A stretch of 64,000 nucleotides of DNA, taken from positions 73,532,001-73,596,000 of the forward strand of contig CM060732.1 of assembly GCA_030704615.1 (NCBI GenBank), given 5' to 3'. Below, one piece after another: positions 1 to 64,000 of this stretch. Position numbers and translations under genes: made by a program. Position 1 is the stretch's first letter, and every line of letters begins with the position of its first letter. The notes below the pieces were generated by a model. The model did not search any database, was not told the DNA's origin, and saw only the letters and a list, made by a program, of their open reading frames with translations. This DNA is from Takakia lepidozioides. Its lineage: Eukaryota > Plantae > Bryophyta.

Positions 1-877
1 TTATCAAAAACATTTACTCCTGTTGGAACCTCATTCCTCTCTCTCCCACGATCCTGCTTCTAAACTATGACGCAACAACAAAAAGGAAAGCTATTCATTG
101 CCCTGTTTTCGAAACACTTAGAGGTAGCACACTTTGGCACCTCTGGAAAGCAAGATGCTCCAAAACTTTCTCTGGACAAACTTCTACAGTTTCAGCTCTT
201 CCCACATCTGTTTTCTATGACCTTGGGACAGAATCCAGGAAGGCTTGGGCCAAGCATTGTGCACAGATCCAACGGAAACCAGAGATCGCAGGGGCTTCCC
301 ATGATAAATTCCGCATCACCTGGGGTAATCGAGGGCTCATCTGTAGCAGCACAAATCCAAATACATGTGTTTGGCCAGACCTGCCCCCACCCAACTGGAG
401 AGGAATTTGCACAACACTCCACCGCGTCGCTTGAGTTCGATCGAGAGAAAAACTGGAAACATCTTAAGGGCTCTTCTAAAGCCTCCCGTCTTCAGTTTAG
501 GCAGGTGTAATAGCATTACCAATCCCTAGGCAGTACACTAACTCACGTTGGTGCCATTACTATCTGTATTCATGTGTTGACTTCCAGTTCATGTTTCTTC
601 CTCCGGGGTAGTAACATAGATCCTAGGGTTCTCGTTTTTGGTAACCATAGTTAACACTTGCCTCTCCGAGGGGTCATGTTCGGGGCCTCTTTGGCTCAAG
701 TTTACCTCAATGAGGGTACGGGTTCTAACTTCACTGATAACGGTGTGTGTGCCTTATGGCGAAAATAGGGGTTTTAATTTTTTTCCCGGAATAATTCCAA
801 ATAAATTGTAATGGCCTTTCGGCCAACCAAAAATATAATATAAAAAGAAATTTATAGAAAAAAATAAATTGGTTCTT

Positions 878-1078
878 TCAATATATGAAGCAAAGATTGT
901 TTGTTTGTTTGTTTGTTTTGTATTGTAGCGTTGAGATCTTTGAAACCGCGGACCCCAACCCTTGGAAAGCCCTCAATGAGGAGGGGTGCACCGACTTGGT
1001 CTCAATTCTTAACACATGGGCCTACACTTGGACTTAGATGACACTGGACACTTGGGCCAATGGCACATGCTACCCTAG
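878..1078 (+). mobile_element. Short non-autonomous Helitron-like element
   Basis: Starts TCAATATATGAAGCAA and contains (GTTT)n. Ends with a small GCCA-A-TGGC hairpin followed by CTAG|T (1075-1079). The 5' part is homologous in inverted orientation to ~50075-50373, where it begins at an A|TC site. Confidence 0.5.
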
Positions 1079-1487
1079 TCCATTATGATGCAGTATGGCT
1101 CTACACCGATTTTAAGGAAAATTGGCGTGATATGAAGCCAAATATAATACCAAGTTGCTATCAGGGATTGAGATTTTGACCCAGCATTTACAGCAGACTG
1201 ATATCAAAATTATTTTCTTTTAGAGATACTTAGAACTGGCTGGTTTAAAAAAAAATCAAAATAATAATACTTAACGCGGCTGGTCTGTGAAAAATGTACA
1301 TGCCCCTTACTCTCCCCTTCCTCTTATGTTACAACAGGGGCTTAGTGATTTTTGACACTCATGCCTAGTCTCCTCTTTAGAACATGCCGCAAACCGCAAG
1401 AGGCTGTGTCCATTGAAGCAACAATTTTGACAAGCTGCAACGTGGCCAACATATGGCCAAGTAGTTAGGGCACAAATCTGACTAAGA

Positions 1488-2173
1488 TGTGATTGTGGGT
1501 TTGAAGTTTTCAACTTGTGTTGCACAGTGTCACACTTCAGCTATAAAAGTGGAGCTATAAAATGGATCAACCCCACCCAATATGTACATACATGGGGGAG
1601 GTTGGGGCAACTAAGTCTTCCATACAACAGTCGGTTTTCATGGTACAACCAGGGAGCCACAACTGAAGAGGTCTTACTTGAAGAAGGTACCACCAAGGAA
1701 AAGCTACCTAGAGACAGAGGGAAGTTGGAACCAAAGAGGGTTATCCTGAGAAGCAACCAAGGAGGTGGTTTTGGGGATAGTAGAACAGAACAGGATCAAC
1801 AGGATTCTGTGGGGAAGGTGTTCTTCATACAGGCATTAGCTGCTGCGGGCTGGGAGTTGGGACTAGGGAGGCCATCTTGTAATCATAGTAGTCAATACTT
1901 CACCGTCAGCTGCACTAAGTACTGGCAGATAAATGAAAGTCAGTATTTAGTATAGATCAGAACAAGTATTTCAGCATGTGTGCCAATAAATTGACATAGT
2001 ATGTAACCTATTCTAGATGGTGGAATTGACTTGTATTATGGCAGGCGGCTGTGATGGCGTCCTTGATCCTCATCACTAACTTAAGTTAGATCTCCACATC
2101 AGCTTCAGTGCTTCAGAGTTGCAGAGCTGAGGTAGAGCCCAGCTTGTACAGATTCAACGTGGGCTCCACATCA
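1488..2173 (+). mobile_element. Possible solo LTR
   Basis: TG...CA termini with imperfect terminal inverted repeat (TGATTGTGGG / CTCCACATCA), TATA-like CTATAAAAG and AATAAA near 1985. No matching TSD found. Confidence 0.3.
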
Positions 2174-2692
2174 CCTGACACACACAGCAGCCATGCAGGG
2201 GCCCGACCAAGTGCGCCCGGATTCTGAGCTTTGCTGGCATACTGTGGAGCCTCCATCTTCATCTCTAGCATGCCATACGGATAGGCCCAATACTACGCTA
2301 GATTCTCTGTTTACATCGTCGCTGGGAGTCTTGAGCTTCACTCTTGCACCGACACTTCGTGAGTTTACATACTGTGGTTTGATTATGGCATGTAGTTGTG
2401 TGATTCAGGGCAGGAACATTTACGGATGCCAGAAACGATGCTTTCTGTTTAGATGATGCACGCATGTCTGTTGAAAAACTTCAGAAATTTCGAAGGATTC
2501 ACTAATATCGTCAAGCAATTCATCCTGTTTGAGCAGGAGCAAGGATAAATTTGTAGTGTTGCTGGAAGCCCACAGTCTGATGTGGCCTGGGGGTGCCGAC
2601 CTTCTCTCCAGCGAATATAAGGAGGTCTAGTAACTTTCAAAATGCGGAGAAAAGTGGATAATGAGCTGCAGACATCACCTCAGGAAGGCAAC

Positions 2693-5600
2693 ATGCTGCA
2701 GAAGGAGAAAGACATTTTACGGATTGAGCGTGAGTCTGTTGTATCGACCCCGAAGCAGAAATTGGTGCAAGGATTAGCTGATCTTCTAGGTGATTTCGTC
2801 GCCTCGATCACATTTTTAAGTTTCTTCAGGTTTTTGCTTGTTATTGTGCCATTAAGTGTTTGTGCCGAGCCGAGGAGGATCGTCTCTTGCAGACTTTCCT
2901 CCATCCACCTCCTGCACGACATGAGACTGAGGACGGTTACTAGTCAAGCACCATTTGAGTTCGGATACAGAGCCACAAGTTACGTAAGCAAGTGCCACAC
3001 TCTAGTGCCGCTTCATTGCAGGAGCACGTCTAAAGTTGTGGTGAAGATGGTACATTTGTAGACGCTTGTCACTTACTATGTTGCTTGCAGACACAATGTG
3101 ATGATTTTAACCCTGCTTGATTTATGATTGAGGGCAGATTCGGATGAGAACAGGGAAGAGTTTTCGACCTTATGCAAGCGTGTCGAATCCATGGTTCGAG
3201 CCTGGTATTATCTCGAGTTTGATGAGCTCAAGGTCAGCATTCCACCAGGCATTTGAATTTGCTCGTAGAGATTGTGGAATGTGAGCTACCCAAGTTTCAG
3301 CATTTGGAGCTTCTCTGCTTTCGGTCCTCATCCTGCTTTTGCCAAAATGTACATTTTTGCTTAGGTCAAGTCATGTGCTCAGGGCTGGTCAAGGAAGTGT
3401 AGCCACCTTGGGTATGTGTGCGCCTTGGTCAACCTGAACTTGGTGACTGATCTGCGTACAATGCGTCCACGGAGGTCCTGAAGGGAACACTGGTGTAATG
3501 GTCTTCCTGCAACATAGAGTGTTCTCTTGATAGTTAGCAGGTATCTAATTTGCTGGTCTTTTTGCAGACCCTCTATTCACTGTTTGATCCAGCGCATGGT
3601 TCAAAAAAACTGGAACAGCAGGAGCTCTCTCCAGCTAAAGTGGATGTGCTTGAGCAGTGCTTCTTGACAATTTTATTCCAGGTAAAGCAAACTATTACAG
3701 AACATCTTTTGGGCTAACAACCGACCAAACGTAAAGGTGATGGTGATAATGTCCTCCATTCATTCCACTTGAAACTTTTCCAACTGTTTGACCACTAGTT
3801 TGAAAGAACACTCTTGCTTCGTTGTGCTTCAGTGGCAGTTCTGTGCTGGTTCTGTGAGGGTACTTCCATCATGTGGTGGAAATGAGACTAGGTGTTTTTC
3901 TGTCTTACTCATAAATGGTAGGGTTAGATTTTGCATTCTCTTTGTTTTTTACTGTAAATAAATTGATGAGTGCATGTTCCGATCCATTACCCCAACAACC
4001 CTTGAATCCAGTAAAATCTGTTTAACCGGTCTGTTCGCGCCAGGTGATGGAAAAGAGCAATTTCAAGATTTTGAGTGATGATGAGGTGGAGGTAGCCACT
4101 TCTGGAGAATACCTTCTCAATCTACCAATTGCCGTTGACACATCCAAGGTCTGGCTTTTGCATTTTGTGTTTTCCTACTGGTGTTTTAACTTCTTTGGGT
4201 GGCCTTTCTGCCAATCATTTAATCACAGGGTTTATCGTGTCATTTTGAGATGCTGTTTTGAGGCTGTTCTGTGTCTGGTTTCCCTTCCCTTGTAAGTGTG
4301 CAGGCTGGTTGCAACCACTTGCGACATGAGAATTTTCATACTCAAATGTTGGAAGGATTTGTTTGAAGTTTTGTAAGTTTGATTTGGCAGTTGGACACCA
4401 GACTGTTCACCACCTTTTTCAATCAGAACCATTTCGATCAAGTTCCAAACTTTGCTCATCAGGTACCGTGCTTACTTCTCTTGGACACATGTTTCTCAGG
4501 ATTTGTCTCTTACCATGATTGAGATATTCCCAGGGGAGGGCAAGACCACATAGTGTCAAGGCTGATGCAGCATGGGATGGTTTCTTTGGTTTTAAAGTAT
4601 AAGTTTGATCCTTGCTAATACCCTTGGGTTTTTCCTTTTCAGTATATTATTTTCCGTCGAGGAATAGGAATTGACCATACAACAGACTACTTTATCAAGT
4701 CAAAATTGGATTTGATCATTTCTCACACGTGGACGTGGCTTTTGGAGAAATTGAGGTACATTATCCTGCTGAATCCCTCCCTGATGTCCAATTTGTTTTA
4801 TTTGACTCAGGAGTTGATGTCTTTGAAGACCTGTGGTAAGTTGGATTATGCACAATTTATGGTGATGTCATTCATCACAACTCTTTTTGGTAGATTTGAC
4901 CACTTAACAGCTCAGCGGGGTTTTTTGGCTTTTTGAGTTGGGATAGGCTGCAGAAGCCACATGGAGACAAGAAAGGACTCTCAAGGAGACTGAGCAGACA
5001 GCAAACTACAGTTCCAGGAGATGGTGGAAGAGACCAGGGCAGCCAGCCGGATCAGGATCTTTACGTTGAGCGCATCCGCATCCAGAATATGGACATCAAG
5101 TATGTGCTCCAATTCCTGTGATTGACCAGTATTTTTCCAACATTACATATTAGGAGCAGAACTGTGATCTGGCTTTCATAACGCGACATCTGCGCTTGAG
5201 TGTAGAGGTTGAAGGTCCCAGTTTTTGTTGTGCAGTGTTAAGAATCTTTTCAAGAAGAATACTGTTCAGGAACCTACTTTTGACCGCATCATCCTTGTGT
5301 ACAGGTACCATCTTGTCCTAATTCCCTCTCTTGGTGATGAAATGCTTGTTGATTCTACTTGCAACGTGACACAAAGTAGTTCTACGTCCAAGCTGCATAA
5401 GCTCACAAGGTGCCAAGGAGTAGATGTGATCTAAGACCCATTGTTGGTTTTGATGTTGGCTGAGCATTGGAGCTAGACTTTAAAAGTATTTACTGCCAGA
5501 CATTTTAGTTCAGATTTGGAGATGCCAGCTGTACATCTGATACCCATGGAATGAATGTGTCAGTGTACCACCACGGTGATATCTGGTCAGTACCTCCTTG

Positions 5601-7673
5601 TGGATTAGTATAGGTTGGGAACTCTGAGGTACATATTTCTTAAAATCTGAGCAGTCTGTACAAACTTTTCCACTTTTGCAGCATGTGGTCATGGATGTAT
5701 CTTGTGAGATAGGAAAAGTTCTTGCCTGCTGTACCCTTGAGTGACTTTGTGCAGAAAGAGGACCCTAAAAAATGATCCTACGTCACCGCTGGGAGACCGT
5801 TCAATCTACATAAAACACTTTCGAAATATACCCATGGCAGACATGGAGATTGTCCTTGTGAGGTTTCTTCTCCTCATTGATAGTACGTTACAGTTCGCTA
5901 ATAGAAGAATATGGTGCTGGTGGGTTCATAGTTGTTTTGTCTGGTTATGTATGTGGGATGCCATTCCATGGTATGAGACGTGTAGCAAGAGTGCCATAGG
6001 TAATGCCAAGTAGGCATAGCTGGTTTGGCCACCAACCTCCTGAAGTGTATGAAGGGCTGCTTCGCTTAGCAAGCTGTACCCTGGTTATGTCCAGATAAGG
6101 GTAATCCACCCTTATTATGTGTGTTTTGATGTTAATGACCCTCTCTTTCATGTTACAGCCGGAGAAGAAGAGTCCTGGGTTGACGCCAATGGACTGGCTC
6201 AAGCTCTGTATTACGGCAATTGTGGGCCTGGTAAGTTTGTGATGCTCCTTGTCTGCAGATTCTCTTGAGCATAGGTGAAGGGCTTCTATATTTTGGTGCA
6301 CAGATAGTGCAATATTATTGCAGTTTCTCTATCCTATGGTCTGGGCCATTTATTTTGCAGGTTGCATTCATTGGATCATTAGAACTCGGGAAGGTTGATA
6401 TATGGGTGACAATGGCAATACTTTTTGGCATCATTGGCTATGCTGGCAAAATATATTTCAGGTACTTGCTTGGTCTTTGCAAGTGCTCTTTGGCAAATAA
6501 AGATGACCCACATGGCTGTTGAAACTGTGAGTGCCTTAGGTAGGGTATTGGCATCCAGTATTTGTCCCATGGCATTCTCCTGCTTTCGGATGTCATTTGT
6601 TCTGTCTCCATTCAAGCAATAGTCACTACTGTGTTGACCATGACAATGCGGTACCAAGCTTTGCAAGTTGAGGAACTTTCAAGGCCTCAGACCTTGTAAC
6701 TATGATGCAGCTTTCAGGCAGACCTCATGGAGTACCAATCTTTAATTACCCAGTCCATGTATGACAAGCAGCTTGATAGCGGAAGGGGTACCCTTCTCCA
6801 CCTTTGTGACGATGTCATTCAACAAGAGGTTTGGTCCTTAGTCTCCCTATTGCTACGGAGGTGTTTAGCATGCATATGTTGCAAGTCAATGTGGTGTGTT
6901 GAACCCAATACTTCTCTAGGCCTGGTGAACAGTTCAGAGTCTAGTTGAAGGCTACCTCAGCTCGCACGACATGAAAGTTTTTGCATGAATCTCCGTCTCC
7001 ATGTTGCCCTGGACAAAGTGACGTACTGTATTGATTTTGCAGGTAAAGGAAGTGCTCCTTGCATATTTTGTGTTGATGGCTCAAGGCAAAGCAACCAAGG
7101 AGGTGGGTTTGTGCTGAACTGCACCCAACACTGCCCCAACATGAATCACATCAATGTTCATAGTATGACATGGTCCAGATCCTAATGCACAATTGTGACT
7201 CAACCAGGATCTTGATAGACGATGTGAGCAACTGTTGGCAACTCAATTCAATGAGAGGTGTGACTTCGAGGTGGAGGATGCAATTGCCAAGCTGGTGAAA
7301 CTGGGAATTGTGTACCAAGTAAGCAAGCCTTCTCTTTCTGTTGTGTACACATATGGCTACAACCTTTCTCTCTGCGGTTTACCCCACTGGCTGTAGCTTA
7401 TTACAACTAATAGTTTGAATGTGGTCACTAGGGGTATATGAGCAGTCTTGTGGCTTTAAGACACTCCACACTGCCGTAACCTCACACAAGAGTTTATGAC
7501 TTCATGCTAGGTCTTTTGTTTTACTCCTGAGTGGAAATTCATTGGACCCTCTTATTACTAAGCACTTGCAGGATTCACTTGGAGTGTACTGTCACCAGCC
7601 CCTGAAGCAGGCCAATAAGAATATAGGGGTGACTACCGACGAGCTCGTTGAAAAATCAAGGAGCACGGAATGA
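2693..7673 (+). CDS. DUF3754-family protein (plant 'aminopeptidase-like'), ~15 exons
   Basis: GT-AG spliced exons give [12 protein letters not shown]..., [168 protein letters not shown] at 7671-7673. An in-frame upstream ATG at 2642 is an alternative start. Confidence 0.88.
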
Positions 7674-8586
7674 CGTCTGCATTATATGCGGTGTGTGGAG
7701 GGAGAGGGACGTCTGTTTGTTCTTTTCACTCTTTTTGCAGCTTTAGCAGTAGCCGAGCAGCCACACATCCAACACTATTGCATAGTAGAGACGTGACGGC
7801 CTGTAGGCCAGGAAGGTATTGCAAGAGTTCAAGGAATTTATCTTCTCTATCAAATAGGAAATAGTTGTAGAAAATGTGCAAAAATGGGCATGATTGTCAG
7901 TTTGATGAGTGGAAGTTTGGATTCCTGAAAGGTTCAGGCTTCTTGAGCACTCCATATCTTTTGTGTAGTTGTATGTATTAATCCTTTGGGCCCCTACGGT
8001 TTTCATACACAGGTTGTGCACTTTGATTTATAACTACCCAATGAGTAGGGTTCTAATCTCCACTTTGAATTGGCCTTCAAGTCCATATTTTCGTTAGTAC
8101 TGATGTAGCATCCATGTTAATGACAACCTATTCTGACTAGGCTGTGTGTTCTATCTTTACAATGCCATTTTGTTACAGTGGGATGATGCATTGACAACAG
8201 GCCAGATACTTTGGAAACCCCAAGTTGTACGTTGTTTCTGCTTGTTGGGCTGTTACATGCACACTTCGTGGTGCAAAGCACCATAAAATGTCAGCTCTTA
8301 ACAATGAAAGCATATACCAATGCTGAGAAACTAATCATGATTCTTTGCTGATAAAAAAGCTAAAGAACATGGACAGACTTGTGCATGTTGCTTTTATTTC
8401 TATGTTGACACCTTGGAAGACCTCTATTTACACTTCCTAAAAGTTATATGTACAGGCTAGAAATACTCTGTATGCTGGTGGCCAAATCTCTATGTGTAAC
8501 ACCATCGTCACTGATCAGGCAGAAAGCTGCCAACCTAAAGACTGCCAAGTAATCCAAGTGATTGAGCATTGCATCTTCTGTAGCTT

Positions 8587-10987
8587 CTACTCGTGGAGTC
8601 TGTGGAGGACGTAAAGAGAAAATGATGACAGAAAGATAGAGACGGAATAACATAGCAAATCAGTGGAGGTTGAGATGATCACAGTCTTGCTTTTCTCGAA
8701 CATCTTCACAAGCAGAATCATCACTATCACATGCCCCAGCTTTGTCTTCAACACGTCTAATGATCCAATGCGCATCCATCGTGGTCGTTTCTGTAAAACA
8801 AATGAGGTATCATCTCCCCCATCCTCTCCCACCACCCCTTTCTTTTGATATGTTCTTCTTTAGTCTGAGGACAGCTCACTGCTGCAGACATAGCTTATGG
8901 TGCGAGTCTTCAATGCAGGAGCATAAGCATAGGACTACTGAGATTGGGATCTGCTACTTAGCCTGTAAAGAAGTACTGCATTCTGCCCAGTAGCCCATCC
9001 ACAGTTGAAAAGCCTCTATTGAGAGATTCTTTCAGAAGTTTCAAGATAAAGGATGTACATTTGGCCATCTCTTGAAGTTATGCAGATCAGGTTTCAAGGA
9101 TGCTGTGCAGGAAATGCACTGGAATGAATAGTTAGAAGCCATCTCAAACAAATGTATGAGCTAAAGGATGAGAAGCAGTTTCAATGACTGATTCCAATGC
9201 CGGGAACAAACCTCGGTCTATGATTGTTGAGGACAGGAAGGGTCAGCAACCCATCTATAAATCAAACTAGATACATCCAATTTGGATAGAGTTCTTTCCA
9301 ATATTCCTGATCAGGTCAGGCCCCTCCAGCACCCACCAGATCGTCTCAAATAAGCCGGCTGCTCTGTGGCAGGAGGGGGCTTCCTTGGCAGAGTTTAGCC
9401 TTCTTGTTATGTTCAATTCCTCCACATAATCAAGACAATAGGGGTCTGCAAGAAGAAAGCCTGCAGTTACCTTGAGAAGGAACATCCCAAATAGGGATGA
9501 GTTCTGAAGGGCCCGGTCTGATGTAGTAGGAATATCAACTGGTACATTGCTTATGAAAAGACCATACAGCCCCATTCCAAAAATCAACATTACTGTGCCA
9601 ACCAAGTAAACATCTGCCCCACACCAACAACCCCAGCACACAAAGTATCAGCCAAGTCAACCTACAATCCTCTATTCAATTGAACTTGAAGTTCACAATT
9701 GTTCAAGAAGCATTCTCTTATGTGATTTATCCAAAACCATGAGATCCAATGAGCTAGTTGGTAACGTTCAACACTGCTGGCTGTTTAGATTCTTTGTCAA
9801 AACTAGCTACACTTCCCCCTTAACCCAGTTATAAGACTATCACTTGACCTGGAACCCTACAGCTGATGACAACAAATAGCTAAATGACAAAGACAGACTG
9901 CTTCAGACAATCCAAGTTTCCCATCACCTAAGAAGCCCACTATCTCGAAATTGTGCCCCTATGCAAAAAATATTTCAGCACCAGGGCACTCACCAACAGC
10001 TTCCACCAGCCGCAGGACCACCTTGCCGGTGTGTTGTCCTTGCAGACATGACGTAAAATATGCCACAAACGACTCGCCCACAAACACGCATCCCTGTTTG
10101 CACATCGTCGAGCAATGTAGAAGAGTTAGAGCTTCAAGAACAACAGCACGAGAAGATGTCTATGATTCAAATAACAGGAATCACATGAGGGAGGTGGAAT
10201 GTACGTTGTTTAGATAGATGCCGCGCCCAGTTTGCGCGGAACAAGAAGGAACAGACTCTACCTCTGTGAGGGGCTCACTCCAGTAGTAGAGGAGAGAGTT
10301 AGAGAGTGAGAGAGAGGACCTACCTTCATGAAGCAGAGAAGTGATCCTGACAAAGAGCCCACAACTGCCAGCAGAGTCAAGAACCGAAAGTCAAATATGG
10401 CCTGCAGGAAAACATTTGTCTCGAACAGGGTAAGTTGCGTGAAGGACTGCAAGAAACATTTTAGAACTTCTTCACGATCAACCATGGTTGCCCCAAACCC
10501 ATACAGCACTACAAAGAACGATTTCAAGCCAAATTCTTACACGCTCAATTGTGGCCTCCGCCTCCATAATCCAAGCGCCATTAGCAGCTACTTCATCCGT
10601 ACTTTCAAGAGCAGTAATAGCTGGTGTGTCCTGGAAACTGTGGGTTTGACTTGCCACACCTCCATCATTCTCCAATGAGCCTAGAATCACTGGAGATCCG
10701 ATGTCTAACAACTCTGCCTTCCTTGCCGAACTGTTATTGTCCTGTAATCCGCAGCATATCACAGAGGAATGCGACCGAAATTTGAGCTGTTGCAACTTGA
10801 AAAACCGTACATGTGAATCCAGATCATGACTTCTTTCTCTCTTCACGGGCAATTCACTTCCAATTGACCTGCTAACCAGCCCAGATCTTACACACAACTT
10901 TGTCCTATCAGCGAATGCTCCATCGAGCTGAGAAACAACCACAGCCCCTCCATGGAACAATTTCCACGCGGAGCTGTGAAACATCAT
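8587..10987 (-). CDS. UPF0114 (YqhA-like) membrane protein with N-terminal transit-peptide-like region, 5 exons
   Basis: Exons encode EATIER / AIFDFRFLTLLAVVGSLSGSLLCFMK / GCVFVGESF...VLRLVEAV / DVYLVGTVMLIFGMGLYGLFISN...SSLFGMFLLK / RPRWMRIGSLDVLKTKLGHVIVMILLVKMFEKSK...LYVLHRLHE*. Confidence 0.88.
10195..10290 (-). mobile_element. Short 3'-terminal fragment of the LINE family, in a UPF0114 intron
   Basis: Reverse complement CTGGAGTGAGCCCCTCACAGAGGTAG...TTGTTCCGCGCAAACTGGGCGCGG...AAACAACGT matches the LINE 3' ends at 54815-54910 and 56500-56590. Adjacent to a GAGA-rich tract. Confidence 0.7.
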
Positions 10988-11842
10988 GAGGACACTTCTG
11001 CGATCATACTAATTGCAAATCTCGTGATGAGATGGGCAGCAGCGCATCAGCGAGACAGCCGAGACAGCCACACAGTCAGGCAGGATAGCGTTGGCTGCGC
11101 CACGAGCCAAATCTCATCCACGAATCTATCCACCAAGTACTTTTTACCCCGCGTTATATTATTTTGGCGGTATCTTGAGTTGAGCTCCAGACGTCCCCGC
11201 GAAACAAACAGCAAAACAGATCAGCACGCGAGATTTTGTGAGATTCTAACGAGAAGGAGCATCGGTCGAGGAATCCAGACAATGCAACCAGCGATCCCTG
11301 GAAACAATCGTCTCGGTCTCGCAATAATCTGGGCCAAGTCGTGGGATAATCAGTCAAAAAAAAATAAAGAGGAATCATGATCTCATGCGAGAGAGATGAC
11401 GGCCGAGATGGGCGATGGTGGGTGCAGGGGAGGAGGATGGACGGTGAGCAGAGTGTGTGAAAGAAGGGTTGATGGTGCGGGGTGCTTGCAGGATGGTAGC
11501 AATGGATGTGAGGATGATGGTGTAGAGGAGGGTGCGAGAGATGGCGTAGCGTGCATGGCATGGCCGTCTGTACTTTCCATCACGTGGCGCTGCGCCTCAA
11601 CGAACTGTAATGGGAGTAGCAGAGAGTCTCGGCATGGTGACCGTATGAAGAAGGAGGAGTGTTAGCCGTGGCGAGTAATGCAATGGTGGTGTGGGCAGTT
11701 AGATTCTTGAGGCTTTCCTACTTTTCTTTTGAATAGAGTTGGTGGGTTGCTTCTACGGAGGTTTGTGAAACGTTGTAGTGTTCTAGCTCACGCCGGGAGT
11801 TGAGATCGAAGGGGCTGTAATTGAGGGGGAAGTACGTAGGCA

Positions 11843-12766
11843 ATGGAAGAGACGGAGCAGGTGTCGAGGGAACAGAAGTCAGAGGACTGGAAGGAAGTGG
11901 TGAGAAGGGGAGGTTTTCCGGAGGTGGATCTTGTGGATGGTAAGCATGGATGGGCTTCTCCTCCAGGTTCCTCTTTCCTTGTTAGGGGTGTGAATTATTT
12001 TCACAAGAGATTGAAATCGCCTGCCGGTGACTGGCTTCTGCAACCGCTGGGGGTGGACTGGCTGAAGGCCAATGCAAGATTGGATCATGTGCTTGCTCAT
12101 CCGGAGAATAGGGTGATGGAGGCATTGAAAAGGGCTCATGCAGATGGGGAGGCTCTGAAGAGTTTCATACTTGCCATCAACTTGCAAGTTCCTGGAAAAG
12201 AGCATCACAGTGCAGTGTTCTACTTTGTCGCCGACGCTCCTATCCCTGAAGAGTCTCTCTTATTCAGATTCATGAACGAGGACGATGCCTTTAGGAATAG
12301 CCGGTTCAAGATCGTAAACAGGGTTGTACGAGGGCCTTGGATCGTAAGAGCTGCAGTGGGAAACCATGCTGCATGCTTGCTGGGCAGGGCCCTCACTTGT
12401 CGGTACATGAAAGGTCCTAATTACTTGGAGATTGATGTTGATATTGGGTCTTCGACGGTAGCAAATGCTATCCTACATTTGGCGTTGGGTTACGCCACTT
12501 TAGTGACAGTTGACATGGCGTTTTTGGTCGAGAGTCAGTCTGATGACGAACTTCCAGAAAACATTATGGGGGCTGTTCGGATTGCCCAGATACAGATGGA
12601 GGCAGCCAGATTTTTGGAGGTACAAAACGAGGATGTTCATGTTGCCAATCATATTCCTGGCAGTTTACAATCCTGCTTGTCTTGGAGAAAGTTTGGGAGA
12701 AGCCTGTCCATGCTCGGCCATGTCGGCAAGGCAGGGAAAATTGAAGCTGAAGATAAGAAAATCTGA
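11843..12766 (+). CDS. EDR2-like protein (DUF1336 / EDR2 C-terminal domain), intronless
   Basis: 307-aa ORF with GWASPPGSSFLVRGVNYF, LLQPLGVDWL, FILAINLQVPG, DDAFRNSRFKIVNRVVRGPWIVRAAVG, YLEIDVDIGSS, VDMAFLVESQSDDELPE. Confidence 0.93.
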   Translation: MEETEQVSREQKSEDWKEVVRRGGFPEVDLVDGKHGWASPPGSSFLVRGVNYFHKRLKSPAGDWLLQPLGVDWLKANARLDHVLAHPENRVMEALKRAHADGEALKSFILAINLQVPGKEHHSAVFYFVADAPIPEESLLFRFMNEDDAFRNSRFKIVNRVVRGPWIVRAAVGNHAACLLGRALTCRYMKGPNYLEIDVDIGSSTVANAILHLALGYATLVTVDMAFLVESQSDDELPENIMGAVRIAQIQMEAARFLEVQNEDVHVANHIPGSLQSCLSWRKFGRSLSMLGHVGKAGKIEAEDKKI

Positions 12767-14018
12767 GGATGGGGAAAGGGAATTGGAGGAGCTGTGCTCA
12801 TGTCTGGCTTTCTTTGAAGAGGCTATCCATGTCAGCTGAGACAGAAGCAGGGTTACTGTCTAACTAGTCCAGGAACGATTGTTTATAGTAACTTGGCATA
12901 CTCTTTAGAATGTCAAGAAACTTTGTCGCAAGTGTGGACATTTATAGAATGTCAATTGGCCCTGACAAACAGAGTACAAATGTTAGATTTGGAAGGCATG
13001 GTTCATCTGGTCAATGCAGCAGAGGACTGGAGTAAATGTTCGCGAGTTGTTTAGCTTCAATGAGTATTATTCCTCAATATCTGTTCAGCAGCTATTGGAG
13101 GTTCTGCTGGAGGCCAGCTAATATGAGAACTTCCATTGGACTCACAGGTGCTTATTTCACAACGATTCAGTTTCCTTGTAACAAAAGTAAAGGTGGAGCA
13201 GGCTTCACAGGGCTTGTCATACAGCTTTTCAAGTCAGGCTCTGTTTGATGGAGAGTACGTTGCATTGTTGCTCTAGCTTTTAGCCCGTGTTTTTCAGCAA
13301 TTAGTATTGCTGTCTGTATGGAGATTGGGGTCTAAGCTCTGTTCTTAACCACGTCTTGAAATGTGTTGTGAAAGGTCTGTTTCTCTCTCTCTCTCCCTAG
13401 CAGCATTGCTATTGTGGGGAGAATTTAGCATGCCCACCTTGATTTCTAGAAGAAGGAATTGCCAGTTTGATCAATTCACTGAGACAAGGTACTTCAGAAT
13501 GCTGACTGTGTCATGGACCAACCTGTCAAACAGGCGAAGTCATGGCAGAAGTGGGTAGATCAAATCTCAAGTTGTTGAATCCCTTATGGCAGAACTCCCA
13601 GAAGGACATTAAACACAACTGTAGTAGGCCACAGAGCAAGTGCTGCTAAAATTCAAGTCTAAGCTCTCCATCTTCCACAGTCAAATTGGAATCCATCGAG
13701 GGCACTGGGCTGAAGTTCAGGGTAAAGGGGAACAGTGTGGTAATGAAAGGAAACAATTTATTACATACCTACTGTGGGAACGCACCTCTTTTTCTAAAAT
13801 GGGGTCACTTTCTTCAGAGTGACAATCTATCTGTAAGTAAGATAATATTTTTTCTTGCTTTTTCATGTGAGGTTATCAAACTCAGATCCACCCAGCCCAA
13901 TTTTGAGCCTACATGTTGGCCAGAGGCAACACATGTTCCCCATTACTTTTTTTTTTAAAGAGCATTATTTAACCCTTCAGTGCCCAACCCCAATCCAACA
14001 TTTTTTTTCCCCTGCCTA

Positions 14019-14323
14019 AGTGACACAGTAGTGACATTTACTTCAAGCAAACAGTCTCTTAACCCACGAGTTTAGTTGGTCTAATCCATCTTGTCCAGTA
14101 TCTCATGACTAATGCAAAGTTTTGACAATACAGTGGTTTCAAGCTCATATGATTGTGATCAAATGAGTGAGCTCAGTCCTGATTGAAACAGAATTGCTGC
14201 CTTTAAGGCTAACTAATCCATGCAGACGTAACCAGAGTATTTACTTTTGCAAAGAGGTATTGCAGGAAGGCAACGATTCTTTCAAAGAGAGCAGAACAAA
14301 TGCATAAAGAATGTTGGCTCCAA
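14019..14323 (+). repeat. Left arm of ~300-bp inverted repeat (partner 15964-16248)
   Basis: AGTGACACAGTAGTGACATTTACTTCAAGCAAACAGTCTC...ATGCATAAAGAATGTTGGCTCCAA aligns to the reverse complement of 15964-16248 with scattered substitutions and two indels. Confidence 0.9.
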
Positions 14324-14599
14324 GTATCCTTCCCTGTATGTCTTGATAAAATTCTGAGAGGTAGGGGCCCTCAAATTTTGAGCGCGGGAATAGGGATCCG
14401 ATGTGGGGACAGATGGGCCAGGCTAGACCAGGTCAGATTGGGTCGGGCGGGCCGGATGGGAGCGGCCTCGGGGCTGAGCTGAGCTGCCAGATCCTCCGCC
14501 TTCTTCCATTCCATGCTGCGAACCCTTGCCCTAAACTGACACAATTTCCCCCATGCCGATTTCCCCTACATCTGAACGGAACCAATGAGAAACAGAAAA

Positions 14600-15987
14600 C
14601 TATTTCAACATGTATTCCAGCTGTGCACGCTCTCTCTTGCAATCTTCAAGGGTCTACCCACTCTCGGCACTAGACTGAAATTTAAACTCAGGGCAGGAAG
14701 CCTACTTTTGAACAGCAAACAGAAGCGGAGAGGAAAGGGAGAGTGCAATTGCCCGTTGTGTGGGCAATCTGAAGACAGTATTCATTTTCTGATACACTGT
14801 CCGGGGTTCTCTCACCAAAGAGACGCTCTCTTCAAATGTATCAAGGGAATTGTGCCTGTACCCCCTGTTTACCAACTTTGAAAGTCTCGAGGCTTAGCCA
14901 AAAGCCCAGGCCCTCCTGAGGCCTAGTTTTTGGGCAAATCACACACAGAAGATTGATGCTTGTGTGAAGGGATTTCTAGAGGATATCTGGAAAACCCGGA
15001 TTAATTCTATATATGAAGGTAAGTCTTACTACCAACGTCAGCCCCTGACAGAGGTAGGTTCTGTCCCTTTTGTTCCCGCTCAACTGGGCGCGGGGTCAAT
15101 GGCCACAAGGCTACGGCAAACAACGCCTTATGAGTACAATCTCTTGCAATCTTCACTGCTGGTGATGGGACGAGAAAACCCAAAATCAATCAAACGAACT
15201 CCCTGCCCTCTCTTTACAACCAAGATATTATTGCACCGGATGTCCCCATGAAGAATTCCAGATTCATGCACAACATTGAGTGCATCAAATGTCGCCTTCA
15301 CCGATTCTGGGGTCAAAGCTCCTGCAAACCGTGCATCAAACATAACAGTAAACAACTGGCCTACTACACGAACACAGTACAAGCAAGCTTGTTATGTAAC
15401 ATACCCATTCCAATTTCATGACCGTTGATGACTTCTGTTGCAATGTACACAACTTTGCCCCCCGCAGTAGTCCCATACGATACAAGCTCCGGTACACCCA
15501 GTACTTCATTCAGCTTGTAATACTTAGCACCTGGACACCTGCAACATTATTAGTAAATAATGCTTTCATTCAATCGACATTGCACAATACTTCAGAACAG
15601 GCCAATACCTTGATCTGGAAATTCAAACACTCGCATGTCGTTGGCTGCTGTATCCAAGACGTAGGCAAGTGCGCCGAGAAATTCAGGACTACCACAAGGT
15701 ATGGCATCAGATATCTGTAAGACACCCACGTTGAAACGTAGAAAATACGACAAGTCAAGTGATGATATGATTCCATAGCCCAAACCCATGTTACGCATGT
15801 ATTGAAAGATCTCGTTCACAGGCTCGACCAAAGCCCGAGATCGAGGGGAATCATCAGACGTAGAAAGGCTCTGAACTCCTGCACACAAGCTTGGACAGAT
15901 GGTTGCTTCATCTCGACATCTTGCTTCATCTTGGAGCCAACATACAAATTGGAGCCAACACAGTTGGAGCCAACATTCTTTATGCAT
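14600..15987 (-). pseudogene. Crinkler/fungal-type REase-like + protein kinase gene relic, interrupted by a LINE
   Basis: EIFQYMRNMGLGYGIISSLDLSYFLR...LQISDAI (REase-like), then YYKLNEVLGVPELVSYG...VYIATEVING, an intron, ALNVVHESGILHGDIRCNNIL...VRLIDFGFS, and after the LINE ...EDCKRERAQLEYMLK* (stop 14600-14602). In-frame stop at 15592 and no Gly-loop seen. Confidence 0.7.
14649..15139 (+). mobile_element. 5'-truncated LINE copy with 16-bp target-site duplication
   Basis: Closely matches 56110-56600 (GLPTLGTRLKFKLRAG...CPLCGQSEDSIHFLIHCPG...FLEDIWKTRIN). TSD TCTCTTGCAATCTTCA at 14633-14648 and 15140-15155. Confidence 0.93.
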
Positions 15988-16248
15988 ACCTCTTTTGCAA
16001 AACTAAATACTCTGGTTATGTCTGCATGGATTAGTTAGCCTTAGAGGCAGCAATTCTGTTTCAATTAGGCTCAATATATTAGTACAGAACTGAGCTCACT
16101 CATTTGATCACAATCATATTAGCTTGAAACCTCTCTATTGTCAAAACTTTGCATTAGTCATGAGATACTGGACAAGATGGGTTAGCCAAATACACTCCTG
16201 GGTTACGAGACTGTTTGCTTGAAGTAAATGTAACTACTGTGTCACTAG
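15964..16248 (-). repeat. Right arm of ~300-bp inverted repeat
   Basis: Reverse complement of 14019-14323. Its inner end runs into three copies of TGTTGGCTCCAA on the minus strand. Confidence 0.9.
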
Positions 16249-17329
16249 ATTGCATATTATAGACATGCACTACACTAAAACTGTGATTTAGTATCCATGA
16301 CACTATATTTCAACTATTACACTATTTAACTTGCAACAATGCAACCTCATAAACCAAACTGCCACAAACTGCCACAAACTGCCACACTTTTGTGTACAAT
16401 CAACTCTATCCCTAACTCATTGAATATCATGTAACCATCATAGACATGTCCATGTTGAAGAAGGATCAGACACAGAAGTGAGACACTGAACATAAAAGTC
16501 TCATTCAAAACACATGATTATCCAAAATAATATGAAATTATGAGGCTGAGCTTGAACCATGTGCATGCCACAGGCTGAATAATTCTGTGCAGGATGCTTG
16601 ATTCCTTCCCATTTAACCCCATTGGGTTGATCACACACCGCATGGATACACACCCTACACCGATGTAGGGTACTGTACAACACAAACTCAGATAGATTTG
16701 GCAAAATGCTGCAGCCTGCAAAGAATTTCTAAGTTACATCTGCTTACACCTGCTTACACGTCTAAGTTACATCTGCTTAAACCTTGCGGGCGCTGTGTCA
16801 GTGTTGCTTGCGAGGAAGCTCTTTCCTCTCTTTTTATGCTACTATGGAGCATATTTACTTCAAATCGGACACACTGGGCCCGTTGCGGCTGTGACTACTG
16901 ATGGCAAGATCGACTTTCGTTAACTTGGTAAAGAGTTTGGGTTGGATCCAGATTCAATCCTTCTCTGGCATTTTCAGTTTTGTTAGTTGCCTGTACCCGA
17001 CAAATCATAACCACTCAACCTATGCAAGTTCAACCTAAGTTTAGTTTGAAAACAAAAATCAAACAATTCAATTAGAGACAATTAACATGGTCTTGAGAGA
17101 TCCAAACCAGCTTCAGGCACGTGACAAATGAACATAATTTCACCTCAACGATGTGAAACAATAAAGAACAGGTATGAAATGTTATCATATTACACATGGA
17201 TTTACAGTCCTATCAACGTCCGGAAGCAACAAAGTCCGGAAGCAACAAAGTATCAACAGACCTTAAATGATTTAGAACTCCTTCCTATAATTGTGGGCCT
17301 TCCTTTTCCTGAATGGAAAATGTGTACAC

Positions 17330-20273
17330 TCACCCTTGCAGTTTAGGACAGAGTGTGCTCGTTGGCAACGCTGTTGCACCTAAAAAATCAGGACAAACAA
17401 AAATGCTCCAAATATGAGTACACCTTTAGTTGGAACCTATCCGACAAACAATAGACTGTCATTGACCACATCACCGAGCAGATTGATTGCTTTGTAAGCA
17501 CAAATGACTGATTGCCTAACTGTTTGTTAGAGCTGATATCTAGGCCTGTCATCTGGGAAACTTACAAAGGGATGTGAAGCAAGGCTGCTTGAGTGCGGGG
17601 TCTTCTTCCAGAGGTGGGGGTTGTTGCCCATATACCATCTCGCAGCTCATATCCTCAAAATCTGCATGTCAGAACATTACATTATAATCCCAACCCTTGA
17701 CACTACAACCAACCAATCATGCAGTGCTATCAAACATTTCTGTTTACCAGATGGACTGTCCATTGGTAGAGGTTTGACCACCTCATCTTGTCCGTGCTTG
17801 AACAGCTTGTAATTCTCCTCAAATAAAAAAGGTGAATCTGTAAGATACTAACTGCTTGATCACACTACATCTCCTAAATTAATCCCTCTTGGGTGACAAT
17901 GCACTTGCTCAAATGCCCACACACCCCAGTAACATATAAAGAATCACCCTTGCTAGTAAGCGACAAGTAGACATCCTGTATATAGACACGTCGATGACTT
18001 CACTCTGGTTGATTTAGTTTAAAGCTATGGCTCCTTACAGTTACACCTTGTAATCTTCTCAAGAGCAGAAATGTCCCATTTTACAGACCAAGAGAGAGAC
18101 TTGCATGAATGTAGTCTACTGAGAAACTCATGGGAATGTGCTTTACCAGACTTGCCTCAGGAACAAGGGTCACAAAACGAGGAGAACATCTGCAAGGAAA
18201 GAGGAAGTGAAGTCCTTCTGGATAGCTACAGGGAAGAACATACTGGGTGTCATCGTAAGTGGGAGGCCAAATTCTTTGGTAAAAAAGTCCTGAGTTGGGA
18301 TTTTGCACATGTTGACACACATGCCCACACATCCACTGTTCTCCAGGTACCTGATTAACCACACCCAGGTTACCCATCATCATACTCTGAGCTCTCAAGT
18401 TGATTTCTGGATCGCACCCAAAGAGAGTGTCACAACATGCAATGCATTTGGTTCAACATCAGAAGGACACCGTTTCTATAATGGCACCACTGCCACTTCT
18501 CCAATCAAATGCTCACCCTATAGGATACATGTTGCTTCCAACATGTGGCATAGAAATTTCTGGTATCTATCCGTAGCATAAAACCTACCTTCAAACTTAA
18601 ATACACAACAGACAGTTTGTTGTCAGGTGAGCCAGTTGAGAAGTACACAAACTTTAAGAGGACTTGACCCATGGAAAAGCTCTCCTCAAAGGCAGAGGAA
18701 GGAGCTAACCTGCACTTGGAGATCTTCACAGCACTTTTTTGCTTCACCCCATTCACCTCCACCTCCACCAGCTGCTTCCACCCATAAAGCTCCCAATTCA
18801 ATCCAGACTCAACTGTGTCCATATGCATTTCTTCGATCTTCAACCTTACAACTTATTTCTTTTGCAAACTCCTGCACCTACAAATGTAAGCAATTGCCAA
18901 AAAGATTTCTTCTGAGTGAAAAGCTGCATACATTTCGAACATTACTCTCCCAGCAATGGCACATAGCTTTGCACACCCAAAAATGACAAAGAACAGGCAA
19001 CTGAAGGCAAATCCACTTCTGCAAAATTGAAGGGTGCATATGGAAGTTGCTCATGGTATTGTCCAGCTACCTCACAAGGTCCAACCAGCCACTGGAAAAA
19101 TGGCACCGTGATTGCTGCATTGATTTCAGCAGACAACTTGGTTGGAGGAAATAGCTTCCGGAACTGTACAGAAGACCACGACTAACATAATTCAGATGTC
19201 GATTTTCCATTTGAAGATGGTGGCACTGACCATCTCAATAGACCAACTGACAAGCTCAAGTGACTAGCAGCGAGCAATCAAAATCTCCTTTCTTCCTGCA
19301 ACTACTAGCATACTCGTCTTGGAAGGGTGTACACAAACAGCAGCTTATGGGCCTTGTGACCCACAAAACCATCAGCTGAATAATAGCACACAGAGTAGGA
19401 GCTGAGGTACTGTTGCTGGAGCCCCAGGGGGCATGATCGACAGAAGCACTTGGCGTACAGCTGCTCTTTGCTCAGATGCTGTTCGGCCCTTCATCACGTT
19501 CTTTGATGTCTCCACCATGCCCTCATAACCATCCAACTGAGTGGATTGTCCTATGAACAAAACAGAGCCAAAATCTAGCGGTCAGTGAACCTTCCCTGAA
19601 TACAGTTTAGGTCTACTACCACTGCGTAATACGGTCTGTTCTCCAGTAGAAAACCCCGAAGAGATTAGCAGCAGAGTCTCGCAAAGCACCCAATTCTTGT
19701 CATCAGAATCAAAAGTCCTGACTCATTGTTCCCGCAGATGGAACGAAGGTGACACATTCATAGTTTCAAGCACTGCGGAAACGTATAGCGTCCCACTACA
19801 ATGCAGGCTTCATATGTTTTTAAGCCTTCATTTCCTGGAATTGGGCGCCCGAGTCCTTCAAACATGGCTGCTTCCCCACCACCGCCCCTACACTTGAAGA
19901 CCCCTACATATAAATTCCACTCTCCAACCGGAGGTACACCAAAGGAACGGGAGAAGGAGAGAGTGTGAGCTGAGTTCAAATTATAGCAAAGACGAGTGAA
20001 ATCGTGGCGAAGAGAATGCAAAAACGGAAGACGAGTTGGGAGGGTACCAGTGTATTGATCCATCTTGCGCGAGAACAGGGTTATGAAAACGTTATCAATC
20101 ACACTGTCCTTGTAGCGTGTTATCTGCCCCATGGGCGCTGGCTTCCCTGTGGGTTCGGCCAGCCCACATCGCACTGCATTGGGCCTCGCATATCGATACA
20201 ATGCAATTTGAGGCCTTCGCTTACCCGAGGAACAGATGCCCTCCCAAGGCGCTCGAACAGGCACAGCCTGCAT
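17330..20273 (-). CDS. Beta-carotene isomerase DWARF27-like protein (DUF4033), D27-like1 type, 7 exons
   Basis: [135 protein letters not shown]...[15 protein letters not shown]. Confidence 0.92.
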
Positions 20274-20565
20274 ACTTCACCTTGCAGAGCTTCACTGGCT
20301 TGGGTTTACTTAGCTGTAGTGCACGATCTGGGTTGCGCTGATATGTTTACATTGTGAAGGGCATATGGTAGCGATCACCAGCCTGCGGCCAGCATTGTGC
20401 GGTGCTAACCGTGCTGCCACGCTTTATCGATCCCCTGCCTAATTTGACTTCTAGCGTAAGACAAAACAACCATCTCGTATATCAGTGGAGGGCAGGGATA
20501 AGCTCGTGATCAAGGTATGCTTACAGAGTCCTCAGCATTTCTCTGTAGTGAGGCCTACGTTACCC
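20274..20565. promoter_or_regulatory. Bidirectional promoter region between the two D27-like genes
   Basis: Divergent ATGs at 20273 (-) and 20566 (+) are separated by only 292 bp. Confidence 0.7.
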
Positions 20566-22304
20566 ATGGCAGGACTGCACGCGTGCAGCCAAGGTGCCGC
20601 TGTGAGTCTACCGTCGTTGGGCTGCACTCCTTTGGCATCCTCTGCTGACCTTCCGAAGGCTGCGAGAAGAGATAGAAGACACATTGGTCATTTGATTCAG
20701 TGCTCAGCACACCAGACCAAAGTGGACGCTCGCGAGTCCCAAATGGCTAAGAGGAAATGCAAGGATTCTCTTTTCGACCTAATCTTCATCAATGGTTGCC
20801 GGAAGGCCTTTGGTCGAGTCGCTGGCTGGCAGGTCAATAACTTGTCTGCTCTCTGACATGCTACCATCTTCCCCTTTTTGGCTCACGAAGTTCATCTCCA
20901 CTGAAAATGCCATACAATTGTCCATATCTGTGGGCATTAGCAGTGGGAGAGTGTCAGACCATCTTCGATTGGAATTACACGATAAGTTTTTGGCAGTGGC
21001 TACAGTGTAATGATGTTGGATGCAGTCATCGCGCAGCTGGGACGAGGGGTATGAAGGTATGGTGGAAGTCTCACATGCTCTAGTAGCTAATAAGTCGGCA
21101 GCAGAACAACAGGCTGCAGTGTTGCAGGTATCACTTCTTTCTGTATGGCGCTGATCGCAGAATGCAGTGCTAATTGTGTCTAGCTGGCCACATTGATGTA
21201 AGCCCATCTTTTCTGGTGAATTCAGAATACTTAGATGCGTCTCTTGCGTGCCATCAACACTGGCTATATCGTTGCGTGTAGAGTGGGGGGTGCAGGCCAT
21301 TTACTACCACCCAACCAACCGGTCTTTTCCCATCAGAAACAGAAGCTCAACTGCTTTTGTCTTTCAAGAAGCATCTTCTTTTCTGGTGGTTCGACAATGC
21401 ATGCTAACTGTTCATTTTTTTTGTCTGATTCCTTAACATTCCCCAATTAGAGGAAAGGTTGAGAAAGCTCTTCATATTACTTTTGCATTGAGTGTCTGAA
21501 GGGCTTCCCAAAAGTGCCAGAGTGGTTCCGAACTGTTTTTCCCTACTCGGATTGGGGAGCAGAATTCAACGCTCGCATAACTCCTCTGTTTTTCTCCTGG
21601 CTAGTAGGTCCTTGTGAGGTGAGACGACTCTTCCCTTCCTCACCCTCTGTTTGTGTCATTACCACCAACCCCTCCTGCCACTGACTTGAAAGGCACAAAT
21701 GGTATAGCATCTTGTGCAGGTTGATTGTCAATGCATTCTGTGCAGTCCTACGTTATCTCCTGCTTTCTCTCATTGGTCTCTCTTGGTGGACATGCATACC
21801 CATTGTCTTGCTTACCACTCATGTATGGGGTGCCTAAGCAGGTTGCGGAGGTAACTATTGGAGACAAAGTGCTACGCTGCGGTGTTCAAATAGAAAAATG
21901 TCGCTACTTGGAAACAAGTGGGTGTACTGGGCTTTGCGTCAATTTATGCAAACTGCCTACCCAATACTTCTTCACAACTGAGCTCGGGTACACTCATCAG
22001 AAAGCTGTCCAAGAAAATCTACCATTGTTGGTTCTATCTGCCTGTATCTAAATTGGTTTATTCATGAGTTTTTCGTGCATTGGACTTTGGTATATTTCTC
22101 TTCGAGTTATGTGGTGATCGGTTGCATTGTCTGGATCTTTGCAGCATGCCATTGACAATGAAGCCAAATTTTGAAGATCTCAGTTGCCAAATGGTTTTTG
22201 GTCAGGCACCTCCACAACCTGAGGATGAGCCCGCTCTACGCCAAGGTTGCTTGAGCACATGTCCGTCATCTTGTCCTTCTTCTGTGTGCCCCAAGCTAAG
22301 CTAG
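20566..22304 (+). CDS. Second, divergent DWARF27-like protein (DUF4033), 5 exons
   Basis: [117 protein letters not shown]...CPKLS*. Confidence 0.92.
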
Positions 22305-24639
22305 AAGCTCACAGTTGGAACACATTGCATGTAAATCCATCATGTTTATACTTGTAGAAACTACGGTTTTTTCTTGCCATGATTCTAAGTTGAAGTTGGT
22401 CTTCGAGATCTCTTGAACATCACTGACCTAGAGTGTAAGTTCTGCGCTAACTGAAATAGTGGACAGATTTATTCTACAAGGCAATTGTAAATAACTTCAA
22501 GGCTTTGTTTTTCTCGTCCTTTCTCTTTCCCAGAAATTTGCAGCTTCAATTTGCTCACTATTCACAATCAGAACTGTCAGTCAGTGAGTTAGTATATGTT
22601 TTAATCAGTTGGAATGTGTTACATGTGAACATGTAATGGCCCCTTTGACACAGGGCTTGATTCTTACAAAATGTGGGACGTGTCCTCTAGGGACAAATGT
22701 AATGCCACCCATTCACTACCTCACTTGAAGGTTCTACTGAATGTTACAGTCCTTTACAATAATTCCATGGCCGACGATATGGAGAAGGGGACGTGTGAGT
22801 GGGAATCTCAGGATGGTTTGGTAAGTTATGATGAGAGCATGGGTGGAGTACAGTACTAAATGTCTTTTGTGGACTACACCAGCCATTTGTTAAGGAGGTG
22901 GGCTTCACTTACTGAGACCTTCAACATGATGACTCCGCGCTGTGTTCACAACTTTTCTCTAGGTTCTCTCAAGCACAACATTGCTCTCTGACATCTCCTC
23001 TTGCGAACCAGTTGATGCTTCCAGAGACTGGTCAAGAGGCTTATGGCAAGTGTCAGAGATTCACATTTGCAGGATGTGAAACTCTCATTTTGCAGAATGT
23101 CGTATGCATAGATTATGTGAAAAGGAAGAATGGAGGAGGTAGGGAAAGATCCAAATCTTCAGTCTTCTTTGCATCATCATCTTCTACTGATTGAAAAGTG
23201 AGTGCTGGTTTTACTGAAAAAGAATCAAAGGGTACTTGTTGATTCCTCTTGTTGGCATCCTATCCTTGCCCTCCACTGTCAAGTCATTCAATCCAAAGGC
23301 AATAGGCATCGATTTCCAGGAATCACTGGTCCTCAATTGCGGCAATTATCTCATGGATTCCAACCTTTGAGAGGAATCTACACTGCCAGTTCAGTTATTT
23401 CACTTCTACGGCTTGGCCAACAAGAAAAATCTGCTGATGCGCCTCACCGTCATCTTCTTCGTCTACTTCACAGTTCACCGTTTGAGCACCGATTGATGGA
23501 CTTCCAGGTTACTCCAAGACATAGAGCTCCACCTGCGGTAGCGCTGTTCTTTCGATTTCGATTTATATCACTAGACGAGCGAACTTGGGCACTCTATGCA
23601 GCGATCAACACACAAAGAGCTGCAAACATAAAGGACCCAATATCCTGCAGAATGCAATTCAACGCATACGCTACTTGTTCTCTTGCACGCAGAAACGCAG
23701 AAAACGCATGCTGTGATCAGAGAGCAAAATGGTGACGGAAGAGGTTGGCTATGAGACCGCGGACAGACCACGTAGTTGAAGCTAGAGAAAGAATGCATTG
23801 TGCAGGGGAGAGGCCGTCAGCTATGGAGGAAGCCATGTGATGAATGCAGCAGCAACGTGGGCTCCTGCTTTCGAGTTGTCTGTGGCTGCCACACTTGGGT
23901 TGCATTCAAAGTTGTTGTGGCATTGCTGGAAATGTCGGCCGTGTTTCCTTACGCAAGGGTGCAAAGCGGCTGGCAAGTTGTATCCAGCAGAAGCAGCAAA
24001 CAGGCGGCCTGGGGAGGCGGTGCGGGCTCATGTGTATCCCAGACTATATCGCTGGAAGGACGGTCAGCTAAGGAGCAAAAGGTTGTAGAGGCATTGACGG
24101 GGGCCATACAGCAACTCCGCAATGGGACTCGTGTATGTGGCCTATGTCCATCAGGCAATCCGTAATCTCTAGACGGGTCATGTCGCAGACATCTGAATTG
24201 CAGGTGTCTGTCGGGTTGGGTCAGTTGAGAGTGGCATGTCTTCCTTCATTAACTCACACTTTGAAGGGCGTAGCTAATATCGGGATCACAGTGAATTGGG
24301 CTCGTCCCAGATTGGGACTTTGCCTGCATTACATTACAGCAGGAATTCCGTGGCATGCTGAATTTGGGAAGAGCGTTAACGCAGTCCCTACCCATCGTTT
24401 CCAGCGGACAGCATTAAGTTGCATTGTGTTACGTTGCATTATTGAAGTCATCGTCAACCAACTTCCAGTATCTCGACTACAATCAGGACGGATGAGTTCA
24501 CAGCAACACACAGTTCGCATTGAATGTTTTAACCTTTGTGAACGTGTCTATCTGCACTTGAATACCCGGCATGACTGCGCCATTTCGTAGACTGAGAGGT
24601 GGAAAGAAGAAAACGCTTAAATATGTGTAGTGAAGGAAA

Positions 24640-27600
24640 GTCATGTTGGAAAAAAAATTCGAGCCAGTGATGGAGCTGTTACGGGTGCAGGAACTGGACT
24701 TACGGTATAAATTGGGAGATGCACCAGCTCTCCTACGCAAGGAGTCGTGGACTGAGTTCTGTGAAGCTTTGTCTGGCTGTAACTCTCTTCAGAGCCTCTA
24801 TTTACAGGTCTTGCCTTGCTGATCATGATTTGTTCATTTATTGTCATTGTGGCATTTCCAGATAGAAGCTTCCTTGACAACAACTATGTAATTCTTGTCC
24901 TCTGGACAAAACCCTTCTCATTTTGTTTTGATGCTCTTCCTGTGCATATACACAGGGTAATGGATTAGGTGGAAGCAGTAAAGAGGCATGGGAATTCGTT
25001 CAACAGCTCTCTGCAGCAATTTCTGGAGTTCCATGTTTGCAGATTGGAATCAAACAACTTCGGGTAGACTGGTGATCAGAGATTTGGCAAGTGTGGAATC
25101 AAAATTGTTGTGGAGGACTAGAGAAGGACCTTTGGCTCCAGGCAATTGTCTACTTCAGCTGCTACTGACCGTGGTGCATCTGTTTCAATGTTGTAAGTGA
25201 ATGCTTGAATGTGTTCCTTGTGCTGTAGCTAAACTCATCTTAGGCAGTATGGAGAGCTGAAATAGGAGGTGCACTTATAATATGGCAGGGGCTATCTGAC
25301 AGGTGCTCAACATGTCAGCCAATCAATTGGGAGATGATCACTTGAAGCTTAAAATATCTGAATTTCAGCTTTCCTCCTCATTGCATGTAAGCTTGTCTCT
25401 CTTGTTTACTTGGGCCATATACATTCCAGCTAGCTGTTTTTGGGCGTGGCAATATGCAGCTGCATTTACCTGGAGTTAGGCTGTGATTGTCATAATAGTG
25501 TGGAGAAACTCTCGTGGTGACTGACGTGCTTTTCTTTTATTAGTACTGCAGACAAAGTGTTTCATATGCATGGAAGGTGGAACTATGTCATGCCAAGACT
25601 AATCATGAAATGCTAATTTCTCAACTAAAGGTGCATCTGTGGCACAGGCGCTCTATCTGTATGCCAATGAGATAGGGGATGATGGTGCCTTGGCTATTGC
25701 TAGGGCTCTTCTTTGTAACCCAAGGTACAACTCTCAAGATGACAGGCCTCAGGTCGATTCTTCAATGATAAGCCTGATTATGATGATGCTTGCAATTGAG
25801 TGGGGTAAGATTTGCAATCTGTCCGTCGAACACACAGGTTTAGAATCCAGGACTAAGTAAATTACAGGGACTGTTGCAGGCTTAAAATGATAGAGCTGAG
25901 CTCAAACAGGGTCTGTGATGCGGGTGCGATTGGACTCGCAAATGCCCTGCGAGACACTGAGCTTCTTCATGAGATATGGCTTTACCTGGTTGACAATCAG
26001 ATAGGGAGTAATGGTTTACAAGCATGAGGGTGTGTTTGTATCTGGTTTCTGAACCAGCAATATAGTAGTCCAACAACATACCTATTTTTCAATTATAGCT
26101 TACATCCCATTGTCTGCTGATGTATTTTGCTTACAACAATGGACTTCCCATATGTTGGCAGGTAGACGAGATCAAAGGTGTCAATGTCATGTATAGTATC
26201 GACAGTTTTCTGTCAGGAGAACATGCTGTGAGTAGGATTGGCAAGAGCAAAGATACCAGCTTGGAAGGTAGACCATCCTAACTCTATACACATAGAGCTA
26301 GAATATTTTATTTCCTGCAAAAATCCTCAACTAAGGAGTATCCCAACATGCAAGTCTTTCTGTCGGTATGATGTGAGGGCTGAAGTGGTCAAAGCTGGGA
26401 TGGAAGCACAATATAAGATACCACAGGCGATTTTATCTGCCATGGTCATTGTGTCGGTTTTGCAGGTACATCGTGTAGCCCTAGCCCTGCAATTGAATAC
26501 CACGAAGAGAGGCCTGCACTGGGAGAAACTCATCATGCAGATGCACCGCCAATTACTACTGATGCATATGTTTTGAGCTCTATCTATGCAGCCAGAATTG
26601 TGCTTTGCCTGTGCATAACTTAGGTGATCTCAGGTTCAAAGTGTCCACCTTCCAACAGAAAACAGTAATCCGTCAGGATGAAGATACGCTATAATTTATG
26701 CTTCCTTCGGGAGTCTTTGCAGCCAGAAGAGTCATTCAATTAAAACCACATTCCATCTCTTAATTCTGAGTTGGGGAAGTGTTGGGCCTTCCTATGCAGT
26801 TCAGTATACAAGGCTGCAAATAACCAGAAAACTGAGGTTATGAGATTTAGAATGTGACTTTCCTCCTTTAGAGTGAATAAAACAAATTAGCCTTATCCTC
26901 TTCCTGCAACAATAGCAATATTGTTGCCATAGAAACAACCACGATCTGTGAAGTAATATGCATTATTGCACTTGGTAATCTTCTTCAAAGGGTGTCTAGA
27001 GGGAGGAGAGGACAACCTGGGCCATACTTCAAACCCATTTGACTTCTCCATCTCCAAGAAGGCAGTGATGACCTTCACAGCTTGAACGCCCACCCCATGC
27101 TGATGTAGAACATCCCTCCAAGACTCGGGCACAAGTTGATCCAGACTTCCAAGTAGTTCATCAGTAACTGCATGTTCTATTATGTGCTGTGATGGAAGAG
27201 GTGCAACTGAAAGCCTGCCAATCTAACATGATGGGTGACAATTGGCTTGTTCGTAGGGCTGAGCTTATATTTCGTGCCTTGCAACTCTGCCCTCATGCCG
27301 ATGTGCGGGTCGTGATCATTGGGTATTCAGGCATTTTGAAACCTCTCTTGCTTTTAGAACTTCATAGACTACAAGATGTTGCCTTCATGTGCTCTTTATT
27401 ATGGGAAAGGTGGATTAGAGGACAAGTGTGGCTCATGAGGCAAAGCATGGCACCTATAACGTGGCCGTGGGATGTAAGTGTGTGCCAGACCATATCCATA
27501 TCCAGTAAGGGGTGAGGCTGATGGCTTGGCATTCTCCAATCGCCAGGTTAGGTTGACCAGATTCTCTCTGGTCCTTTGATTGTGTGGTCATTTGTTGTTT

Positions 27601-28845
27601 TTGTGTGAGAGAGAGGGAGAGTCATTACATTTTCTAGCCTCAGCAAAAGATGACATTTCTGCATTTCAGTGAAGAGATGCACTCCCTATGCAGAAATGTT
27701 TTCTCCAGATTGAGGTTCAGGGTCCAGTCTTCACATTTTGACGCATGAAGATATGCCATATCAGTTGCAAAGGACAAGTTATGGAATGGAACGGGTTGTG
27801 AAGCATTCCTGAATTGTGGAAGTGGGTGTTACAGTGGAGTGCGAGGAAAGCCACAACTCGCATCCTATCAAGCATTTTGAGGAGATTGAGAGAGAGTACA
27901 ATATCAGCACTAACTCGGGGGACCTTTCAGCTTGGGCCAAGCAAGTATGCTCCTCTGTTGCTTACTTGATTCCTCTTTGTCTCGCACTTTTCACAGTTGT
28001 TTTCTTTTAATGGATGGAATAGAGGCAGACCATTTGCAGGGGTACGGATGTTTATTCTACAGTGCTCAACTCTCTAATCCTGGCCTCACAATGAGGGATG
28101 CTGATGGGTAAGGAGGCTGCTAGGTTTTGGCTGACCATGTGGGTAGGTTGAGGATCAAGGGATATAAAGGATTATGAAAGAGAATGTGATTTTGTTCTGC
28201 CGAATTGATAAATTTAACACTAGATACAAGGTATCGTAGGTGTGGGAGTAGCACCTTCAGCAAATTTCTAAAGTTTTGGAGGTTGGAAGGCTTGAGCGAG
28301 TTCCCCTTCTAGACGAGTGTCAGTGTGAAGAGTCGATATTGAAGCCCTGCTTATTGAGTAAAGCTTTGTGTGGTGGCAGGGTGTGCTTCTTTTAAACACT
28401 TCTTTGACCATCAATGGAAGCACAATGGAAAGTCACAAGCGGGTGTGGAAACCTTTTGTTGATGCTGTAATTGCAGCTGTTTCTTGTCGACCAGGTTCCT
28501 GCATCCCTTTTGCCCTCTGGGTTTGCATGGAGTGTTGGACACATTTACGAATAGTTTTCGGCCTGTGCGTGTCTCCAGGAGAAATCACTACTGATCGACA
28601 AAAGGCATCCAATCCTCAGGGTCCCTCACCTCCGCCCAGATAGTTTTAGAGGTAAGTGTGCTTCAGAATGCTCTTCTGACTCTTCTCTGCAGATTAGTCT
28701 CATGTCTTCTGACATTTTCTTTCCTCCATCCCTGGATGTCTTGCTCACAATGTCATGTGCTATGGAAGGTTGTGGCTACTTTACACAAATAAACAAGGTG
28801 CTCAGGGAGGGAGGAGTGGAGGAGATAGACTGGCAATTGCCATAA
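24640..28845 (+). pseudogene. RI-like leucine-rich-repeat + uracil-DNA glycosylase (UNG family 1)-like fusion pseudogene; 5' exon(s) possibly from ~23780
   Basis: LRR exons VQELDLR/GNGLG, VLNMSANQLGDD, ALYLYANEIGDDGALAIARAL, LKMIELSSNRVCDAGAIGLANAL..LYLVDNQIGSNG. UDG exons AELIFRALQLCPHADVRVVIIG/PYPYPVRGEADGLAFS, GDLSAWAKQ/GVLLLNTSLTI...SHKRVWKPFVDAVI...FALW, IDKRHPIL..PHLRPDSFR/GCGYFTQINKVL...IDWQLP*. Lesions: stop or frameshift near 26025, frameshift near 27875, apparently lost donors, one inverted exon. Confidence 0.78.
27017..27167 (-). other. Inverted exon of the UDG-like domain
   Basis: Minus strand CATGCAG|TT ACT GAT...VPESWRDVLHQHGVGVQAVKVITAFLEMEKSNGFEVWP AG|GTTGTC (151 nt). The phase-2 end joins the plus-strand exon at 27257 (AG+G = Arg, then AELIFRAL). 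Bracketed by CCTCTTCC (26897-26904) and GGAAGAGG (27194-27201). Confidence 0.85.
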
Positions 28846-30131
28846 CTGCAGAAAGTCTCCATGCTTGTCTTTCATCTTGCAATACATACATGACAGTCTC
28901 TTAACATAGGCAGATAGAATATAGGTACAATTTTTGAACATCTGCTTAACTGTCCAGCCAAATTACTGGAAAAAAGTTAAAATAGAAAGCATAATCATCT
29001 ATTTTGTTAATGTCAGAGATGCATTGAAAAGCTCACTGATACAAATATGGCGGACAGATACATAAATTGCACCAAGGCAGTTGTTAAGGTATACTTTCAC
29101 TCTATTGTGCCATATAAGCAGACATGCAACATCTCACAATTGTAGCTCTTCAACATATCCAAACTTTTTGATACTCATTTGAAGACAATTGCGAGATCAA
29201 AACTCACCAAAACTCCAGGAAAAAGGTACAGGAAGACAATCAGGATGCCTGGCTTAAAAGGCATCCTCTTCCAATATTTTCTGCATCACCATGTAAATTA
29301 AAGAAAACTACAGACTTTCACTAACACAGAACCTCACAATCAATCTTGAAGGATTGAACTCCTCCCAAACAGTTCCTCCGCCACTTTTTGAATTGGAACC
29401 ATGCCTTGAAGGAATCAACAAACTCTACCAGATACCGAACTAAACCTCAACAGGTGCAGCACTAGCCAATACAGCAACTAAGACAAGCCCTGCCTGCACC
29501 TGCACACACAGCAACAACTGCTGCCATAAAAGATCTGTAAAAGATAGCAGGCTCCAATGACCTGCAGCATTCTCCTGTGTGGACCCAAAAGTAGTTGACT
29601 AGCACGATGGAGCCATCCTCTGTCTGCCTGCACCTGCTGTCTGTCTGTATCCACCTTCACCTGTCAGTCCAAAGGGCAGGTTAACTTCCATACTCTGCGC
29701 TAAACAGCAGAGCAATTCCTGCAACCTGCAGGTACAACTTGGACACAACTGTGAGCTTGCTTGCCAGATACAGTTACACAAATGCACCTTCGTTCCTAAA
29801 TTACTGCTCACACTTTGAATAGAGTTCCTGTTCCAGCAGAAGTGTAGCATGATGCTCCCATTACAGCTCACAACTCAAACTGGTGTTCATATCAGTGGCA
29901 GCCTAGACTGCCGCCTGCAACAATGTTGAACATTGCATCTATACCTGAGACCTGCGCACATGCTCAGGTTCATTGTCAGTAACCCGACAAAAGACTTCTC
30001 ACAAGACTTGAGAAATTGTGCGATTAGGGTGTAAAAGCTTGCAGTGCAAAGCTTGCCAGTTCTCTGAAGAGATCAATACTTGCATTCAAGATCAGGAGAG
30101 TATCGCAATACAAACCACAAAAAATTCGCCA

Positions 30132-32629
30132 CTAGTCCTCTGCATATGGTGCAGCTCCAGCGGCCCCAGGAGAAGCAGGTGTTGGAGGTTCAGCTTGGCG
30201 CTGCTCCCTCTCACGATTCCACTGTTCGATCTTGGCCCGCCGCTCTGCGGAACCTTCACGAGCCGGACTCCTCCCTCTTCTTTGAGCAGGGCTACGACTG
30301 CGACTTCTATCTCTTCTTCTTCCTCCCCCCCTGCGATCATCAAATGATCGACGATCGTCCCTCTCTTCAAAACGACGACCAAAACCACGGCCCCGTCCAC
30401 CTCGACCCCGACGTGGCTCAAAAAATTCCCTGCACACAAGACATCCACCAGCACCACATTGTACACCACATCTGTACTAGATATATTCATGCCAAAAGAA
30501 GTAACCAAGTACTGTCAGAGCATAACAATTGCAATTTAATCCACAGTAGGATTACAAAACCATACAGCTTCATTAATCATGAAAAAATAGAACGTACAGC
30601 TGCCAGATATACAAATACTTAAGGTCCGCTTTACACCAGGGACAGTGTGACACTTTAAAAATTGAAGCACTGGCATGATTGGATGAAAAAAGTCAAGTGT
30701 CGCCTGGGGCGCCTGGGTTTTTTCTTTGGAGGTGACACTTTGCACATTAAATGCAGATACGTGACACTTCTCAGGCCTCCTCCCATTCATTTTGATAATA
30801 TTATATTATTTCTGTACACTTCCAACCATTTGGAGGAAAAGTTGGCATTAAACAGCCGGAGAAGGTCATGTACTTCACCAAAGTGTCACCTGGAAACTTT
30901 ACACTACTTATTAGGTAACATCATCAATCTTTTCATGGGTGACAGTTTGGGTGACACTAGCAAAGTGTCACCTCAAAACTATCCCGGGTGTAAAGTGGCC
31001 CTAAGCTGACTTCCTGTCTCTATTCACAAGCTCCTCGCTACCACATAACTGCAGGAGATACAGCATTGAAACACAAATACACCAGTACTAACCTTTCTCC
31101 AAATCTACGAGGACTAGCAGGACCCCGTGCTTCCCCACGACCATATGGCGAGTGACTCCTACTGCGGCTACGCCTTCTGTAGCTTCCAAAAAGCTTCCTT
31201 CTGAGTTCCCTGTCACATGCCAAGAAAAACATTTCCTTTAACAGTCTAGGTAAATTTTGCTGGAAGAATATGTACAAATATTGATGTGGAGTAACAGTTA
31301 AAAACCTATTACATCTCTCAACAATAGTCACCTCGAGATTTTCTTCAAATGCATGAAGTTGCAATATCCTCCCCTGTTGCAAGTGTTCTCCTCATACTGC
31401 CTGCATGTGGCTTCCCGGAAATCTGTGACTGGCGAAAAGTCGAGGATGATAGGTCGACCTGAAAGGCAGAAAGTAAATCCTGTTAGAAACCCTCTCGCAT
31501 ACCATGGACAACTCTTCCAAACTAAACAAGGAGACCAAGTAAACAGGCTATGCACAAGCCTGGTGTACAGCAATGTTCCGTGAACAAAGCTACAAGAGCT
31601 TGCAAAATAAAAAATTTACAAATACAGTGAGCATAGCAAAAAAGGAGAATCATTTCTTTGATTTCACTAAACACAGCCAGGATATACCTGCATAGAATCG
31701 CCCATTCAGAGCATTCAAGGCAGCAGCAGCATGCTCCTCTTCACGAAACTTGACATAGACGTTTCCAATCTTCCAGAACGAGTACACAACATCAACGGAT
31801 TGCAAAATATTAGAAAAAGAACACACTCACGCTACATCACATGATGGTTCTCAAAAACCTGGTGGAGAAACAACATGATAGACAGTGATAGACAGATAGT
31901 ATAAACACTGGAATACTTACCATGTGATCAGCAAGATTGTCGCACACATTGAGATTCTCGATCTCACCGTACTTGCTTAGCTCTTCAAAGATGTCTTCGT
32001 AGAAATCCTGAAGCACACAACAAACGTAGATCAAAGCATTAGACAAAAAACGCTGATCTTCTCTTCTCCAAAACTGGCAAGTGATTCAAGAGCTTCACTC
32101 AGAAAGACGTGCACTTCACAAAGTTATATCCCCAGCAGTGAGTCGGGATGTAAACAGAAGAAGGCCAACAATAGCGGATCCGTTCCACCCACTGATTCTA
32201 CACGCGTTGCACTAAGCTGAATTTCCATCCCTTCTAAATCTACAATAACTAAAAACCCTCAACATATTCCAACCTCCTAAGTCGACTTTTATGCATGTTT
32301 CAGACGCACATAAGCGAGGCAGCTTACATAACAGTAAACAAGTGCAAGCCTCTCTGAATCAAAGGAAGAAGGCTGGGACGGACCTCAAAGTGCTCCTGAA
32401 GCTTGCGTGGATCGGACTGCTGAATATTTCCATGCTGGTCCACGCCCCCATGAAATCCAGCATCTGGCGACTGATACATATTAGCCAACAGCAGAGTCTG
32501 GCTAGCCGTAGGCCGGTTATGGAGACGAGAGCATCGATCCCCGTGCCTACACACTCCTATCTTGAAGTAAAACGGGCAGTTGACGCGATCCTTCTCCGTA
32601 CCGAATATGGATGCCAAATGCTCCGCCAT
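30132..32629 (-). CDS. U2AF35: U2 snRNP auxiliary factor small subunit (U2AF35), 6 exons
   Basis: [118 protein letters not shown] domain, plant [19 protein letters not shown] motif. Confidence 0.97.
30623..31001. mobile_element. Tourist/PIF-Harbinger-like MITE in the last U2AF35 coding intron
   Basis: 24-bp imperfect TIRs GGTCCGCTTTACACCAGGGACAGT / rc GGGCCACTTTACACCCGGGATAGT. TAA TSD at 30620-30622 and 31002-31004. Internal AAAGTGTCACC/GGTGACACT motifs in both orientations. Confidence 0.85.
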
Positions 32630-32949
32630 ACTTGCAAATTACGCCTCTCTAAGCTACCTCCCGATGCCAACTCTCTTTCCCCAAACACACAAGCTCCAAC
32701 TCCTCCCCACCCTCCGCGAATCTGCAAAGAGCAGCAAACGCAACGGCGAGCAACGCAGCCCCAAGAGAGGTGAGCGCAAGAGTTGCGAGAGAAGTATCTA
32801 GGGTTATGAACCCTGCCCGTAGTGGGCCGCCATCTGCCCTTACATAATTTCTTGTTGCCCGTAAATATTTCCACTCTCTCATATTTTTCTTCCTGCCCTT
32901 CCTTATGAGGGCAGTGTTGTAGACTCTGCCCTCGAAAAAGATCTTGACA

Positions 32950-33085
32950 CTATGAAGCCTGGGGTTCGTCCCAAGCCTTCAGCTTCGACTATAAAGCCTG
33001 GGGTTTCATCCAAGCCTCAGGTATGGAGCCCATACCTGAGGCTTGGATAAAACCCGGAGCAGACCAAACCCCAGGCTGGGTTTAG
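32950..33085. repeat. Hairpin/direct-repeat cassette between U2AF35 and UCH3
   Basis: Perfect 19-bp stem ATCCAAGCCTCAGGTATGG-agc-CCATACCTGAGGCTTGGAT (extends imperfectly over 33001-33055), preceded by a duplicated AAGCCTGGGGTT...CCAAGCCT unit. Confidence 0.8.
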
Positions 33086-33239
33086 GAAGAGCAGCTGGCG
33101 AAGAAGGCAAACCGCCTCGTCTCTCTTTCTATTTATGAGGATCTTCCTCTCCTTCATTCTTCTGAGAGATTGTGGTTGCAATTCTGAGTCTTCTTTACTC
33201 TGTATACACTTTGAAGTAATTGGTTTCTGATTCTCGCAA

Positions 33240-36200
33240 ATGGGTGACTGTGGGAGGAAACGATGGTTGCCTTTGGAGGCGAATCCTGACGTTATGAATC
33301 AAGTAAGTTTGTAATGTAGATTCTTGTGATGATCTGTATTGGAAGCTGTTGATGTAATTGGAGGAAATCTGTGGTCTGACGGTGGCCAGTGCTGATTGCT
33401 TGTCTGCATGATCCCCCTTCCCCGGGTGATTTGTTGTTTGAATGACGATGAAGAAACAATTTTGCTATTGATCCAAGGACAATTTTGGAGGACTGTGAAT
33501 GTTCTTACACTAATTTGATCATTGTTTGTAACCTCGTGTGTGTCAGTCCGAAGAGTCTTTGTTTGTGAGACAGACAGGATGTGTGATGGGGGGAAGGTTA
33601 TACAAGGTCATGTGTAGCAATTTATGTAGTGTGTAGAGCACGACTATGGTGGTGAGAGGCTAGTGAGTAAAACAACCTCTAAATTACCTCTAATTTATTT
33701 GGGAGCGATTGATGCAGTTTGTGCAAGGGCTGGGGTTTCCAGCAGAGGCAGGGTTTCATGATGTATATGGCTTTGATGACGATCTCCTGTCTATGGTCCC
33801 AACTCCGGTCCTTGCTGTGCTCCTTCTTTTTCCCATTACGCAAGAGGTATGTTTGTTTGACGGTTTTGCTACTTCAGGATTTCACCTTTGGTCTAAACCT
33901 TCTTTCGGGGAATTTATGATCTGCTCAATCCGTTAGTTTCATCTCATATATGGAGTCAGGGTTTTGGATTTCTGTCATCCTGTCTATTCTGCTGTTCTCA
34001 GAGGGGTGTCGTAGAGTTTGCAAATGTAGTTTGTGCTGCTTAGAACAAGAATCAGAAATCCACGGAAGCTGGTTGACAGAGGGGTGGGCATGCTTGCCAG
34101 TCTGAAGCAGCAAACTGTGCAGAGCAGGAGAGGATTTCCGAGAAAGGACTGAAAGTAGGTTCAACCTAGCTTAAACCTTCTCATTGCTTTCTTCTTATTC
34201 TATTTTCTTTTCTATTCATTGCTTCTGCTGCTGGTTATGTGCTAAAAGGAAAATACCACATGAGTAATTTATGATAGGCAGCATGTGTGTAGGGTGACTT
34301 GACAACCACAGGCGGGGACCATGGCAGGTGAGTGAGAAGGTGTACTTCATGAAGCAAACTGTGGGCAATGCCTGTGGGACAATTGGCCTGCTTCACGCAA
34401 TAGGCAACAACCTGCGTCAGATTGAACTTGGTAGGCAGTGTAAACGTGTAAACCACTTTTTCTTTTGTTTAAGATTATGCATTGAACCTTGTTTGTGCGA
34501 TTGTAGAGTTGAATGTATTGTGGTGTTGGATTCACTATGTAAGCAAGCAAAATAGGTCCTCAGTGTACTTCAGTGGCAGAAAGCCGATAAAGTGGGTGTT
34601 GTGCAAGTGCAGCGGAGGGATCATATCTGTCTCGATTTTTCAAATCAACATCCACCATGTCTTCGAATGAGGTTTGTATCTTTGTTTGTCTTGCTCACTT
34701 GTTCATGATTGGTGCTTGTGGGCCTGAGAGTGAGACTCAAGTGCCAAGTAGTTAATGACGTGGGATGCATGGGGCAGAGGGCCATATTTCTTGAGAGTGA
34801 CACGGAGCTGGAGGGTGCTCACTCGTTGGCTGCCAATGCTGGTGATACTGTGGTAGCTCTCATCCTGTCCCATGATTTTTTTTATTGCCGGATCTTTTTT
34901 GTTCTTGCTGGGTGAAATTGTTTCTTTTCCTTAGCCCTTGGCAAGGAGATTCATCACATCGGTGTGCCGGATCTTTTTGTTCTTGCTGGGGTGAAGTTGT
35001 TTCTTTTCCTTAGCCCTTGGCAAGGAGATTCATCACATGAGCGTGTGGGTGGAGGTATATGTATTGCTGTGAACATTTTCTTGGGGTGAAAGATTACACC
35101 CTGATGCTGATTGACAGGAGTAAGGTCCAGGAGGGTTGAGCACTTTGTCTGGTGAAAGCTTTCCCCCATAAGCCCTTTACTGACATTTATGATTTTGGAG
35201 GTACACCCCTTTTCTAGACATCTTTGAGAAGGAGTGATGTAGATCCAGGTCCCACTGCTGGATTCCTGTCAGAAGAGCATGTTTCTGACAGTAGTGATTT
35301 TGGAGGTACCCACCTTTTCTAGATCTTTGAGAAGGAGTATGAAATCCAGGTAAATGGTACTAGTCATTATCAGTTTGTCTAAGAGCGGCAGTCACGGATA
35401 GCAGCATACCCTGGTGAAAGCTTGCCTCTGAGTGAGAACATGTTACCAGCATTTAACATTTGAAGGTACATCTTCAAGGAGTCATAAAGAACCTAAATCC
35501 AGGTACAATTTACTAGTCATTATCAGTTGTTCTAAGAGGGACAGTTTGAATTTACAGAGAGCAGTATACAAGCTTCATACTAACCTCGCAAGAACATAAC
35601 GGCTCTTCCCAATGACTACTAGCACACTGATATTGCAGGTGCCCGCAACCCACGATGAATTATCGTCACTCACTTAAGAGAGTGTGTGTGGAATTTTCTG
35701 TATGAAGGGAGACAACACATTAGTGATGCAAGGAATTTTGGCTATATTGAGATGTGTGCTCATTGGTGGCATCATTGGTGGGGTGTTATGACAACCACAC
35801 TTACGAGGATGTATGTTGAATTTGCTGTCACACTTGTAGACCAAACTCTGTTTCCACACACATGTCCATGATATCTGTGTGCAATCTGTCTTTGATCTCT
35901 CTACTCAGTGTTCTATGAAGGGTGACAACACATCAGTGATGCCTTGATTTTTAGATTTATTGAGGTGTATGCTCATTGGTGGTATCATTGGTGGGGGTGT
36001 TCATGACAGCCACCGGATATAACGACGTCGGTGGACTTGCATTTCGTGTGCTTTGTATGTGTTGATGGTGGGTATTTCTTAACTACTATGCTGGTCTCTT
36101 CATACTCTAGCATGGCCTGTGAGGTTTCTCATGTCCCACGGTCTCATCAGCCTTATCAGAATGTCTTTTATCAGAGTCGGATGCAAATAACATCGGCAGC

Positions 36201-36880
36201 AATAGTAGCTCTGGATTGGGATGGTCCTGGCTTTATGGGTTGGGCCTTCAGTCAAAGAAACCAGGTTTGGATATCTAAGTTGGTAGGTAAGTAGCAATTC
36301 TACTCTCAAAACAGATAAATGTAAAGAATTGCCATCAAATCAGCAAGGCATGCATTGCCAACTCTGAGCCATGCAATAGGTTTGTTGTTTGCTCTTGCAT
36401 CTGCCAGGTGGTGTAACATAGTTAGATATGGACGGTGTGTATAGCAAGGTATGTGCCTAGGCTCTTAGTTCATGGAGTAGGATAGGCATGACATCCTGGT
36501 TTTTCTCTAGCTTGGTGTTTTGTGAACCTGGGCAAGGAGAATCATAAAGACCACAGACATGATGATTTGAGTCTCAAATTATTACAACTGAGAAGGGCCT
36601 ATGGGATGCAGGAGGTCTATATGAACTCGATGGGAGGAAGCAGCATCCTGTCTACCATGGAACATCATCACCTGAGTCTTTGCTTAAGGTAACATGTTTT
36701 CACAGAGTTGTGCTTGTCTTTTGTCAACTATTAAAGTGAGCCTCCTATCTTCTGACATTGAAAGCAATGTGATGTAATGTGCTGGTGGTGCAGGATGCAG
36801 TGAAAACAATAAAGGAGTTTGTGGCAAGGAACCCACAGTCAGTGAATTTCAATGTCATCTCTCTCTCCAAGTCTGAGTAG
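33240..36880 (+). CDS. UCH3: Ubiquitin C-terminal hydrolase, peptidase C12 (UCH3/UCH-L3 type), ~9 exons
   Basis: [65 protein letters not shown] (catalytic Cys), VDLHFVCF (His), LYELDGRK (Asp), [12 protein letters not shown]. Confidence 0.95.
34887..36013 (+). repeat. Stack of short tandem/direct duplications in a UCH intron
   Basis: ~34887-34960 approximates 34966-35038; ~35189-35250 approximates 35295-35352; ~35696-35797 approximates 35911-36013. Confidence 0.8.
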
Positions 36881-38468
36881 CTCTTGCTTCTGAGTGGATG
36901 GTGCACGCATGCGATCAGTGACAACCCAGTCTTGACCTTAGCAACATTCTAAGAATAAGACTTGCGTGAGGTGTCAAGAGCAACTGTCCAATCTGAATTA
37001 TACCCGGGTCCACTGTAATTGTGTTCTGGTGCCATGCCATCTGTTTCGGCCTGCAGTTTTTTTCCCATGTGACAACTCACAATTCAAACTGCCTTTTGTG
37101 ATTGTTTTAAGCTTGTATAGCTGTTTTCCCCAGTAAATAACCCATTCGTATTTTATCATGGGACTGCAGCTCAAGGCACCTGTGTTCCACTGGGTAGTAA
37201 CAAGCCTGATTATGTGCATGGAACTCTGCAATGTTCCAATATTCACCGCAGAAAAGTGTATTCGACAGATTTGTAATGTCAATGTCAAGCAGTACTGAGA
37301 AAGTAACAACCACTGTACCAACTTACGCAACACAGTCAGGTGTTGATAGTTCAGGGTATTAGTATTTTTCACTGGCCTGAGGGACTGTGGTCGCAGGGTG
37401 TTACATTGCAATGAATGCTAGATTGTGGGGTATGTGGGGATATTCTTGAATCTTAAGCGTTCTACCAACAGCAATCACCCTACATCCATATCCCACAGCT
37501 CCTGAAGTCCTTGGATTGTGAAGTTTTCCCCAAATTTTCAGGACTACTATCCTCTACATTATTTGGTTTGTGGGTCAAAGTAAGATAGTTTTTTCAGCGT
37601 AGTCTATGACTATTCTTGACATGTTTTCAATCAACTTCTGTTGATCTCGAAGACAAAATGCTGCTTTTAAGTGCACGCTTAATCAGTTTTTGGGAGTGAC
37701 TAACCTGACCCAGTGACAATTGACAAGAGGCAGAATGTGAATTTGAGTTAGTGGAGGGGTCAATTGCAATACAAGAGGTGGAGTGCTTCACAAAATGTCA
37801 TGCACCAACCTAGATTTCACATAACCTAAGCTGATTGGTCACATGTCAATCAGAGTGGTGGGAAGTTTGATATGTAAGTTTTGCACACCCATACCATAGC
37901 CTCCAATTGAGGTGTACCCCCTCTAGTTTCGCTCACATGAAGCTCAAAGATAAACTTACGGATGCTGGAAAGTTGACCTAAAAATGACACATTTGGGTTA
38001 GAGGCTTCTAAGTGAGGTAGAGACTAGAGACTCACAAGATACACAAAAGGGTGACTTCACAATTGAGTGTCTAGCATCAGACCTGTCTCATTGTCTTGCA
38101 TGCATACTTGTTGCATTATTCATGTAAAGGCAAACTCCCTGCCACCCCAACAGTGAAGAAACAACATGCCAACAATGTGTCTCACTTCACAACGGGCATG
38201 GTCAGTGGCATGTGCTCCTATCGAAATAGGTTCTCATGTCAAAATCATTCAACCAAGATGTTTTCATGGACCCTGAAGAAGAGATGGGTATTAAAGCTTG
38301 CTGCAGGGCCTAAAGCTGTTGGTATTGCCATGGTGGCCATAACCTCAAGCCGAACCTGTTTCAAACCAACACCACATTAAGCTTTGGACCCCTCACTTCA
38401 TATGCCTTAGCTAGCCAGGGACACTTCTCTGGGCAAGTTACCCTCCAATTGCTCCGATCTGTGAGGAA

Positions 38469-41315
38469 TTAGGGGTTTTTTGAAGGATCTTCAAACTGGG
38501 ACAAGTCTGCAGATAATCGTGTGATTTGGTGCTGCAATGATGCTACAGAGTTGTCATTCTGTCCTTTCGTCTTACTCTTCTTGGAGGCATCCCCGTGCTT
38601 GAGCTCCAACCTGTATAGAGCACACTCAGTGCAAGAACTAAGTTCATATTCGTACATATGCCACTCAAAGGGACCATCAGGCTGGGGGTCCATATAATAG
38701 GACCGCTTGAGCCCCCCCAAGTCCTTCATGACTTGTTTTCTTGATTCATGCCAGCCTCTTCCTCCATAGTCAGGCAGAGATCGCTGCTTGCGTGTGCCAC
38801 TCTCATATGCACGGCGTGGTTTGTCAAAAAAAAGCCACTCCCGCAACACTTCCCCATGTAACATAGCTACATCGAACAAATCTGGCTCCCCCCAACAATT
38901 CCAACCCAGTAATCATGGCATAGCCACTTGCCACCTCCAATAGATACCTAGAACGTTCAACAAGGGAAGCAGCCAAAAGGTACCAGGTGTATGTCCTACT
39001 GGATAGAGCCTCACATTTGAATGACACATTTTTATTACCGTGTGCAAACTTTAAGGGAGGGTGCTGATGAACAAAATACAGTTAGTTAGATATATCCGCC
39101 TTCACAGAACTGGCAGCTCTTCACAGGAAGTAAAGATCTCCAACATTGCTGAGAAGCATACTATTGCAAGTCTAACAGATGCAAATATAGATTGTTGATA
39201 CCTCTGCATGACAGATATACAACACAACCTCGATAGAGGCACTACTTTGTGCACATCCACTCAGTAACTGCGGACCAGAAACTAATGGGTGTGTGATGAG
39301 GGAAAGGTGAAATTGAAGTATCCAGGACTCACTGACAGAGTATTGTATCCAACATAGACCATGCTTCCAGCTCTAATACATCGGATATAACCTCTTCATA
39401 CATGCATCATACAGATACGATTCATCCATCAAGGAGAAAAATCTGTCCATGTGTATAGCTAGCTAACTGTATCCAACAAACAAGCCACGCTGTGTAACAT
39501 CAAGGTCAAGCAGCAACAATAACAACAACATGAACAGGGCATACCTGGAGCATTCCATGGTGACTTGGACGTGGCAGCCCCTTGCAATTCTGGAACACCA
39601 ACAGCCTGACCACCAACACGAGCCGCCAGTGCTGCAAGTAGAGGGCCATCCTTCAAGTCAATGCCACCTGGCCTGAGCACAGGGCACATGCCTGGAGCAC
39701 CTTCGGTCACAGCCAACTCTTCATGAAAGTTGCTGCAGTAAACAGTATCTTCTTGACCTGCTCGAGCAGGCCTAGGGCAATCCCACAGGGCACATTTGGG
39801 CCTCAGAAAAGCTACTGATGGAGGGAGTGTGTCTGCCCTTGACGGCCTGTTACAGACTGCATATGACCTCTGTATGTGCTGCGGAAGTGTTTGTAATATG
39901 TCATCACACCTACCAAGAGTTGTCCCTGCATTGTCACTGAGTCGACCCTTCCCAACGTCCTCTTGAACATGCCCGGATCCCCCATGGCCATCAAGTCGTG
40001 CAATCCCACCTCCCTACAGGTTGCAAGCCCCCAAAACATCAAGATCAGCTAAACAGTCATCACCAGTTTATCACCACAGTTCGTCCCAGATCTGTAGCAG
40101 AAAGAGAAATAATTCTTTTGGCAGTAGGAGCCAGCATTCTTGACGCAAAACATTCTCGTACAAAATTAGGTGGCTTCTATCAAACACTAAGCAAACATTG
40201 CTCCATGGTTGAGCTAGAAAGGCACCTGCTGAGAAGGAGAGATGCCCACAATGTTACCCATAGCCTGGTGTTCCAAGTGAGAGGTTGTTGCTGCTATGCT
40301 ACTACTGGCGTCATCGTCCTCATCATTCAATTGCAGCAGCCTCTCCATGTCTGAGGACAGTTCTGATGAGCTTGGACTTTCCATCTGCACCAGAAAGTTG
40401 CTGGGAGCCTCAAACTGTAATTCATCATTATTGAATCTACCAGCTTACTTTAAGACTCGACCAAAAGAGTGGTGCTGTCAAACCCGTAGCACCACACTCT
40501 TGGTGGTGGAATTGCGTGGAAGTCAAGGCCTTTAAGGTGTATAAAGAGCATGCTACACAGCTGTTGATAAGGTTTCTATTCGATAACAGAGTAGGTGAAG
40601 TGGCAGCCGTATGTAGGATTTAACATAGCAAAGGTCTCAACTGTGGACATTCTTGGTAAGATCCAGCTGGAGACCTACACACATGTGCTCCAAACTGGAG
40701 CAACATCTAGTGGACCCTGCACAACTATTTACAACATAGAATCAAATAATGCCAAAGGCCACTACGAAAGTGTACACCTAGAATCACTCAAGCACTTGCA
40801 CTATGTGGGCAAGCAGCTGAGAAAGGGAATCCCTGAAAGGGATGGTAGATTATAATTGTCTCTCTATGCTTTGAAAGCAAGCCACCCATGTTTGGTGTAG
40901 CAAATCTTTCGCACACTTCCGTGAAATAACACTAGTAGTCTATGCGTCTATACCCTTCACACCATTGTCCCTACAGAAAGGGTTGAAAGACTGAGAAACT
41001 CTGACGATCGCCAAGATCAGAGCATAAAAATGGCGGCAGTCAAAGAATAAACTTGGGAGGAGAGACCAGTAATGAGGGTGTAGGAGAGGCCTCCCGCAAC
41101 TCCGCCTTCCATTCACGCAACATCTGATGCATTTGTTCCTCCAGAAGTGCCACATCCTTTACCCGGTTTTCCCTCCTTGCCTGTTGCAACTCTGAAACCA
41201 TGCCTTGCAGGTCATCCACCCTGGTGTTTGCTTTTGCCCGGAAGTGCTGCGAACCTTTGCTGACCTTGTGCTTTGCACCTGCGTCACTCAGATTATGTCC
41301 TTGCTTAGGAGTGAA
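38469..41315 (-). CDS. VOZ: VOZ (vascular plant one-zinc-finger) transcription factor; start codon not resolved
   Basis: KANTRVDDLQGM...LEEQMHQMLREWKAEL, SSDMERLLQLNDEDDDA, AFLRPKCALWDCPRPA, PGMCPVLRPGGIDLKDGPLLAAL...AATSKSPWNAP, LREWLFFDKPRRAYESGTRKQRSLPDYGGRGWHESRKQVMK..GLKRSYYMDPQP..EWHMYEYE..CALYRLELK. Confidence 0.93.
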
Positions 41316-42258
41316 ACTGAAATAAGATTATTCCAGACGAGACACGCTATGAATAGCAACCACAATGTTAGCACTGCAAGTTCTGACGAGGGAGATGTTG
41401 TAGACCTGCCAAAGCCCAGCCACAGTGCAATCATGATAGGTAAATTTCGGATATCTGACATAGGGAAGTGCAGTCACGAAATTAAAGACCAAATTCTGCA
41501 TTGCTTGCTCTCATCCCGCCTCCTTTGCCATTTCGCCCCTGATACCTCGAATCCCATTTGAATTGCAGGTTCACCGCATGGAATACAGCAACAAACCAAT
41601 GCTGAATTTCCTCCGACGATGACATCAAGTCCCCAAACCAAATATTGGTATGCTCTTCCTCCCCGCTTCTCTCATATGGCCGAACCCGCAATCAATTGAC
41701 ATACATAAACCCTCTCCCACAACTATAATGCTTTCCCACTGTCCACGCATCTCAATAACGTAACCTTAGCTGCCCGAAAATACAAGCTTCACGTGCCCAA
41801 GCAGGGCGACCAAGTCGTAACTAAGTATACTAACTCTAAGAAAGAGTTAGGCAGATTACCCATCACCCTCTGCATTGCAACGAGGAGTTGCAGCCTCGAC
41901 CATGGATCGTTCAAGCAAAGTTACGAGACGAAAACACACCCACCCAGCTCCCAATCCCCGCCTGTATCTGCGTGCCACCGATGCGCTCTAAACCCACGCC
42001 GAGCTTCGTCTGCCGTTGGCACTATGCCTACACAGCTTGTGCCTCCAACACTTGACCCAATTCCTGACTTCCTTCTCGGGAAGACGAGATTAGACGGAAT
42101 TGTGATGCCCTACGGGATTGTATGTGCCATGGCATGTTATCTCCATGCCGCATGCTATGCCATGCCTGCACCTGCCCCAGTTCTCACTCTTGTAGTTGCA
42201 AGCTGCCTTCGTCACCTTTACCGGCAGGTAGAAGAGAAGCCCAAGAAGCCCAGCCCTC

Positions 42259-42585
42259 GTGCACACTGTGGACGCATTCCGCTTCATGATGAGAAGGCCC
42301 GGCACGGCCTTCGGCATGTCTGTAGCATCATATAATGGTGGGTTGCTTGGCCCTGGCCTCCACAGGTTGCCACCTACCTGTCGGCAAGTTGTTGATCCTA
42401 CAAGCTATTGTGAGTGCAGCTCCGTAGCAGGGCATGGTGTGCTCGCTTCACGGGGACCTGGGTTACGTAGGGACGCATGGTGTGCAATGCGTAGGAGCTT
42501 GTTTGCGATGTAGAGACTGGAGTCGGGTCGTAATTACAGATGTACCGAACGCGATCCTGTTGTACACTGTGAATGCGGAGTGCCG
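42259..42585 (+). promoter_or_regulatory. Conserved-looking upstream peptide (uORF or N-terminal extension) with a putative GC-AG intron
   Basis: FRFMMRRPGTAFGMSVASYNGGLLGPGLHRLPPTCR ends at CG|GCAAGT (42384). The acceptor TTACAG|A (42539) places it in frame with the polygalacturonase ATG at 42586. Confidence 0.45.
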
Positions 42586-45227
42586 ATGGCACCACGATCG
42601 ATCAGTCGCACTTTCAACTTCCAACAGATGGTGTCCAGCACACAATTCTCTTATCGCAACGTGTTCTACACATCCTGGGCCGTTGCTTTTGCTCTGCTGT
42701 ACTTGATCCAACGAAACTACAGTGACGGTGGTGTCACTTCTCCACCTCAAATTGTTCCAATACTTCGACGGCATGTGTTCAATCTGACAGATTTTGGTGC
42801 AGTAGGGGATGGCAAGACTCTCAACACGAAAGCTTTCGAGCAAGCAGTAGCTGCAATTCGCGCTGTTGAACAGGAGGGGGGTGGGCAGCTCAATGTGGGT
42901 CCTGGGCATTGGTTAACAGCTCCGTTCAATGTGACCAGCAACATGACTCTTTTCCTCTGCGAGGGTGCAGAAATTATGGGCGTCCAGGTTCTCATGGACA
43001 TCCTCCTTTGGCGTCAAGAGTAGTTTGGTTTCTTATATGCAGTTATTATGGAGGTAGTGTATATTTGCTTGGGTGTTGCAAGAGGCATCTCTATGGACTG
43101 GACATGGGGTGCCTAGAGGGCGATCATTCTTGCAGAGTATTTGGTAGTCTTTGAAATATCTTGCTGAAAGCATCTTGGAGCAGTGTGGGTCTGATTTAGC
43201 TCCAAATTCACAGTCCAAGTTTGCTCAGAAAACTGGAGGGAAGCTCCAGACCAAGGGAAGTCATTAGAATCGGTGGGTCGCTGTGTTGTCCTCACTTTAC
43301 CGAGGAGCCTCGTCCGGGGTCCAATCCGGATGTGTATAATTTTAATATTCTTTGCATTTCTGCCCACAAAACTGAAAGACATTTCTGGGTCTGGATGCAG
43401 GATGAGAGCTTGTGGCCGCTCATGCCTGCATTGCCATCGTATGGGCGGGGTCGGGAGCTTCCAGGCCCACGCTATGGCAGCCTCATCTGTGGTCAATACC
43501 TCGATGACTTTGTCATCACTGGTACTTTCCTCTGTCCATGGGTCTCTTGCCTCTATCTTTGTGTGTGTGTCTTGGTTTGTGTGCATAAAGCCATTCACGG
43601 GCTAGGGTTTTTGTCATAGTAAACTGTAAATGCAGTTGTAGGGTCTAGTTCAGGTGTTAGTTCTTGGCCAGCACTTGCATGACTTCCCCAGAGGTATACA
43701 GTGCTGTCAATCATTGTCTGCAATCAGGGCCTAGGGTTTTCGCAATCATAAAATTTTATTGGATCTAGTAGTGCACAGGGAGTACAGCTGTTGTTGATAA
43801 TTGCCCGGGGTTGGGTGGAAATTTGGTGTAGGTCATAATGGGAGCATAAATGGGCAAGGTGTATGGTGGTGGCGGCAACACAAGCTGAAGAAGCTGCAGT
43901 ATACAAGAGGGCGATTGATAGAGCTGATGTGGTCGTCCAATATAGAAATCTCAAATGTCACACTGCGTAATTCCCCCTTCTGGACACTGCACCCCTACGA
44001 TTGTACCAATGTCACTGTCCGTGGTGTCACCATCCTGGCCCCTGTGGATGCTCCCAACACGGATGGCATCGACCCTGGTCAGGCCTCCTGTTTCTCTCTA
44101 AATTCTCAATTTTCGAGATGTTGAATTTAGAAATAAGTCACCTCAGAATTACTTGCTTTAATTTTTCTCTTCAGCTGTAGTATGTAGTGAATTGCCATGA
44201 TATGTTGTATTTATGTGGGTGTGTATGAACTTAATAAGGGAAGCAGAAGACTACAGGCTAGACTTGCGGATGCTCCCTGGCTAGGCTTCAGTCTATCAAT
44301 GTAAGAGTGACCTTGGTTGCAGACAAGGGGACCAATTATTGACGAGGAAAGTGGGGCTGTAACCTGGCTGTGGTATTATAGATTCTTGTCAGAATGTGCT
44401 GGTTGAGAATTGTTACATTAGTGTGGGAGATGATGCTGTGGCAATCAAGAGTGGATGGGACCAGCATGGAATTAAATACGGCCGGCCTTGTATGAACATC
44501 ACCATACGCAATGTTGTTGTCCATTCCCGGATCAGGTGGTCCTCTCTATCTTTTGTATTGTTACTAAAAGTATTTAGGACAAGAAATAATTGTAGTTGTA
44601 AGTATGCAATCTTGACTGAAATCTGTGATGTAGTAATTGATGGTGAGGGTACTTTTACACAGACTTGATGGGACGGCCTATATGATCGGTTGTCGGAGAA
44701 TGAAAGGACTCTATGTGGGTGGCAGTGCTGGGTTTTCAATAGGGAGCGAGATGTCAGGAGGAGTGGCAAATGTGCTAGTGGATGGCCTTTATGTCTGGGG
44801 ATCAAGGAGGGGCATCCGCATCAAAACTTCACCAGGTCGAGGAGGCTATGTGAAGAATATCCTGTTCCGAAATATAACATTGGACAATGTGATGGTAGGT
44901 ATTGTCATCAAGACAGATTATGGGGATCATCCAGATCCTGGGTTTGATCCACATGCGCTCCCACTGGTTGCAAATATATCGTTCAGTGGTATACGTGGAA
45001 GCCTCGTACGGTTCCCTGTTAGAATTTCTGGCAGTAAGGAAGTGCCAGTAACTGGTATAGAAATCAGAGACATGAATATTGGTGTAACTAGGAAGAAGAA
45101 GCGTATCTTTCAGTGTTCTTTCGTAGAAGGAAAAGTGGTGGGAAAGGTTTTCCCAAAACCTTGTAGAGAATTAGCTCAGGAGGGTGCTGGGGTAAAAAAT
45201 GCTGTATTTGTGCAGACGTCATTGTGA
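42586..45227 (+). CDS. Polygalacturonase / pectin lyase-like (GH28), 5 exons, N-terminal membrane anchor
   Basis: DFGAVGDGKTLNTKAF, WLTAPFNVTS, WPLMPALPSYGRGRE, NSPFWTLHP, APNTDGIDP, GDDAVAIKSGWD, IGSEMSGG, RIKTSPGRGG. Confidence 0.95.
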
Positions 45228-46612
45228 TCTTCGATGGAAACTAAAACCAAACAAATCATGCCATCTAAGTACTTTCTGCCTGAATGATTGAAAAATGAAA
45301 AATTGCATGGAGTTAAGATTGGGCCTGAAGGGTTGATTGTCAGTGACTCAGGGTTATATGTTGTTAGGTTTGATTGCAATTTTACATAATGGAGTGATTG
45401 TCTTATTTTGGTTTGAATGAAGGTCGGAGGTCCTAGTGGATCAAAAACTAAACTCTGGAAGGCCATAAGGCAAACAAAGGGTACCACTCAAAAGGCGCAT
45501 ACTAAACAACCATGAGAATGAGTCAACCTACACCAGAAGCTTAGCTAAGGACCTTGTCAACATATAGAAGGGCCGTTATGCTACTCTCACGGTACCTTCG
45601 GCCTCAGCTGGTCTGTTTTGCTTGGGGTTGCTGGCCCTACACTGCTTTTATGTGTACTCATGGATCTTTGAAGTTTAATTTTCCCTCATTTGAAAGTTGT
45701 GAATTCTTATCCTTCCATCCTATCCTTATTTCTTTCTCTATTTTACGAAGACCAAATTCCATTAGAAATAGATTTAAAAGGTAAAACATAAGAGAAAATA
45801 AATATTTAAGTAGGTTTTTCTGTTTACTAAATAAAAATGCAATTTGCTAGTCCTTTTTTCTGGCTAATTTCTAAAGAGAAATGCCAATTTCAACTAATTA
45901 ATAATACAAAAAATCAGAAAAATCAGAAAAAATGTGCATTGGGTAGGAAATCCGTCTAGGGATCCCATGAGCCATGGAGCGGTCTTTAGTTGTGCTAGCA
46001 ACCCACACGGGGAAGAGGCTCTTATTTACGCTAACTTCGGCTGGCGTCACATATATACAGCAACCCCTCCATCCTACAAAAAAATCAAATGGACATTTGG
46101 GATCCCATAGGAGGGCCACCCAAACAGTTGGAAACACCCTCCTAAAGGCCATAGAGTTCTTGGTTCTAGCCTGGAGATCTCAAGTTCAACTCCTTAAGGG
46201 CCAGCCTGTGATTTCATCCTCCGGATGGATGTAATGCTCCCATTCATCCACTTTCTAACAGCCCCATCCAATGATGTGAGCTCAAATCTCAAGTCCTTCA
46301 ATGGGCAAAACATGCATGCAAGGCTAAATTCTATTTAATTGTTGGTCCGGCTTTAGATCCATCAACCTCTAGGTGGGCCAAAGAGCGAGGTGTCGGTGAA
46401 GAATGGCCATCTCGGTTCAAATCCCGCAAATCTTTGGCTCAAACGGATGAGGTTGGGTTGAGCACAAGGGCATATTCCTCAGATTTCCCAGATACATGTG
46501 GAATATTCCACAACGAAACGAAATTGGCGAAACTAAAAACATCTACGAAACTATTTCCATTCGTTTACTTGAGCACTAGTTACAACACATAAAGAACGAG
46601 CAGCCCGACGAA

Positions 46613-46712
46613 CATGTTACCCTATAGGCGTGTATTTTTCTCACGATGTGCTCACATAATACCATGTTACCCTATAGGCGTGCATTTTTCTCAGGTTGTG
46701 CTCACACAATAC
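46613..46712 (+). repeat. 50-bp tandem duplication
   Basis: CATGTTACCCTATAGGCGTGYATTTTTCTCA..TGTGCTCACAYAATAC x2. Confidence 0.85.
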
Positions 46713-46936
46713 CAGACCCTTTTCATAATAGGCTCGAGAATGGGCGGTGAGGCTTCAGCTCACATTTAAAGTCCTCGCCTATGGATAATTTCTCCCAACA
46801 AACTTTGTTTCAACCAGCCTGAGTTTAAATCACACTGTAGTTGAAAGGATGCATAGGTCACTAAAGTCCTCACCCATGTATAATTTCACAGAGCGAAACT
46901 CTGTCCTAACGACTACAATTACATATTGAGAGACAC

Positions 46937-49804
46937 ATTTGCAATGCGAAAGTGTGATCCCTGAAGAGAGGTTGGGTAGCGTCCAGGTAGGATGCTCACG
47001 AACATGAAAGAATATGAAGAATATTCTTGAGATGTCCAGAGAAAATTACACAGCTAAGGAGATTGTACTCATGCGACAAAAATAAGAGGACTAATAACAA
47101 ATTGTATAAAATGTGCTCACATGTCATAACAAATAAGGTTGCAACGCCTTTGTGCATATAACAGGGAAGTTGATATTTCAAATTGTGTTTGCGTAAATAT
47201 TGTCTACACCAACTTTCTCTATGAGATCTTCTCTATCTTATCTATAATACACATTTGTTGCCTCACATGACTAATCGCATTAAAAATGCAATATACATAT
47301 CTTGACTTCACCTAATTCCAATAAAAAAATATAATTGTACATCTATGAACTAATTGCACTTATCTATTTCATGAGATTGGTTACAAATAACTGAACTTAC
47401 ACTTAGTTGTCTGCATTTCATAAGAAACGTGTATTTCATAAGACCGGACTACAACTTTATATGACTACACTCACGATGACATGTTATGTCTGAGAATAAT
47501 TGATACAAAAAATTTTATGGGAGGGTTTATCGCAAAGAGGCCACCACTCCCACTGTCACACCATAGCTGTTTATTATGGACATGAGTTCGGATAGCCTCT
47601 AAAAAAGACCACTAAGGCTTGGCACGGTGACTCCGTACAAACTGGGTCCAAGTGACAACGGCCTCAACGGTTACGGGCATCACCACAAACATTGAAAATA
47701 TCTTTCACAATGAGAAATACAATTCTACAAGAACGTACTCAGATCATTTGGACACAGAAACTTATTTCGCGGCACAATCGAAATGAGGACAAAACAGTCA
47801 TTCTGGCCTCCTATCGATAACCTTTTGCGGTATGAAAATACTATGAAATCCTCTCAAACTCTCCATTTTTACTCTCAATATCATCTAATGTAAACCACTG
47901 ATCACGAGTCATATGACATCATCTTAACATACACATAGAATATAGCGAACAATTCTGCCAAACAAAGGCTTGCGATTTATCTACAATTCCAAATACAAAT
48001 CGAATTTTGGGCGAGAACTGGGTCCGAGTGACAGCAGCCCCAACGCTTACGGGCATTCCCACAGACGTTGGAAAAATCTTTCGCAATGAGAAATACAATT
48101 CTACGAAGACTAATTGGGATAATTTCGACATAGAAACTTATTAGTAGCACGATCGAAATTAGGACAAAACAGGGCCTCCTATAGAAAACCTCTTTGTCGT
48201 ACAAAAGTATTATGAGAAACTCCCCATTATTACTCTCAATATCATCTAATGTAAACGACTGATGCAAAGTCTTGAGCCATCATATCATCATACAAGTACA
48301 ATATGACAAACAATTCTGCCCAACAAAAGGCTTCCCATAATCTGCAATTCAAAAAACAAAGCTAATTTTGGGCGAGAATTAGGTCCGAGTGAGAGCGACC
48401 ACAACGGTTATGGGCATCTTCACAAACGTTGAAAAAACCTTTCGCAATGAGAAATACAATTCTACAAACCAAATTGATCTTGATGTCCATGAAGAAATTT
48501 ATCGCGAACATGTTAGATACGACATTGATGTTCTTCAAAGAGGTTTCCAATTATGATCATTGGTTTACATAGATCCTAATGATTACCAAAATTTTTTGAA
48601 GACCAACAGTTTGGTTTCCTATAAGTGCTCTCAGTATATTCCCATCCGAAGGTTAAAATTATCTAGCTCAAAATTGTCATGTGTATAAAACACAATGAGT
48701 GAACATTTCGCCTTGCAAAACGTCTTTCACTAGCTCCACTGCATGCCCAAAAAAATGATTGTAATCTACATCCAAAAGTTGGCATATGAGTACCAAACTA
48801 GTCCATCGAGTGGATACTCAATAACAATTTTGCGATGCAAAAAGATTTCTCTCAGACTGATTCCCAATATCTATAACTGATTTTTGTCTTTTTCATGTAT
48901 ATATGTGACTATCCTCGGATATAATTTTGGAACAACCACTGTATTTCGTAGTGCGAAAATTGTTTAATGATCCGGTATTCTCAAACTGATGTGTTGTATA
49001 GATTACCAATATCATGTTTTACTTATGTTACTTATGTGGTTTCACAATGCAAAAATGATTGTATTCATAAAAAGGCTTAGATTTGAGTCCATCTGACAAC
49101 ATTATGAGGGGTATAGGCTCCCTATTGCATTGAATTTATTTTTCGCAAGGCAAAAACCATATCATCAAGTAGTTTTCCACAGGGTATGTGGTTTTCAATT
49201 CCTTTGGTCGTGACGAAATGTCTCGAACTTATCCTAATAGAAATTTAGCCACTTACGTAACATTGCAATATATTCGGCTCTCACATAGGTGGTGGTAACA
49301 TTTCGCAAGGTGAAAGTTCATCCACAATGAACATTCGACGAATCATTGTCTCGTAATCTTTGCCACTATATATGTTCAATTAAAAATTAGCGTGTCAAGA
49401 AATGTGTTTCGCGCCGCGAAAGGCGCCTCTAACATTGCAAAATAATTAAAATATGATGGCTATTTGTTTCGACTCATTTTCGGAGACTAGCTTACATTCA
49501 TAGTGGTTTTATTACCAACATATTGTTGTACAACAACTTTCTATTTCCATCAAATATGCAAATTGGTCTAGGAGATGTCATGCTATCGATGGCTAGGAGA
49601 ACATAGACCATGTATGTGATCCTGGTGAAATCTTTCGTTTGGACAGATGAGTTTCGTGTACCGAAAAGATCTTCAGATAGCTCTCACCGCCCAAACTAGG
49701 ATGGGATGGTAACATTTTTTAGTGCATTCCACATGAATGGAGTTGATTGCTGGACCCCATGTATTTAAGATCATGTTTTGTTCTCAGCCTTTCGCAGTGC
49801 GAAA
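46937..49804. repeat. Array of TTTCGC-N3-GCGAAA palindromes
   Basis: Copies start at 46937, 47703, 47823, 48079, 48440, 48706, 48828, 48944, 49040, 49141, 49301, 49407 (perfect), 49652 and 49790 (perfect). Confidence 0.8.
47641..48470 (+). repeat. Degenerate tandem repeat, period ~360-377 bp, ~2.3 units
   Basis: GGTCC(A/G)AGTGA...GGGCAT...CAATGAGAAATACAATTCTAC recurs at ~47641, ~48018 and ~48378. Confidence 0.85.
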
Positions 49805-50074
49805 ATCCCTTGTCGGCTCATTTTTGGGGTGTGAGATGGAGAAATAATGCATATTATATTTTCAAATTATTTTCGGACCGCGTTCGATTTCACTTACAAA
49901 CACAACCTGACCCTGGATATGTTGTGATAGGTGCAGACAAATATAACATACATGTGGAAATTTGTTAGTTGAACATGGTTGTCGGATACAAAGTTAGAGC
50001 AAATCTGACTTGATATCAGTTGACCTTCAGGAGGTGTCATGTGTCATCCACATTTGAGACCATGATTTTTCAAC

Positions 50075-50373
50075 GAGGGCTTTCCAACGGTACCGAAGCA
50101 CCAGGGCTGGCCCGGCGGTTTGGGACATCTCAACGCTACAAAACAAAACACAACACAACAAACAAGCCACAAACCGCTAAAGGCTCTATCCATTGAAACA
50201 ATTTTGACAAGTTGCCAAGTGGTTTATACTTAAGAGCTTTTTTAGACCAATCGTACTCTTGACACGGTGTAAGGTCAGTTGACCACATTTTCTCCATTGA
50301 CTTCAACATGATGCAAAGTCTCTACCCTGAAGGGACAGAGCCAACAAACAAACTACCTTGCTTCATATATTGA
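50075..50373 (-). mobile_element. Helitron-like 5' end (same family as 878-1078)
   Basis: Minus strand A|TCAATATATGAAGCAAGG...TTGTAGCGTTGAGAT...AAACCGC...TTGGAAAGCCCTC, matching 878-975. The 3' end was not located. Confidence 0.5.
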
Positions 50374-51067
50374 TGAATGAGGGCCCCTTCAAATGAAATA
50401 CGCACAATATCACAATATCGATATTATAGCCATCCACTCGCGGTCCAACAGGCTGTTTAATATGTCAGGTCAAGGAAGGAGCGTTGGGCAAAAGACCCTG
50501 CTTCGAAACGCTGGTCCAACATGCTACACAAAATATCCCAGCACGTGAGAAAAGATCCTTTGGACATTCAAATGGATTCTGTTCAATGAAGGGCAATATG
50601 CACATTTTTGACAACCTTAACCTATTAAGTGCAGGTCAAATCAAAAAAACTTATCCTTGTAAGGGTTGTACATTTGGGGACGAAAATGACTAGCTCCAGA
50701 GGATTTTGCCACGACTTATACATATTAGACAATTATAAGAGTGGTTGACTTAAAGCTATCTGAACTGGCTGTGCGAAAATGTCGTAAAGTCATTCGAGAT
50801 ATATGGGGAACTTCGGACCTGTAGGCTACTTATTGTTAAACATAAGTCACACAATCGTTACTGTAAGTCCAGACCTTCTGGAAAAAATTCCGAACAAGGC
50901 TTTGGTGAAATCCAAGACAGTTCCTTCAGGTCCAGTGTTCCAAAGAATTAAGAACTTCTTAACAATCCATTTCAGAGAATCTCCCACACCGCGTCGGTGT
51001 GCCAATTTGAATCCAACTTTGTTGACGGGGTGAACGATACGATGAGATCCACATTACTCACATGATT

Positions 51068-54000
51068 TTAATCCTCCCACTTACAGTACTGCCCCCCTGC
51101 AAGTGCCCGATAGTAGCGATCTGAACAGTAAACTGGCCTGCCATTTGCTGCTGCAGCAGCAGCAGCTGCCAGCTCATCATCATCTAAAACGGCCATAGGT
51201 GGGTTCAATAAATCCCTTTTCCTGCATGGTGCACCCAGGCAAGTGTCAACAAGGTAACTCAGATGGTTGGACCGCAACCTGCAGTTACAAATCTTACCTA
51301 TTATGAGGGCACTTCGTAAGTACCCAGGGCAGGGGCCTATCCTTGCCGTGCAGTATATGGCTCAATGACTACATCAACTTCTCCACACATTTACTTGGGA
51401 GTTAGTCAGGGTGCCAAGGGAAAAAGGACCCACAACATAGAAATTTTTAGCTCTAAACTCTGCAGTGAGACTGGCGGAAGTACAGAAATTTTGAAGCAGA
51501 TTTTTGAAGTATCCCTCTTCTTGAACAACATCGTCATCAGGAGAGAAAATGTCCCAGCTTGATATAATTGAGTAGAATACAGGCTTGGTTATATCAGTTG
51601 GAGCAAACAAAAACAATACCTGAAACCAACTTTGCCCTCTGCAGCATGTACCTCAGAACCGTGCCTGGGAGGTGCAATTCTAACAGCATCAGGTCCCTCT
51701 TGAGTAGGCAACAGCACCACCAGCACGGCTGTTGCAGTAGCTAGGAGCGCTCCGGCCCCTATCAATGTTTGCTTTAGCCGGTTCATCACCGGCTTCACCT
51801 GCTCTCGAACCCACCCTCTCATAAAACTAGTCCGTTGACAAATCAAATCACATTTTCAGCTTCCACTTATTTGTTAAATTGCTTACAAATTTGCACACCC
51901 TTGCACATTTCAAGTTTTTCACTTAGGTTATATTCCATTATGGTGCTAAGGAAAGCCCATGTCACATGGTATTTGTATCCCCAGGCAGGTTGGAGAAGGG
52001 CAATTACTAGGGGTGGGCTAGGCCCCGGGCTGAGATTTCACACCCTCTAGCTATGGCAATATACAAAGCTTCATGGACAGTTAACAAGGTATTGTCAATA
52101 GTCCAAGAACATCCACGAGTGGTGCTCACCCAACTAATGTTTCATACATCCAGACCCCTTTTGACATGCACGTACTAAAAGAACCTGTAACATAAACACC
52201 GATCACTCCAGCATTGTCCATCAATATGAAGCAGTGAATGGAAACCGTCCTTGAGCTGAGCATTGGACAGAGTTAAACCAGACATCCAGTGTAGGGTATG
52301 AAGATAACCTTTTGCCAACAGTTACAGGAATCCACATAACCCATTTGGTAATTAATGAAAAATATACAAGTAGACAGTTAAATGGCTGGGCACACCTCCG
52401 CCAACCCTTTGCCCCAAGGAAAATAGAGTAACAACCGTCACTTCATTTTCATGGGTAGCAGAACAAACTGGGTGGAAAGGAAATTTTGAGTGAGTAATCT
52501 GAACCTGATAGGCACCCAATAATCGATCTCGAGCCAAAATCTGCAACCACCGATCAGAAAAATGCAGCGGTAAAAGGATATTCCGTAGGAGTCTTTCGAG
52601 TCTCAGAGGGGAAAAGTGGAACACTACAGTGGTCAAGAGGAGTTCACGCACCTCTGGCGGCTTCACCCACAGTTGTCCATCATACCATCCTGTCTCCTCA
52701 TAGGGAACTACTGCTGATAGAAGCCTATCTCCAACATAACTCCAACCCTTCCACATACATTGAATCCAGGCCCAAATTCTTCAGTCTCTTGTTGTCTAGA
52801 ACCTCTTGATGCATACTAGAGAACTGAAATGTAGATATGAGGCACTTGTTACTATGAAATATGTCAGGGCATGCTTTTTGAGATCGGTGAGCTGAGAATC
52901 CAAATTAAAATCCATTTGGAGAATTTAAAATGCCAGCTGAAATCCCAAGTCAATCATAGTGGCCTAAAGAGTCACCCTGAATGGCTGTCCATATTATGGA
53001 GGAAGAGGGTACCAAGTACATGCGCAACACCAGCACTGCCACTGCAAACAAGGCACCTGCCCCCCCTGCCAAAAGGAACTTCAATGGCTCCTGCAAATCA
53101 AACCCATAAACAAACCTCAGCACATACATTGCTCCAGGCAGAATGGCAAGTACCTCTGTTCATAATTGAATTACCCAACCTGAGACGAAGGATGATCCCG
53201 TGGTCCTTACCCTGGAGGGTTCAAAGCTTCCAGCAGCAATAGGACCACCAAGCAAAAGGAAGAAGAATAGCCAAAGGCCTCCCAATCGAGCTGTGAACTG
53301 AATGGGGCTCTTCTCTGCCCATGAATACAATACGCCCTCCTTCAAGGCCGCTAACTCATTTACCTGAAGTGCCCCTCATTCCACCACAAAAAGGAAACAC
53401 CTCTTGAGACAGGGACTCATGTGCAAAAGGTAGTGGATACTTCTAGAGTCAAGCAATCCCAGCAAATCCGGAAACAACTATCTCTCTCTCTCTCTCTCTC
53501 TCTCTCCCTCCTGCATTGCTGGAGTAGGTTCAGTATGTTCTTGTAACGGCTCTTAAATCTTGAGGATACTTAATGTGATCCATGGAACTATACTAATCAA
53601 TGGCACTTACAAGGTACATCAATTGCAAATTGTCTTTCCCTGCTGGATGTCTGTTGAAATGGGTAGATCTCGTCGAGATGGATGAATACCTGTTTAAAAC
53701 CTTTTAGTTCACATTGTCAAATAAATAGGTAGGGTGAAGTACTACCTTTGTGAGGGGCTCACTCCAGTAGTATGACTTACCTTGGTATGAACAATTAGTT
53801 TTGGGCTTTCCAGATATCCTCAAGAAAGCCCTTCGCACAAGCATCAATCTCTTGTGTGTGATCAGCCCCAAAGTTGAACCCCAACAGGGCCAGGGCTGTA
53901 GGCTCAGCCTCGAGATATTGAAAGTTGATCAACAGAGGTGCAGGAACCATGTTCTTGATGTTCCTGAAGAGGGTCACTCTCTGGTAAGAATACCCCGGGC

Positions 54001-57000
54001 AATGTATCGGAAAATGGATGTTGTCTTTAGGTTGCCCCCACATCGGACGATTACAATCTCCTTTTCCTCTCTGCATCTGTTTATTGTGCAAAGGTAGGCT
54101 CCCCGCCCTGAGTTTAATTTTAAGTCTAGTGCTGAGGGTAGGGTAGGCCATAGCCTTGTGGCCATAGACGCCCGCCCCAGTTTGGACGGAAACTCATAAT
54201 TGCAGAGTTGTACCCCACTCTTGCAATCAGATATACGGTGCCATTTGGCTCTCCCTAGTATACGTCTATTGGCTGCGTCTATGGTGTTATGGCTAAGCCT
54301 TGGACATGGTACTACAACATAGTACATTAACTCTGGACATAAAGGAGATCTCTATGAGTCACCCTGCCCAGTCTGTAACATGGGCAAGGACCTTAGAGCA
54401 ACTTCCCAAAAAGAGTCACCAAACTAGAGCTAAACTGAAGGAGGGTTCAGGAGCCCCTAACCTTCAGTATAAATGGGTAGTGGTGTTTACTCTTAGCATC
54501 TCTTCTTAACTTTCCAGCTCTCATCTTATGAGCTGCCTTGCCATAGCACATGCTCTCATCTTCTCAAGTTGAAGGGCAGTAGCATATTGCTGATTGTTTA
54601 TCAAGATTCATCAATTTGAGCTTGTTATCTCTGAGAAGTTGTCCCTCAATAGACGATAAGCTATCTTAAGAGTGGAAATCCATTGCAAGTGGGTTGTGAT
54701 TAAAAAGCTTGGTATTCCACAACAGTCACTAACCTATCAATTGTGTGGTTGCTTGTTTCTAGAGGAAATCTGGAAAGCCTAAATTAATTGTTTACATCAT
54801 GGTGAGTCCCACAACTGGAGTGAGCCCCTCACAAGGGTAGTGCCTGTTCCGTCTTGTTCCGCCCAAACTGGGCACAGGATCTATAGGCACAAGGCTGCAG
54901 CAAAACGTCTTCCGAGTACTCTCTCTCTCTCTCTCATCACTTATGTTTTTTTCCTGGACGTCAAAAAGGCTTATGACACAGTGTGGAGAGATGGCCTATG
55001 GTTCCGCCTCTGGTCTTGTGGGATCAAGGGAAAGATGTGGAGAGTTGTCCACAACTTGTATGCTCACACCAAAAGCTGTGTCACTGTTAACGGACAGAAG
55101 TCCAACTTCTTTGACATAGACCAAGGTGTAGCTCAAGGATGTACTCTCTCCCCTCTGCTCTTCAATGTTTTCATCAATCAACTCCTCGAGGATGTGGAAA
55201 GTGAGGGATTTGGGTTAAGGGTGGGTGATACCACCATACCAGCCCTTATGTTTGCGGATGACTTCGCAGGCATAGGGGAGACTCCAACCAATCTCCAGGA
55301 GTTGATTGATTGCGCGAAGAGATACTTTGATCTTTGGGGGCTAGAGGCTAATGTCAGCAAATGTGCAGTGGTAGCATTCAACGACAGAGGAGAGGGAGGA
55401 AGTGATCTTAAGTGGCAGTGGGGTAGCCAAGAGATCCCGGTCCTCCCTTCCTACACTTACCTGGGCGTTGAGTTTTCCTCCAATTGTAATTGGGATGCAC
55501 ATATCCGGAAAGTTGTTCAAACTGGCAAGGGCAAAGCTCTGGGGCTCACTAAATTTTTCCACTGCAGAGGGGTCAACTCCGAGGTTAAGAAAACCATGCT
55601 TTGTTGCGTTATTAGACCTGCCTTGGAGTACGGATCTGCTATATGGGTTGATAACTCCAACCCAGGCTAAGTCTCTAGAATCCATTCAAGTGGGGGTGCT
55701 TAAGGAGTGTATGTCAGCATGCTCCAAAACAGCCAATGTGGCTGTTCGGGGTGAGTTTGGCATTCCGTCCTTAAGCTCCCGACGAGATGAATTCAAGGTC
55801 AGATGGTGGGGTCAGCTGCAACATATGCCCAACACCAGATATCCTAAGTTAATCGACTCTATATCTTGGAAACAGGACCGCCCTGTCAAACAGGCTAAGT
55901 CCTGGCAGAAGAGAGTAGAAGAGATTCTCAAGGACCTGGACCTGGATCCGCAAGTCTTGACCCTGCTGGATAAATCTGACTTAGAGGCTGTAGTGTCCTC
56001 AGCCATGTCTGTTGCCATGAGATTGTCTGATGAAAATGAAGTTAGGCAGAAAACTTCCCTGAACTTGTTTCCAGTCAGTGACATGGGGGAGGACATCTTG
56101 GATGACCTCAAGGGTCTACCCACTCTCGGCACTAGACTGAAATTTAAACTCAGGGCAGGAAACCTACCTTTCAACAGCAAACAGAAGCAGAGAGGAAAGG
56201 GAGAGTGCGATTGCCCGCTGTGTGGGCAGTCTGAAGACAGTATTCACTTTCTGATACACTGTCCGGGGTTCTCTCACCAAAGAGACGCTCTCTTCAATTC
56301 TATCAAGGGAATTGTGCCTGTACCCCTGTTTAACAACTTTGAAAGTCTCGAGGCTGAGCCAAAAGCCCAGGCCCTCCTGAGGCCTAGCTTTTGGGCAAAT
56401 CACACACAGCAGATTGATGCTTGTGTGAAGGGATTTCTAGAGGATATCTGGAAAACCCGGATTAATTCTATATATGATGGTAAGTCACACTACCAACATC
56501 AGCCCCTGACAGAGGTAGGTTCTGTCCCTTTTGTTCCCGCTCAAACTGGGCGTGGGGTCAATGGCCACAAGGCTACGGCAAACAACGTCTTATGAGTACA
56601 ATCTCATCACGGTTCCGCTCAAACTGGGCGCGGGGTCAATGGCCACAAGGCTACGGCAAACAACGTCTTATGAGTACATTCTCTCATCACGGTTCTCAAT
56701 GCAGTTGGCAAGATATTTTGCAGAGTTATAAGTACTCGTCTTGAGGTTGATCTGGAGTCTAGAGGTTGTTTCCATGAAGGCCAAGCCGGCTTTCGGAGAA
56801 ACAGGGGCAGTGTGGATCATAGCTTCACTCTAAGCCAGATTATCCAGAGAAGGCAAAAAGAAGGGAAACCCACTTTTGATTGGATGTCAAAAAAGCTTAT
56901 GACACAGTGTGGAGAGATGGTCTACGGCTGGGACTCTGGTCATCTGGGATCATGGGAAAGATGTGGAGAGTGGTCCATAACTTGTATGCTCACACCATAA

Positions 57001-59081
57001 GCCGTGTCACTGTTAATGGACAGAAGTCTAACTTCTTTGACATATACCAAGGTGTAGCTCAAGGATGTACCCTCTCCCCTCTGCTCTTCAATGCTTTCAT
57101 CAATCAACTCCTCGAGGATGTCGAAAGTGAGGGATTTGGGTTAAGGGTGGGCGATGCCACCATACCAGCCCTTATGTTTGCGGATGACTTCGCAGGCATA
57201 GGGGAGACTCCAATCTTCAGGAGTTGATTGATTGCGCGAAGAGATACTTTGACCTGAAGGCTAGAGGCTAACATCAGTAAATGCACAGTGGTGGCATTCA
57301 ACGACCGAGGGGAGGGAGGAGGCGATCTCAAGTGGCAGTGGGGAAGCCAAGAGATTCCGGTCCTCCCTTCCTACACCCACCTTGGCGTTGAGTTATCCTC
57401 CAACTGTAATTGGGATGCACATATATTCAAAAAGTTGTTCGATCTGGCAAGCACAAAGCGTTGGGTCTCACTAAATTTTTCCACTGCAGAGGGATCAAGT
57501 CAGAAAAACCATGCTTTGCCGTGTTATTAGGCCTGCCTTGTAGTACCCATCTGCAGTGTGGGTTGGTAACTCCAACCAGGCTAAGTCTCTAGAATCCATT
57601 CAAGTGGGGGTGCTTAAGGAGTGCATGTCAGCAAGCTCCAAAACAGCCGTTATGGCTGTTCGGGGTGAATTTGGCATCCCTCCCTTAAGCTCCCGACAAG
57701 ATGGATTCAAGGTCCGATGGTGGGGTCAGCTGCAACGTATGACTAATATCAGACACCCTAAGTTAATTAACTCTATATCTTGGAAGCAGGATCGCCCTGT
57801 CAAACAGGCTAAGTCCTGGCAGAAGAGGGTAGAAGAGATTCTACAGGATCTGAATCTAAGTCTGCGAGTCTTGACCCTACTGGATAAATCTGACTTAGAG
57901 GCTGTAGTGTCCAAAGCCATATCTGTTGCCAAGAAATTGTCTGATGAAAATGAAGTTAGGGAGAAAACTTCCCTGAACTTGTTTCCAGTCTGTGACATGG
58001 GGGAGGCCATCATGGACGACCTCAAGGGTTTACCCACTCTCGGCACTAGACTGAAATTTAAACTCAGGGCGGGAAGCCTACCTTTGAACAGCAAAAAAAA
58101 GCAGAGAGGAAAGGGGGATTGCAAGTACCCGTTGTCTGGGCAACCTGAAGACAATATGAATTTCCTGATTCATTGTCCTGGGTACTCTCACCAGAGAGAC
58201 ATTTTTCAAATCCATTAAGGGAATTGTGCCTGTACCTCTGTTTACCAACTTTGAAAATCGAGCCTGAGCTAAAAGCTCAGGCCCTTTGGGGCCTAGTTAT
58301 TGGGCAAATTACACACAGCAGATTGATGCTTGTGTAAAGGGATTTCTAGAGGATATCTGGAAAACTCGGATCAATTCTGCTAAGATGTTTCTTATTGAAA
58401 CAAGCAAAGTCTAACATTTGAGCTCTCTCTCTCTCATCGAAACAAATGCCACATGACATGACACTGTGCTCGCCTCACAATCCCAACTGACAAGCACAAG
58501 GCAAATTTGTATGGAGTGAGTAGATAAATTTGAATTAAAACGGACCGATATCCATCGGCATAGACGGATATCACATTGTCCCTTCTTCCTATCCCATGAA
58601 AGGTAGGCCAGATTGTGATGGAGAGGCACACACAAGATGAGTGAGAAAGACATACCGGGCGCTGGTCAGCTGGCACCTCAATTTCGAGGGATGAATCCCA
58701 ACCGTCCTCATCACCGTTAGTTCTTCCGCCTCTATCGTTATCATTTGAGAATGCTCGTAAGGCATGCCAAGGCTTTTTTAAAGAGGCCACTTTGTAATGA
58801 CTGAGCAACAGTTGTCTATGTGTTACTTCAACAGTCCACATCGTATGTCTCTTCTTCCTACATACAGTTATATTCCTTTGCCAGCAGCTCGCAACTGGAA
58901 ATCTTGCAGGAACAGCACTGCTCAAGTCTCTCGAGGATTGCCACGAATATGTCTCCATTCGAAGCCCTAATCTCAACATTGCGTGATTCAAGTGACTGGC
59001 TTTCCACAATCTTGGAGTGGCAGACTGTCGGGGCAGGACTGTGTGGACGCTCCGTTGCACGATGAGTGAATGTGAATGCAT
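51068..59081 (-). CDS. CGLD27: CGLD27 / Ycf36-like (DUF1230) plastid protein, 7 exons, 5292-bp intron 1 (53364-58655)
   Basis: EVPADQRP/VNELAALKEGVLYSWA, LVLRMYL/GWSYVGDRLLSAVVPYEETGWYDGQLWVKPPE/ILARDRLLGAYQ/VKPVMNRLKQTL, DDDELAAAAAAAANGRPVYCSDRYYRALAGGQYCKWED*. Confidence 0.93.
53740..54190 (-). mobile_element. Degenerate LINE 3' fragment(s), opposite orientation to the main copies
   Basis: PTLSTRLKIKLRAGSLP...DNIHFPIHCPGY...GFLEDIWK, preceded by another 3'-end piece (CCAAACTGGGGCGGGCGTCTATGGCCACAAGGCTATGGC). Confidence 0.85.
54757..54935 (+). mobile_element. Older LINE 3' end with (CT)n tail
   Basis: TTTCTAGAGGAAATCTGGAAA...GGCACAAGGCTGCAGCAAAACGTCTTCCGAGTAC(TC)n, homologous to 56434-56600. 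Confidence 0.8.
54939..56600 (+). mobile_element. 5'-truncated non-LTR retrotransposon (LINE; RT + C-terminal zinc knuckle), copy A
   Basis: FLDVKKAYDTVWRDGLW, GVAQGCTLSPLLFNVFI, LMFADD, YLGV, CPLCGQSEDSIHFLIHCP, IWKTRIN. A single frameshift near 55660 (extra C relative to copy B). Clade (RTEX-like or L1-like) not settled. Confidence 0.93.
56614..56680 (+). mobile_element. ~65-bp LINE 3'-end mini-insertion
   Basis: Duplicate of 56537-56600, flanked by TCTCATCACGGTT at 56602-56614 and 56682-56694. Confidence 0.8.
56685..58378 (+). mobile_element. Degenerate LINE copy B (multiple frameshifts, 3' end missing)
   Basis: ITVLNAVGKIFCRV...EGQAGFRRNRGSVDH, DVKKAYDTVWRDGL, FADD, ...FLEDIWKTRIN. Collinear with copy A. 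Confidence 0.9.
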
Positions 59082-59133
59082 CGTCGGAGACCAAAAGTTA
59101 GTTTCAGTGTAGAGTAGGAGTAGGTGCCATAGT

Positions 59134-59153
59134 GCCACGTCATTGGCACGTCA
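59134..59153 (-). promoter_or_regulatory. Paired ACGT (bZIP C/G-box-like) elements upstream of CGLD27
   Basis: Minus strand TGACGTGCCAATGACGTGGC, 53-72 bp upstream of the ATG at 59081. Confidence 0.45.
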
Positions 59154-61067
59154 TCAACGTGTAATTTTTTGGAAGCTGCCCGAATTACTTGAAAGGTGTT
59201 GCATTTTTTGGCAACTCGGTCAGACTAATATATGATTGTGTAATTGCAGTTATGTGGTAAGTGTTATGAGTATTTTGGTTTCTGCTCGGATCACACTTCC
59301 CTACAAGATTGATGTGTGTTATAGAAGATTGATGTGTGTTGAGCAGCAGGCTCTGTAAATTCACTGGACGTTAAACAAACTTTAAACATTTTTTCCACAA
59401 GATTTGAAATCTATTCCAGGCCCAGTTGAAACGGTTGATGTTATTGCACCGGAAGCACTTGGCCCGAACTTGGGTGTCACATGTACGCTCGTTTTTGAGG
59501 TGCCAATCTATTGGAAGGAGCAAATTGGCCCTTCTAGATTATAGGTCTGGCCTCTTTCTTGTTATATATATATATATGACGCCAACCGAAGCTAGCACAA
59601 ATAAGAGCCTCTTCCCCTTGCGGGTATTGCTCCCTTTCAGGGATGGGCTCTATCCGCACCGTAACTTGTCACACCGTGGGTGGTTGACCACTTTCAATCT
59701 TACGTTTATTGAGGATTAGGGATGTGAGTGATGTAATAGCTGAGAAGTGCAAGGGTCGTAGTAGAGGTATAGTGTATTTGGGTGGTAGGTTGAGATTATC
59801 TTTCAAATCTTGGATATTATGGGTATGAGCACTGCCCTAACATACGAAATGAGAAGAAATGTTTGGAACTGTACCATAGAAAAGTTTAACCAGCCGAAGT
59901 CTAATAAGCGGGGAATGCTAGATTGTGAGCGCTGGATGGCTTAGGGGTTTTTTATAAAAGGTATTGCACCTATTTCCGCGGATGACACCTATAACCGATG
60001 GTCGAATCATCCGTCGCTCGTATTCCAGCGCTCATTTATCATCCATGGCAACTAGCCCTAGTGCCAGGCAGACATACTATCTCCTCTCGCAAAACATCGC
60101 AAGTTTAGACAGTAGCAATAGAATGGAGAGCACCAAGGGTGTGTTATCCAGGGGTGTGTCGTGGTGACACGCACACCAATTCTATTTGCAGACACATGAT
60201 GAGATGACATAGGGTGCAGGGTAGGAAGGAGAATATGACCACATTGTTGCATTGTCCGGAATAGATGAGAGACGGTCCTGTTGGTGGTGTGCGCCGACGC
60301 TGTGGGTGGTGTGTGGGTATTGTTTTTGAGCTTCAGGGCGTTCCGACGGTGTTCGAGGAACCTGCTATTGAGGCCGATAAGCATTGCAAACTGGCATTTG
60401 TTTTGCACACCACATGTTTGTGGTGACGATTGGACTCATCAGCACACCAGTTTTTCAAACGCTCAAGCCTCTTCTCACCACACGGGCGGCAAAGATTCTT
60501 GAGAAGCCAAAACACACCATTTGGGAAAGTTCTGACAGAAGCAAGAGGAGTCTTAGCAAGAGGAGTGTTTTGCACTGGGAAGTGGTGTGCATTGCCGCAC
60601 ACCGTCTAAAGCCCCGTCACTCCTCTGTTTTATTTTTATTTTTTTTAATTATTTTCCTTGTTAGTTGGGAAAACTGTGTGCATCAACGCACACCATTCTG
60701 CCTGACCCCATTTCCAGACGAAGAGCACACATAACTGCTTTTCATGCCTGCGCATTCAAAGGAACTGATGCGAATGAGACAACAGAATCGGTGTGTGGTG
60801 ACGTACACCATTTCTGCATCATTAAGAATCTCCTTCATTCCTAATCACTGCCTTCGCTTCCACTCAAAGTTTCAAACGAAAAGGAACCTTGACAAGGAGC
60901 AGAGGGTATGCACGTGGTGCCGCAAACCGTTTATGTAGTGTTTTCTAGTACCATTTATGCATTGTATTCAACCCCTTTCAAGGATCATTCATGCTTTGTG
61001 TTCTCGTCTAATTTGCAAACGAATTTGGGCCTTTTGGTGGGGTAGAAACGGTGTGTTTCGACATGCG

Positions 61068-61397
61068 TGTCAAGTTATTTCACCACTAATGTGAAACTAG
61101 CTAGAAAATAGCTAGCTTTTACATATTGACATTTGGGATTGGCCCAAGTGTCAATCTAGGGATCAAGGTAGATTTAGACCCTGGAATGGTTGTCTTCACG
61201 GCAAGCGTGGGAGACTCATATTTCTCGAGTTGAGCCTCACCGCGCCTAGCTATGGCGCCGTAGTGTGGATTCCCCATAGCGTGGGGTGTACATGGCTTGA
61301 CTTGTATTTGAGTGATGAGTTTATATATGCATGAGTTTATACTTTAGCTATGTGAGCTCGCATGAGCTTGTGCTTGTATTCTTCATCTTTATCATTG
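61068..61397 (-). repeat. Partial second copy of the LTR end
   Basis: TGTCAAGTTATTTCACCACTA...CATCTTTATCATT is highly similar to 61576-61904, then diverges. Confidence 0.85.
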
Positions 61398-61575
61398 TGG
61401 TGGACTTGTAACCGCCATAGTGGGCAGCATAGTGGCAGCTTAGTGACTGATTAGTGGCAGCCTAATGGTTAGACTAGTGGTTGGACTAGTGGTATACTAG
61501 TGTGTGGTGTGCACATGTGTTGTGTGGTTTTGGACAACGATGTAGTTGTGTAGCGATATGTATGCGCACGACAGC

Positions 61576-63880
61576 TGTCAAGTTATTTCACCACTAGTGT
61601 GAAACTAGCTAGGAAATAGCTAGCTTTTACATATTGACATTTGGGATTGGCCCAAGTGTCAATCCAGGGGTCAAGGCAGATTTAGACCATGGAGTAGTTA
61701 TCTTCACGGCAAGCGCGGGAGGCTCATCTTTCTCGAGTTGAGCCTCACCGCGCCTAGCTATGGCGCCGTAGTGTGGATTCCCCATGGCGTGGGGTGTACT
61801 TGGCTTGACTTGTATTTGAGTGATGAGTTTATATATGCATGAGTTTATGCTTCAGCTTTGTGAGCTCGCATGAGCTTGTGTTTGTATTCTTCATCTTTAT
61901 CATTCGAGAAAGATGAGCTCGTATCTGTGAATGTCAAATACGAGTTAGTTGTAGCACTTGTGGTTTTCGCTTGAGAATGAGAGAAACCAGGTTGTTATGC
62001 AAGGAGCACCGAGGAGCTCTTGGTTGTTAGGAGCGGAGGCATTGTGGGTTACGAAGTGGTAGACCTTAGCCTTCGTTATTTAGCTTCAGAGATGAAAGCA
62101 CCATGCTACAGGTAATTCCAGAGCACCTTGATGGTTTCAGATTGTGTACATGCATAAACAAGCACGATTGGAAAGATGATCAGTCAAGAGCAGTTATAGT
62201 GGCTCTGGCGGCGAGTCTGAGAACTGGCCTTAGGAATACGAGCTTCCATGGTGCGGAAGAATAAAAGATCAAGCGAGAGGGCTAGGGCAAATCAGTGCAC
62301 TTGGTAGAGTATGTTGAGATTGGGTTTCAATCTCGAGCTTTAGCATTGAGAGGGCTCTTGCCATGGGCTGGAACATGAGCTAAGAGGTGCGGCAAGGCCA
62401 TGGAATGTGCACCTAGGGTTTCAGAGCTTGAAAGAAGAGCTCTTGCACCACAAGAGGAGTGTCTTGTGGCTGGAAATGTAAGCCTTAGGATTTCAGGAGC
62501 TTGGCAAAGACTATAGATTGCTTAGTCTCGTTTTAGAGAGCATCAAGGAGCCAAGGAGCCAAGATAGGGGGCTGATACCTCTTGTGTGAAGGGGTTGCAT
62601 GTATGGAGCATGCATGCAGCCCATTGAAGCTTCCATCTTCAAGCTTGGAGGGCAAGCAAAGAAGAGGGAAGGGCTGATTTCTCTTATTGAGGGCAATGCA
62701 TGTGTGGAGCATGCTTTCAGCTTGTTGAAGGCTTGTACTTTCATGTTTGGAGGTGCAAAAAAAGAAGAAAGGGGTTGGTTTTCCTGTAGGGCATGTGTGG
62801 AACATACTTCCAGCCCGCTGAAGCTTGTATTTTCAGGTTGGTGGGTACAAGAAAGGAAACAAAGGGGCTGATTCTCTTGTGGTGAGAGTGGGGCATGTGT
62901 GGAGCATACATTCGGTCCATTGGGCTTTTGTTTTCAAGCTTTAGAAAGCTAGAATGGAAGGGCTAGGGCTGGTTCCCACTTGGGTGAAAAACAAACACTT
63001 GTAGGGCATATGTGAGTTGGGGTTTCAACCTCAAGCCTAGATAGAGCATGGCTCTTGAAGTGGCAGGTGTAGGGGGCTCGAATAGGCTCTAAGACACATG
63101 CTATGGCCAATGAGAGTGCTTGAAGGAGTGCTCACAAGGGCTGGAAACCATCAAGGCTTGGTTGTTTGCCATTGAGTTTAGTGGCGTGTTTGAGGAGTCT
63201 AAGTGAGAAAGAAGGCTTGGTTTGTGGCAACCATCTTCCTCATGGCTTATGTCAAGGACGAAAACATGAGTGAACACAAACAAGAGGTAAAACTAGAGGT
63301 ACAATGCTAGACAAGAAGTCAAGGTCGGCGTGGCCGAATGCACGATGAGTAAATAAGAATCAAGACGATCTTTATAACAATGAACAAAAGTACAAGATAT
63401 TGGAACACGACTTGAATACTGGAATGCTGGAAACTGGACTGGAGTACCAGATACTGGAAACTGGGCTAGAGTACTGGGAACTGGAAACAAGAGTAGCTTG
63501 AACTGGTGTTGGCGAGACTAAAGAGTGTCCAGTCTCGCCTCCTATATATACTGGATACAAAGAAGCTTTCCCAAGAAGCTTCCCATATGGAGGTTTCTTG
63601 CTGGAGAAGTTTCCAAGATTAAACAAAGATTTCTTGATGAAGAAGTTTCCTAAACAAATGAGGTATTTTGATGGAGAAATTTCCTCCAAATGAAGCTTCC
63701 TGAGTAGTTTCCCAAGTTACTCTTGATAATTTGGTAAACTTCCGGTAACTTGGTAAATATTGGTAAATCATGATAGATCATGGTAAATCACGGTAAGTCA
63801 TGATAACTTCCGGTAACTTGGTAACTTGGTAACTTCTGGTATTTACTCCTGGTAAGTTCTTCTGGGCTATGTCCGTGACA
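61576..63880 (-). mobile_element. 3' LTR (~2.3 kb) of a Ty3/gypsy chromovirus-like retrotransposon
   Basis: Minus strand starts TGTCACGG immediately after the PPT TAGAGGAGGGGATGA (63881-63895) and ends ...CTTGACA at 61576. TATA-like GTATATATAGG near 63545. Confidence 0.8.
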
Positions 63881-64000
63881 TCATCCCCTCCTCTAGCGTT
63901 GAGTTCCTCGAGGAGCGGTAAAATCTTGGACTTGCTTAGAGTTGGAAAAAATCCAAAATCCGACGAATGGTACTTGCCAAGTATTCGGCTCTTCGTTCTT
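63881..64000 (-). mobile_element. PPT and degenerate integrase/chromodomain C-terminus of the Ty3/gypsy element (continues beyond the window)
   Basis: Minus strand KNEEPNTWQVP...NSKQVQDFTAPRGTQR* followed by the polypurine tract. Confidence 0.6.

What the first reader, a model, noticed from the sequence alone, without database searches (positions are those of the whole stretch)
24640..28845. LRR receptor-like domain fused to a catalytically altered uracil-DNA glycosylase
Seen: about five RI-type LRR units (e.g. LYLYANEIGDDGALAIARAL), linker exon candidates, then an essentially complete UNG fold, with compatible splice phases at several junctions. Known: family-1 UNGs use GQDPYH (catalytic Asp) and HPSPLS. 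Here these read GPYPYP and HLRPDS, while the scaffold motifs (W..VL, IF.AL, V.VVIIG, GLAFS, GDL..WAKQGVLLLN, GC..F..IN..L...IDW) are kept. I know of no described LRR-UDG architecture in plants. Inference: the family may be an immune-type sensor using an inactive UDG as an integrated decoy (e.g. for UDG-inhibitor proteins) or as a uracil-DNA reader. This copy is broken, so the active-site changes could postdate pseudogenisation.
Basis: partly seen in the sequence, partly recalled or inferred. Interest (0 to 1): 0.85.

Follow-up and report, generated by a model that had tools for sequence, protein, structure and literature searches.

The report
Broken moss LRR–uracil glycosylase fusion gene
A moss gene that joins a protein-docking leucine-rich-repeat domain to the DNA-repair enzyme uracil-DNA glycosylase is real and shared with the alga Chara, so the design predates land plants, but this moss copy is transcribed yet damaged and nothing shows it is an immune decoy.

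Summary
From 24,643 to 28,845 the + strand carries five RI/RanGAP-type LRR exons and then six exons of a family-1 uracil-DNA glycosylase (UNG). The first UNG exon lies on the opposite strand (27,167-27,017). A UNG profile finds these seven pieces as its best hits in the whole window, in collinear order (positions 4-223 of 226).

One public protein has the same LRR-to-UNG order: Chara braunii CBR_g4801 (1104 aa, Pfam LRR_6 + UDG). It shares intron positions, phases and exon lengths (66/66 and 58/58 nt). In Chara one uninterrupted exon runs from the LRRs into the UNG domain. The fusion is therefore real and older than land plants. I found no paper on it and no third member.

Neither gene has an NLR, kinase or membrane part.

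The moss copy is transcribed and spliced: three joints appear in RNA-derived contigs at 100% identity. Its UNG half is broken:
- the first exon is inverted;
- one base is missing at the exon U3 acceptor, so the mRNA leaves the UNG frame;
- exon U4 is skipped;
- the Gly-Ser loop is lost;
- the catalytic Asp is Tyr.

Best reading: an expressed, recently decaying orthologue.

The parts
24643..24807 (+). Exon L1: ATG plus the first LRR/cap (…VQELDLRYKLG…LQSLYLQ). Ends in phase 0 at the same place as Chara exon 2 (…LKALYLQ).
   Evidence: Donor 24807|24808 seen in an RNA contig. tblastn against the Chara locus gives E=0.001.
24956..25063 (+). Exon L2: LRR unit GNGLGGSSKEAWEFVQQLSAAISGVPCLQ plus 7 extra codons (IGIKQLR). 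The ancestral donor after CLQ has no GT here.
   Evidence: Acceptor 24955|24956 seen in RNA; the contig runs on to 25060. Phase 0 to 0.
25303..25386 (+). Exon L3: LRR unit VLNMSANQLGDDHLKLKISEFQLSSSLH (predicted; AG/GT, phase 0 to 0).
   Evidence: No RNA cover and no Chara counterpart found. The Chara intron at that place holds N gaps.
25648..25724 (+). Exon L4: LRR unit ALYLYANEIGDDGALAIARALLCNP(R).
   Evidence: 68% identical to Chara exon 4, E=2e-6 against the Chara locus. Pfam LRR_6 E=0.09.
25880..26013 (+). Exon L5: two LRR units (LKMIELSSNRVCDAGAIGLANAL…EIWLYLVDNQIGSN). If the donor at 26013|26014 is not used, the frame stops at 26025-26027.
   Evidence: Pfam LRR_6 E=4.5e-4. Matches the start of the large Chara exon.
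26897..27201 (.). Inverted segment (26905-27193) between 8-nt inverted repeats CCTCTTCC (26897-26904) and GGAAGAGG (27194-27201). It carries UNG exon U0 with its acceptor and donor.
   Evidence: (pair I24). Eight-nt inverted pairs are common here, so the arms alone are not significant.
27017..27167 (-). Exon U0, the first UNG exon (…LDQLVPESWRDVLHQHGVGVQAVKVITAFLEMEKSNGFEVWPR), on the opposite strand. Its donor AG|GT is phase 2, which fits the U1 acceptor.
   Evidence: Profile positions 4-43. Translation. Same phase as the end of Chara exon 5.
27257..27322 (+). Exon U1 ((R)AELIFRALQLCPHADVRVVIIG). 66 nt, phase 2 to 2, the same as Chara exon 6 (66 nt).
27489..27546 (+). Exon U2 ((G)PYPYPVRGEADGLAFSNRQ). 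58 nt, the same as Chara exon 7 (QDPYPRRGDADGLAFSKPK). Here Gln is Pro and the catalytic Asp is Tyr.
   Evidence: Donor 27546|27547 seen in RNA.
27835..27944 (+). Exon U3 (…EIEREYNISTNSGDLSAWAKQ). 110 nt against 111 in Chara. With the acceptor seen in RNA (27834|27835) the mRNA reads a different frame from the UNG frame. An in-frame AG lies 5 nt downstream (27839|27840).
28380..28520 (+). Exon U4 (GVLLLNTSLTINGSTMESHKRVWKPFVDAVIAAVSCRPGSCIPFALW), the uracil-specificity strand. It starts as Chara exon 9 does but ends 15 nt earlier, so 'GRKAQ' (the Gly-Ser loop region) is missing. The one RNA contig across it skips it.
28579..28651 (+). Exon U5 (EKSLLIDKRHPILRVPHLRPDSFR-G). The Leu-intercalation loop reads HLRPDS (28627-28644): His kept, Leu to Asp.
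   Evidence: The RNA contig resumes at or within 2 nt upstream of the predicted acceptor 28578|28579, and no placement gives GT..AG. Profile 170-188, weak..
28769..28977 (+). Exon U6 ((G)CGYFTQINKVLREGGVEEIDWQLP, stop at 28843-28845) and 3' UTR.
   Evidence: RNA contig 28768-28977. Profile 199-223. Chara counterpart at L001:49106-49180, E=4e-5.

Best explanation
This locus is the moss orthologue of an old streptophyte gene. The gene fuses an intracellular RI/RanGAP-type LRR domain to a family-1 uracil-DNA glycosylase (UNG). The only other member found is Chara braunii CBR_g4801.

How the family most likely works (inferred): the LRR horseshoe is a protein-docking module. It is tethered, in Chara by about 500 disordered residues, to a UNG domain that recognises and probably excises uracil in DNA. 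Chara keeps the Gln-Asp water-activating pair, the Tyr and Phe of the uracil pocket, and the Asn of GVLLLN.

In this moss copy (shown): the gene is still transcribed and spliced, but the UNG half can no longer be translated into a whole fold.
- The first UNG exon is inverted.
- Exon U3 is one base short at its acceptor, so the mRNA leaves the UNG frame.
- The only contig across exon U4 skips it.
- The Gly-Ser loop codons are gone.
- The catalytic Asp is Tyr and the intercalating Leu is Asp.

It is therefore an expressed, recently decaying copy. At most it yields an LRR-only or scrambled product. The active-site changes are specific to the moss lineage. They may have come before the breaks (inferred).
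For: Homology and architecture:
- The UNG profile hits all seven exons in collinear order, and they include its best hits in the window.
- U4 against solved UNGs gives E=6e-5.
- phmmer of U4 against 1.84e9 representative proteins finds Chara P0003 as the hit with the highest identity (60%).
- P0003 passes the Pfam thresholds for LRR_6 (38 bits) and UDG (30.3 bits). It also matches TIGR00628 at 2.8e-40 and solved UNGs at 2.5e-27.
- Collinear matches of L1, L4, L5, U1, U2, U4 and U6 to the Chara locus.
- Identical exon lengths and phases: 66/66 and 58/58 nt.
- Chara exon 5 (L001:33985-35805) is one open frame running from the LRRs into UNG.

Expression: spliced contigs at 100% identity.

Damage:
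- U0 is on the minus strand.
- The RNA joint 27546|27835 puts GDLSAWAKQ out of frame; the exon is 110 nt against 111 in Chara.
- U4 is skipped, through a non-canonical joint.
- 'GRKAQ' is absent.

Recency (inference): about 420 exon codons carry no internal stop, and all other splice sites are kept.
Against: - No read links the LRR exons to the UNG exons in the moss. RNA evidence is a few contigs at depth 2-5 from one small run.
- The inversion is known only from this assembly and could be an assembly error or a polymorphism.
- An in-frame AG 5 nt downstream (27839|27840) and inclusion of U4 could give a minor in-frame isoform that was not sampled.
- Exons free of stops, and changes clustered in DNA-contact loops while scaffold motifs stay, would also fit a protein that was recently under selection as a non-catalytic fold.
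- No second land-plant orthologue was found to date the changes.
Confidence: 0.6

Rival explanations
1. The moss gene is functional and encodes a non-catalytic UNG-fold protein, a uracil-DNA reader or a bait for UNG inhibitors, tethered to an LRR. On this view the inversion is an assembly artefact or a rare allele, and the in-frame acceptor at 27840 is used in the productive isoform.
For: All exons are open, and splice sites are kept at the conserved positions. The scaffold motifs (ADGLAFS, GDLSAWAKQ, GVLLLN, WKPF.DAVI, IDW) are retained, while the changes fall in the catalytic and DNA-contact loops. The locus is transcribed. Degenerate UNG domains do exist in nature, for example the second domains of bacterial P0002 and P0006.
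Against: The only RNA contig across U2-U3-U5 is out of the UNG frame and lacks U4, the core strand. U0 is antisense in the assembly. Chara keeps GQDPY, so loss of catalysis is not a family trait. No inhibitor, partner or immune domain is known.
Confidence: 0.15
2. This is a secondary, duplicated or transposon-captured copy of the gene, and an intact LRR-UNG parent sits elsewhere in the same genome. The RNA contigs could then come partly from the parent.
For: The window lies among transposons: earlier notes name a MULE before the window and a gypsy element beyond it. Another note reports an intact, divergent UDG-fold gene elsewhere in this genome (s1-477020; not checked). A SINE-like fragment sits in the LRR-UNG spacer.
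Against: The RNA contigs match this copy at 100%, including the frame-breaking joint. There is no second copy in the window. The introns and the whole exon order are those of the Chara gene, as expected for the orthologous locus. The other UDG noted is 948 nt, and its title does not suggest an LRR fusion.
Confidence: 0.12
3. The LRR part and the UNG part are two unrelated neighbouring genes or fragments, and the apparent fusion is chance adjacency.
For: No moss read joins them. The L5 frame can end at a stop at 26025-27.
Against: Chara has the same order within one gene, and a single exon there spans both parts. Seven pieces of the moss locus match the Chara locus in order. L5's phase-1 donor fits the phase-1 acceptor of U0.
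Confidence: 0.04

Closest known systems
Chara braunii hypothetical protein CBR_g4801 (GBG69973.1, UniRef A0A388KJ30; P0003)
   Same: RI-type LRR_6 repeats lie upstream of a family-1 UNG domain. Intron positions and phases are shared, and exon lengths match (66 and 58 nt). Both carry the ADGLAFS signature, WKPF, IPFALW and the C-terminal IDW exon.
   Different: Chara has a 240-aa Arg/Ser/Ala-rich N-terminus and a linker of about 500 aa. It keeps GQDPYP, SLENIL and LWGRKAQ, and all its exons lie on one strand. Its public model is cut short: the last exon lies beyond the annotated end, and N gaps hide the HPSPLS region. It is only an automatic annotation; I found no paper on it.
Family-1 uracil-DNA glycosylase (human UNG, E. 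coli Ung; Pfam PF03167, TIGR00628)
   Same: The fold-defining motifs appear in order: W..L N-terminal helix, VVI.G, GL.FS, GDLS.WAKQGVLLLN, SH…FTDAVI, F.LW, RH.VL..H, F…N..L…IDW.
   Different: In the moss GQDPYH reads GPYPYP, HPSPLS reads HLRPDS and the Gly-Ser loop is deleted. SL.NI is not recognisable. The domain is fused to LRRs, and the ORF is broken.
Ribonuclease-inhibitor / RanGAP-type LRR proteins (Pfam LRR_6)
   Same: 28-29-residue units of the form L..L.L..N.IGD.GA..LA.AL, about one unit per exon. The best LRR hits outside Chara are RanGAP-like proteins.
   Different: There are only about 5-6 units, no WPP or GAP context, and a glycosylase is attached.
Plant NLRs with integrated decoy domains
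   Same: Only the idea: an LRR next to a copy of a host enzyme domain.
   Different: There is no NB-ARC, TIR, CC or kinase domain. The LRR is not the plant-NLR type. The Chara enzyme domain is not dead. No paper links UDG with integrated domains.
Bacterial multi-domain UNG fusions (Nth-UDG-UDG', UDG-UDG', PIF1-UDG, Fpg-UDG; P0002, P0006, P0016-P0134)
   Same: They show that family-1 UNG is often fused to other modules, and that catalytically degenerate UNG copies persist next to active ones. The second domains read GAEP…ADGLAFS and HPALSP.
   Different: The partners are DNA-repair or helicase domains, not LRRs, and the genes sit in prokaryotic contexts.

Membership tests
Family-1 UNG (PF03167 / TIGR00628) | Sequence homology across the whole domain | tested here: met
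   A profile of 10 UNGs hits seven moss exons collinearly over positions 4-223 of 226. U4 gives E=6e-5 against solved UNGs and 1e-7 against TIGR00628. Tested exon by exon only.
Family-1 UNG (PF03167 / TIGR00628) | Water-activating loop GQDPYH with the catalytic Asp | tested here: not met
   The moss reads G-PYPYP (Gln to Pro, Asp to Tyr, His to Pro) at 27489-27504. Chara reads GQDPYP.
Family-1 UNG (PF03167 / TIGR00628) | Uracil-specificity strand GVLLLN (Asn) and Phe of GL.FS | tested here: met
   GVLLLN at 28380-28397 and GLAFS in U2.
Family-1 UNG (PF03167 / TIGR00628) | Leu-intercalation loop HPSPLS (catalytic His, inserting Leu) | tested here: not met
   The moss reads HLRPDS: His kept, Leu to Asp. 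For Chara this could not be tested, because the exon was not found and N gaps lie at L001:45081-45675 and 47285-47639.
Family-1 UNG (PF03167 / TIGR00628) | Gly-Ser loop after the F.LW strand (LWG..AQ.K) | tested here: not met
   Moss U4 ends at FALW, and U5 starts at EKSLLIDKRH. Chara has FALWGRKAQ.
Family-1 UNG (PF03167 / TIGR00628) | One translatable reading frame for the domain | tested here: not met
   U0 is on the minus strand. The RNA joint 27546|27835 shifts the frame, and U4 is skipped.
RI-type LRR (Pfam LRR_6) | Tandem 28-29-aa units L..L.L..N.IGD.GA..LA..L | tested here: met
   Five exons carry about six units. Pfam LRR_6 gives E=4.5e-4 and 0.09 on single exons, below the gathering score. 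The units align with the Chara LRR_6 region, which scores 38 bits against a cut-off of 23.4.
LRR-UNG fusion gene (Chara CBR_g4801 type) | Same domain order with shared intron positions and phases | tested here: met
   the intron after LYLQ; VI.G split GG|A; U1 66 = 66 nt; U2 58 = 58 nt; U4 starts at GVLLLN; terminal IDW exon.
LRR-UNG fusion gene (Chara CBR_g4801 type) | LRR and UNG on one transcript in the moss | tested here: inconclusive
   Contigs cover L1-L2 and U2-U3-U5 and U6 separately; none bridges the two halves. In Chara a single exon bridges them.
Plant NLR / LRR receptor-like immune receptor | NB-ARC, TIR or CC signalling domain, or signal peptide plus transmembrane part with or without a kinase | tested here: not met
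   No such Pfam hit on the moss pieces or on the whole Chara protein. No long ORF with such domains within 10 kb either side (by eye, not scanned).

The most novel reading that the evidence does not exclude
Streptophytes carry an old, so far undescribed LRR-tethered UNG. In the moss lineage its glycosylase domain lost catalysis (Asp to Tyr, Leu to Asp, Gly-Ser loop gone) while the fold stayed under selection. That would make it a non-catalytic uracil-DNA or UNG-inhibitor sensor, which has only very recently begun to break in this genome or strain.
Probability: 0.15. Interest if true: 0.75.

Novelty: new variant of a known kind. Interest (0 to 1): 0.5.

Why it matters
Family-1 UNG is one of the best-studied DNA-repair enzymes. 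In eukaryotes it is normally steered by a short disordered N-terminal tail. A version tethered to an RI/RanGAP-type LRR, kept with the same intron pattern from Chara to a moss, is a domain design I did not find described in any paper. It points to an unknown partner-directed use of uracil recognition in streptophytes.

It also gives a natural series for study. The Chara gene has the known catalytic residues in place. The moss gene has the DNA-contact loops altered and has just been broken. The series can be used to ask whether the fold was reused without catalysis.

For annotation, it shows that the Chara model is truncated and that the moss gene is absent from protein sets.

Tried and rejected
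- **Pfam on ten single exon pieces:** blank except for weak LRR_6 hits. The pieces are too short.
- **Solved structures with U0 and U3 alone:** nothing relevant.
- **Rfam on 24000-29500:** nothing.
- **Second copy in the window:** none. A weak UNG-like hit at 13628-13819 (E=0.095) looks like chance.
- **Frameshift inside U3:** I first thought the 5' half of U3 was read in the RNA frame, with a (GA)n slip mid-exon. The profile gives no support for that frame. The exon length comparison with Chara (110 against 111 nt) places the missing base at the acceptor instead.
- **Other family members:** protein searches with the Chara UNG part in length windows 607-1932 aa and 223-709 aa, and with the LRR part, found no other LRR-UNG. 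Metagenome contigs gave only bacterial UNGs at 38-48% identity. Viral contigs gave none.
- **Chara exon for the HPSPLS loop:** not found; N gaps lie there.
- **Quick ML tree of 66 UNG domains:** Chara sits on a long branch beside a GQDPYP-type clade (SH-aLRT 91), two sampled members of which, P0144 directly and P0145 as a close relative, lie in bacterial gene neighbourhoods. It sits apart from four eukaryotic sequences. No canonical plant UNG could be included, so the origin stays open.
- **Papers:** no hit for the Chara accessions or for UDG as an integrated domain.
- **Not done, by rule:** the joined, spliced protein was not built, searched or folded. All searches were exon by exon, by reference.


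Full report
**What is in the sequence**

Three-frame translation of 24600-28900 shows short open pieces bounded by AG and GT.

There are five LRR exons:
- L1 24643-24807
- L2 24956-25063
- L3 25303-25386
- L4 25648-25724
- L5 25880-26013

They carry the RI-type unit L..L.L..N.IGD.GA..LA..L. Six plus-strand exons then spell a family-1 uracil-DNA glycosylase:
- U1 27257-27322
- U2 27489-27546
- U3 27835/27840-27944
- U4 28380-28520
- U5 28579-28651
- U6 28769-28845

Coordinates and phases were checked. G-PYPYP stands where GQDPYH is expected, and HLRPDS where HPSPLS is expected.

The first UNG exon (…LVPESWRDVLHQHGVGVQAVKVITAFLEMEKSNGFEVWPR) is on the minus strand at 27167-27017. Its own acceptor and a phase-2 donor are intact, and that donor would fit the acceptor of U1. 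It lies between the 8-nt inverted repeats 26897-26904 and 27194-27201. Such short pairs are frequent here, so they prove nothing alone.

**Is it more than chance?**

- Exon U4 alone matches solved UNGs at E=6e-5 and TIGR00628 'ung' at E=1e-7.
- I built a profile from ten bacterial-type UNGs found here, without the Chara protein. I ran it against all 3,224 stop-free six-frame segments of the 64-kb window.
- The best hits are the locus's own pieces, in collinear profile order: 4-43 (minus strand), 43-65, 68-86, 98-119, 119-166, 170-188 and 199-223 of 226.
- Single LRR exons are weak in Pfam (LRR_6 E=4.5e-4 and 0.09). Their reality rests on the Chara comparison below.
- Every search was on one exon or one stop-free piece by reference, and the local alignment keeps each exon as its own row.

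**A relative with the same architecture**

phmmer of U4 against 1.84 billion representative proteins gave 15 hits. The one with the highest identity (60% over U4) is P0003, which is 1104 aa. This is Chara braunii hypothetical protein CBR_g4801 (GBG69973.1, UniRef A0A388KJ30).

P0003 passes the Pfam thresholds for both LRR_6 (38 bits) and UDG (30.3 bits). Its C-terminal part matches TIGR00628 at 2.8e-40 and solved UNGs at 2.5e-27.

tblastn of P0003 on the window, and of the moss exons on the Chara locus L001, gives collinear matches:

| Moss exon | Identity to Chara |
|---|---|
| L1 | 35% |
| L4 | 68% |
| L5 | 52% |
| U1 | 54% |
| U2 | 72% |
| U4 | 60% |
| U6 | 43% |

The gene structures agree in detail:
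- an intron directly after …LYLQ;
- the Gly of VI.G split GG|A;
- U1 66 nt against 66 nt;
- U2 58 nt against 58 nt;
- U4 starting at GVLLLN;
- a terminal …IDW exon.

In Chara, exon 5 (L001:33985-35805, 607 codons, no stop) contains the last LRRs, the linker and the first 30 or so residues that align to solved UNGs. The fusion there does not depend on a predicted splice. The architecture is therefore real, and it was present before Charophyceae and land plants parted. That dating is an inference from shared introns.

The Chara model is truncated. Its last exon lies at L001:49106-49180, beyond the annotated end. N gaps lie between it and exon 9, so the Chara state of the HPSPLS loop is unknown.

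**How rare is it?**

Three searches of 5.8 billion proteins found no other LRR-UNG. They used the Chara UNG part for lengths 607-1932 aa and 223-709 aa, and the LRR part. Long UNG fusions are common, but they are bacterial: PIF1-UDG, Nth-UDG-UDG' and Fpg-UDG. The nearest LRRs are RanGAP-like. Metagenome and viral contig scans with U4 gave only bacterial UNGs or nothing. Four literature searches found no paper on the Chara protein, on LRR-UDG, or on UDG as an integrated domain.

**Expression and integrity of the moss copy**

One small public run of the same organism holds contigs that lie on the locus at 100% identity and skip introns, so they derive from RNA.

What the contigs show:
- Joints 24807|24956 (GT..AG) and 27546|27835 (GT..AG).
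- A joint from 27943-45 to 28577-79, which omits exon U4. No placement of this joint gives GT..AG.
- A contig over U6 and 130 nt of 3' UTR.
- No contig links the LRR exons to the UNG exons.

The 27546|27835 joint matters most. U2 ends in phase 0, as in Chara, but the UNG frame of U3 (…GDLSAWAKQ) needs one more base. From the RNA acceptor to the canonical donor, U3 is 110 nt, where Chara has 111. The mRNA therefore reads WSARKATT… instead of the UNG sequence. An AG 5 nt downstream (27839|27840) would be in frame but was not seen.

With the acceptor seen in RNA and canonical splicing, the frame runs into a stop in U4 (inference from the sequence). The isoform that was sampled avoids this by dropping U4 and shifting one base. 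It regains the U5/U6 frame but lacks the core strand.

Further losses:
- The codons for the Gly-Ser loop are absent. Chara has FALWGRKAQ; the moss has FALW followed directly by EKSLL.
- SL.NI is unrecognisable.

With the inverted U0, the UNG half cannot give a complete fold.

**Timing (inference)**

About 420 exon codons carry no internal stop, and every other splice site is kept, so the breaks are recent. The residue changes sit in the catalytic and DNA-contact loops, while ADGLAFS, GDLSAWAKQ, GVLLLN, WKPF.DAVI and IDW are intact. This pattern fits a period of selection on the fold without catalysis somewhat better than random decay. With only two members known, it cannot be tested.

- The architecture claim is right.
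- The label 'receptor-like' is not: the repeats are the intracellular RI/RanGAP type.
- Neither gene has NB-ARC, TIR, kinase, signal-peptide or membrane parts.
Chara reads GQDPYP, with Gln, Asp and Tyr, plus Phe (GLAFS), SLENIL and Asn (GVLLLN).
- His to Pro at the sixth position also occurs in free-standing bacterial UNGs (P0012, P0013). It is not a sign of a dead enzyme.
- A family-wide dead decoy is therefore not supported. A moss-lineage loss of catalysis is real but sits in a broken copy.

**Origin of the UNG part**

The Chara domain scores alike against bacterial, human and herpesvirus UNGs (99-88 bits) and lower against the mimivirus enzyme (54 bits). In a quick tree of 66 domains it sits on a long branch next to a GQDPYP-type clade (SH-aLRT 91), two sampled members or close relatives of which (P0144, P0145) lie in bacterial gene neighbourhoods. 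It sits apart from the four eukaryotic sequences I had. No canonical plant UNG was available, so I leave the origin open.

**Verdict**

This is a real and undescribed domain design: an RI-type LRR tethered to a family-1 UNG, shared by Chara and a moss. The moss locus is its expressed but recently broken orthologue. I give confidence 0.6 for that reading.

Rivals:
- a still-functional non-catalytic protein (0.15);
- a secondary copy with an intact parent elsewhere (0.12);
- chance adjacency (0.04).

An attempt to test whether the Chara LRR docks on its own UNG domain was not run by the tool.

Noticed in passing
window 26598-26709: A stretch of about 110 nt in the LRR-UNG spacer matches very abundant contigs (depth 150-1100) in two runs at about 90% identity. 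The unmatched upstream letters of those contigs carry a tRNA-like A box (GGTAGCCCAGTGGTTGGG), and the stretch holds a B-box-like GGTTCAAAG. It is probably a fragment of a tRNA-derived SINE. There is no Rfam hit and no second copy in the window.
   Followed up: partly
L001 (Chara braunii BFEA01000123.1) 43807-49180: The public Chara gene model CBR_g4801 ends in read-through intron (…GRKAQ then VRITSLLTTFTTT*). A terminal UNG exon (CQHFSKINDFLKSQGLPPIDWSLA*) lies 5.3 kb further on, at 49106-49180. N gaps at 45081-45675 and 47285-47639 may hide the exon for the HPSPLS loop.
   Followed up: partly
P0002, P0006, P0004, P0016-P0018 (metagenome proteins): Bacterial proteins carry two UNG domains in tandem, some behind an endonuclease-III domain. 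The second domain lacks the catalytic Asp and His (GAEPVSASDLADGLAFS … EHPALSPE). The paired second domains form their own clade (SH-aLRT 100).
   Followed up: partly
P0019-P0134: PIF1-helicase-UNG fusions, often with an extra Cauli_VI/RNase-H-like part, are very common among long UNG-containing proteins in metagenomes. Fpg-UNG, PARP-UNG and photolyase-UNG fusions also occur.
   Followed up: no
P0142 (Plasmodiophora brassicae, 701 aa): A eukaryotic protein annotated as uracil-DNA glycosylase holds two UNG domains that are each other's closest relatives in the tree.
   Followed up: no
window 13628-13819 (+): An open piece gives a weak match (E=0.095) to the same profile region as exon U4. It lacks the conserved motifs and is probably chance.
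   Followed up: partly
window 31038-31382 (-): An open frame with an Arg/Ser-rich tail (…[16 protein letters not shown]…), like an SR-type splicing factor exon, lies downstream on the other strand.
   Followed up: no

Follow-up and report, generated by a model that had tools for sequence, protein, structure and literature searches.

An internal exon facing the wrong way: a probable micro-inversion at the joint of a putative LRR-UNG-like fusion gene in the moss Takakia lepidozioides

Introduction

In a 64,000-nucleotide stretch of the genome of Takakia lepidozioides (here the window, within which all positions are counted), a segment with the appearance of an internal exon lies on the minus strand between exons that otherwise read as one gene of the plus strand. 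This raises the question of whether the segment, here called exon A, belongs to that gene, how it came to lie on the other strand, and what its orientation does to the protein. Flipping a single segment restores the exon phases, the gene order and the colinearity of the protein, with exon A coming into register with family-1 uracil-DNA glycosylase (UNG, or UDG). We favor, at a probability of about 0.6, a recent and ordinary gene-breaking micro-inversion of the exon that joins the leucine-rich-repeat (LRR) part of the gene to its UNG-like part.

A plus-strand gene with leucine-rich repeats and a UNG-like domain

The plus-strand exons downstream of exon A are colinear with family-1 UNG, exon by exon, in comparisons with the TIGR00628 profile, with UNG chains in the PDB and by tblastn of E. 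coli UNG, the last of which returns the same exon order as the profile matches. All profile, PDB and protein searches were run on single exons rather than on the joined protein. Upstream of exon A, also on the plus strand, are exons that encode RNI-type LRRs, for which the matches to LRR_6 are weak. The exons considered here are the following.

25868..26013, plus strand: L5, the last clear RNI-type LRR exon (...SSNRVCDAGAIGLANALRDTELLHEIWLYLVDNQIG..), with a weak LRR_6 match (E 4.5e-4)
27017..27167, minus strand: exon A, flipped, 151 nt, recognized by its translation, its AG and GT sites and an anchored match to E. coli UNG
27257..27322, plus strand: exon B (g + AELIFRALQLCPHADVRVVII + gg), TIGR00628 UNG profile positions 38-57
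27489..27546, plus strand: exon C ((G)PYPYPVRGEADGLAFSNRQ), TIGR00628 positions 61-76, with its own residues in place of the GQDPYHGPGQAHGLAFSV motif
27840..27944, plus strand: exon D (..HPIKHFEEIEREYNISTNSGDLSAWAKQ), kept in frame only by a weak acceptor, at 27840 or 27846
28380..28520, plus strand: exon E (GVLLLNTSLTINGSTMESHKRVWKPFVDAVIAAVS...FALW), the best-conserved UNG exon, matching PDB UNG chains (E 3e-4)
28579..28651, plus strand: exon F (EKSLLIDKRHPILRVPHLRPDSFR+g), with His187 kept and Leu191 lost, matching UNG chains
28769..28842, plus strand: exon G (..CGYFTQINKVLREGGVEEIDWQLP), the UNG C-terminus, TIGR00628 positions 202-222

Exon B is preceded by ...ttcgtag and followed by a GT donor at 27323. 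Exon E matches TIGR00628 with an E-value of 2.6e-7 (positions 114-156), and exons F and G match residues ~170-227 of the UNG chains. The last codon of exon G is Pro, followed by a TAA stop at 28843-28845. When GT/GC donors and AG acceptors were enumerated, all junctions from exon B to exon G could be made in frame. For exon D, a stronger acceptor (TTACAG) lies five bases upstream (exon start 27835), and its use would shift the frame. The intron between exons E and F is only 58 nt long.

The moss domain resembles family-1 UNG (TIGR00628, PDB entries such as 1AKZ and 1EUG) in the colinear order of the matches to exons B, C, E, F and G. It also keeps the Asn of LLLN (Asn123, within GVLLLN), the stacking Tyr and Phe and His187 (within VPHLRPDS), and ends in IDWQL-. 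It differs from family-1 UNG in two of the motifs. Exon C reads G-PYPYP, in which Gln63 is replaced by Pro and the catalytic, water-activating Asp of GQDPYH (Asp64 in E. coli numbering) by Tyr, and the Leu of HPSPLS (Leu191) is lost. Also unlike family-1 UNG, the domain sits behind RNI-type LRRs and has its first exon on the other strand. As predicted from the translated exons, the gene is a fusion of RNI-type LRRs with a catalytically altered UNG-like domain.

Position, splice sites and phases of exon A

On the minus strand, exon A (27167..27017) is open. It starts after an AG acceptor (27169-27168) and ends before a GT donor (27016-27015), and the sequence across the two borders runs ...catgcag|TTACTGATGAA...TGGCCCAG|gttgtcc. 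Its 151 nt are made up of two codon-completing bases, 49 full codons (27019-27165, minus strand; TDELLGSLDQLVPESWRDVL...NGFEVWP) and a trailing 'ag', and the 49-amino-acid translation is TDELLGSLDQLVPESWRDVLHQHGVGVQAVKVITAFLEMEKSNGFEVWP. The intron phases are 1 on entry and 2 on exit. Phase 1 is also the phase of the L5 donor, located either at 26008 (GGA|GTAATG) or at 26014, which places the end of that exon at 26007 or 26013. On the other side, the phase-2 exit fits the start of exon B, as the trailing 'ag' and the 'g' at 27257 on the plus strand complete an AGG codon (Arg) that is followed by AELIFRALQLCPHADVRVVII.

The content of exon A falls into two parts. Its start, TDELLGSLDQL, is the end of the last LRR helix, and the remainder is an N-terminal UNG-like segment (PESWRDVL...NGFEVWP). 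L5 ends in a phase-1 donor, and TDELLGSLDQL extends the ...DNQIG repeat in the manner expected of its helix. Exon A is accordingly taken as the joint between the LRR and UNG-like parts. There is no plus-strand copy of exon A anywhere in the 64-kb window. The initial annotation had described a stop-free minus-strand exon with intact AG and GT sites, had noted that its phase-2 end is completed by the next plus-strand exon, and had taken it for a flipped part of the plus-strand gene. The sequence is as described, down to the split Arg codon, and the attribution to the plus-strand gene is borne out by phases that fit on both sides together with the in-register UNG match set out below.

Exon A matches the missing UNG segment in register

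The alignment of exon B is gapless and fixes the register of whatever exon precedes it, the last residue of which must fall on residue 39 of E. coli UNG. Anchored in this way, the comparison is a prediction with no free parameters. In the fixed register, EKSNGFEVWP of exon A stands opposite ERQSGVTIYP of E. coli UNG. The match spans E. coli residues 25-39, directly before the segment covered by exon B, and is ungapped over the last 10-15 residues. The scores for the last 10, 13 and 15 residues are 24, 23 and 20, respectively, with shuffle p-values of 5e-5, 1.5e-4 and 3.5e-4.

The same segment aligned freely is much less distinctive, and this is the chief reason to consider that it might be a chance open frame, with the UDG-like part starting at exon B or using an exon of the plus strand. 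Similarity between exon A and E. coli UNG in free alignment is weak and not significant (BLASTP E 0.28; shuffle p 0.03), and exon A had no match in Pfam, NCBIfam or the PDB and no score against a UNG profile derived from 80 enterobacterial loci, a profile that is too narrow for the purpose. The plus strand also offers substitutes, as 50 phase-compatible segments lie on it between the flanking exons, and the frame before exon B is open from 27189 and contains ATGs at 27192 and 27228. However, chance frames would rarely reach the anchored p-values (5e-5 to 3.5e-4), and in the six-frame translation of the window only two of 70,405 positions score equally well at k=13, one of them presumably exon A itself. 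Among the 81 phase-compatible open AG..GT segments found on both strands between the flanking exons, exon A and its variants have the top score (29), whereas the best plus-strand segment scores 19 and none of the plus-strand segments resembles UNG. With splice phases that fit on both sides in addition, we consider a chance frame very improbable. Because of the anchored in-register match (p ~3e-5 to 3e-4) and the first rank among the 81 candidates, the predicted identity of exon A as the missing UNG exon can be regarded as established at about 90-95%.

Consequence for the gene

As exon A is 151 nt long (3n+1), skipping it shifts the frame. In the present orientation, joining a phase-1 donor to exon B yields (R/G)LSLYFVPCNSALMPMCGS and then a TGA inside exon B, with at least four exon junctions downstream of it. 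A stop codon with exon junctions downstream is the classic setting for nonsense-mediated decay. From the frame shift and the TGA in exon B we infer, on sound grounds, that the UDG-like domain is no longer made from the gene's own start, and a message spliced past the flipped exon would be a target of nonsense-mediated decay. A truncated UDG-like product is possible by other routes, either from frame-keeping cryptic exons, which exist among the plus-strand segments, or from the in-frame ATGs at 27192 and 27228, which open straight into exon B.

The initial annotation went further and held that the inversion had inactivated the gene. The loss of the UDG-like part follows from the TGA in exon B and stands, but the inversion is not established as the cause of inactivation, in view of the lost Asp, the weak acceptor of exon D and the cryptic exons. 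A real inversion may instead have struck a gene that had lost its function beforehand, as one lesion among others. Such a history would account for the Tyr at the position of the catalytic Asp64 and the loss of the intercalating Leu191, for an exon D that is kept in frame by a weak GAG acceptor only while the strong TTACAG shifts the frame, and for the very short E-F intron. It fits poorly with about 220 UDG-like codons that run through seven exons without a stop or frameshift. The similarity to UNG is low and detectable exon by exon only, and the open frames argue for long selection on the reading frame. Catalytic residues, moreover, are typically lost also where such a domain has been re-purposed for binding. 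We therefore think it rather unlikely that the gene was dead before the flip.

Inverted repeats, hairpins and the extent of the inverted segment

Three features between L5 and exon B bear on where the breakpoints may lie. None of them is assigned to a strand.

26897..26904: left arm CCTCTTCC of an 8-bp inverted repeat, candidate left breakpoint, at chance level
26905..26927: TGCAAC and an overlapping perfect 9-bp hairpin (GCAACAATA / TATTGTTGC, 4-nt loop), from the list of inverted pairs and from DNA folds
27194..27201: right arm GGAAGAGG of the 8-bp inverted repeat, candidate right breakpoint, at chance level

CCTCTTCC and GGAAGAGG are exact reverse complements, 289 nt apart, and TGCAAC follows directly after each arm (26905-10 and 27202-07). 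When the inner 289 nt are flipped by script, GTTGCA-GGAAGAGG-TGCAAC arises at the right junction, a 6-bp hairpin with a folding energy of -3.8 kcal/mol (DNA parameters). Re-inversion also puts the region of the 9-bp hairpin against GGAAGAGG-TGCAAC (27194-27207), which results in two adjacent hairpins. With the same DNA parameters, the 9-bp hairpin folds at -7.0 to -7.3 kcal/mol and the whole re-inverted junction at -10.0. These hairpins fit structure-prone DNA at the breakpoint, without proving it.

Whether the flanking inverted repeat or microhomology exceeds chance was tested with a negative outcome. An exact 8-mer inverted pair flanks exon A in 22-77% of dinucleotide shuffles, the rate depending on the left interval that is allowed (22% for 215 nt, 51% for 515 nt and 77% for the whole 1 kb). 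In the real sequence, exon A lies between the arms of four further inverted pairs (8-9 nt; one is a 9-mer at 26218/27170), and nine exact inverted pairs of at least 8 nt occur within the same 1.2 kb. Shuffles seldom produce the additional 6-nt match beside the arms (1-3 in 2000), although this match was picked out post hoc. Base skew did not place the breakpoints, as the samples were too small and the signs mixed.

The 8-bp repeats had been proposed in the initial annotation as the bounds of a ~290-bp segment and as evidence for microhomology. The arms are indeed exact and 289 nt apart; however, because the repeat does not exceed chance and competes with four other pairs, it does not establish the breakpoints, and '~290 bp' is one possible size among several. 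For the same reasons (a pair of this kind in 22-77% of shuffles, and the four rivals) the repeat cannot serve as evidence for microhomology. The hairpin expected upon re-inversion was reproduced by the scripted flip at the energy given above, as a feature that had been found after the fact. The smallest piece that could have been flipped comprises exon A and its splice sites (about 27015-27169), and the largest extends from the L5 donor to the acceptor of exon B. The length of the inverted segment would thus lie in the range from 155 bp to about 1.24 kb, with the 289 bp between the arms as the neatest fit.

A transposon scar was also considered at the junctions. hAT elements make 8-bp target duplications; a hAT scar was rejected, as there is no transposon end at either junction.

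A micro-inversion as the best explanation

Taken together, we propose that a small in-place inversion of DNA in this moss lineage or individual flipped the exon at the junction of the LRR and UNG-like parts. The inversion is probably recent, since exon A keeps its frame and both splice sites, and since the other six UDG-like exons (~170 codons) are open and separated by GT-AG introns. It may have arisen by a replication template switch or by microhomology-mediated break-induced replication (MMBIR), in either case between short inverted repeats of an intron prone to hairpins, or, alternatively, by two breaks that were rejoined the wrong way round. Template switching is a known mechanism and is plausible here, and with the 8-bp repeat at chance level the locus carries no positive signature of an inversion mechanism.

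Alternatively, exon A may be on the plus strand in the organism, with a piece of ~0.15-1.2 kb flipped by the assembly or its consensus. Scaffolding or repeat-driven errors are unlikely because the window has no Ns and because the region from 24 to 29.5 kb is single-copy within the window. The inverted repeats that might mark the edges are 8-9 nt long, far below the k-mer or overlap length of any assembler, and a consensus of many reads would not keep a rare chimeric read. The dominant stage of mosses is haploid, which excludes errors from the merging of haplotypes. We consequently infer that the inversion is in the DNA of the organism and not in the assembly alone, and regard an artefact as unlikely, while giving it appreciable weight.

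Mutations of this class, microinversions with short inverted repeats on either side, have been described before, and template switching and MMBIR have been offered to explain them (PMC8755829); two further papers also concern template-switch and MMBIR models (PMC5453318, PMC2621351). In the human-chimpanzee set of Potapova, Kondrashov and Mirkin (2022), the definite cases are 17-33 nt long and were proven against the un-inverted sister genome (PMC8755829). Like these cases, the moss locus has a short stretch flipped in place, candidate edges marked by short perfect inverted repeats, and a junction prone to hairpins. Unlike them, the moss segment measures 155 bp to ~1.2 kb and is known from the inverted sequence alone, and its 8-bp repeat is not above chance.

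Could the flipped exon be in use? Its intact splice sites and frame, together with the exact 8-bp inverted repeat on its flanks, would suit either antisense trans-splicing or DNA that can switch reversibly at these repeats. Exons on antiparallel strands are joined by trans-splicing in mod(mdg4) of Drosophila, where those on the opposite strand serve as alternative 3' terminal exons and have promoters of their own. The moss gene is like mod(mdg4) in having coding exons of one protein on both strands, but it differs in that the case concerns a single internal exon, which would require two trans-splicing events, and in that it is seen in DNA alone. A DNA switch is disfavored by the repeat, which does not exceed chance and whose 8 bp would not suffice for any known site-specific invertase, and reading the list of ORFs for 15-40 kb of the window revealed no invertase gene; the locus shows no resemblance to a site-specific invertase switch. 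Nothing supports either a reversible switch or cross-strand splicing, and we consider it extremely improbable that exon A is in use. The initial annotation had rightly ranked both as less likely.

A broader reading of the micro-inversion is that it represents one case of recurrent small in-place inversions across the genome, caused by a lineage-specific quirk of repair or replication or driven by a transposase, that repeatedly flip single exons. We hold this to be quite improbable, and continued use of exon A by cross-strand splicing to be less likely still.

On its own, the flip of exon A is an ordinary gene-breaking micro-inversion. What goes beyond the routine is that the gene broken is an unusual fusion of RNI-type LRRs with an altered UNG-like domain, and that the flipped exon is exactly its joint. 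The locus also carries a warning for annotation, as gene predictors will either overlook the UDG-like domain or assemble an incorrect model at this place.

Searches for relatives and neighboring genes

A phmmer search with the 49 amino acids of exon A found no orthologue; it returned only three repetitive proteins, with spurious hits that sum weak repeat matches. Word searches were made with the 109-aa minus-strand frame, with the 115-aa plus-strand frame that crosses the right junction and, as a syntenic handle, with the first-exon frame of a neighboring D27-like gene. All three were without a match under a length rule of 0.55-1.75, which places multi-exon proteins outside their reach. Exact look-ups of three ORFs of the window found none on record, and no paralogue of the locus is present within the window. 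Scores in an ESM Atlas feature search were 0.83 or less and are uninformative. In a metagenome scan with exon A, a single GC-rich bacterial contig came up and was rejected, as it shares RDVLHQHG by chance. Besides the LRR-UNG-like gene, the window contains several intron-rich genes, named here from their translations: a U2AF35-type splicing factor, a VOZ-like gene and the D27-like gene.

A probable leucine-rich repeat and UNG-like fusion

The splice phases permit a single continuous gene in which RNI-type leucine-rich repeats (25303-26013, plus strand) lead into a domain resembling family-1 uracil-DNA glycosylase (UNG), encoded with 27017-28842. The joint between the two parts is the flipped exon itself (27017-27167, minus strand), whose first residues continue the last helix of the leucine-rich repeats. 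A literature search for a fusion of RNI-type leucine-rich repeats with an UNG-like domain found no paper.

Both catalytic motifs of the UNG-like domain are altered. The GQDPYH motif of UNG reads G-PYPYP (27489-27546), with Asp64 replaced by Tyr and His67 by Pro (E. coli numbering), and HPSPLS has become HLRPDS (28579-28651), with the loss of Leu191. Asn123, Tyr66, Phe77 and His187 are retained. As read from the translation, this catalytically altered domain looks like a pseudo-enzyme or a binding domain rather than the product of random decay.

Two features of the gene model are less regular. At the exon starting at 27840, use of the strong TTACAG acceptor (27835) would break the reading frame, which is kept only by weak GAG acceptors (27840 and 27846). 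Further downstream, the intron at 28521-28578, between the exons at 28380-28520 and 28579-28651, is short (58 nt). Early decay could lie behind these features, or they could reflect merely unusual splicing.

Plus-strand alternatives around the flipped exon

An open plus-strand frame runs from 27189 into the next plus-strand exon (region 27189-27322), and three ATGs (27192, 27228 and 27231) lie in frame with it. Transcription begun here could, judging from the sequence, give an N-terminally truncated UDG-like protein; the frame itself probably arose by chance. Upstream, several open plus-strand segments bounded by AG and GT lie at 26302-26569 and match the flipped exon in phase at both ends; one of them, of 49 codons, spans 26302-26452. 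Used as cryptic exons, these segments could keep the frame, and they could lead gene predictors into error.

Neighbouring sequence

At 26742-26861, about 36 bp to the left of the left arm (26897-26904) of the 8-bp inverted repeat around the flipped exon, two 19-nt arms that are 74% complementary form an imperfect inverted repeat around 82 nt. No target-site duplication is evident at this imperfect repeat, which may be either the decayed remains of a small element or a chance pairing.

Three neighbouring genes were recognized, the VOZ-like and D27-like names being tentative readings of the translations:

19758-20273, minus strand, D27-like first exon
30135-32638, minus strand, U2AF35-type gene, multi-exon and apparently intact, 3 kb from the flipped-exon locus
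38469-38879, minus strand, VOZ-like last exon

Every exon of the U2AF35-type gene is in order and on one strand, which argues against flipping as a general feature of the surrounding DNA.
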